A stretch of 57,950 nt of DNA, counting the filler, from Sphacelaria rigidula (Eukaryota): the NCBI GenBank assembly GCA_964200075.2. It is 6 parts of 6 records of this genome, joined end to end, with 100 filler letters (N's around TTAATTAATTAA, not from the genome) between each part and the next. Parts side by side here need not be neighbours in the genome. Positions count along the whole stretch, not along the records: positions 38,703 to 48,276 come from CAXNAA020008175.1; 5 more parts are not named here. One strand, 5' to 3'. The notes under the pieces were generated by a model. The model was not told the DNA's origin and made no database searches. It saw only the letters and a program-made list of their open reading frames with translations. The position numbers were made by a program, and so were the translations under genes. Below are positions 1 through 57,950 of the stretch, one piece after another. The first letter of the stretch is position 1; each line of letters starts with the position of its first letter.

Positions 1-511
1 AATGGTCAGATGATCATGGCATGCATGATCATGAGTACACCCCCCCCCCCTCTCAATACAAGGAACAAAGAGCATGGACGCTCAAAAGGTAAGTAAATCC
101 ATTGACTTCTAGTGTGTCCATTTTGCGCCCCATGTATACACATGCGGGCTAAAGTCATTTTTGCGACTTGAGCTTTGTGTTCACTACGCTATGATCCATG
201 GGCGCCTCGCAGACAAAGGGTTACCAAATATTAGGCAAGAGCAAGAAGGCTCAGAAGTGTGACACAAAATTTTAGGGGCGCGTCTCCAAGGTTCACTACT
301 GCACACAATCGGACGTGAACAGAACAGAGAGCTCTTTCCTGTAAACGTTTCGCGTCGCTGGGTGAAGAGGCATGCGGTGAAAAGACACGCGTGTATCCCC
401 ATTTGGCATAAGGTAGGTGTTGAATAGAACAGTCACTCACACGCAGGGCTGCAAAGCACCAATCCGCAACGCCCAGTCGTGCATCTAGTCCAGTGCATCC
501 ACCGTACATAC

Positions 512-700
512 CTGGAAATCCTCGATGGATGTGCTGCCGAAGTCGCTGAGCATCACGCGGAGAAACGTCTTCGACTCTTGCTGCGATTCCTCATCACCTC
601 CGGTGGAGCTCCGCGTCGCGAATATCTCGTATCGCGTTGGTGCTGAAAGCTCAATTTCCACTGGCATTGTCAAGTCGGGCAGGTTTGCGCGTTGCTCTCC
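512..700 (-). CDS. Isolated 189-nt exon, possibly from a protein kinase (DFG-like motif)
   Basis: C-rich tract plus cag acceptor, gtatgt donor, phase 0-0. Encodes GEQRANLPDLTMPVEIEL...KTFLRVMLSDFGSTSIEDFQ. No flanking HRD or APE exons were found. Confidence 0.4.
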
Positions 701-3529
701 CTGCATTAATAGAGCGGGGGGAGGGGGGGAGGAGGTTAAGCCTTGGATTCTTGATGGGATCTGTCGTGATAGCGTCGCTATTTCAAACCCGATACACCCG
801 CGGGTACATACCTCGTATTCCCGTACCGCGAAAAACGGTTGGAAATAGGGGAAAGGTAGCGAGGAGTGGGATCAAATCTGTCGGCCAAATATGCCGCCCG
901 CTTTTACAAGTTGTGTCTAGAAACAACTCGGTTTTCGCGAAGCGACTATTCTAGTGGCGTCAGCAAGGTATGCACGCACCCCGCGGCGAACGAGCTGATC
1001 CAGCGTGGGGATTAGATGTGGGGGTGGCCTTTAATGCTGTAACGACGCCAATCCGTCGACTACGGCGTGGAACATGGTCAGTGGCACTAAGGGTTTCGTC
1101 GAGCAAAGACACCCTTCACACGGTTTCAGGCTGAGGAGATTAAGAGGAAGCGCTTTCTGACTTCTGAACTGCGCACCACACGGTCATGTGAAGGGGGGTA
1201 CTCCGAGGGTATCGTGTCTACGGCACTTCGGTTTCCCCGCGACCACCTCGCCGAATATGTCATATGTACTGTGTCCGAGCGCCCACCATATTTTGCTATT
1301 TCTGTGCATGCACTCATTTCGTGTACACATTCATAGGAGCTAACCAAGTTACTCCATGCTTCATCCGTTCCGACCGGGAGCGACATTCGCAGGTGTTACG
1401 CCCTAACTTCGTGTGTTCATCTTTTGAACCCCAGCACAGAATTTACTGTCGTGCTCGAGTACGCGCAATTGATGCCCTCACGTCACGCATAGACGATGAG
1501 TGCTGGACAGGATTTATCTGCATGGTTCGGAAGTGCGGGTCTCACGAGGTTACGGACCCCTGAGCATTTGAAGCGCCATATCGTGGTCGGGGAAAACGGT
1601 CATTGTTCATGTTATGAAGAGCATAATATACATTCCGTGGGTGCGCCGAGTCCCACATGGGTGAGGAACGCCCAAGGGTTGTTCTTGACGACGAGAAGAG
1701 AGGGCGGACTCCCCACCTTTGCAAGATTTCCACGTACATTCTCATGTTTTTCTCGAAAAATAAACGAAGGCAAACGTGCATGACTTCCCTCCCATCGCAT
1801 TGTTCGTCGATCATGGGCTCCACGAGAGCTAGGGTGAATGGGAAGAGAGCGCGGTACTGCATGGAAACAAGCAGTTGCAATGATTGAGGACTAGCGACGG
1901 CAATACTGAGCTGAGGATGATTTACGTGCGCTCTCGCAACTGTAGTTAACTAGATAGTGGGTAGGGTACAGCATGATGAAACGTCCACGTGATGGCAGAG
2001 AAGCGGCGAGCGACCTCGGGAACGCTCTCCCCATACACGCAACACAACCTGACTGAACTTCCCTCCCTCGTCATGTGTCCCTACTACACGCGATCTTTTC
2101 GCTTCATGAAAAACAAACGGCAATATAAGGTATGTCCTACGGACTACTTCATGATTTTTTAGTAGAGAGGTACTTTTTGCAATTGCTGTTCCAATTCACG
2201 GTGGCGATCCGATGCGCTGCTTCAGGAATTCGCCTCGGATAAGACGTTCAGTCGACCAGTAGTCCGGTGATAGTCGGAGCCATTCCTTCCCGTATAGCAG
2301 GGCATGGAAGTTACAGCGCCTGAGTACCTACTCACACTTCGTACAGTAGCTAGATTATTGCCTAGGCAAAACGGCGAGAAGAGAGGCAGTGAAGGTGTCC
2401 TTCCACGATCCATCAAGCAGCTGCTAGGGCCACCACTCGTACTTGGAGGTGAGTCCGGGGGATTGGAGGTGAAAAACAAATGTTATATGCAGGCTACTGC
2501 TGCTGCCTCGCACTTGTCGGTAGACACCCCTTGCAGTAGGGAGTGCCCTGAAACATCGACTTAGGGCTGGGTGAGACAGTGGGGTCGTCAGCGAGATAAG
2601 CTTATCTGTGGCATGTGGCGAGGTGTGGCTAGAGCCGGCTCACGAAAAATGGAAAAAACGATCGGTCGATCAATCCTAGCCGATTTCCCTTCGGTATCAG
2701 ATTTCTCCCTGTTGGTATCGCCGAGAGGAGTGCGACAAAATCAATCAAATGCAGTTTGATTTCGAGTAATGTGATTTCGTAGTCACGTGTTTCGAGACTC
2801 TAGACTCGAAAACTTCGTGGCAGAGAGGGAAAGGGAGAGATAGAGGGGGGGTGGGGTTAATGGTGAAACGATGAAGGTGAGCAACAAATGAGTACCCCCC
2901 CCCTCAAAGACTCAATTTTCCGATCTTGGGGCTCGAGAATGCTTCTCCCGGCAGACTCTTGGAACGGAAGAGAACAGAAACAAACTAGACATGACCGACC
3001 TATGTCACATGGCCTCGGTGGGAAAGGTCTTGCGCTTAGACGACGTTTGTACCCAATCGTGAAAAAAACCAAGAAGCCTTGGGAACAGACTGCGGCTCAT
3101 CTGTTTCGACCTCAGTATTTTGGGTATGAGCTGTCACCCACGAAGCCTACGGAGGCGACGAACCAAACTGCCACTTGCCTGCCCTAGGAGAGAATAACAC
3201 ACCAGAAGAGAGAGAGAGAGAGAGAGGCGGGGAGAGGAAAAGGAAGAGGGGGCAGAGAAGGAGACTAGAAAAATGATGAAATATAGAGGGTACAGTACGG
3301 TAGAGCAGGTATAAACACAAACCAGAGAGCACTGCATCACCACCGACGGAGGAAAAAATCAACAACCTATCGGGAAAGATAGAGTATATAATTTCCGATG
3401 TATGCTCATTTTTCGGATTCATTCCTACACGGATACAGAGCGGGCTTTTCTCTCGTCCTTTCCATCTTGGATTCTTCGCAAGCTGTTGCCGCTGCTGTGC
3501 TAGCGATGACAGTCTTCCGATTGGCGCCA

Positions 3530-4886
3530 TTCGACGCGATAGCCTCTCGTTTGTGGCGGCGGTCCGATCCTCGTTTGTCTTCGCGTCATCACGTGTCTTC
3601 GAACTTTTCCACCCTCTTTTCGACTCCAAGATGCGATTTGCCCATGTTATTGGACGCAGTGACCCAATCGTGTCCATCATTAACCTCAACATCGTAGGCA
3701 AACCATTTCTGTCGCCATCCTTAGCGTGGAATGAAGGGCCCCTCGTAAACGTAGGTTATCCTGGAGGTTGTCTCTCCACTGTTTGGCGGGGGCGGACGGG
3801 GGGGGGGGGTAGTCTCCTGGAGCCCGTGTGCGGCCAACTGTTCGTACATGATGCGCTTGGGGAGGCGGCTTTTGATTACGCCGGACAAGGGTTCCCGCGA
3901 ACCGGAGTTGACGCTTCCGGATAGTCGTCTCGACACGTTCACAGATGGTCCATCTCGAGCACAGCTCTGTACGGGAGACTGTTGTAGCCATTTCCATCTT
4001 TCTTGCGGAATCCAACCACTCGTAGCAAAATCTTGTGGTGGACTGTCGAGGTCCTCAGAACGTCACATTCATGTAAAACATACGTACAACATAGCTTACA
4101 CCACCTTGGCTTCAAGCAACCGGACTTCCAAAGATAGCTGGGCGTTGGATCAATCGCAGAGATGAAAACTTTACTCTCGGGGACGTGCCCAAGCCCCGCT
4201 GATGCGGTGGTCGATTTCGATAGATATTTTCGCGTCCGGGTCATCAACCCCACCAAGGGAAACAGATTTGGTCGTTTCATCACACCGTTGACCGACCGCG
4301 CTGATGCGCAGGGCGTTCTCTGTGGAGCTGGACACTGACTACAGGCGCATGGTCTACCTTGCTCTACGATACCGTCAATCTGAACTTCTGGCAGGCCATT
4401 ACTCCCGCGGCCTTATTTTTAGCAAGGCCGTCCTCGAGACTATGCCGGCGTCATCCGCATAAAGCACTACCCACACCACGGCGTCTCTGCAACAAATTCA
4501 TCATCGTCACATTCGGGCGCATCATCTAGAAAAACATAAGTTCGAGACGACGGCTGGGGCCGCCGCAAGCCGTTGTACCATCACATCGACCAAGGCTGCG
4601 CCGAAGGTGAACCATAGTGGGGACGAACCGCAACCATGTCTGAGTCCCTAGCAGACGTGGGACCACGCTGATAGTTCGCTCCGTCCAGCTGTACCCGAGC
4701 TGGCATGCCCTCGTGAAACACATGGATGTTTGTCAATATTCGCGGTGGGACGACGAACCGGGCAAGTACTTCTCACAGGAGCGTGCGGTTTACGGAATCG
4801 TAGGCTTTCTGCAGGTCGATGAAGCACATGTTCAGCGGAACATTGCTCGAACGTCCCAATTCGTGTAGTCCGCGTACTATGAGCAT
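3530..4886 (-). mobile_element. Decayed, 5'-truncated LINE (RTE-like) with RT and C-terminal region
   Basis: Minus strand reads CFIDLQKAYDSVNR (~4791-4823), then an in-frame stop, VLYADDAGIVSR (YADD at 4450-4461), IRKRQLRFAG and SRLPKRIMY. Frameshifted. Confidence 0.85.
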
Positions 4887-5063
4887 CCAGTGGGAAAAGG
4901 TACCGCTGAGTGATATCGTATTACATGTCGTCGAGTGATCATAGGTTCGGCTGCGTTCTACTGTACTATACGCTATAACTCATCATTCAGAGTAAAGAGG
5001 TATCGTTGAGTTACACCGTAAACCTAGTGGGAAAAGGTACCGCTGAGTCAGGGTCATTATTAA

Positions 5064-5181
5064 CCCCTTTGGAACCCATTACCGATTCCTGTTTTTGTGA
5101 ATCGGCACCATTTCCATTCATTTCCAAGTCAAAATGATAACGTTTCACAAAAACAAGAATCGTCAGTGGGTTCCAAAAGGG
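5064..5181. mobile_element. 118-bp piggyBac-like MITE, copy 1
   Basis: TTAA|CCC...GGG|TTGA with long imperfect TIRs (ccctttggaaccca / tgggttccaaaaggg). Aligns by eye to the reverse complement of 21861-21978. Confidence 0.75.
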
Positions 5182-7970
5182 TTGACAGGAATTGTCTGAA
5201 GACTTTTTCGACTTTTTCCCGAAAGATTTTACCGCTAAAAAATAACAGCCGACGTTGCACATCCCGAGTAGTGTGTACTTGTAGTCAATATTGATTTGTC
5301 TATCCCTTGATTGCGATGAGAAACTTGCTGGCATACTAAGAGTATGTCCGGAGAAGATATTCGGACAAGGAGACCCTCACCCCCCCCCCCCCGCCCTCCC
5401 GGAGGACAAATTTTCGAAAATTTCCCTGGTATATATATATATATATTATTGTTTATATTGTTGAAGAAATCGATCCAAGAAACACTGACAAAAACCGAAA
5501 AGTCTGGTGGGCTTCGCGAGGTTCGTATATTTGCTTCTGCTCCTTGCCCGCTCTGTCCTGATGACCTCGGATGCCGGCCACGCTCACACACATGCATACA
5601 CACGAGCGCACGGTAGCAACAGCCTGCAGCCAAAGTAGCAACACTTTCTCACGCCTCGCCACACTTGCCCGGACTACTGCTCAGTACTCGAGGCACACGA
5701 CACGAAACATGATCCCATAAATGCAATTAGAGTAAGTGATGAGCTTGGGGGAGAGGCGTGTCCACCATCTCGTCGGTCTCCATGCCAAGGGTCTCCGCAC
5801 ACTGCAGCTGACCGCATCCGCCAACGCCTCAGCAACAATCTAGGAGACAACAGGCTGGGTGTCCCCCTCCCCCCTCGAAAATTTTAATTTGCGATCTTGG
5901 GGCCTACGTGGCGTGCCCAGAAACCTCTTTAATGACAGTCCCTTGGTCACACTCATCATCGAGAAATGTTTTGGAAAAAAAAGAAGAGTGCAATGAATAA
6001 CGACGCTCATAAAAAAATGAGTGAACCCAAGTGAAGGTGAGATGAGTTGTCCGACCGACATGTGGGAGCACGAACTGTGTAGTCACATGTGTTCTCGACG
6101 AAGAATCCTAGAATAATGAGAAAAGAGAGCACTCGGGGAGAGTCTCCATTTGTCGACATGGATGTCAGCCCAAGAGGTAGGATCCAGCTGAAGATAAAAC
6201 GGAAGATGGGTCACGAAATATCATGATTTTCGCCGGAGTCCTGTTCGAGACGATGATTAGGCCCCCAATACTCGCAGTGTCCGGGCTGTTCGACACCACT
6301 CCGTAAACAAGTCATCTTTCACCCCCCCCCCCCGTGTGCTCGAACTGGATACACTTGATATTTTAGTCCGCCCGTTTGATAAACAAGCCGTGCGTTCAGG
6401 TGAGACCCCCACTCTGTTCAGACCCCACGTACGCCTGCACAACGTTGACACGGATCCGGTAGCACTTCTAGTTCTCTTACGGAAGCGTACCATAGAAACA
6501 TTGGGAAAATGCATCATCTGGTTTATTCTACTGGCCGCTGGACATTCCCTGAAACCCTGATCGCAGCATTGTGCATCCGCATTTGAAGCAGACAACGCAA
6601 AAATCAGCGGTGGAATTGCACACGTCGCTGAGGACACCCGGGCTGACAGGTTGGGGCTCCTCGAGGGAGTCCGGAATAACCCACAGAGGGGGGGCTGGGG
6701 CGAGGAGATATCTGACGCGGAAGAACTTTGTTTCGGGGCGGGCGTGTGTGTATGTGTGTTTGTTGTCGTCTTCACATGAGCCCTTTAATCGCGAGGGTAG
6801 GTCACCTACCGAATCGGCATCAATGTTCACTTGAAAAAAGTATTCATGATCCATGTGAACTACCCGGACCGCGGTCTAAGGGTTAAAACCGTTTCGATAT
6901 CTGCGGAGAACTCGTGTTTGCAATCATTTCTTTACGGAATAGCTCACTTTGTTTCGATGCGTGCGTGCGCGTGTGTGGTTGTCATCCGATCCTTGTTACC
7001 TGGTTGGTTCGCTCGATTTTTTCACCAGGAAGAAGACCCCGGACACTTTTGAAAATATGTCCCGTGTTGTGACGCACGGCACACGGCCTAACTGTACAAA
7101 TAGAGTACAATACAGGGGAAGAAAACAGGCCGAACTTGAAAAAATCGTTGAAGTGCACATGTTTCCTCGAGGAGATTTTTCACAGGACACAAAGACAAGG
7201 GGACAGAGTTGGCTCCAAGCTAAAAATATACAGCACCGTGAAATAGGGGCTTCACAAACACAGCCCTGTCTTATAGACACTGAAAAAAAATGGAAAAGCA
7301 ACAAGCGTCCAAAAGCAGGATGTTGATTGATCGAGGGGGGGGGGGTAAGGTTGAGGTTGCAGGGACTAATGAACATGCTTTGGGATCTTTGGGATCGTGT
7401 TCCTTTTCCCGCTTCTTGTTTTCGTCTCCATGAGACACAGTCACACCAGTCAGTGACTTCCGGGCTCGGCGAGCCTTTTTGCCCGCGCCAGGTCGACGCG
7501 GGGTTTAGCGCGACCAGAAATATGGTGTGCAAAAATAAGTGAAGGATCGGAGCGTAGCGGGATCTGCGGTTTGTGTATCGGTACGAATCGTTACAAAGTG
7601 CAACGGATCAAGCTGCCGGATTACAGCGAAGCAAGAATCGGATTCAGCGTAGTCGGGAAAAGGAGTAGTAACAACAGTGTAGTATGGCATTTATTCAACA
7701 ATATCGTCAAGCAACGCAGCAGGCGATTTCGTTTTTATACGCCCTGTGTACTCGATTCTAGCAACCCCGCCACTGGCCACAGGTCGAAGAGGTCAACAGC
7801 ACGCGGGGCAGATGCCCAAAATCCTAACCTGGTGAACAAGCCCACACACGCTCAACTCTAGTCGCCAGGGGGCATGTATCATGAACAACAGATGAAACAA
7901 CAGATAGTAGTCAACAGCTCAGTTCTATGTTTGAGAATGTGTGCTGTTACTATTGCAGTTTTGACAGCCT

Positions 7971-8203
7971 AAATTCGACTTGACGGTCAACGGTCAACGA
8001 GAAGGGAGTGCCGAACCCCTCTCGCGATAAAAAATAATAAAAGCAAGCACCGCAGAAGGAAGGTGGGATATTAAAAACAAATAAAACAAAAAAAGCTCCT
8101 GTGTTGACCTTCCTCCTGTGTGACCCTGGCTGATGCGCCCACATATACAATATCGAAAGGTGTAGACTTGTGCCCAGGATAGATGGGATGACAACACACA
8201 CAA
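7971..8203 (+). mobile_element. SINE family B, 5'-truncated copy
   Basis: Matches 56736-56952 (ctctcgcgat.aaaaat, gctcctgtgttgaccttcctcctgtgtgac, atagatggga.gacaacac). Confidence 0.75.
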
Positions 8204-9577
8204 TGGTGTGATGCAATGATCATAAGGACGGGAAGTTGGGTTATATCCATTCACGTCGTCCCTCCAGAGGTGCTCTAACTTGGCACAATATGGTGGGATA
8301 TGAAAACCCACACACCTGACGTACGTTCCAAAATGAAGACGCAACAACAAACACAACAACAACGGCAATGCATCATTCATAACCTCCCTCCGATCGTGTG
8401 CTCAGAGTCGTATTTAAGACATTGTGCCAGTGGTTTGGTTATTTTATCACCGTGCTTGTACGCGATCTTGTGGACTTCGAGTGATTCTCTCCTATAGGGT
8501 CCATTTTTGTTTCTTGTTGTTGTTGTAGTTTTCAGCAGTCATTATTTCAAATATCTGAAATTTCGCAGTGTGGTTCTTCAAGCAAAGGCTAAACCGCATC
8601 TTGTCTTCTCACATTATCAGCGTGGCCATATCGTGCTGTACATGCAATACTGTGCGGTTCATGAGGTCGGGTGTTCATGTTCATGTTTGGTGGCATGACC
8701 ATACGTTCGGGATACTACGCCCGCAGAGTCCAGCAGCGCAATATTATGGTCGTGTATATATCAGATTGATGTCGTCGGATATCGGAACGTATGTACCGCG
8801 CAGATATCGGAACGGTTTCTAAATGTGAAAACAACAATAACAACAACAACCGAGTCCTGGGTAAGATACACAAGAGCGTATTATTGTACGATGATGACAC
8901 TAGTTCAAAATCATCTCAGGTACTTATACCTCAAACTCCATGTGCCCGATATCTTCAACAGTATCTTAAATTAGTGCTAAATGTATCATGAAAGACGAGT
9001 TTTGAGAAACCTCCTTTGAAGAGAGATGGTATGATATCACGATACAAGTATGAGCTCGTATACAAAATCATCACAGCCTTAGGAGATCGAAATTTATCTC
9101 GACCCATGTATCCAGACACGAATTGTTTTAATATAGCTAACAGAAGGAACTCTGCCAGCACCCGCTGCGCTACGAAGGTGTTCCGCTGTAGAACGCACCT
9201 ACACTCTACTGACCAAAACATGAGCGAACGACAATAAATGGGTGCAGTCTCTTCCAACGCAAACGAGCGGCTACAGCTCTTCAGCTGAGGGTTCTCAGCA
9301 ATCTGGAAGGGCCAGGATGTCGGAAACTCGGCGCAGCACACAACAGACAAAAATAGAGGCAGATTTCAAAAATATACTGAGAACTTGGTGCGTGCCGGGT
9401 TGCTCATACGGACCGGGAGAAGAGCGCACAGGAGAGCCTGCAACAGATATGGGAGGGTTAGTCTTGGACACTAGTGGTACACTGCCGACACTTTCTACGA
9501 TAGCCCCCCCCGAAAGAGTGCATGGTTTTGGGAGGCAAAATCTTCACGAAAATCGAAATGGGAAAAGCCGAGCACAA

Positions 9578-9677
9578 NNNNNNNNNNNNNNNNNNNNNNN
9601 NNNNNNNNNNNNNNNNNNNNNTTAATTAATTAANNNNNNNNNNNNNNNNNNNNNNNNNNNNNNNNNNNNNNNNNNNN
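9578..9677. other. Artificial contig spacer (same at 19254-19353, 28929-29028, 38603-38702, 48277-48376)
   Basis: 44 N + TTAATTAATTAA (stop codons in all six frames) + 44 N, five times. Confidence 0.99.
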
Positions 9678-12600
9678 CACTGCGTTGCCCGGCACCACTG
9701 TTTTTATCATGCCTTGTTCGGAGACCCACTGCACACCCCCCCCCCCCCCCCCCCTATCGTAGCATGACGTGCTCAGTCCTGGCTTTGTACAAGAGGAAAA
9801 GCGAAGTCAATGGTTGTATGACTACGGCATATGAGGTCATGAGTACACCCCCCTATCGTGGCATGACTCTACGACCGACGGGCGCACAAGATGAAAGTAA
9901 AGGTAACCCCGGGTTAAGACTGACTTTGAACAAAGCCACAGCCAGACGTGAGTTTCTTCGTTGAAACGCTTTTCTCACTCACATCAATATCTTTGGAAAA
10001 ATTCGCTTTGGCGCACAGGTTGAACCGCAGGGATTGATCTGTGACAACGACTTTCAGGGGTCATCATCACCCGTCAGAGGGGTGGGAGTTGACGGTAAGT
10101 GAATACTTACAGAACGGTAAGTGAACCTCGTGGCGTATCAATAAGGAGCACGAAGTACAGCGCAGGTTTGACATGATGCTTTTGTTGCCCACGTATATCC
10201 GCTTCCAGATGCCAAAACTCGTTCTCGCAGATAAACGGGGATCCTGAAAGAATGAGAACGAGATTTTTCTTTCGAAATAAACTAAGGTCAAAAGTGTGAA
10301 TAATATTGACAACACATAGTACACGTCAAAGGTACCTCTGAACTGCCCATCTCCCTCTAGCCTATGTTGATAATGCCGCACCGTGTATTGTCATGCACAC
10401 CACAGCACTTTGGTACAAGTCTTCCGGCAGGGGACTCTTACAGGCACATGGCAGATTAAGACATAGGATGCTCCATATATAGAGCAATCTGGTAGCAGCT
10501 GTGCGTAATTACTCCAAAGGTTATTCTAGTTATTCTCATCTTCCGTATTGTAGATCGTAACCGTGCCACACCTTTAGAAGCGTCAAACCTCATAACGCGT
10601 CACCGGGGGGAAACTAATGTACTCCCGTGTACTATATTTGTTTCGTTGTGGTGATATTCATGCCAGCCGAAACAGCGTCAACGACGTGCAAGAGGACTAG
10701 CGAGGATGTGGAAGAGAGCGATGACGGAGGACTTGCCGAAGACCCTGACCAGAGGAGCTACGTACGCCTGATGGGACATTTGGCACCCGGAGAATTTGTT
10801 CCGGGGATCCCTCCTTGAGCCGTCTTAAAGCATCTAGTACTCGTACATAGCACGGCAGGAAAACATTAAATAAATATCACGTGAATTTTTCATTGTGTAC
10901 AAAACAAATGATTCGCTGATCAAGCAAACTGCTACCCGTGTGCCGCGAGTCGGATAATGTGTCTGTTCGATTGTCTGCACGCTAGCATCTGAACGTAAAA
11001 TGTATCCAGACGGTCCAGTTTTGGCGGATCAGGGAAGAAATAAATCGGAAATGTGTCGCAGACTTGAACGCACGGCGCACCACCTTGTAGAGGAGCCTCT
11101 GGATGAGTATACGGGGAAATGTGGTCGAGTTTTGTTGAAAGTCAGCGCTGCGTCGTATTTATTTCGATGATCAAGGTTGATGAACTGTTGACCGTAGACC
11201 GGTCGATATGTTCTCGGTTGGGGGATGGTCTATATGTATTTTGCGTTTGTAACAGCTCGTTCGACTCATGCGTCACATGAAAGAATGCGCCAGCGAGCAG
11301 ACACATGTCTGAGCTCGCCAATCTGTGAGCTGTTGTATTGACATTTTCCCTCAAGTTCCCGTGGGCATTTGCTGTAGAGGTGGTTGTAGCGCTGACGTGG
11401 ATCCATGGCATCTACAAGATGCATCCATACGGTGGTGACCGTTCACTCATGCTGACGTGTAAATTGGCGGGAACAAGCTGTGGGTGATGGCGTTCGAAGA
11501 ATTGATGTAGATAAGGGTGCGCGACGGTCGATGGGATTGAGTATGCCCTACTGGCTGCGCTGCTGTGTTGTGTGCTTGTGATATCTATTTATTCTCAGTG
11601 TCGGTATTATTATTATTCTGAGTTATTATAATGTGTTTTACTTTGTCGTTGTCCTCCTCTTTTCCATGTGTGCATATTTTCTTCTTCTTTTTTTCTGTTT
11701 TTTCTGTCTGTTCCCTCTTCGTATTACCTTCCCTCGCGGGGGGGGTGGGGGGGCGGGGGGTAGATTATTATTAACCAGTCGAGAGTGAAAAAGAGACTGG
11801 GGTTTCCGAACAGAACGAAACCGTTTTTTTCTACTTCCTCCTTTTGAAAAGCAATCACGTCTCAAGACCCCGTTCGACACTCACCGCATGCGCCAACCAT
11901 TACCCTCCCAGTGGTTGCGGGTATCTCTACCGCGGAAAAGCGGTCACCAATCTGCTGGGGAGTAGTCGTCCGTTTTTTCTTGCTCGGCCGTTACGAGTGA
12001 GCAGATAGATTAGAAGTAAGAAACGACTCTGTGCTAGGTTGGGGCGGGGGGTGTACTCAGGGAAGGGGGAGGAAGAAGTATTCTGTCACCTTTGCGCTCA
12101 CCAGGTTCGTGCAACCATGGCGACGTAGCCGTTCAATTATGACTATCCTCGGGGCAGTTGTTAGATTCAGACTGCAATGCAGCATGCAGTGTTTTCGAAC
12201 GCACATGACTTGCGTGCTGCGATGCAGTCTGCATGGTGACGAGCTTGGACTGTAGAGATGCACCGTACCACGTTATAGGTTCATTGGGGAGGGTGAGGGC
12301 AGGCGTAAGGGAGGAATAGGATGTGAGGGTTGTTCTGACACTCTGGAATAAGCTACATGTCTGGAGAAATTTATGCGCTGAAGATATCCACGTTTGAGTT
12401 CAAGATTGGGAGCGGGCATATCGCCGACCGAAAACGGCGGGCAGTAGGGAAGAAGGGAAAGCTAGATTGGCACGTCTATTTTTACTTGCAGGTACACTTG
12501 CGTTTATGATGTTGTGTGTGTGTCATCAAACGCTTCCCGTATGATGCTATCGATGCTGTACCGGTATTTGTTCTAAAGCTTGGAGGTCAATGCTTGGAAG

Positions 12601-13150
12601 CCGACTTGCGAGTGAAGAATAAGACGTGCATTATAAAACAAATATATAATACGCGTCCGTGCGCGTTTTTCTAATTTCGCGAGGATGTCAGATGACGAGT
12701 GAATCAAGCACTCCTCACGTATTTCTCGAGATTGCTGTGCCAAACTTTTTCTCTTCATTTCGTGCGACATTCCCTCGACTGGAGCGTAAGTGTACGAAGT
12801 GAATCTCCGCTTGTGCGCAAGTACGCGCGAGGAAGTGTACGCTCGAGTTGATCGACGAGCCATCCTACGATGGGGGGTGGGGGATTTCGGGCCACTTCTT
12901 CTACGAAGAAGCCACTATAGAGTCGTCCTACGACAGGGAGAATGGCGTTTTGGGCGTCGTCCTGCGCGAAACAGTCGCTTTGAAGCGATGTTGCAAGCAG
13001 CGAATTGCGTACAAATGCTCTTGTTATCAGAAGCACACACACCTGTCCACACAATAAGACCCTCTTATTTCGCTGAACGAGATATCCCTTCCATTTCGTC
13101 TTCTTCATTTTTCTCTTCTTCTACATCTCTCTTTTTTGTCGTTAGCATAC

Positions 13151-13959
13151 CACAGCCCGGACATAGACATGGAATAGAGAAGCGAACCATCCCTTTTCTT
13201 TAACCTACCATAACACAGCCCAGACGAAAAGATGAAATAGAGAAGCTAGCCCTGCTCTTTCTTTAATTTACCATAACACCGCCCGGACATAGACAAGTAA
13301 TGACGGAGTTAACCATCATTTTTCCTTAACCTACCGGGACACCGCTCGGATATAGACACATGGAATGAAGAAGCTAGCCGCGCCCCGGTGGTGTAATGGT
13401 CCGACTGTCGCCATTTGGGTGGAGAGAACGGGGGTTCGATTCCCGGTGCGTTGGGTTCTTTCTTCGTAATGTATGATTTCCACCGTGGAAAGCGGGAGAA
13501 CGTGAGTAACCAAAGTAGTCGACTGGATTTGTGTGACGTGAATTGACGCGGTGCGGGAGTGCTGTCCCAATCCGCGAGACCAAAATGAAAGGCACGTACC
13601 GGGGGGGAGATGGGTTGATTCTTCGAGATCACAGACTCATCCCGAAGAAGGGGAGGGGTTCAAAGGGTGAGGAAAAAAAAAACTGCTCTTTCTTTCACGT
13701 GCCAGAACACAGCCCGGATATAGACAAGGAATAGAGAAGATAACCATCCCTTTTCTTTAACTTACCGTAACACAGCCCGGGCGTAGACATGGAATGAAGA
13801 AGCTAACCCCCCTTATTCTTCAATCTATCAGAACACAGCCCGGACGAAGACATGGAATAGAGAAGCTAACCCTCCTTTTTCTTTCACCTACCATAATACA
13901 GCGTAGATGTAGACAAGAAATCAAGAAGCTAATCCTCCTTTTGCTTTATCCTACCAGCA
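13151..13959 (+). repeat. 63-bp minisatellite, 8 diverged units, unit 4 split by a SINE
   Basis: Unit cacagcccggacatagacatggaatagagaagctaaccatcccttttctttaacctaccataa starts at 13151, 13214, 13277, 13340, then 13708, 13771, 13834, 13897. Confidence 0.9.
13377..13682 (+). mobile_element. tRNA-derived SINE, family A (tRNA-Pro-like head), full length with A tail
   Basis: A box tggtgtaatgg (13389-13399), B box ggttcgattcc (13433-13443), loop tttgggtg like tRNA-Pro(TGG), no acceptor stem, ends in A10. The body is shared with 25840-26139. Confidence 0.8.
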
Positions 13960-14899
13960 CTAATATTGACGTAAAATAGCGAGAAAAAACAGATCAACTG
14001 TCCCATATCAAAACGGGAAGTAATCGAAATTCTTCCCCCCATATCATAACAAAGGTAAGACAAAAATAAAACCAAAACCTAGACAAGTAAGTGATAGCGT
14101 GAAGGCTGTCCACCTTACGTGCAAGTCGAGAATACAACATACATTACAAGTACGGATAGGGTAAGGTCATGACCTCCTCCACGTTAAACTCACATGGAGG
14201 GTAGGATCTCTTGGTGAGATACCGGTAAAACCTCATCGGTTTCCAGTAGGCGGTGAAATTCTGGTCAGCCATTTTCCAGAAATTTCCGACGTTAGGTGCA
14301 AAAGGCGCCTAATGAAGGGAAGGGGTCGATCATGCTTGACATTAACGTCAAAACGTACTGCACTCATGAACCAAAAACCATACCAATGACCGACCACATG
14401 ACATACGAAAAGGAGCACCAAGCGGTACGTAGACTTCTTGAGAAAGTATACTCGGAAGCACAAGTGGTTGTGACCCATGGTGAACCGTACACGCAGCGAG
14501 GAAAGTGATGTACGGGCCATCCCGATGTGAGTAAGACCTTGTGTTGTGCAAGCCGTCCTTGAACGGTACACGATGAAAAATGACCTCCCTGGAGGAGAGT
14601 AACCAGTACAGCAGCGGGGCAAGAAGATAGAAGATACGATTGTGGGACGCCTGGATGGTTTACTATGAAGATCGCCTGGCACAAACGTGGGGTACTTGTG
14701 TCACAGGTGTTGAACTTGGCTTCAGGTTATGAGCCCGTGTTGGGGGCATTATTTAGTGTCGGTGAGCCAGCAAAAACTGAAAGGCACCAGACCCCCGACA
14801 GGTACTAGGATCGGGATATTCCAGTACGCTGACTACATCCCACCAATACACGATTAAGCTGGAGGTTCTATCGAAAGAGATCGAGAGAGAGACGGTCAG

Positions 14900-17800
14900 G
14901 AAAGGTGGATGGAGAAGTAAAGAGTGAACGGGTGAAGTATTAGTAGTGCTGGTATTCGGAGTACGTAGCGATATGACAAGAATAGAGTTTCAAAGGAAAT
15001 GCAATGGAGTTGGCCTATACTGTTTGGCAAGAGGAGAGGTAGAAATGGAGGGAGAACACTTCTGAGTCATCCTGAAACAGAGCGCGAGCACGGAGCGGGA
15101 AAGGATAGAGACAAGTAAGGTGTCGGCATGGGTTAGAAGGGTAGGATGGAGAGTATGCCTAGCTAATGGAACGACACACCTAGGACGTAGTCCACGGGTA
15201 AAGGGAGGGGGAGAGGGGCAGGAACAGGAAAGCGCCCGGAAGGGGAAGGGTAGGGAACATAGCGGCCCAAAGAAAATGGACAAAGACCAACGCAGAAACG
15301 GGAAGAACAACCAAGCATATAAAAGACAAGGAGAAGTGCTGTTAGTGGGAGAGTTTCTTGCAAGGGTAGGAACAGGAGGTCAACTGGATGATATCATTGG
15401 GCAATGCGGGCAAGGTAAGAAGAGCACGTATGGGGTAGAAATGCTGAAGTTCCTTGAGCGTAACGAGATGAAGACGCTGAGCGATAGAGCACAAAAGCCA
15501 GAGACTCAATGGGCATGGACAAGGAAATGCAAAGGAAAGAAGAGAGAACGCTCCGTTCTTGACTATATAGTGGTAGAGTATGGAAATGGTACACAAATGC
15601 AAGTACATGTATGCCCGGAGGACGTGGGAACTACAGATTATATCCTAATATGGACAGAAAGCCAACGGACGAGAGCTAAAATAATTAGGCAGGGTAGGAA
15701 GTTGTACAAATAGAGAATCGATAGACTCGATAAGGAAGAAAATCGGCGAGAGTTCCAAGAAGAGATGGTCAATAATGCCGTGAGAGGTTCCGAGCTGTTG
15801 GAACGCGTAGGTAGAGTTGATACCGAAATGGAAAGGAATAGGGTGGGAACAGATGGTCAAGAACACAATGAGTAAAGTCCTAGAAAAGAAGCTGATTGTA
15901 TGCAACAGAGCAGTAAAATGATGGGATGAGGAACTGAAAAATGTTATCAGAGTAAGGAGAGAGGCCCACGCGAGATGCATATCGATTAAAACTACGGCAG
16001 GATGGGAGGAGTATGCTAAAGCTCGAAAGGAAGTGAAAACGATGGTACAGGAGAAGAAGAAGGGACTAGCTCTATGGGATGATGTAGTGAGAAAACGAAT
16101 GGAGATTTCGACGGCGGGATGAAACAAAATGTGGGAAGGGATAAAAGGGATAACGGGAAACCACGCAGGTAAGTTGGACAAGGGGACAGCCACACTCCGG
16201 GCACAGAACGGTAAAATGGCCAGTAGTTCGAAGGGAAGGAGAGAAGTACTAGTCGAGCACTACCGTAAACTAGGAACACCAGAAACACACGCGGAGTTCG
16301 ACAAGGAATTCGAAGAAGAAATCAACGTGTGAGCAGAGGCGACTGTAGAGACGACGAAACGGGAGGATATAGGCTCGACAGAATTGCAAAGTTTACCAGA
16401 GATGAAGGAAAGAAGTGCATAGCTAAACTCAAGAACAGAAAGGCAGCAAGGGCAAACGAAGTAGTGAATGAATCTCTGAAGAACGGGAGAGAAGGAATGG
16501 TTACCATGATGGTTATGCTGTATAACTGGATCTGGGAAAACGAGTACACACCCAAGAGGTGGAGAGAAGGGGTCGTCGTCAATCTTTTTAAAAAACTAGA
16601 CAAGGCTGACCGAGGAAATTATGGAGGGATAACGCTACTGAGTACGGCAGGGAAAAAATTCTGTAAGAGTTACTGGGCACGGTAGGGAAAACCTTCTGTA
16701 AGATTCTGAACGATAGAGTAGAAGCGATGCTAGAAAAGGAAGACAAAATCAGTGAGGGGTGAGCAGGAGTAAGACCAAACCGTAGTTGCGTAGACCACGT
16801 GTGCACACCAGGTAAGACTGTTCGGGGTTGGAAACACACCGGGCTGACAACGTACTGCTTCTTTCTGGACGTGCAAAAGTCTTGTGAGACAGTATGGAGA
16901 AAGAGGTTGTGGAAATAGTCGTGGGAAGCTGGGATCAGAGGAAAGATGTGGAGAATGGTGAAGAAGATAACAGAATGTGCCAAAAGTGCCATGATGCCAG
17001 ACGGGGCAAAATTCGAATATTTCGATATCTAACAAGGAGTTGCACAAGGATGTACATTATCACCCACTTTGTTCAAGGTATTTATTAATGACCTGATAAT
17101 AGCAATAGAAGCAGAAAAGCAAGGGGTTCCGGTGGGTGAAGATATGGTACCAGGATTGATGTTCGTGGATGATTTTGTGGGGNNNNNNNNNNGGGACACC
17201 AGAAGGACTACAGACACAGATAGACAAGGCGCTAGAATACACTAGGAAATGTAGAGTGACAGCGAACGTTAACCAATGTGTGGTACTTGTCTGTAACGAA
17301 GATAAGGAGAATCTAGTAGGGTTCAAATGGAATTGGGGGGAGGAGGAATCGCCGGTCGTAGACCAGTATCCATACTTTGGCGTAGAGATCTCAAAAAACC
17401 GTTCTTGAGATGCACACATGAACAAAGTAATGGAAAGGGTAAGGCACAGATAGGCAGGTTGGACGTGATCCTCAGAGACTCGCACTTAAACACTAGGACT
17501 CGTTGCATCCTGATAAACGTGATCGTAACAAGGCTGTCATATGCAGGAGAAGTATGGGAGGGGAACGTGAAGTTGGTGGAGAGGGTAGAAACAGTGCAGA
17601 TGCCAGCAGCTGAGAAGATACTTGGATGCTCGAAAACGACGAGTAATGCAGCATAGAGAGCAGAGTTGGAAATGTACTGACTTGAACAAACAGAGACGTG
17701 AGAAAATTGCGATGGCAAAAACGCGTAAAGGACATGCAGAGGAAGGGATTGCCGGCTATAGTTGATAAGGATGTATGGAAGAAATCACGAAAGGGCGGGC

Positions 17801-18150
17801 TGTAATAAGGTGGGATAAAGAAGTCGAGAAAGTATGGAAGGAGGTAAGAGGAAACCGAGACGAAATACTGTCCATAGGTGAAGGCGCGGAGTACACGACA
17901 AGAGAAAAAGACATTATGGAAATAAGGGGGAAAGGAGCGCTCAGACACAAAGTAGACGAGGAAGAACACCTGAAGATATACGGGTGGTTGAGGGAGGGGA
18001 TAGGGATAAACACATATCTGCATGGCCCCATGGACGCGGCGAAAAAATTGAAACTGCGATTTCGGGTGGGGGGTCTGGATCTGCCAGAGAGAAGAAAGAG
18101 ATATACCAGCAGTCGAAAGGAGGAGGGCGTAGATGCACATAATTGTTTCT
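14900..18150 (+). mobile_element. Decayed LINE ORF2 (APE endonuclease + reverse transcriptase)
   Basis: Endonuclease remnants: VLLVGEFLARVG, SVLDYIVV, TTDYILIW. RT remnants: WREGVVVNLFKK..D...NYGGITLLS, GVRPNRSCVDHV, CFFLDVQK, GVAQGCTLSPTLFKVFINDL, LMFVDDFV, YPYFGV. Many stops and frameshifts; purine-rich sense strand. The 5' boundary is approximate. Confidence 0.9.
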
Positions 18151-20238
18151 AGCTCGACGGCCATAGACGTGACGGAGGTGGGTTGACGCATGGGTTGGCA
18201 CTATCTTACAACCTCCATCCGGGATACGGATAGCCATTTGGGACGCTCATGTGAGGTCTCAAACTTTGGGCTGGGATATGTAGCTGGGGTATCCAAGTGC
18301 AATATCGGCATCAATCTGGCACGCGGTTATCCAACTAATACTTTACACACGTGCATCTAGTGCGTGTTCATCTGGGACATCCGTCTCTACGCGCACAGCA
18401 TTACGCTCTATTAGCATGGACCAAATCACATGTACGGCCACCGGCCACCAGCGGGAAAATTGCTTACGGGCTTGCCGCACGTCAAGGTTGGCACTTGGAA
18501 TTGGGTCGCGCAAATGGCGTAAATGTGCACCGTGGCCAAATCGCGGACATGGCACTTTGACCTCGGGAGGCGTACATGTCTGGGATATGTCATATTTAGG
18601 TGGACTTTCCAGATGGGCATCCACGCGCTGGATGGATGTCCATGTTCGTAATGAACGTGCCATTTGGTATCATGTCCGGATGGGCGCGCCAAGGTCGATA
18701 TGACTGATAGCGACGGGAGGTGCAAGTGAGAGTCAATGACACACTAGGAAAGGAACACAATCCAGCAGTCTTATAGCGGCAGAAGAAACGACAGTGAACG
18801 CTGCTGACGTTGTGCAAGATTTGCGCACAGTTTCACAAATCCTGCGCATGTATTGTTTCGCAGTAACGTAGACCCGCTCCATTGCCCCGAGGTACTGTAA
18901 AGGTGCCCCTTTGTTGTTTATGTCGAGCCCAGTCCAGACCGGTGTTCTCCCCCTCACCCTGCTTACTCTTCGGCGCTTCCAGGGGACTTATACGACATTA
19001 GTGGCTACAATAAAAAGGATCGTACGAGGAAATGCAACTACCGACTAAGTGATTTCTGAGTTGCCCACGTGCTGAAGTAAATTCGCGTGTGGGTCAATCT
19101 CTTCTCGTTAATATGTGATGAATGTCAATGAGAGGTTATCATGATTGTGGCACTTGAACTGACCCCCCAGGGGTCCTGGTCAGGCGAGAACCCGGCGTGC
19201 TCCATCCCGGCTTTGTAGGGGCGGACCCCCGATGGGGTTGGCGTCGGTTGGCGNNNNNNNNNNNNNNNNNNNNNNNNNNNNNNNNNNNNNNNNNNNNTTA
19301 ATTAATTAANNNNNNNNNNNNNNNNNNNNNNNNNNNNNNNNNNNNNNNNNNNNGGGCATTCAGGCCGAAGAAATCGTGAATTCGGTGATTTTGAGTCGTG
19401 ATGATTCGTCCTAACCGTGAAATATTCAAGTGCGAGCCGCGTGCACGAAAACCGTAGGTTGATTTTGACATGAACAGAAAAAAAGGCAACCGCCCCAGGC
19501 TCTCACCGACTATGCTAGTTCGATTGTTTTGTATGCCACTATAGTGTAGAAAAACTCGGTGAGAGCATGATCGGTAATATCCAAAACCGCCCCTGGCGTG
19601 ATCAGTCAGTCCGTCTTGATGTCACTTACAAAGGTCGTGGTGTCGCCTGTAAGGGGACGTTGCCCACCTCTCCTTACAGCTTCACAGCGGCCCTTCGCAC
19701 AAGACACTGTCGGTTTCGACTCGGCTGTTCGGCGACATCTTGCGCGAGAAGGCGTTTTCACCCCAATTGCGGCAACCTCAAAGAAATAACGAAGCCTGAA
19801 CGGTGCGTGTTACCTGTGCTACCGCGAGTGTCGACCTATTCGCGCGCCGACTTGAACGACTATGCTGGCAAGATCTGCCGCTGCCTCCGCGCCGGTCTTG
19901 TATTGTACCCTCTATAATTGACATTAGAAAATGAAGAATGTTTCGAAAACAGTTTGGCCGTGATGCATAGTCATTCTTTCAAGCCATGCAGCGCTCAAAA
20001 CGCCTTGGGTCGCCGGTACCGTTGCGGCAACACCTACTTGCAGCCTCAATCTACGCATGCGTGACGCTTCGGCATCATCAGACGCCAGGTGCGCTGTGGT
20101 TGGACGCTTTATCCCCAAAAATACTGCCTCCATATTATTGAAAAGCAACAGCATTGAGTCAGCAGTACAGTACTTTTGTGCACAGAGCGGTGCCCGGAGC
20201 TCTGAGAACATGGTGCCAAATTAGTCATTAACTCCCAG

Positions 20239-22277
20239 GTGAGGGCAGGTGTCGAGCAGCAGCTGCTCACGAGCTACGCAGTGACGTCCTTCCTGCGCCG
20301 TGCTGATTGCTCCACCGACGATCAATGCCTGCCCCGCCCCATTCTTCCCACGACGGTTTCCTGGCTGGTCTCAATACAATCGATACTGTGGAGCATGACT
20401 GCTTCAAGTGAAGCTCTACAGTCGTTGTTGAACAAAAGGAGCGAAAAATACACAAGCCTGTATATCAATGAGAAGGAACGACGCGGTGTTTGTCTGTTGG
20501 CTCGAAGTAGTCGCCGTGCAGTGCATGCTATTTGCTGTATTGTTTGTATTGTAAACCCGTCCTGTTTGTTTTGTTGATTGATTCTATTTGTTCTGTCACC
20601 TGTCCATCGCTTTTATTTATTTATATATATGAATAAATGTTCAGCGAGCGTTTCCATGTTGCTTCATGCAGGGTACGTCTGTCATCTGACCACGGCTGGA
20701 CCCCCCGTGGGATCAGTTGAGGTGCGACAATCAATCAGTCAACACAGATGTGTGTGCGTATATGTAGATGGATCATTTTGCTTTTTGCTTTCGTTTTATT
20801 GTTTTATTTTATTTTGTTTTATTTTGTTTTATTTTATTTTATTTTATTTTATTTTATTTTATTTTATTTTCCAGGAGGAGGGGCTGATGCTTCTGCCGAC
20901 GGTGGAGACCGCGATGCTGACGGAAGCCCGCGTGTTGGACGTGTTTCTCACCGGACGACCAAAGCCCACCATCATACCGCACGCTCGGGCGCACGCGGAG
21001 CAACTGGCGTGCTTGCTGCGGCTCATCAGGGTGGGTACTAAGTATTGTGAGGGAGACATTCACGGTTCGGACGAATCATCGCCGGTTCGAATCGCCAAAT
21101 CCACGATTCTTCAGGCCTGGTTGCCCCCCCCCCCCAAAAAAAAAAGTCGACCGATGATCAAAAAGGTGTCCACGCTATTTTTGCGCCATTCCGCGTGCTG
21201 CGCGTACCTGGGTTGCAACGCTGAAAACAAAGCCCGAGGATTGATTCGTACAGTACGAATCAATTACACTAAAATCAAGTATTTTCCAGATGAATCATCA
21301 ATTTGTCCGACCCTTGGAGACGTTCATCCACAGGGTCGGTCGATATGCTCCACGGCGCCTCATGGCCATAAGCCGAATCCCGTCAACACAAGCACCACAA
21401 GCACTTGAAACACTTCCCACCGCCTTAAATTCCCACTCCCCCTTGGTCTGCATCCCACCCGCTTTCCGATCTGCACGCCCCTCCCTCCCCCTCCCTTTCA
21501 GGATGAGGGCTAGGGTGAGGGTTAGGGTAACCCCAAAGCTCTACAGTAAAGTAGAAGAAAAGTAAAAGCAAGGAACCGAATTAGGGTCCAAAATCAAATC
21601 ACGAGTCTTGTGAGGGAGGGGTTGGTGAAGTCACTTGAGTGTTGGTGCGGAGAAATAGCTCGTGTATGTGTACAAATGTCGATGCGTTGTGTGCTTCTTC
21701 TTTTCTTTTCTTGTACTCCGTTTTCTTGTGAAAATTAATACATGGTTTGCAGCTTCTATTTTGAGATCCGCAATGAATTTTGAAAAGGTGCTCAGAGCAA
21801 ACTACGGTACAGACTTTCCGTGGGTGCTCCGTGTCGCCGCTCTGCGGTGGTCTAAATGAACCCTTTGAGAACCCGTGGACGATTTTTGTTTTTTGTTAAT
21901 CGATATCATTTTCAGTCATATCAAGTAAAAATGATGCCGATTCACAGAAATAGAAATCGTCAATGGGTTCCCGAAGGGTTAAAATGGCACTACTGACACC
22001 ACTTGGGCGGAGAAAATGTTGATTCGACTCCCGCTAGATGCGTCTAGTTTGTCTTTTCTTTGTTTTTGCTCAGAAGTGTCTGATTTCCGTCGTTGAGGCG
22101 TGAAGACGTGCGTGAGTAGCAACATATACATCTTTATATTGCTGAGTTCGTTGGATAACAGTCGACGCGACGCGGGAGCGGGAGTGCTGATGGTCATAAT
22201 CCATGCCGTGATATCAAAATGTAAGGCGTTTACCGAGACCACGGGCTAGTCCCGAGGAAGGGGAGGAGGTGGAAGTG

Positions 22278-22339
<62 letters not shown>

Positions 22340-25300
22340 AACACAAATTAACCCTCCCACTCGCATCCGCACTCGCACTCGCACACCCGCACACTGGTAT
22401 ACTGGGTATTTTTTGTGTCGATGCCCCGGGTACTTGAGGGTACTCACTAGTCTCGGCAGTCGATATCCTGTGCACCCCCGGGTGTGTACCGGGTGCTCAC
22501 GACACCCTGAAAATCCACGGCATCTCAGGTTACGTACTGAATGTACCCCATCCCAAGCATCTTGGCAATTCTGTGATTTGTTACATGGCAGGCAGTTTTC
22601 CGGGGGGAAAAACCAAAGGCTACTGAGCAGCATGAAATCTGAAGACTGTTACCGATACGTTACCCTCCTGTAGTCGTGCATTGACACTGTAGCTGCAGTG
22701 TCCGTCTCCTTCTTACGTACAGCGCACAAGTCCCGCAGATGATATCATGGGTAGCAGATTTGTACCTGGTATAATGTAGCCTTGTACCGGAGGACAGTAA
22801 CATTTTTCCCAAGCACGCTCAAAACTCATGAATTTTACCTGCGAAGAGATTGGAAGAAGCAGGAAGCAGCGCCCTACCCCCTCCCGATATGGTGAGACCC
22901 GTGAGGCGGTGTCCATATGCAAGATAGTCAGTAGGATGCAGCTCACTGCTTCATGCTACTCGTCGAATACATCACGGCGCTTCACCCTCGATGATTGCGA
23001 ACCTGGTCTGGCGAAAACCCGACGTGCTCCGTCCCGGCTTTGTAGGGATGCGAGGTCAATGTTCACATGATTACGACATGCAAGATCATGAGTCCCCCCC
23101 CCCCCCCTTGTCTTTGAATCACTTCCAGCTGAATCGCAAGAGGCAAGTATCTTCACGAAGATGTGTGTTGTGTGCGTTGCAATCCCATCTATTCTGGACG
23201 CCAGTCAGTACCTTTCGGTATATGTAGGCGTATCAGCCGGGGTCACATAGGAGGGAGGTCAAAAACGGAGTTTCATTTTTCTGTATTTTGTTCAGTACTT
23301 CATCTTCGTTCTGCGGTGCTTGCCTTACTTTTTATCGCGAGAAGAAATCAGAGGTCCCTCTCCCTCGTCGACCGTAAAGTCGAACGACACGATAGTCGCT
23401 CGCCACTGTTCGCATGATGTGGGTGACATTGCCAGATCGTGTGATTTCATCGAGAATCGAACCCATGTCCCAATCGCATGAAGATGGAACCTGAAATATC
23501 AAGAATATCGTACCTTACAAATAGGTGTTTTTTTTTGCCTCACTCCCCCCCTCTCCCCCACCCTCCCCTGACATATCTCATGTATATACCCATCCTCCCC
23601 TCCCCCTCTCACTCNNNNNNNNNNTTCCCCTATCCCAGCAGCTGCGACCCCGTGTATGCAGAATGTGGTCGCCTTCAAAAAGGTGTTTTTTTTTGCCCCC
23701 CCCCCCCCCCCCCCCCCGCGGCATACAAGATCATGAGTACACCCCCCCCTCCCCACCATTTCCCCTCTGCCCCCCTTCTTTTTTACTTATTTTTCTGCAA
23801 TATACTAGCATGTGTGCTGGAACAGTCCCGTGGCAACAGAAGGAGTGGCGGACATGTGCACCAAAACTATGGGAGATGCGCAGATGCCCATGTTTCACAT
23901 GCACCTGCGCGTGTTGGTGTCTCTCATGGCCGTTATGGATGAGTGAGTGATCTTTTCGTTGCACTTGTTGCACTTGTTACACTTGGCCCACTTTCAGTTT
24001 TTGATTCGTTTGGTTGTTGTCTTGCCATACTTGTCGCTTTTTTTGCCGCTGTTTTTTTCTTGTTGCCCCTTTGTTCACGTGGATTCTTCTTTTTTGTTCA
24101 TTTTCTGTCGTCTTTGTCGCTGTTGTTGTTGTATTAGGAAAATCGTTACCACTACATTTTATTATCTTCCTTTTTTTCCGAATTTTTTCCGAATTTTTTC
24201 CGTGTGTTGTGTTTCATGTTTTCCTTGTGTCGCACCTCTCACCCCACCCGCCCCTGCAATCAACTATAAACATAGTAATACATGCGTACATGACGGTTCA
24301 TATCTATAGCTTGTTTTCTCTGACAAGAAGTAATTTTTCTCGCTGTTGCAGTCATTATTTGTTGCTGTGCCTTCGGCTGCCGTTTATTAACATCTGGTGC
24401 TGTGCTGTTATATGATGGCTCGCAGGAGTCACGCTCAGCGAGTGAACCTGGTATTGTCCAAGTTCCACACAGCCGCAGATTACAACAAGGAGTACCATCG
24501 CGAGGTGATGTCTTTTTGAGGGCGGTTGCGGTAGTTTCGTTACCCTGCCGCGTGCAGATGGTATTTCGGTATGGACCAGGGAGGGGGGCGTGAGGGGGGG
24601 CAGGGGGGGGGGGAGGAGGAGGGGCGTACTCATTTGTTGTCTGCCTCAGTCGTTGACCGTTGAATATGAATCCCTTTCGAGACGGGGGGGTGGGGGGTGG
24701 GGGGTTCAGATGCAGTCTGCACACTAGAGTCAAAGCTTCCGCTGGTGGGATCAAGTATCAAGGATAGTGAACAGCTAGCTGCCTGAGATCGTGTGGTAAA
24801 ACCCTGTCGACATCTCTTGAGACAGTGGACTTACCTACCCCCCTGTCTTTTTTTGAATATCCTCCCAGTCACAGTAGTGTGGATACGAGAAATGGCTAAA
24901 ACAGCGACGTTGAGTTATCGCCGTTCTCTATCTATCAATCCCAACCCCACCCTGAGTCCACGTGCCCCAGTCTGAGCTCAAGTCTAAGCTTGTCCCAAAG
25001 TCTTAGCGTAAGCCTAAGCTTAAGACCGAGCCTTTTCAATTCTTCATTGTTCATATTTATGTTGCACTCTGTCATGTCTTGCGTGTGTGTGCAAAGACAT
25101 CGGCTTTTTTTAACGTCGACCTTTTTCGTTCTCGTTCTCATATTTCAACAACACATGTTTTTGTATTGCATCTTGTTTTCGTTTTCGTTTTTGTCTTCAT
25201 CATGATTTTGGTGTGAAGTGCATGGACATCCTTCGGGTACTGGCGAAGGGACTGCTAGGCTTAACTCCGGATATCTTGCCCCTCGAGTCCCTTCCGCAAG

Positions 25301-27458
25301 TGCGGCAATCTCTGTTGCAGCTCGTGCGCGGGTGGCTGCAGCTGTTCGTCACGGATGTTAAGCTTACACCAGATGTAAGTTTGTTTTGCTTGCTTGCTTG
25401 CCTGCCTGCCTATTTGCCTTTCCGCCTACCTGCCTGCAAGCTCGCTTGCCGCCGTGCTCGTTCGTTCGGCTCATTGGTTTATTGGTTGGATCTCGATTTG
25501 TTTCGCAGTGGCGAGCCGGCAATGGATCCACTTATCCCGTATATTCTATAGTATTACATACATAACGTAAATATAATGAGCCGCGGTCTGGTGGTCTAAA
25601 TCAAAATTGTCCGGCTGACATCCTGGGTGTGGAAAGAGAAGACGGGTTCGATTCCCGCCAGATACGTTTATTAATATTAATTGTGTGATTTATATCAAAA
25701 TCATCTGATTTCTGTCAATGAAAAGCGTGAGGAAGTTTGGCTGAGATTGCTGTGTTCGGCGACAGTCGACAAGATGCGGGAGTGCCTATGGTCATGATCC
25801 AATCCGCGATACCATAATATATTTTGATTATTATTCACTTATTTCTTGTTCGCACTTCGAACCCCTCCCGTTGTTCGGGATGAGTCCGTGGTCTCAAAAG
25901 ATCAACCCATCTCTCCCCGTTACACGCCTCGCATTTCGGTGTCGCGGATTGGGTCATGACTATCAGCACTCCCGCACCGCGTCAACTCACGTAAAACAAA
26001 CTCAGTCGATTACTTTATCCTCTCGCGCTTCCCGCGTTGGAAAATCAGATACTACGAAGAAAAACAACTACGCATCGGGAATCGAACCCTCGTTCTCTCC
26101 ACCCTAATGGCAACAGTCAGACCATTACACCACCGGCGGTTATGTGAGGCGTACTGCACCGGTGGAGGGATGGGCTGATTACTGGAGACCACGGACTCGT
26201 TCCGAGGAAGGAATGGGGGTTGGAAGTGTGGGGGAAAAGAAGGAATAAGTAGACGTGCCCAAGGAAAAACTGAATTTGAAAATCAAGTAGTACAACGTTC
26301 ACGGGCAAGAGCAAGAAGTATTACATTAACGAGCAAGAGCGAAGGAGTAGGCAGAGAAAATATGGGGGTATCGAGTGTTGCACACGTTGGACAGTTCATG
26401 AGCTATCTTAATGCTACTTCTCCACCATGTAGTGATCCGGATCATCATGAGCTAGCTCTTTTAGGCCCCCTTTTCCATATTTTGTCCCTCCAGCGCTGCA
26501 CGTGGAGTAGCGCATGAGTAGCGCTTTGGTTTTTCTGACCCCGCCGTCACGCATTTTTGTTCACGGGCAACAAGTTATTTGCAGTAGCTTGTGACCTGTC
26601 CGACGTGTGAAGTGTCGTCGAGAATAGGGAAGAATGTAATTTATAGGCATTAGACGCGTAGCGTATTTTTTTGCTCTAGTTGCGCGAAGAATAGGGCACA
26701 CGTCGTTTTGATGTATGATCATGTGTGCAAAGTATGATGATATGTTCGTAAATGGATGTTTGGCCACTTGAACTGATGACGTTTAATAAATCAGCTGCTG
26801 GCGGTAGTTTGTGCACGAATAAGTATGAACCGCAATTTATGCGTAGCAAGGGTTTTCGCTGTACAGGCGTTGTCTCTCCACGAAAAGTGGCTATTCCTAC
26901 CCCGCTACTCCCCCCCCCCCCCCCCAAATTAAAAAATGAAATAATACCTCGATTTATAATGAACAGGAGAAATATAAATAACCTCCGGTCCGTTCAGCGT
27001 CAATCAAGCATCAATCAAGGGATCCGGGCATTCAAAGTATGATGATGGTCTCTCTTTTTGTTCGTGACGCCTACCTGCCGTTGCCGTCGCTCGTACTGCT
27101 GTTGTACCCTTTTCATGTCTATGTAGTCGTTTTTTTGTGATGGTAATGCTGACGGTTGTTTTTTTCCCGTGTGCGCTGTTTGCCTTGATAGATTGCCCAA
27201 CACCGTCCATGTCAAGGGCGTAACTGGCGGTCACTTGTCTTGATCAATCTCTGCTGTTGTTGTTCGTTAACACTGCTCGGTTCATCATCGAAATACGGTG
27301 GAGAACAAAACCCGCCTGAAGAACACCACACGAATATGTCTTGTATACTCTGTCGTCTCGGATTCGTTTTGATGGAAACAAGCATGGTTATATATCTTGG
27401 TTGGAATCGTGTTTTTGCTATCTTCTTACGCCAATCACACGCACCCTTGTTTGTCGTT

Positions 27459-27491
<33 letters not shown>

Positions 27492-28838
27492 ATCCCTGTT
27501 CTTTCTTTCTTCCTTCCTTTCTTTCCAAAAAATATATCCAACCGGATATCAGATTCGCCAAATGGCGGTGTTCTGCCTACAGCTTTGCGTGCCCGAACTG
27601 TGGCTACTCCGAGGCGCAAAATTCCCCCGGTGCTTCGCCCCCAACGTGCCGAAGATCCAAGGCCTGCGCGACAAAATGGGGGTTGGAATAGGGTCATCAC
27701 CCCTTGCTGCTGCCTCGGCACCTGCTTCTTTGTCCAATCAGGTTGGCAGAGGCGGAAACCCGTTGACGACGGCATGCGTTGGTCGTAGCGCATCTGTAGG
27801 TTCTGTCGCAGCACTTAGCGGTCGGCACGGCTGCGGTGATGGCCACGGCGTCGGCGGTCGCTCAATTTTTTCGTTTTATTTTCTATAACTGTTTCCACGA
27901 TACACCCTCTGTTAACCCCCCCTCTCCCCCCAGTCTCTTCCCCTCCCCTTTCCTCTGCCCCGCTCTATTGCAAGTATTTTTTTGTTTTGCAAGTCGTTAT
28001 CTAGAAGTCAGAACTTGTCGGGTCCCGGAGCATTCGCACTACGACTCGTAAGTGACATACAGGATACGTGATGTATGTAGGTTACCTAGCCTGAGGTACC
28101 TTGCATTTTCAGGTTACTTGCAGTACCCGTTACTCTAGGGTACTCAGGGGAGTACTAACTGCAGAGATTACTCGACACTTTCATACGTCAGACGGCTCAT
28201 GAGCTACCCGAATATTACTTGTTACTAGTGCAATGATCCGAATCATGAGCTAGCTCCTTAGGCCCCGTTTCCCATATTTAGTCCCCACAGCGCTGGACGC
28301 CGAGCACGCGGGGTAAGTCAAGGGTTGCGATTTGGCTCCTTGGACCCTGCTGTCGCGTATTTTGTGTTCTCAGACAAAGGTTTTGTAAGTTCTCTTCGGT
28401 TGGATATTTTTGGTAGCTCATGAGCTGTCCGACGTCGTGTCCGACGTGTGAACATTTCAGGGTACCGAGGATTTCGACTGGCAAACGTCTCTCGTATCTC
28501 AAGGTACCCAGGGTGTCGGTTGCCCGGATACCCTTGTCATCCCGTAGTACCTAGGGTATCTGCACCTCAAAATATTTTTTGTTGTACCCTCACCGTTCCC
28601 TGAGTACCCGTAAAAACGTACCCCGCCGCTGCCGCTGCCGCTGCCGCCATCCCCTGTCGTTAACGTACCGCTTGTGCCGCTCGAAAATTAGGCTTCTCGG
28701 CGGGCGGGAGGCGTACCAACGGGTGGAGCTGCCGTCGGGGCTGAAGCATTACCGGGCGAGGGGGAAGTCAAAGCGAAGCGAAGTGATGCGGGTAGCGTTG
28801 AATCGGCGGCGGCTTTGAAGCGCCGGCGGGCGGAGGAG
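20239..28838 (+). CDS. Internal exons of an unidentified, probably alpha-helical (HEAT/ARM-like) protein; model incomplete
   Basis: Candidate AG/GT exons: ~20239(or 20249)-20485, 20672-20721, 20875-21030 (EEGLMLLPTVETAMLTEARVLDVFLTG...LACLLRLIR), 23826-23942 (PVATEGVADMC...HLRVLVSLMAVMD), 24426-24504, 25219-25374 (CMDILRVLAKGLLGLTPDILPLESLPQVRQSLLQLVRGWLQLF), 27553-27741 (IRQMAVFCLQLCVPELWLL), 28692-28838. Phases join from 23826 to 28838. At least one exon between 21030 and 23826 is unresolved. No family recognised. Confidence 0.55.
20794..20870. repeat. (TTTTA)n microsatellite directly upstream of a splice acceptor
   Basis: Directly visible; followed by ccag|gag at 20871-20877. Confidence 0.9.
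21836..22279 (+). mobile_element. SINE family A copy interrupted by a MITE and ending in (CA)n
   Basis: Head gccgc..ggtggtctaaa[MITE]aatgg...gattcgactccc. Body agtcgac...gcgggagtgctga and gagaccacggg...cccgaggaaggggagg match the other copies. Confidence 0.6.
21861..21978. mobile_element. 118-bp piggyBac-like MITE, copy 2, nested in a SINE head
   Basis: TGAA|CCC...GGG|TTAA; same length and sequence family as 5064-5181. Confidence 0.75.
22279..22345. repeat. (CA)n microsatellite
   Basis: Directly visible. Confidence 0.95.
23163..23385 (-). mobile_element. SINE family B, 5'-truncated copy
   Basis: Plus strand tcccatctattctgg.cgcc...ctttcggtatatgt.ggcg.atcagccggggtcaca is the reverse complement of the family B body. 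Confidence 0.7.
25580..25815 (+). mobile_element. SINE family A copy (diverged, 3' truncated)
   Basis: gccgcggtctggtggtctaaa head, B box gggttcgattccc, body gcgggagtgc...ccaatccgcga. Confidence 0.65.
25840..26139 (-). mobile_element. SINE family A copy, near full length
   Basis: Reverse complement matches 13377-13682 (plus strand shows gggaatcgaacc, accattacaccaccgg, atcaacccatctc, ttcgggatgagtc). Confidence 0.8.
26381..26609. mobile_element. hAT-like MITE, copy 1
   Basis: Imperfect ~26-bp TIRs (cacacgttggacagttcatgagctat / gtagcttgtgacctgtccgacgtgtg). The 8-bp flanks gagtgttg / aagtgtcg match at 6 of 8 positions. Interior is shared with 28182-28450. Confidence 0.6.
28182..28450. mobile_element. 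hAT-like MITE, copy 2
   Basis: Ends catacgtcagacggctcatgagctac ... gtagctcatgagctgtcc...gacgtgtg. Shares the internal gatccg.atcatgagctagctc..taggcccc..ttcccatattt block with copy 1. Flanks match at 5 of 8 positions. Confidence 0.55.
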
Positions 28839-29401
28839 GTAAGGGTGCCGTTGGTGACGTGTATCCCCCCCCCCCTCCCCTTCTCCACGCACTCACCCAC
28901 CCCGTGTGCTGCTGCTCATGCTGCTGCTNNNNNNNNNNNNNNNNNNNNNNNNNNNNNNNNNNNNNNNNNNNNTTAATTAATTAANNNNNNNNNNNNNNNN
29001 NNNNNNNNNNNNNNNNNNNNNNNNNNNNTGCATCAATCTGACCACCCCCCCCCCCCCCGGCAGAGGGGGCCCCGCCGGAGGTGCCGTGCTGGAGGCATGT
29101 TTTTACGCGATTTTTCTTCACTAGATCTAAAACATTCGTTAATATTGGGCCAATCTTCAATTGTAAAGCCAGTACCGGTGAATAATGGTCTGAAACAAAC
29201 CATTATCCAAAATTTCCGCATCACCTTCACCATTATTACCACGATCATGATAATGGCCAGTTATAGCTGGTACCATTTCCGAGCTCTAACTATTTTCGAA
29301 AGCGCACTTCGCTGTTCTTGTTGTGGCTTTCATTGTGACCTCTAGCATTTCTGGCTGCCGTGTGTGACAGTTTACGTATTGTGAGTGGTCTCGCTGCGTA
29401 A

Positions 29402-36780
<7,379 letters not shown>

Positions 36781-37596
36781 CTTTCGGGTAGTGAATTGTT
36801 CGATATCTTCTTCCCCTTGTGTATATGGGTACCACCCCTACCCCCACTTCCACCCCTTGTGTACAGGTTATGTGTAATTAATTTTTGTGAAATATGTAGC
36901 GGTCAAGTTTTCACGTGAGATTGTTCTTGTCGTAATCGCGAATGCATGAGAGAGGTTCGATCGGTCCCGTTTGCACTTGTACGTATGTTAGTTTTGATTA
37001 CGGCGTTCGGGTAGTGTTTTTGAGTCTGCGTTGCCCCCCTCCTCACCAGTATATTCGATATTCGAGTCGACTTCAGAGTGACGCTCGTCTGTTCGGTCGT
37101 TTTAGGCACTGTCGGGTTCCGAGGCCAGTCTAGTCGTGATGGCTTTTAAGTAATGCTCAAGTTGGCCAATAGCTGGAGCGTTGAGGTTGAAATAATAAAT
37201 ATCTAGGATGCGAGGACGTTGTATTCGCAGGCGGAGAAGAAAAATCACGTGTACAAAGTTGTGTACAAAATTGCGGATTGTCGAGACATCCGTGTTTGTA
37301 CAAATCTGAGGATTTTTGCTCATTTGAATCCGATTTTCTCCCGTGATATGATCTTTGGACTTTTTATCCGTTGGACAATGTTTTTCGCCTAGCCCGCCGG
37401 TCGCCGTCCGAGAATTACATGAGGTGAATTGAGAAACCTGATGCTTTGAAACCGACGTCACTACTCACGACGGCGGTCAGTGTTCTGTACAGGACGGGCA
37501 CAAGACACAACAACACAGCATGATACAACACAGCAGCATGATGAAAGTTCACAAAAGTTGGACGCACCCCTCATCACCGCGCCAGCAACACTTACG

Positions 37597-37805
37597 TCAC
37601 CACCACGGGGACGTATTTTCACCGGATGTATAAAAAGGTCTCAACAGCGTGCGATGATCTCTCTCTCCTTGTGGCACGCCTTTGTTGTCGGGCAATTGGG
37701 TGGTCACATGTTGGGTATAATTAACAAGGATTGCGTTGCGAGGGAAAGAAACCGCTTCGGGTGCGTCCACACGTTCGAAGAACTCTACACCGGCAACGGT
37801 GAGGT
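37597..37805 (-). CDS. Possible terminal exon of a gene convergent with POLR1A
   Basis: gtgcag acceptor followed by an open frame LTVAGVEFFERVDAPEAVSFPRNAILVNY...NTSPWW-stop. No homology recognised. Confidence 0.25.
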
Positions 37806-38702
37806 CTGCACGAAAGTGAGAACCGCAATGAGAACAAAGCGGAGCACAAGTTTACAGTCTCACCGCTTTCACCTGAAAGCAACATCAAACGGTTTGCAGC
37901 TTGGAAGAAGCAGGATTTCACTCGTGTCACACACATGTTCCCCCGCGAGCGTTGAGAGCGATCGCAAATTTTATGCCGACTCATTTGTATTCATGGTGGC
38001 GAAACAGGGAAGCAGGATTTCCTCAGACCGCTGGAGCGGCCACGCGAATATGGTAAAGAAATGTTTTTGTGAAATTGAGAATCTACGATACGATTGAGGT
38101 GAGGCTAGCGGCCGAATGTGCCTGCATCAACAAGGGACAAACGCTGACCTTGCACATTGATGCAAAATCCTGCCGGCAAACCCAACACGAGCTGGGCCAG
38201 CCTAGAGGCTGCACGAACGTTTGCAGTCGGATGTGCCGGCCAATATTTGGAGTGTGATGAAACCTGGGAACTGATTATTATTGCCCTTGACTCACGGGAA
38301 AAGGAAAAAACTCAATGAATCATCCTACGATAGGGGTGGGGGTATTTTGGGGCATTTGTTGCTCGAAATTTCGAGTCAGATCGTCGTTGAGAGCAGCAAC
38401 GGTCGAACAAGCGTGTTGTGTATCAAAAGCGCTCATCCAAACTGCCTGCCACCGTTTGGAATCGAATACAAGTGCAACGCATGTGTGGAAGGATGTCTGG
38501 CACACCTATGAGCCTCTTATTTCGTGCAACCAAATACCGCCGCGCCCCACCCCCTCCACCCCGATCCTCCCCGAAAGCAAGTAAATGTCATTGCCGCATT
38601 TGNNNNNNNNNNNNNNNNNNNNNNNNNNNNNNNNNNNNNNNNNNNNTTAATTAATTAANNNNNNNNNNNNNNNNNNNNNNNNNNNNNNNNNNNNNNNNNN
38701 NN

Positions 38703-41700
38703 CTGGTGATGTGTCGATGCCGGGGGTGTCGGCAGATGCGGATGTGTCGATGCCGTCGGGCGACGTAGATGTGAAGGCACCGGATGTGGATATCAAGACC
38801 GGAGACAGTTCTCTGACCGCGGGTCTGGCGGCAGCGGGTGCGGCGACTGTGGGCGCGATCGGCGTCGGGCTGGGCAGTCTGGCGGGCAAGGGCGACAAGC
38901 CTGAGGTGAGGATATGTGTGCTTTCCTTACCTGCATGGCCGGCAACGTTGTCGAAAATGGTTGGTGTTTCGTAGCAATAATTTGTTTTCTGTTTTGAACA
39001 GGGTTCATATAGTTGGATTCGGTGTTCGCGTTTTGAGATGAGGGGTCGTTGGTGCTTGAAATGCAGGATCTTGGGAACTACCGTCGTGTCCGACTGTTTT
39101 GGCGAAACGTGGTACTCACGGCCTTCGTTGTCTCCGACGGGTTCAAAATCCAAGCGTCTTTTCGGACCTTGAAGATTTTGTTGTCGTGTTTACAAGTGTG
39201 CCGTAGAAACCCTCAACAGTCTCACCGGCGTAAGTTGTCGTTGTAATCTGGTTCACGAGCCACCCCGTACAACGTTCGTATGTCCTTCAGGTGATATTTA
39301 GTTTGAAGGGCGGTCGAAGGAGTCACTTCGTCGCCGTTCTTGACGCTATGGAAAGTCGTGGCACGCTTGCAAACAGTCATCTCGTCTTGGTTGTCTCTCT
39401 TTCATTACCCGTAGCAGTGTCGCTGACGTCTAATCTTTTTTGGCATGATTATTGCTGCTGAAGCAGGTACACGATGCCGACATTTCGGTTGATTCGCCAT
39501 CGCTAGACGTGAAGAAGCCGAAGAGGAGCTTCGGCTTTGGCGGTATGTTCAAAAAGCCATCCATCAAAGCAGGTTTAAAGGTTAGTGCGTGATCATCTCT
39601 GCGTGGTTTCGCGTTCCGCGTTTGCTTGACACGTCGTATTGAAGATGATGGCGACTGCGTGCTCAAGCGGTACTGTTGAAAATCAACTGCAGTGGGTTAG
39701 GAGATGTCGGACACGCTTTGGTTTGTTGATCTCTTGCGTGTTCCCATGACTGGTTACGATACAGATGCCGGACACTGGTCCTGATATGAGCGGCGATGTG
39801 TCTGTACCTGAAGTCTCGGCGGATGCATCCCTACCGAGCTTGAGCGGCGATGCATCACTACCAGACGTTTCGGGAGATGCGAATCTGCCGGGTGTGGGCG
39901 CTGACGTCACTCTACCTTCGGGTGGTGTGGATGTAGACGTGCCTTCTTTGAGTGGTGGGGTAGATCCGCCGTCTGGCGACGTGTCCCTCCCGTCAGTTTC
40001 CGGCGATGCTTCTCTTCCATCTGGAAAGGTTTCCATGCCTGGCGTGTCGGCAGACACGGGTGTGCCGTCGGGTCCGGTGGATATTCCTGTGCCGGACGTG
40101 TCGGGGGATGTTTCTTTGCCGTCCGGCTCTTTAGATGTGACGGCACCGGATGTGGATATCAAGACGGAAGACAGTTCTCTGACCGCTGGTCTGACGGCAG
40201 CGGGAGCGGCGGCTGTAGGAGCCGTTGGCGTTGGGCTGGGTAGCCTTGCGGGCAAGGGGGACAAGCCTGAGGTAATGGTTTGTTATACTGCCTTTACCGG
40301 TGTCTCTGACTGTTCGGTTCCGGTGAAAATCTTCGCTGGCGTTATAATCAAGTGTCGTGTAAGAGTGAGTAATTATGCTCCCCGTACGGGTTGCGATGAT
40401 TCTTGGGCGTTTTTTTTCGCCAAACTCGTGCATTTGGCGTGGGGGTAGAAATTGTGTACTTATCGCGACTGACGTCTCGGGTTTATTCGCAGTCACCACG
40501 GCTCGGCACCGCAAGTATGACCGTTGCGAGATACGTCGACGCTGTTTCCTGGGGTAACCAGTCTATAGGATGTCTATTTGCGAGCTACGCCCTTCAAAGT
40601 ATGATGATTTTCCCACCCCGTTCGTCAATCATGGCTAGCTTCGAGGTCAGTATGGGCGCTTACACCGCAATGGCCAATCGAGCCGCGATCAAAGCAAGCG
40701 TGGCTCACTGCTGACTCTTACGTCGGTGCTAGCCGCAGCATCCTCCTTCACTTCGGCTACATTGATGTCCGTCGTTGCTGAAGCAGGCGCCTGATGCCAG
40801 CATTTCCGTCGAGACCCCATCGGTTGACGTGAAAAAGCCGAAGAAGGGCTTCGGCTTTGGAGGGATTTTCAAGAAGCCCTCCTTCAAGGCCGGCGTGAAG
40901 GTCAGCATATGGGTTATCTCCAAGCGGTTGTTTTCCATAGCGCTTTTACTCAGCACAAAAGTTTCAGATTGGTTGTGTGATGACAAACTCAACCCGAACA
41001 AGTAACAATGAACCATGCCGCATGATGAGTTGTTGGTGCCGCGCGGTGCTCACGTCCGCGCAATTTTGTTGATCTGCTCTTGGCACCGCCGCCCGGCTTG
41101 ACTCGACATGATACAGATGCCGGACGCCGATGAGACGGCTCCCGATGTGAGTGGCGACGTGTCTTTGCCGCAAGTCTCTGCAGATGCGGTCTTGCCGAGC
41201 GTGAGCGGAGATGTGCCTCTACCGGAAGTCTCGGGTGATGCTACGGTGCCGGGCGTGAGCGTTGATGCCACGCTGCCTTCTGGCGGCGTGGACGTGGACG
41301 TCCCCTCGATTACTGGTGGGGTAGACCTGCCGTCTGGCGACGTATCCCTCCCCTCTGTATCAGGTGACGTTTCTATCCCGTCTGGAGAGGTGTCGATGCC
41401 TGGCGTGTCGACAGATGTGGGTGCGCCTTCCGGTTCTATCGATTGTGCTGTGCCGGGTGTGTCCGGCGATGCGGCTTTGCCGGAATTGGCGGCGGATGTG
41501 TCGTTGCAGTCGGGCGGCGTGGAGGTGACTGCACCGGATGTAGACATCAAGGCGGAGGACGGTTCTTTGAGTGCGGGTCTGGCCGCAGCAGGAGCGGCGA
41601 CTTTGGGCGCGGTCGGCGCCGGGCTGGGTAGCCTGGCGGGCAAGGGCGACAAGCCTGAGGTGGGGATGCGCGTGTTGTCGGTGTTGTCTGATTCGCGCTG

Positions 41701-44700
41701 CTTAGTGTCATGAATCGGTAGGAGAGTATGCTTCTCCTTGTCACGCCTCCTGTCAAGTTGTTCGGGGGTGCTGAGAACCGGCACCAAAGTATGCTCACCG
41801 TGCTTGTTGTCCCATAAGTTTGTGTCTGTTTGTTTCAACTCCGTGCGTTTGGCGTAGACGGTTGAATTTTCATAAGCTCGACGTCCGGTGTCGCCTGGAC
41901 CTGGTGCCCCGTGCCCACGGTTGAACATGAGAAATGAACAAATGCAGCTGACTATTTCATGTGTTGTGGCGACCGTGCAATCGAAACTTGGAAACGATGT
42001 TCGCTGTTGCGTCATTTCGCAAGCTACTCAGACAAGACACCATGAATCTTATCGAGGTGTATCGAGCACAGGTGTTGGCGAGAGTCACTGTGTGGTCGCC
42101 CCGAGTGCTGACTGCTACCGGGCAGCGTTGGAGACAGCTCCTGAGTTGTACAATGGTCTCCTCAACTTTGGTTTGCTACTTTGTGTTCTGCTGCTGATCT
42201 AGGTGCCCGACGCCAGCATCTCCGTCGAGTCGCCATCGCTTGGCGTGAAGAAGCCGAAGAAAGGCTTAGGATTCGGTGGAATCTTCAAGAAGCCTACCAG
42301 CAAGGTTGACTTGAAGGTCAGTGTGTTGCTTGTCTCCGCATGACCATACTATCATACTGTGTGGAGTTGACACTATGGCGTTTGGTCCGTGATACTTTGG
42401 TCTACACGATGCTCACCCCTTGCTCTAGGGATTTACACGTCCAATACTGTAAGCCCTCTGCATGACTTGGCGGGCATGGCCGTGATATCCGTGGGTAACC
42501 TATTTCATCTCCTATGGACGCTGTGACTTGATACGGTACAGGTGCCGGACGCTGATGTGAGCGGCAATGTGTCTTTGCCGCAAGTCTCGGCGGATGCGTC
42601 CTTGCCGAGCATGAGCGGCGATGTGTCATTGCCAGATGCTTCGGGAGATGTGAACTTGCCGGGTGTGGGCGCTGATATCACTCTTCCTTCGGGCGATGTG
42701 GATGTAGACGTCCCGTCAGTCACGGGCGAGGTGGATCTGCCGTCTGGCGACGTGCCCCTCCCCTCGGTATCGGGCGACGTTTCTCCTCCATCTGGAGAAG
42801 TTTCTATGCCGGGTGTGTCGGCAGATGTTGATGTGCCAGCCATGGCGACAGATGTGTCTTTGCCGTCGGGCTCTGTAGATGTGACGGCACCGGATGTTGA
42901 TCTCAAGGCGGAGGACAGTTCTTTGACTGCGGGTCTGGCTGCAGCCGGAGCGGCAGCGGTCGGCGCGGTCGGGGTCGGACTTGGCAGCCTGGGAGGCAAG
43001 GTTGACAAGCCTGAGGTGGGGATGTGATTGCGTGTAAACTTGGTGGGCCCCATGCAGTGAGAGTCAGAGGGCCGCTTTGCTGATGTGTATAACACGGCGT
43101 GATGAACGTGAGCAGTATCTGTTTGCCGTGCTTGTTGTCCGGGCTGTCCTTGCCGTCCCATCAACAGTGTTTCTGTGAAATCCTGTGTGTTCGGCGTGTG
43201 CGAGCAAACATAAGTACTCGTGGTGACCGTTTCTCTCTCGCCTTGACCTCAACTCAACATATCCCGGCACCGGACACATTTTAACGGTAGCGTTGTAAGA
43301 CCTTTGAACCCTGGCACTGGCGTAGCCCGTTCGCACTAAATGACATGTGAGGCTCCAAACAAGGTAAGACCACCCCTTTCGAGCGTGATAGACTCGGGTG
43401 TTTCAAAGAGTCAAAATACAAAATGGCCACCCGAGTTCTGGAGACAACCAGGTAATGCTGCGAACAGCGTTGCCGGCTGATGGGGCGTATATGAGTTTTA
43501 CCCGGATCTCCCTCATCGATTCGGCTGCTACTGTGTCTGTATGTTGCTGCCGAAGTAGGTGCCCGATGCCAGCATCTCCGTTGAGTCGCCGTCGCTAGGT
43601 GTGAAGAAGCCCAAGAAAGGCTTCGGGTTCGGCGGGATGTTTAAGAAGCCTTCTGTCAAGGCTGGGTTGAAGGTCAGTGTGTAGCTCGTCTCCGCGCGAC
43701 TATTTTACACATGGCGTGGACTCCACACCATGGTGCTTCATGTCTCGTGAAATTGTGTACACAATCATAACAGGTTGATATTAACTGTTGGGCACAAAAC
43801 CGCGGAAGGTGCGCTTGGCTCGCGTACATGCATTTTGCCTTGTTGACCCGTTCCGTTCCCGTTGACCCTCACGAATTGATGCGGTACAGATGCCGGACGC
43901 TGATGTGTCAGGTCCCGATTTGAGTGGCGACGTGTCATTGCCAGATGTTTCGGGAGATGCAACCCTACCCGGCGTGAGCGCTGATGTTGAACTACCTTCG
44001 GGCGGTGTGGATGTAGACGTCCCTTCCATGTCTGGGAATGTGGATCTGCCGTCGGGTGATGTCTCTCTTCCATCTGGAGAGGTGGACGTTGCTGTGCCGG
44101 GTGTGTCGGCAGATGCGGATGTGTCGTTGCCGTCCGCCGACGTAGAGGTGAAGGCACCGGGCGTGGACATCAACACCGAGGGCAGTTCTCTGGCCGTGGG
44201 CCTGGCCGCAGCGGGTGCTGCAACTGTCGGCGCGGTAGGAGTCGGGCTGGGCAGCATGGCGGGCGAGGGCGACAAGCCTGAGGTGGGGATGTGTGGTGTG
44301 GTCTCTACAGGTTGTTAGTGCTGCTCATCAAGTGCGAGGCCTCTCATCAGAGTGTGACCGAGATTTCACGTAACCGTAGCAGATTGCGCTCGTCGTGGAT
44401 ATTGTCTACGTTGTCGTTCCTGTATCACGCCCAGTGACTCACGAAACGACTGTACGGGTGACCTCGCGTGCGGGTTGACTTTTGGACAAGAAGATTTTAT
44501 CTAGCGGGCGACTGGGTTGTACATATCGTGGCAGGTAAGGCGAGAATGGGTGCTTGGCATTGTTCTCATTCGCGAACTGAACAATGGAGGTTTATTGAAT
44601 GACGGTGTGTCGGACATGAAAAGAGCTTGTAGTTACGTTCGAGCCGCCCCCAATGGTGAAGGCAGCGTTGCGAACAAACTTGAAGCGGTACTGAGTTGTA

Positions 44701-47700
44701 CATGAGCACCACTCCACCTACCCTCCTTGACTTTGGCTGCTTCTGCGTGGTTGCTTGTACAGATTCCCGAGGCCAACATATCCGTCGAATCACCATCACT
44801 ACACGTTAAGAAGCCATCGAAGGGCTTCGGTTTCGGTGGATTCCTCAAGAGGCTCTCCGGCGACGGTAGTGCAAAGGTCAGTGAGTCGTATTTTTCCCAA
44901 CGGCTCTCGTGTATATCGTGTCGACTCGATATGATGGTATCCTTGCTCGTTGTGCAACGGCGTTACGACCGGTACAGGTCACGGTCTGATGTTCGTAACT
45001 TTTCGTGCAATAGGATGAACCCTGCGCACGACTTATGTGCGTGACATCTGTAGCCGACCCGTTCCGTCTCCGCTGGCTCTCATATTTGACCACGATACAG
45101 ATACCGGACGACGATGTGACGGTTCAGAATGTCGGTGGCGATGTGTCTTTGCCAGAAGTCTCGGCAGATGCGTCCTTGCCGAGCGTGAGCGGCGATGTGT
45201 CATTACCCGATGTTTCGGGAGGTGCAAACCTGCCCGGTGTGGGCGCTGATGTCACGCTGCCCCCGGGCGGTGCAGATGTTGACGTATCTACACCGACAGT
45301 CTCGGCAGATGTGGCCCTGCCTAGCGTGAGTGGCGATATGTCCATTCCAGATGTATCGGCAGGTGCGTCGGTGCCGGGTGTGGGTGCTGATGTTACGCTG
45401 CCCCCGGGCGGTGTGGATGTAGACGTTCCGTCGATGACAGGCAAGGTGGATCTTCCCTCTGTCTCGGGCGACGTTCATCTTCCCTCTGGAGAGATGTCAG
45501 TGCCGGGCGTGTCGGCAGATGTGTCTTTGCCGTCGGGCTCAGTCGATGTTGCTGTGCCGGACGTGTCTGGAGATGCGGCTGTGCCGGGATTGGCGGCGGA
45601 TGTGTCTTTGCCTTCGGATAGCATAGAGGTGACGGCACCGGATGTGGATATCAAGACCGGGGATAGTTCGTTGACCGCGGGTCTGGCCGCAGCGGGAGCG
45701 GCGACTGTGGGCGCGGTCGGCGCCGGGCTTGGCAGCTTGGCGGGCAAGGGCGACAAGCCTGAGGTGAGTCTGTGCGTGGTGTTGTTGTTGCCGGTTGCTG
45801 ACAAGGTGTGAAAAGGGCCGTCAGGTCCTTCACCTGTGTGTTACGGGACCAGTATGTAACTGGGTTCCATCAATCGGTGGGGGACCGTACTTGTTCTGGT
45901 TACGCGAGCCGCAGCTGCTGTGCCGTGGCCGGTGCGTCTCGAGAACCCCGCGTTTTTGGCGTGCGTGAGGAGATTTGCGAAAATGTAGACTGGCCTTTGT
46001 GCCAGGCGGTCGGCGAGATGACGGGGAACAACGTCAGCGTTTGACGTCATTTTATTTGCGCGCCCCACTGGACAAAACGAGATGAGTCTTCTGTTGGTTT
46101 GTTGACACAACACGCTCGGCGAGAGTAACAATGTGGCCAATTCCAGTGCAAGAGACAGCTGGACATGCTGCTCACAGCTTTTCCTACTATGGATCTGTTC
46201 GTGACTTCTGTACTACTATAATCGAGTCTGGCTGCCTCTCGTGTGTGTTGTTGAAGCAGGTGCCCGATGCCAGTATCTCCGTCGACGCGCCATCGATAGA
46301 CGTGAAGAAGCCAAAGAAGAGCTTCGGGTTCGGCGGGATGTTCAAGAAGCCCCCCGGCAAGCCGGGATTGAAGGTCAGAGTGTGGTTTTGTGCTTCGATG
46401 TGCGTTGCTCATATCGCGTGTGGCTTTGACAAGGTTATATTTCGTGAGTTGAGTCATACGTACGCGTGCGGAGCAGGTCGCGGTTTGATATAGACCCAGG
46501 CCGCGGTGTGGGTACTTGTGGTGCCCGTAATCAATCTTACCCGTGTCGGGTGATCGCCTTGACTTGGCATGATACAGATGCCGGAGGCCGACGTGACGGT
46601 CCCCGATGTGAGCGGCGACGTGTCTATACCGGAAGTCTCGGCAGATGCATCGGTGCCGGGCGTAGACGCTGATGTGACGCTGCCCTCAAGCGGGGTCGAC
46701 GTGGACGTTCCGTCCATGACGAGCGAAGTGGATCTGCCGTCTGGCGATGTTTCCGTTCCGTCGGTATCGGGTGGCATTTCTCTTCCCTTTGGAGAGGTCT
46801 CCGTGCCTGGCGTGTCGGCAGATGTGGCTGTGCCATCCGGTTCGGTGGACGTTGGTGTACCAGGAGTGTCCGGCGATGCGACAGTTCCAAATATGGCCGG
46901 GGATGTGTCGTTGCCGTCTGGCGGCGTCGAGGTGACAGCACCAGATGTGGACATCAAGACGAAGGACAGTTCGTTGACCGCGGGTCTGGCCACAGCGGGA
47001 GCGGCAGCTGTGGGTGCGGTCGGCGCCGGGCTGGGTAGCCTGGCCGGCAAGGGCGACAAGCCCGAGGTGAAGATATATCTGGTGTCTCATCCTTGGCCGA
47101 CACTGTGTAGTATCCATTACGTCAAATAGTAGTGTTTCACTGGGCCTCGGGTACCGTTTGGAAGTTGTGCTGTCGTGCTTGTTGTTCGAGTTGTGGTTGA
47201 TGTCCCGTGGCAAATTGCTCTCGGAAACCTCGTGTGTTCGGCGTGAATGGATAAACCTGACCACCTGTTGAAGCTGTTGTTGTGTCACGTGCTGGTGATG
47301 TTGGCGTCTTGGGAGGTCAACGTGGGTCAGGGCCGGAAACATGACGGAATGCGACGGCAAGAACTGTGCACGCTGACGTTGATATTGACGATACGCGTTT
47401 CTCTTTTTCGCCAGCTCAGTTCGAACGATGCAAGATGATTTTGTTTGTCAAACGATGAGCATGGAGAGTAGGTGTGAGGCCGCCACCGGTGCTAGAGGGA
47501 ACCGGATAGCGTCTCGAACGAACGGTATCATATCGGCTAAACTTATTTTACTCTCGTTGAACCAGCTGCCATTGTACATGTGTTGAAGCAGGTGCCCGAT
47601 GCCAGTATCTCCGTCGAGTCGCCTTCGCTAGACGCGAAGAAGCCGAAGAAGGGCTTCGGGTTCGGCGGAATCTTCAAGAAGCACTCCGTCAAGGCTGGGT

Positions 47701-48276
47701 TGAAGGTCAGTGTGTGGCTCGTGAGAGCGCGGTCCCTCCGCATGCCATATCGACTTGACACGTTCCTGGTACGTGCATTGTGCATGGGCACATGAGATCG
47801 CTGCAAGTCGCGCTCGAGGTGAGTCCTATTTTGTACAAGGTGAGCGATATAGGTTCGCGTATGCGTGTTTGTAGTTGACCTTGCCCGTCTCCGACGATTC
47901 TAATCACTTGCCATTGTACAGAGGCCAGACGCTGATGTGACGGTTCCCGACGTGAGCGGCAACGTTTCCTTACCGGAAGTCTCGGCCGATGCGTCCTTGC
48001 CGAGCGTGAGCGGCGATGTGTCAGTGCCAGATGTTTCGGGAGGGACAAACCTGCCGGGCGTGGACGTAGACGCCCCTTCGATGACCGGAGGGGTGGATCT
48101 GCCGTCTGGCGGCGTTTCCGTTCCATCCGTATCGGGAGATGTGTCTCTTCCGTCTGGTGATGTGTCGATGCCGGGGGTGTCGGCAGATGCGGATGTGTCG
48201 ATGCCGTCGGGCGACGTAGATGTGAAGGCACCGGATGTGGATATCAAGACCGGAGACAGTTCTCTGACCGCGGGTC
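38703..48276 (+). CDS. Internal part of a giant repeat-protein gene made of alternating long acidic exons and short basic exons; no start or stop on the contig; about 1475 codons visible
   Basis: Long exons: <38703-38905, 39765-40271, 41117-41659, 42542-43015, 43890-44282, 45101-45763, 46578-47066, 47922->48276. Short 114-nt exons: 39467-39580, 40787-40900, 42203-42316, 43559-43672, 44763-44876, 46260-46373, 47592-47705. All complete exons have AG/GT ends, are multiples of 3, are phase 0 and lack stops. Exons stay alignable while introns have diverged. Confidence 0.88.
38703..48276 (+). repeat. Tandem array of about 7 units of ~1.2-1.5 kb (short exon, ~184-225 nt intron, long exon, ~480-561 nt intron)
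   Basis: Each unit repeats the motifs gtgaagaagcc..aag..gcttcgg.ttcggcgg and ggcaagggcgacaagcctgag|gt. The seven short exons start at 39467, 40787, 42203, 43559, 44763, 46260 and 47592. Confidence 0.95.
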
Positions 48277-48989
48277 NNNNNNNNNNNNNNNNNNNNNNNN
48301 NNNNNNNNNNNNNNNNNNNNTTAATTAATTAANNNNNNNNNNNNNNNNNNNNNNNNNNNNNNNNNNNNNNNNNNNNTGGACCGCGGTGCTGGTAGTCCAT
48401 CTGGACCACGTGTACTTTTTTTAAGTGAACATTGATGCCGATTCAGCAGGTGACCTACTCTCGCGGTCTAACGGTTAACTCCTCCTGCGGAGTTTTGGGG
48501 AGGAATAGACTTTCGCTCTGTGTCACTGTTTCGTATCTTCTCTGCAATAGAGAAATGCGACTCCAACCCCATTTTAGTGTTCAATCCCAAAATTTAAAAT
48601 CGGATGTTTACAGTAGAACGCCTTTTTATTTTTTTTCCAGTTTCCCGTATTTTTCTTTTTATTAATTTATTTTTGGTACATACTAACATGCACCTCTCTA
48701 GATAAATAGTATTAACGCTCCGCCGTCATGCCTGCCCTGCATAAATGTTTTGCAAGACTCAAAACCCCAAGAAAGCCAAAGGTTATAACAAAAGCGTACA
48801 CGAAATAGGTACACGTGTTAAAGAAACCGGACCAAACATACACCAATCACAAATAAATAAATAAAAACTCAATCAGAGGCTTCCCAGCAAACATTAGGTA
48901 CCCTGCACATGAAAGTAAACTCCTCCTCCAAGAGTGCTGACTGCTACGCTTGTGGGTCACATACCGATTCCGCCCCCCCCCCATCCTTT

Positions 48990-51900
48990 CTACTTTCCGC
49001 AGTCCGCTCCTCGCCCTCGGTGTAGTCGCTGCGCCGAGCATAGCTCCGTCACCAAATCCAAGCCGACCCGAGCTCCATCAAATGTTGTGGGCGAGGTGTT
49101 TTGCGGCTTTCTTCGAGTTGTGATATTGGAAACACCAGTCCCCCGGCTTTCCCCGCGAGATCTTCAAGTTATCCCTCCTCAAATGCACACTACAATTTTT
49201 CCCCAAGTCCAACATTCGCAAGGTATGCGGCAATGGAAGTTGCTCCGGATTTTCTTGCAGACCCGCCACTTCAGCCAGATGCCAACCGTCCTTCTTGGTT
49301 TTGTAATAGATTTAGCAGCCGATTATGCCAGGGTGATATACATCGGGCCGTCGTATTTCATCGTCCGTCGAAACATAACCCGGCGGCTCATATCGATCCC
49401 CTTTCACCCGCGCGACCAACCGCTGTGCCATACTGGTTCTGTACTTGCGATACCTAGCATTCTGAACTCCAGCCTGCACCGGGTTTCCCATCCAGTATGT
49501 CAAGATTATCTCTTTCCCATATTGCACTTTCCCATCTCTTGTTCTCACAGTTGTCCCAAGTGGTGTAATACTGCACGATGGTCTTACCCCCCAACCCTCG
49601 TGACAACCGATGTTCACTGATGCTGACCGGCGTGACTCGGATTGTATCGAGTTCTAGGTTGACATCTTCAGCCGTCAAGTGCAAAGGCGGTGAACGTTCC
49701 GAATTTTTGTTGAGCACGTACGTAAACCCCAAGGTAAATGCTTCGGTTGTTCTGGTGCGTCCATCGGGTTATAACATCATTTGCACTGCGCTACTGCAAC
49801 CCTTGAACTTGAGCCTCCCCCTATTTCATTTTTTTGTAACGTCCAGCAACAATAGTTTATCGCCCACTTTGTCACCGTGATCCGTTGTCCCTGGACCAAC
49901 GAGCAATATTTTATAGGGTCCCGTCCAACACTGCAAAAATTTACACCGACAGAGTAAACGACTTCTTTCCAGACTCCGACGCTGGCACCACCGCATGACC
50001 TCCTCGAGAGAGACTTCCCCTGTCATCGTAGACAAACACCCAGTCACCCGCCTCCCACTTCGCTCGACGGTTGGCAATTTCGTCCAAGTGGCCATTCGCT
50101 AGCTACCTCGTGTTTAGATTTTGTGATGAAAGTATTCCTGTCGTACAAGCTCGTACGCTTTCTTTTGTCTATCCCTCATCAGCTGCAAATGCTGCAGCTG
50201 ATCTGCCTTCAGACGTTGGTGCCCTTAGGCCCGTCTTCTTCCTAAAATTTTCATCGGCATTCTAGGGTATCGCCCTATGTGGACCTCATTTGGAGCCAAC
50301 CCGATACCTCTACTTACGTTATTATTTTGCACCGCCACCGCATGCATCAACATGTCATCTCAATTTTTCTGACGATCCGCCACCACACACAACTAGGACA
50401 AGCTCTGGCATAGATTTTCCGCAAACGTATGGGCTTCATTAATACCGAGCGCACCTGCGGCACCCGCACTGCCACCATCGGCGGTGGTAATTACGTTAGC
50501 GTTGGCATGCGATGGTGCAGTTAACAACCTACTTCCTACTTCAGAAAGTGGGCACGCATGCAGAATTAACCCTGCTTCCCACTGCCCATTGGTCACTAAA
50601 TCCGGAAAAAGAAGCGGAGTGCGATCTTCCACTACCTGGGGTTCTTCCCACGTGTACGCATGTACGGCCGAGGTCGACGTTGGGCATACGCAACCTAGAT
50701 CATCCCCAGGAGTGTTCAAAGGCAGCCCATCCAGACTAGAACTATGTAGCTCATGGCTCATCGGGCGAAACCCATCCAAGAGTGAACCATGAGGTCCAGA
50801 AAACATTTCGGGCTGTACGCCACTAGCGCCGATAAAGTACACGTCCACATCGTCAGGATTTGTGATGCTATATCAACCCGAAATGCCGCGGTTGGATGGA
50901 AATGTTGAAGTAGCCTTTCACATCGATTCGAAAGGGATCGGCTGTACCATACTCGATGTCCATCTTGTCCTTGGGAAAACGGCGGGAGTATTTGCACAAC
51001 ACGTCCGTCGAATTGTCGATATCCTCTACCGTCCAATACTTTCGAGATATCAGCGTTTTCTAACTTACTTTTTTTCTTCTTTTACGAGAGGAGCGCCGGC
51101 TGTCCCCAGTACCCTACCCGGCTCCACCACCACGTCCTTTGAGCAAAGACTTTTCAAGGGGATCTCCGATATATCTGCGTCAACATTCATCTCAGTTGGA
51201 GACCAACCGTTTCCAAATCTCACGTGGTAACTACTCCACTTTTCTTTTGTCCCATCCTTGTTGATGAGGTTTTCGGGAACCCAGTTCATTTTTTACAAAT
51301 TATTTGCGCCTGTGCGCCACTAAAACGTACGAGAACTCCTTCACCTTCAGCGGGTTCTCGTTCAATGAGCCCGATCGCGTTAAAAACGAAATCTGAGTAC
51401 TGAATGATTTTCGGCGCAAGGTTTAGAGTCATAATCGTTTCGTCTCGGTTGATATCAGTGAATTTTCGTAGGGGAATTCGGGATAAACCGTTTCTTCCCA
51501 TCAAGAAGTCCCAAGTCATGTTACCGTCAGGCAGGATGTTCGCAAATACAGCAAAACGGGGTGAATAGTTGCGCGGGCCACAGCAATCTACCCTGGATAT
51601 GTCTTCAAGAAGAATATTCAGCCTAACCTGCGAGACCGTGGTCAGTGGTACCCCATTAACACCTCCCCACGATATAGGATATACTCCTCTTATACTTTCT
51701 ACCCTGCTTGCCCCGCTTGAAAGCAAGTTCGTCCACATGGCACGCGTTACAAACGTGGCCAGGCTACCACCGTCGCTGTCACGTTGCAGGCATGTTTTTG
51801 TGTGGCTTTAGAACCTACATGCACGAATGCGGCGGCTAATTACTACGATGCAAACGCACTTCACCAGCCCCTGCGTTATCTGTTGCGGGCAAATACACTC

Positions 51901-53900
51901 CTTCTTTACCTCTCGCGACCGAACAGAATACCGGCGCAGGCGAGAGTACGGGTGTAGACTTGTGTTTTCTTGTGCGGTGGCCAGACGCAAGGTTCACGAA
52001 ATATATGTGATATTCGCCCTGACCGTGCCGCAGTTCATTGAGCGTTCTACAGGGTGTCGGAGGGACAGAGGGTACGACATTTTCATGTGGGCCCTTTCGC
52101 GGAGTACTCAACAGATCGGGGGTAGTGCTTGGTGCATTAACAGTTACCCCAACGTTATTTCCGTACGTTCTCTTGCTGGCTGTAATAATGCTCTGTCGCC
52201 TGTATTGTGAGATACCTCTCGAAAATACTCGACAAGTTTCAGTTCGTTTGCGCGGGACTCCGGCAAAAGGAACGCGTTGGTGATAACAGTCATTTCGTTG
52301 AATATTCATCCGGTCCAATGGTCGAATAATTATTTGTTGATTCACAACGTGACATCGTTATCCTACGATCCTAAATAGCTCTTGCATTGGGATCATTTAC
52401 GAAGTGTGAAGCCCACTTCACACCGGACCTATCCTGGGCCCTCGGGACAGTGGTCATGGTATCACGTGTATACCGACCACTTGTCTGCACTTTCAACTTC
52501 CCACAACTAGGGTCGTTGCTTGAAGCTGAAGAACAAATGGGGGAGCTACCCTTCATTTTATCCTCGTTCCGGTGACCAGAGGACACTACAACACCATTCA
52601 AAACGTCTGATCTTGGGGCCTCTGCTAAAAGCAGCGAACCACACCCCGACTAATTCAAACACTGTGTGGAGCGATCAGTTCCACGAGTGATCGGTGACAT
52701 CAAGGGTCGTTCAGTACTTACATCACATACATTACTAGATGAATCGTACCTCACCTGTAAACCAGAATCTGTCGCGTGCGAAACAGAACTGGTTGCACAA
52801 GGGCCTGGACTATGGGCACCTTTCAACGTCAAACATTTATTTTTACATACGGGTTCATGAGTTTCGAACCCATTTAACACAACACTATAACGTGGCACAG
52901 CGTTTGAAACCCGCCCACCAGGACTCTCACCAACAGGCTTATTTGCCACCGACATGCCAGCCATAGGCATACCTTCGCACCGTAAGCTCCGCTGGCTGCG
53001 CTCCTGAATATACGCACGCAAGCGTTGCTGCCCTACGCCACCGTGCAGCTAACTCATCCTCCGAACCAAGCCCGATGGCATGATGAACCAGCCCTGAACT
53101 ATTCAAAAACGGCTCCGGACCATCACGAGCCAAAGTATGCTCGCTGCCACCACAGCTCAAACAATGGGGACCAAACGCTTCACGTTTTGCTATTCTTTCT
53201 TCCTGACTACCCCATGGTTCGTAAAATGGAGGGGCATTGTGCGGGCCGAATACACGCCTGTTGCGTTTTCTTTCAACGAACGCACACACACAACCATTCT
53301 CGTATTCCTCGGGCCCATCGGCCAAGCGCAGAACAGCCGCGAAATCTTCCACGCGAGGTTTGACCAGCAGAGCAGGGTCAGTGACATCTGTGACGGAGGG
53401 CGCATAATGAATTCGTACAGGGCCCGAACCATGTCGGTATCCCGGTGGGACGTACGAAACAACCGAACATCATGCGACCGCAGAAAATCAATACTAGCAG
53501 TGATTGGCTCATCTTTCGCCATCGACACAGAGGCCACACGGCCTGAACGAGAGTTCGGTTCTCCGTCTCCGCAACCAAAATCAGCCGTATAGGCGACATC
53601 CGAGCGCTTACCAGCGTCAGAATTTCGAAACGTACTACCAACGTTTAAATCAGTTTCTCCCCTCCCTAGGGGACACGAGGCGGCCACGGTCGCAGCCGTC
53701 AAGGACTGGACCTGAGACGCAAACCTCACATGAGGCATACTACCAGCGTCACAACTGGAACCACGCGACGGCGAGTCCGGGGAAGCCGAACACGCGCGCC
53801 CGGGACCAGAGACCGAGCGGGCGCTTCTGTGCACACCCATATTTCCGGGGTCTGCAACACTCCCTACAAACGTCGCCACAACACCTCCATGTAGACGTTG
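48990..53900 (-). mobile_element. Decayed, internally deleted Ty3/Gypsy LTR retrotransposon
   Basis: Minus-strand order: gag knuckle-like CLSCGGSEH (~53140-53170); protease-like DGGSLATFVT...DFLMGRN (51500-51780); pre-RT linker RFPKDKMDIEYGTADPFRI (~50920-50990); integrase end AVAVQNNNVSRGIGLAPNEVHIGRYPR (~50262-50345); GPY/F motif KFLQCWTGPYKI (~49905-49945); chromodomain-like EHRLSRG..IVQYYTTW (~49555-49620). A polypurine run lies at ~48971-48990. LTRs not identified. Confidence 0.75.
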
Positions 53901-53926
53901 TAAAACACCATGCGCCTCGTCATGGG

Positions 53927-54137
53927 TGTAATGCGTGAGAGGACCGCGTGCTTAGAGGACCGCGTCGGAATTCAAACACCTTTATGGTTACGGTTAGGGT
54001 TAGTGTTAGTGTTGGGGTTAGGGTCAGGGGCGTCGTACCTGCAGGGACTGGCCCGATTGGTTTCGAAAAACGTCGATCCTGGGGTGATTCGGACTACGGC
54101 GCGGTCCTCTAAGCACGCGGTCCTCTCACGCATTACA
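53927..54137. mobile_element. 211-bp MITE with perfect 38-bp TIRs (TGT...ACA), 5-bp TSD and a telomere-like core (Ginger/TDD-like)
   Basis: 53927-53964 (tgtaatgcgtgagaggaccgcgtgcttagaggaccgcg) is the exact reverse complement of 54100-54137. ATGGG flanks both sides (53922-53926, 54138-54142). Degenerate TTAGGG hexamers at ~53982-54029. Confidence 0.88.
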
Positions 54138-55110
54138 ATGGGGCAAAGAGCGACGTGGGGCCCGGCCAAGCGGAACAGTCTCAACTGCATCAGCGCTTAA
54201 CGATGAGTCAACTGACGTGTCACTCGGCACATCACGGGGCGACAGGACAACGGCCGTCGCAATATGAGATGGCACGGAACAATCAGTCCGCCCCTGGGCA
54301 AGGGAGCGGGTCCGGAGAGGAACACTACCGTCAGAGTAGCCAAAACCAGTCATGACACCCGCGGAAACAGAAAAACTCCGCACCTGAAGCCGACATCGCA
54401 GAGCGATCCAACAGCGCCACGCAGAGAAAAACGAAACAAGGCCAGACCGAAGACGTCGGTGCCACTGTCAGAACCACAACTAGCTTGTGGTGTTCTCGTA
54501 GGTTCACGGGTTGGGGTATTCAGACTTCTCGCTTGTGATGCGGCTTGCTGATCGCGGTCATAGGTGTCGAGCTGGTGTCCCAAAAATATATCGGCTGGTT
54601 GAGGTTTTATTATACTGCTTAGAGTGCACACTGGTATTTGACTTGCCGCTGGAGTGGCTCTCGGAAGACTGACCCCGGTGGACAAGCAGCACACGCTCAA
54701 ATCCCCCGTGAACCCCCATCTACATTCACACATCCATGGTGTTGATTCTCTTCGCAAACAGCAGAACTCCAGTCCCCCATATCCCTACGTTCAACTGCAA
54801 CTTCCTGTTGTTGGCTGAACCTACTTGTATCGCACTGCACTTCTATCTGAGATACATCGCCAAGCCAAGCTCTCCTAAAACCGAACACGAGTAATTAAAA
54901 GCTGGACGATACAACTATTCTCCCGTTTCCACTGGATCCAACTCATTCGTTATTCTGCACGCAGACTGACTGCCGGACCCTTCTTTATTCGTATCTCGTA
55001 CACCTACTACAGCTCATACGTTGGTGTATAGTTTACCCAATATACAAATGATATACAAATGATTTCTCTGCGTAACGGTAGCTGAAACCCAGGCCGAGTT
55101 TGTGTTCACG

Positions 55111-55280
55111 ACACTACAGTACACTACAGTACACTACAGTACACAGTACAGTGCACTACAGTAAAAAGTACAGTACAATACAGTACAGTACAGTACAGTA
55201 CAGTACAGTACAGTACAGTACAGTACAGTACAGTACAGTACAGTACAGTACAGTACAGTAAAAAAGTACAGTACAATACA
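55111..55280. repeat. (CAGTA)n microsatellite with (ACACTACAGT)3 leader
   Basis: Directly visible. Confidence 0.95.
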
Positions 55281-56606
55281 CTAAGGAAGGGTTGCAGTAC
55301 AGTTCAGCAACCCTACGACACATTGCGTTGCGGTATGAAGTACAGCGATATCGTACAGACAGCACGGCAGCACTTCTCCCAAAAGACAGGCAAAGCCGCA
55401 TTGCAAGGATTTTGCAATATGCCACCCATGGCAACATGCTACCCAAGACGGTGGTGCAAGACGTAATGGCCTTGAACGGAATGACAGTGACGCCAAATGC
55501 AGCCCCGCATGTGCGCTGGTGTAGAATACGAATCGTTGCCACCGTCTTCTTCCAGCTGAGACTGGCAATAGTGAGCATGAGCAATCTGACGAGTGATGAT
55601 GGACAACGGGACAGAAGTTCTTGTCAGTGGCTTCCTTCTGACGAGATGAATCTACGCATGCAGAAAGCTGCTTGTCGATCGTCTTCAAGCGTACTACAGG
55701 CGCATGAATGGAGCCTGCACTAAAAAGCTTGGCACGCCGTTGTTTGTTAAAGTTTCGCAGTAGGCGTTTTCACTCCCGAGGACGGGCACCAATGCGGGCC
55801 AACCTTTTCACCTTTTGTTTGCCCGCGTTGTACCCGCGCGAGAGGCAATCGGGAAGGGTGCACAACAAGCGACGGGTGCCCATCATGTTAAGGGAGTACC
55901 ACATACGGAGTTTTTTTTCTCTTGTGCTATCATAAACATCAAGCATGCATGTTGGGTACCTTGGTGGCCACCAAGCAGCGGAACAACGTGGAGATCAGGA
56001 GCAGAGGGAAGAGCATGATCCCACAGAGAGATCTTTCACCGCATCGGGCGGCACACTCAGAGCGCGGTTTGCCGTGATATCTGATGGGCTCGAGAGAAGA
56101 AATTATTCAAGGGGAAGGGACCGGGTACTCGTCGGGTGTAGAGCTAACCTGGGAGGCTGGGCCAGCAGGACGGGAAAACTTGCTGCTGCCAAGGATGGTG
56201 ATGGGTGGGGAAGTGGTGCGCGCAGCGGAGGATCCCATGCGGAATGCTTGACACCATTTCAGAGGTGACCAGTGAACTAGCACAACGTGTGGACATGGCA
56301 GTGAACTCTCTCTCCCTCTCTCTCCCTCCCTCCCTCCCTCCCTCTCTCCCCTCTCGTCTACGCATCTATTGTCGACATTCACGGTACGACTCTGTTTGAA
56401 ATCCTGCACACGGCTACAATTGCGCTCGGCACCTTTCTGTGATAGGAATGACCACGGTCGCTTTGGGTGGACATCACGTTCCCCAGCCACATGACCGTGA
56501 GCCTCACTTCAGAACAGTATCGTAGTTTCGCAGACAGTCCCGCGACGATTGATTGGTCGATCGATTGATTGACAGTTGATACCCGCACGCTCACGTGAAG
56601 CCGGTC

Positions 56607-56952
56607 GCCCCGGTGGCTCAGCTGGTAACTTCGAAACCCTCTGACGGTTGGATTGTGGGTTCAATTCTCGGAGCGATCTGGGAGTTTTTCTCACACCATG
56701 CCCAACAGTGGAGAGCGACTATGTCGTGGGTACACAAAATTCGAGCTCACGGTCGACAGGGGGAAGGGGCTGCTGAACCTCTCTCGCGATGAAAAATAAA
56801 GGCGAACACCGCCGAGGGAAGGTGGGCTACTATAAACAAATACAGAAGAGAGGCTCCTGTGTTGACCTTCCTCCTGTGTGACTCCGGCTGGTGCGCCCAC
56901 ATATACCGAAAGGCGTAGACCGGCGCCCAGAATAGATGGGACGACAACACAA
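56607..56952 (+). mobile_element. tRNA-derived SINE, family B, full length
   Basis: A box tggctcagctgg (56614-56625), B box ggttcaattct (56658-56668). The 3' body ctcctgtgttgaccttcctcctgtgtga...gcgcccacatata...cccagaatagatgggacgacaacac recurs on three other contigs. Confidence 0.75.
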
Positions 56953-57950
56953 TCATTGATGCCCGAGGGATCCAGCCGTAGTCATAAGACAGGCGTAGTA
57001 CCCCAACGTGAGCAAAACGGAAACACTCGTTGACGAAAGTCAACCCTTAGCAGTGTTGTTCCTTTTCAATATTTTGGAGGCATTGTACGGAAATTTTAAT
57101 TCATCATCCGCGGCGTCAATTGGAGACGGTCCTACTCTAAGGCCTAAAATATGTCGAGACTAGAGGGGCAGACTTCCTTGGAAGAGAGATCTCCACATCA
57201 GCACGGATACCTGGCGCTACAGACCAGCTTTCGCGGGTTTGACAGCCGGATGGGCAAGGATACATATCACTACGAATGTAGAAAGCGTTTATTGCACGAT
57301 ATGTACCCGCGCAATGTAAGACCCGATGAAGTTGACACTGTGTGTTCCTAGTGCCAGTACAACGAGTACCGTAGAACTGACTGTACGATGCGAGCCGCGC
57401 CTCGACAGGGATAGAATACCCGCCATCCATTCGTGAAAAAAAAAAACTGCAACTCGCACTCTGTCCTATTCTGGAACCAAGTGAAAACTCTGCACAGGGG
57501 TGATCACGCGCTTGCCAGGGAGGGTGAATATCTCCACGTGGGAGCACACCACGGAAGAAGAGAAGATATGATTGATTCTGATAGAAGAAAACTACAGCAA
57601 CTACCCCTGTTATTTTCAGACCGTCGTGGTAACGCCCACGCCAAGTCTGGCACTGTGAGGGAGGAGACGTTGCCCCTGCCCGAGCAGGTCCCCAGTGGTC
57701 CTTGACAGAAGACACTCATCTCCTTGCCTACGTTGTGCGGCCGCGTCTTCCTCGGCACGGCGTTTACAACTCAGGGGCATTTGCCTTTAACATATGGTGA
57801 ACCTTGGCTAGTGGTTACTTCCGGCCTTGGTGCCAGCCACGACCAACAGGGGGCCGATGTAAACAACAAGGGTGGCAAGATCTACTCCTGCCCCGGCGCG
57901 GATTTCATATCCTTACCCTCTAGAACTGTCATCAGAAAGTGTTCTTGTTT

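Follow-up and report, generated by a model that had tools for sequence, protein, structure and literature searches.

What does a gene encode that repeats one short and one long exon in strict alternation, and does its product belong to any described family? The locus that raises this question lies in a window of 57,950 nucleotides from the Sphacelaria rigidula assembly GCA_964200075.2, a composite of six pieces of ~9575 nt each that are joined by spacers (44 N + TTAATTAATTAA + 44 N). The region of interest, 38703-48276, is exactly piece 5 (9574 nt), so that its start and end are piece borders and artificial; the piece is open at both sides and contains neither gene end. Rfam gave 0 matches on piece 5, and because Pfam found 0 families among ten large ORFs in the other five pieces, the rest of the window gives no context.

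Piece 5 resolves into 15 exons and 14 introns, forming seven and a half tandem units that are each split into two phase-0 exons. Seven exons of 114 nt alternate with long exons, six of which are complete (507, 543, 474, 393, 663 and 489 nt) and two cut by the piece ends, giving a unit size of 169-259 aa (38 + 131 to 221). All 14 introns are GT..AG and of phase 0, and all complete exon lengths are multiples of three, in agreement with the strict single-phase alternation claimed in a first-pass annotation of this DNA. The stop-free run of ~1475 codons claimed there is likewise real: the spliced frame comprises 1474 codons with 0 stops, and each intron contains 3-10 in-frame stops. GC content is 61.6% in exons and 51.1% in introns, and a repeat finder independently recovered 7-8 copies at a spacing of 1204-1497 nt. 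The exons are given below, together with the evidence for each from translation and from the contigs of three sequencing runs, X1-X3, which we took as RNA by their spliced contigs, no run being recorded as RNA.

38703..38905, + strand: long exon L0, cut by the piece start; last acidic repeats and Gly/Ala tail ending GDKPE (translation; GT..AG joint 38905/39467 in X3)
39467..39580, + strand: short basic exon S1, 114 nt, 38 aa, net +4 (joints 38905/39467 in X3 and 39580/39765 in X1-X3)
39765..40271, + strand: long exon L1, 507 nt; acidic repeats, then Gly/Ala tail (X1-X3 joints at both borders)
40787..40900, + strand: short basic exon S2, 114 nt (766-nt RNA contig L1-S2-L2 in each of X1, X2 and X3)
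41117..41659, + strand: long exon L2, 543 nt (translation, RNA contigs; Pfam DUF4097 at 23.6 bits, cut-off 22.9)
42203..42316, + strand: short basic exon S3, 114 nt (joint 42316/42542 in X1-X3)
42542..43015, + strand: long exon L3, 474 nt (translation, RNA contigs; a loose end after 43018 continues as the start of S4)
43559..43672, + strand: short basic exon S4, 114 nt (uncovered by X1-X3 contigs; its only support is RNA-contig loose ends, at 43018 and 43888, that agree with its opening and closing letters)
43890..44282, + strand: long exon L4, 393 nt (translation; joint 44282/44763 in X1-X3)
44763..44876, + strand: short exon S5, 114 nt, net +3, with tail LKRLSGDGSAK; diverged furthest of all copies (X1-X3 splice joints at both borders)
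45101..45763, + strand: long exon L5, 663 nt, with an internal 141-nt duplication (translation; Pfam DUF4097 at 34.8 bits, cut-off 22.9)
46260..46373, + strand: short basic exon S6, 114 nt (joint 46373/46578 in X1 and X2)
46578..47066, + strand: long exon L6, 489 nt (translation; joint 47066/47592 in X1 and X2)
47592..47705, + strand: short basic exon S7, 114 nt (translation; S7-L7 junction only in a variant copy with 8 other letters at the joint)
47922..48276, + strand: long exon L7, cut by the piece end (translation)

Exon L7 occurs with in-frame length variants in RNA runs and DNA runs alike. Long minus-strand ORFs (e.g., 41050-42027) might be taken for an antisense gene. We rejected this candidate, since + is both the strand of the GT..AG introns and the one that the relatives match; the scarcity of stops in one antisense frame (2 in 1473 codons) is a by-product of the codon pattern.

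The predicted junctions were checked against transcripts. Ten GT..AG joints occur in X1-X3, nine of them at predicted junctions between neighbouring exons, so that 9/14 introns are skipped exactly; junction 45763/46260 was not seen in the contigs of these runs. The tenth joint, 38905/42203 in X1, may be L2/S3 instead, because L0 and L2 have identical last 27 letters. Depth is zero in three intron bins in X1-X3, and DNA run X5 of the same organism covers and keeps all introns and contains 0 of the joints. Piece 5 thus comes from the interior of a genuine nuclear gene that is expressed in a brown alga or close relative; its units are spliced in order and yield a single open frame of no fewer than 1474 codons.

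The array itself is less certain at its edges. The first 123 nt of the piece (38703-38825) are identical to its last 123 nt (48154-48276), and DNA depth over the end units is 4-9x the single-copy level; some of the array is therefore present in several copies and may be assembled wrongly. A 4022-nt DNA contig from a separate data set shows zero differences from the window over 41632-45653. Doubt about the array is confined to the copy number and order of its outermost units.

How old is the array, and is its sequence maintained? Nucleotide identity between units is 67-88% for the short exons and 77-91% for the Gly/Ala tails, and 42-56% for the introns, compared to 37% for shuffled introns. The introns have thus largely diverged, as the first-pass annotation had it, and a dS between units of 0.6-0.95 combined with near-random introns points to old duplications. 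Expressed as mean dN over mean dS across units, dN/dS is 0.18 for the short exons, 0.15 for the tails and 0.23 for the acidic parts; values so far below 1 indicate that all three blocks are under purifying selection, and the idea of an old, selectively maintained array is upheld.

Each unit encodes three blocks. The acidic block (94-184 residues, net charge -18 to -28) consists of 9- and 7-residue repeats (PSVSGDVSL / PSGDVSV), with proline-to-proline spacings of 9 residues in 62/94 cases and 7 residues in 13/94. It leads into the tail ...SLTAGLAAAGAATVGAVGVGLGSLAGKGDKPE, which is 75-85% identical among units; the SGDVSL-type repeats and fixed tail that had been described from the DNA are accordingly confirmed. 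Within the tail, a Gly/Ala/Val/Leu stretch of 26 uncharged residues with glycine-zipper spacing ends in KGDKPE. Over its core, the highest Kyte-Doolittle mean of any 19-residue segment reaches 1.5-1.8, a marginal value for spanning a membrane. Conservation in the tail is limited to small residues, with conserved Gly at i and i+4, and such strict retention of Gly and Ala speaks for specific packing more than for a simple lipid anchor. The basic block (38 residues, 8 Lys/Arg, 2-4 Phe) has the core VKKPKK-G-F-G-FGG-I/M-F. Overall, the spliced product contains 15% V, 14% G, 14% S, 11.5% D, 10% A and 10% P. The very long modular protein with periodic acidic, hydrophobic and basic blocks foreseen earlier is borne out, and is giant only in the sense of at least 1474 residues with both ends missing.

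The same module of acidic repeats, Gly/Ala tail and KKPKK-FGG block is present in unnamed proteins of Ectocarpus, Pylaiella and Scytosiphon; a cluster look-up of 20 family members gave a single species name, Scytosiphon promiscuus. The best relatives found by searching are brown-algal, namely P0001 from Ectocarpus fasciculatus (E 3e-66), P0002 (E 2e-25) and P0004 (E 9e-21), and all family members that carry names come from brown algae. The tail and/or the basic block were found in 48/300 compared proteins; in 14 proteins with both, the basic block follows 10-20 residues after the tail in 14/14. The family pattern thus reads acidic repeats, tail SLTAGLAA.G....GA.G...GL.G.DKP, 10-20 residues, core VKKPKK..FGG.F, and it is found in the window; identity in the core VKKPKK...FGG..F reaches 80% or more when the window is compared with Ectocarpus and Pylaiella. 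In a tree of tails, those of the window form a starred group of their own (99/98) with two unnamed proteins, beside the Ectocarpales group. The Ectocarpus models P0002, P0004 and P0256 have C-terminal TPR_12/TPR_10 repeats, although these fusions could be mergers with a neighbouring gene; within the window exons, neither LRR nor TPR was found by Pfam scans, and tblastn of the Ectocarpus N-terminus and TPR ends matched acidic repeats only. P0001 is the only model with an N-terminus and has 0 Pfam families and no hydrophobic leader at its start, but it is partial and visibly faulty, with intron read-through, and its N-terminus is therefore weak evidence. The ESM Atlas gave no usable match for the Pylaiella homologue P0085, and its model there is unstructured (pLDDT 0.29, pTM 0.13). 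Our literature search returned no description of this repeat gene, although supplementary table 2 of PMC3341825, which lists non-TPR/non-LRR candidates, may include an Ectocarpus homologue. The first-pass suggestion of an undescribed family consequently holds in that the family is uncharacterised and unnamed; it has to be qualified in that the family already exists in databases as unnamed Ectocarpales gene-model fragments, into which current annotation splits it, and in that its acidic repeats match DUF4097/Toastrack and AHNAK/periaxin.

What might such a protein do? We propose, with a probability of roughly 40%, that it is a cytoplasmic scaffold lying along a membrane. Its basic/aromatic patches would bind acidic lipids through electrostatics and Phe insertion, as suggested by block charges and hydropathy, and the adjacent Gly/Ala stretches may dip into one leaflet or zip to one another. 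The acidic repeats would form extended beta-helix-like rods (Toastrack-like, AHNAK-like), a reading based on the DUF4097 comparison below, and these rods, repelled by the membrane, could serve as spacers or docking surfaces. The C-terminal TPR domain of the Ectocarpus gene models would recruit partners. The cytoplasmic location is suggested indirectly by those TPR ends in three Ectocarpus models and by the start of P0001; as the gene ends lie outside piece 5, the protein may still carry a signal peptide. In pattern, the patches resemble MARCKS-type basic/aromatic effector patches, a Lys/Phe pattern that binds acidic lipids: both have a Lys cluster with interspersed Phe and Ser beside it, whereas the algal patch has an FGG/GFG core (GLFGGLFG in Ectocarpus) and occurs once per unit. 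As a whole, the protein would act in the manner of animal AHNAK, whose giant, periodic and polyionic chain forms a scaffold at the cytosolic side of membranes, while falling outside that family.

The likeness of the acidic blocks to Toastrack (LiaG, YvlB; PF13349) through the SVSGDV motif raises the doubtful but credible prospect that the acidic region is a true Toastrack (DUF4097) beta-helix of bacterial origin that was subsequently expanded, the AHNAK likeness being secondary. L5 and L2 score above the Pfam gathering cut-off, whereas L1 has no match (2/3 long exons tested above cut-off); matches to numerous bacterial DUF4097 proteins have E-values from 1e-10 to 1e-6, and hhalign against bacterial DUF4097 gives a probability of 97.1% (E 5.6e-11) around the common SVSGDV motif. 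Toastrack is described (PMC11237479) as an intracellular right-handed beta-helix that adjoins membrane-spanning segments and is proposed to provide a sub-membrane docking surface for assembling complexes, and as having moved from bacteria into some eukaryotes. PF13349 also appears in the precomputed Pfam column for 9/18 non-Ectocarpus matches, which implies that the same model reads AHNAK/periaxin repeats as well. However, the match amounts to one short repeated motif; convergence is easy for repeats this short, and they raise scores beyond their worth. Periods are 9 (and 7) residues here versus ~18 in the bacterial alignment, and the algal blocks are far more acidic, many per protein, and alternate with two other blocks. 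A PDB sequence search gave 0 matches for both the long-exon profile and the bacterial DUF4097 alignment. A Toastrack ancestry concerns origin and is compatible with the membrane scaffold.

An unlikely second possibility is that the protein is secreted and serves as a structural or adhesive component of the matrix, built on an elastin-like principle: its periodic lysine-rich blocks would attach to, or cross-link, the anionic polysaccharides of the wall (alginate, sulfated fucans), Ca2+ would be held by the Asp-rich repeats, and the Gly/Ala blocks would associate with one another. The overall composition would suit such a role, as would the strict alternation of hydrophobic/acidic and lysine-rich exons in one phase, which recalls the layout of the tropoelastin gene, and the N-terminus of the window's gene lies outside piece 5. 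Against secretion, P0001 starts without a hydrophobic leader and three Ectocarpus models end in TPR_12/TPR_10, a repeat type known from intracellular proteins, although all these models are error-prone.

A polytopic integral membrane protein, with every Gly/Ala stretch serving as a glycine-zipper transmembrane helix, is improbable. The uncharged length of the stretch, its hydropathy, the Gly spacing and the basic residues after each stretch are as expected for such helices, but Gly and Ala make up most of the stretch, Leu occurs just three times and Val three to four times, and stretches so dominated by Gly/Ala are weak for membrane insertion. Moreover, one span per unit would place acidic (-18 to -28) and basic blocks on alternating sides, so that the positive-inside rule would be broken in every second unit.

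Could the gene instead be a genuine AHNAK-family member, whether inherited from a common ancestor or acquired from an animal? The only long proteins matched are animal AHNAK, AHNAK2, AHNAK-like and periaxin-type proteins, including a 4401-aa AHNAK2 (E 5.7e-66) and a shrimp AHNAK-like protein (best single stretch up to 65 bits). The likeness is direction-dependent: the long exons score 40-300 bits against natural AHNAK-type proteins, and reversed or shuffled versions of all 48 proteins gave 0 matches. Both kinds of protein are very long, with tandem units of proline-punctuated strand repeats (xVxxP, DVSLP-like) and periodic charge, and a role at the membrane face, here proposed only, would be shared; AHNAK moves to the cytosolic side of the plasma membrane (PMC2171952). 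However, the similarity (E 1e-9 to 1e-66) is confined to the short periodic motif, the alignments having 25-31% identity, many gaps and nothing beyond the xVxxP pattern. The algal repeats are purely acidic, whereas those of AHNAK mix Lys and Asp. The algal unit has three blocks; nothing in AHNAK matches the short basic exon, and the Gly/Ala tail and KKPKK-FGG are absent from the AHNAK-type proteins compared. According to PMC10682155, AHNAK repeats lie in one giant exon with units of ~128 aa (165 aa in AHNAK2), compared to 169-259 aa and two exons per unit here, with 14 introns in 9.6 kb. No PDZ domain was found in P0001, albeit a partial model, and the window lacks the N-terminus; named family members are restricted to brown algae, and our literature search found no link of AHNAK to brown algae, Ectocarpus, kelp or stramenopiles. 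AHNAK membership thus fails on every feature tested but repeat similarity, which leaves it largely refuted and very improbable.

Finally, a non-functional repeat, transposon-borne array or assembly artefact, which the exact terminal repeat and the raised DNA depth over the end units might suggest, is already refuted for the gene as a whole by spliced RNA contigs in three runs, low dN/dS at dS 0.6-0.95, conservation of the module in other genera, the agreeing 4022-nt DNA contig and the absence of transposon domains from Pfam scans.

Tandem phase-0 exons have been described before in this lineage. Zambounis et al. (2012) described repetitive phase-0 exons in Ectocarpus ROCO-LRR and NB-ARC-TPR genes (PMC3341825), and their genome-wide screen, which required successive phase-0 exons of identical length, concluded that brown-algal tandem phase-0 cassettes are confined to LRR/TPR receptor genes. 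The gene analysed here shares with these the brown-algal lineage, tandem phase-0 exons that can be gained or lost without breaking the frame and, in its Ectocarpus homologues, a TPR end as in NB-ARC-TPR. In contrast, its cassette consists of two exons, one of fixed (114 nt) and one of variable length (393-663 nt), and would therefore escape an identical-length screen of that kind; its selection is purifying, whereas theirs is diversifying with positively selected sites. Brown-algal tandem phase-0 cassettes thus extend beyond LRR/TPR receptor genes, and the motif-level likeness to AHNAK and Toastrack offers a concrete case for convergence versus transfer of polyionic strand-repeat scaffolds. 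The conserved tail and KKPKK-FGG motifs are defined targets for tagging and knock-out in Ectocarpus.

It is conceivable, if unlikely, that in brown algae, whose multicellularity arose apart from that of animals, a giant AHNAK-like membrane scaffold was assembled separately, either de novo or starting from a bacterial Toastrack domain. A unit would then join an acidic beta-helical rod to a glycine-zipper stretch, placed in the inner leaflet of the membrane or zipped along it, and to a polybasic FG clamp for lipids; dozens of units, kept by selection and gained or lost as phase-0 cassettes, might together make an adjustable tether at the cell cortex that serves membrane mechanics or wound repair. 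An expressed, strongly constrained and lineage-restricted giant protein in any case joins the short list of brown-algal inventions.

The stretch at 38703-48276, described in the first-pass annotation as a giant repeat-protein gene made of a tandem two-exon cassette, is exactly the fifth of six pieces of 9574-9577 nt each that make up the window, which is joined and not continuous sequence. A spacer (44 N + TTAATTAATTAA + 44 N) occupies each of the five joints (9578-9677, 19254-19353, 28929-29028, 38603-38702, and 48277-48376), so that the adjacency of pieces is not genomic. Piece 5 thus ends where the sequence was cut and not at gene boundaries, and nothing about it can be learned from the adjacent pieces. 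Elsewhere in the window, the + strand of 15001-18000 is strongly purine-rich (GC skew 0.35-0.37, AT skew 0.29-0.37), and the two large ORFs tested within it gave no Pfam match; 13146-13956 is a tandem repeat with a period of 63 nt (also 126 nt), in 2-4 copies with 77-81% matches.

By stop-to-stop listing and a motif scan, we recovered every exon that had been proposed for piece 5: seven short exons of 114 nt (S1-S7), six complete long exons (L1-L6, with lengths of 507, 543, 474, 393, 663, and 489 nt), and two long exons that are cut (L0 and L7). The complete exons are all multiples of three in length, and all 14 introns run from GT to AG. Spliced, the frame extends over 1474 codons with 0 stops, whereas reading through the introns would introduce 3-10 stops each. 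The introns fall into two size classes: those that follow long exons measure 480-561 nt, and those that follow short exons 184-225 nt. The exons, which constitute 46% of piece 5, differ from the introns in GC content (61.6% vs. 51.1%). A repeat finder independently reported 7-8 copies, one every 1204-1497 nt. Of the 94 proline-to-proline spacings in the acidic parts of the long exons, 62 span 9 residues and 13 span 7, with PSVSGDVSL and PSGDVSV as the consensus repeats; the long exons can be aligned end to end, and their differences are insertions or deletions of whole repeats. Long minus-strand ORFs over the exons (e.g., 41050-42027) were considered as a second gene and rejected as a by-product of the codon pattern of the repeat; the spliced sequence, read in one of its antisense frames, contains only 2 stops in 1473 codons. 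The finding of the first-pass annotation is thus real and its description accurate.

The predicted splicing was also borne out. A search of sequencing runs returned eight holders (X1-X8), all from one organism and none registered as RNA, with shares of sampled words of 34-39% for X1-X4 and 47-96% for X5-X8. Contigs of X1, X2, X3, and X5 were placed on piece 5. Ten GT..AG joints were found in X1-X3, of which nine are junctions between predicted neighbours, out of the 14 expected:

Exact joints between neighbouring exons (last exon position/next exon position) and the runs in which they were seen
38905/39467: X3 only
39580/39765: X1, X2, X3
40271/40787: X1, X2, X3
40900/41117: X1, X2, X3
42316/42542: X1, X2, X3
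44282/44763: X1, X2, X3
44876/45101: X1, X2, X3
46373/46578: X1 and X2
47066/47592: X1 and X2

Each of X1, X2, and X3 holds one 766-nt contig that spans L1-S2-L2. The joint 38905/42203 may represent L2/S3, because the last 27 letters are common to L0 and L2. Support for L3/S4 and S4/L4 consists only of loose ends that continue as the opening and closing letters of S4, S7/L7 is seen in a variant copy only (8 other letters at the joint), and L5/S6 is absent from the contigs of X1-X3. In X5, none of these joints occurs although every intron is covered, and a contig of 4022 nt is identical to the window across 41632-45653. Given the joints and three intron bins of zero depth in X1-X3, and the joint-free, intron-covering contigs of X5, X1-X3 behave as RNA and X5 as DNA from the same organism.

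The array continues beyond piece 5. Its two ends share an exact direct repeat of 123 nt (38703-38825 = 48154-48276), which makes the outermost long exons L0 and L7 near-identical copies, and loose ends after tails of the L0 and L2 types (the tail being the Gly/Ala stretch ending in KGDKPE) lead to starts of short exons other than their neighbours in piece 5. Contig depth in X5, a rough measure, is 587-1240 over the L0/L7 tail vs. 57-73 over most of piece 5, which suggests several further near-identical units (a unit being one short and one long exon). DNA contigs on the outermost long exons are approximately 4-9 times as deep as those over the remainder of piece 5, indicating that more units lie in other places or that the assembly has collapsed or looped. 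L7 has in-frame length variants in the RNA as well as the DNA runs, one with 24 extra letters at 48058-48066 and one in which 48106-48153 (48 nt) is missing; whole short repeats are gained and lost within units.

Nei-Gojobori estimates between units gave the following values.

Divergence between units
Short exons: mean dN 0.168, mean dS 0.947, ratio of means 0.18
Tails (last 132 nt of long exons): mean dN 0.085, mean dS 0.580, ratio of means 0.15
Acidic parts: mean dN 0.179, mean dS 0.781, ratio of means 0.23

These ratios of 0.15-0.23, far below 1, agree with the purifying selection originally proposed. Within each size class, the aligned columns of the introns show 42-56% identity, compared to 37% for shuffled introns. 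The low dN/dS together with the diverged introns implies that the duplications are old and that all three protein blocks are constrained. Even S5, the most diverged short exon, retains splicing on both sides. One pair of segments in the long-to-short-class introns, 43124-43198 and 47171-47245, is 71% identical over 75 nt, above the intron background.

The conserved feature of the protein is the regular recurrence of three physico-chemical blocks, in which we found no recognisable enzymatic domain. The acidic block has 94-184 residues, a net charge of -18 to -28, and 0-1 Lys/Arg. It is followed by an uncharged Gly/Ala/Val/Leu core of 26 residues (Kyte-Doolittle mean 1.3-1.5; best 19-residue window 1.5-1.8) and KGDKPE, and then by the basic exon of 38 residues, with 8 Lys/Arg (6 in S5), 2-4 Phe, and a net charge of +3 to +6. 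The Gly, Ala, and Leu positions of the tail are invariant in the seven copies, and this strict conservation of Gly/Ala suggests helix-to-helix or strand packing. The basic block also contains FG-type motifs, GFGFGGI/MF in the window (e.g., 43559-43672) and GLFGGLFG in Ectocarpus, which are reminiscent of GLFG nucleoporin repeats.

Among longer proteins, the best matches to L5 are unnamed brown-algal proteins: P0001 from Ectocarpus fasciculatus (1202 aa, partial; E = 3e-66), P0002 from Ectocarpus sp. 12 (E = 2e-25), and P0004 from Ectocarpus sp. 8 (E = 9e-21), all with the same three blocks in identical order. Running a long-exon profile against shorter proteins extended the set to Ectocarpus sp. 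13 and Pylaiella littoralis, and a cluster look-up extended it to Scytosiphon promiscuus; the named relatives are all Ectocarpales. A profile of the seven tails matched 174 proteins (E <= 0.001) among 1.84 billion representatives. When the tail and the short exon were each made into a local profile and run separately on 300 collected proteins, 47 had the tail, 15 the basic block, and 14 both, in each of these 14 with the tail first and a gap of 10-20 residues. All listed carriers except P0001 have < 470 residues, and hence are fragments from gene models or ORFs. Identity in the core VKKPKK-G.-FGG.-F does not fall below 80% when the window, Ectocarpus, and Pylaiella are compared. A tree built from 61 tail stretches places the seven of the window in a starred group (99/98) with the unnamed P0056 and P0090; all named Ectocarpales units lie in a separate group and 28 unnamed rows in a third, so that the grouping of units follows lineage. 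In three Ectocarpus models (P0002, P0004, and P0256), the last unit is followed by TPR_12/TPR_10 repeats; no TPR was found in the window. In P0084 (ENA, 286 aa), the acidic block, the tail, and the basic block share one open frame whose ends are intron-like, which suggests a one-exon unit in Ectocarpus-like species and hints, as a lead only, that the intron separating the tail from the basic block may be specific to the window's lineage. Short non-repeat inserts at the unit borders of P0001 resemble intron read-through.

Besides algal proteins, L5 matched 16 animal proteins (AHNAK, AHNAK2, periaxin, and PDZ-domain proteins; E = 2e-21 to 1.6e-4), and in the range of 2105-5000 aa, 25 of the 27 matched proteins were animal and 0 algal. 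Run locally as a control, L5, L2, and L1 matched 47, 48, and 48 of 48 natural proteins and 0 of their reversed or shuffled versions; the likeness thus reflects a directional motif and not composition. BLASTP aligned the animal proteins at 25-31% identity, with many gaps, over a periodic xVxxP pattern, and where alignments reached the Gly/Ala tail hardly any residue was identical. The short exons matched the three Ectocarpus proteins only, barring <= 10.6 bits on two fish proteins. Membership of the AHNAK family, judged by AHNAK features as set out in PMC10682155 and PMC8221568, fails on the PDZ domain, unit make-up, and exon structure. P0209 (EukProt, 302 aa) is an AHNAK-type repeat protein with a KGPKFKMPD pattern and without the algal tail. 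The acidic repeats of L5 and L2, but not of L1, also scored above the cut-off of Pfam DUF4097 (Toastrack), a score that such repeats inflate, and matched many bacterial DUF4097 proteins (E = 1e-10 to 1e-6) and a bacterial DUF4097 profile (97.1% probability over 93 columns, with a common SVSGDV motif); PF13349 also appears in the precomputed Pfam column for 9 of the 18 non-Ectocarpus L5 matches. As judged from sequence, the acidic repeats lie within a known, AHNAK/Toastrack-like grammar of short strand repeats that appears common to the algal, animal, and bacterial proteins, and repeats this short cannot decide between descent, transfer, and convergence.

The literature searched held no link between AHNAK and brown algae or stramenopiles, and no description of the giant repeat gene. 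The Ectocarpus screen of Zambounis et al. (PMC3341825), in the account given there, sought successive phase-0 exons of identical length, a requirement that lets a cassette of one fixed and one variable exon escape the filter. For Ectocarpus, CRISPR editing has been reported (PMC12853178).

PMC11237479, which names the Toastrack entries 4QRK and 4OPW, describes this domain as a right-handed beta-helix that is intracellular and often lies beside membrane-spanning segments, and for which assembly of sub-membrane complexes has been proposed. For the algal protein, we tentatively infer a cytoplasmic scaffold that touches the membrane at many points (probability of about 0.4), in which the acidic rods would serve as spacers or docking surfaces. 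It is favored by three considerations. A Lys/Phe patch beside an uncharged small-residue stretch is as would be expected of a peripheral membrane-binding element; a single hydrophobic stretch in each unit allows no consistent transmembrane topology, as it would force acidic and basic blocks to alternate sides; and the TPR ends and leaderless N-terminus of the Ectocarpus models would point to the cytoplasm. The main rival, a secreted matrix protein with basic blocks that bind anionic wall polysaccharides, seems unlikely to us, and depends on the N-terminus of the gene, which lies outside piece 5. For a Pylaiella fragment, the Atlas model shows no structure, which weakens the idea of folded rods without excluding it. 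The proposed cytoplasmic scaffold would resemble AHNAK in principle. The giant repeat protein represents an expressed and conserved, as yet uncharacterised family, so far confined to brown algae, and its two-exon cassette and three-block module are unusual.
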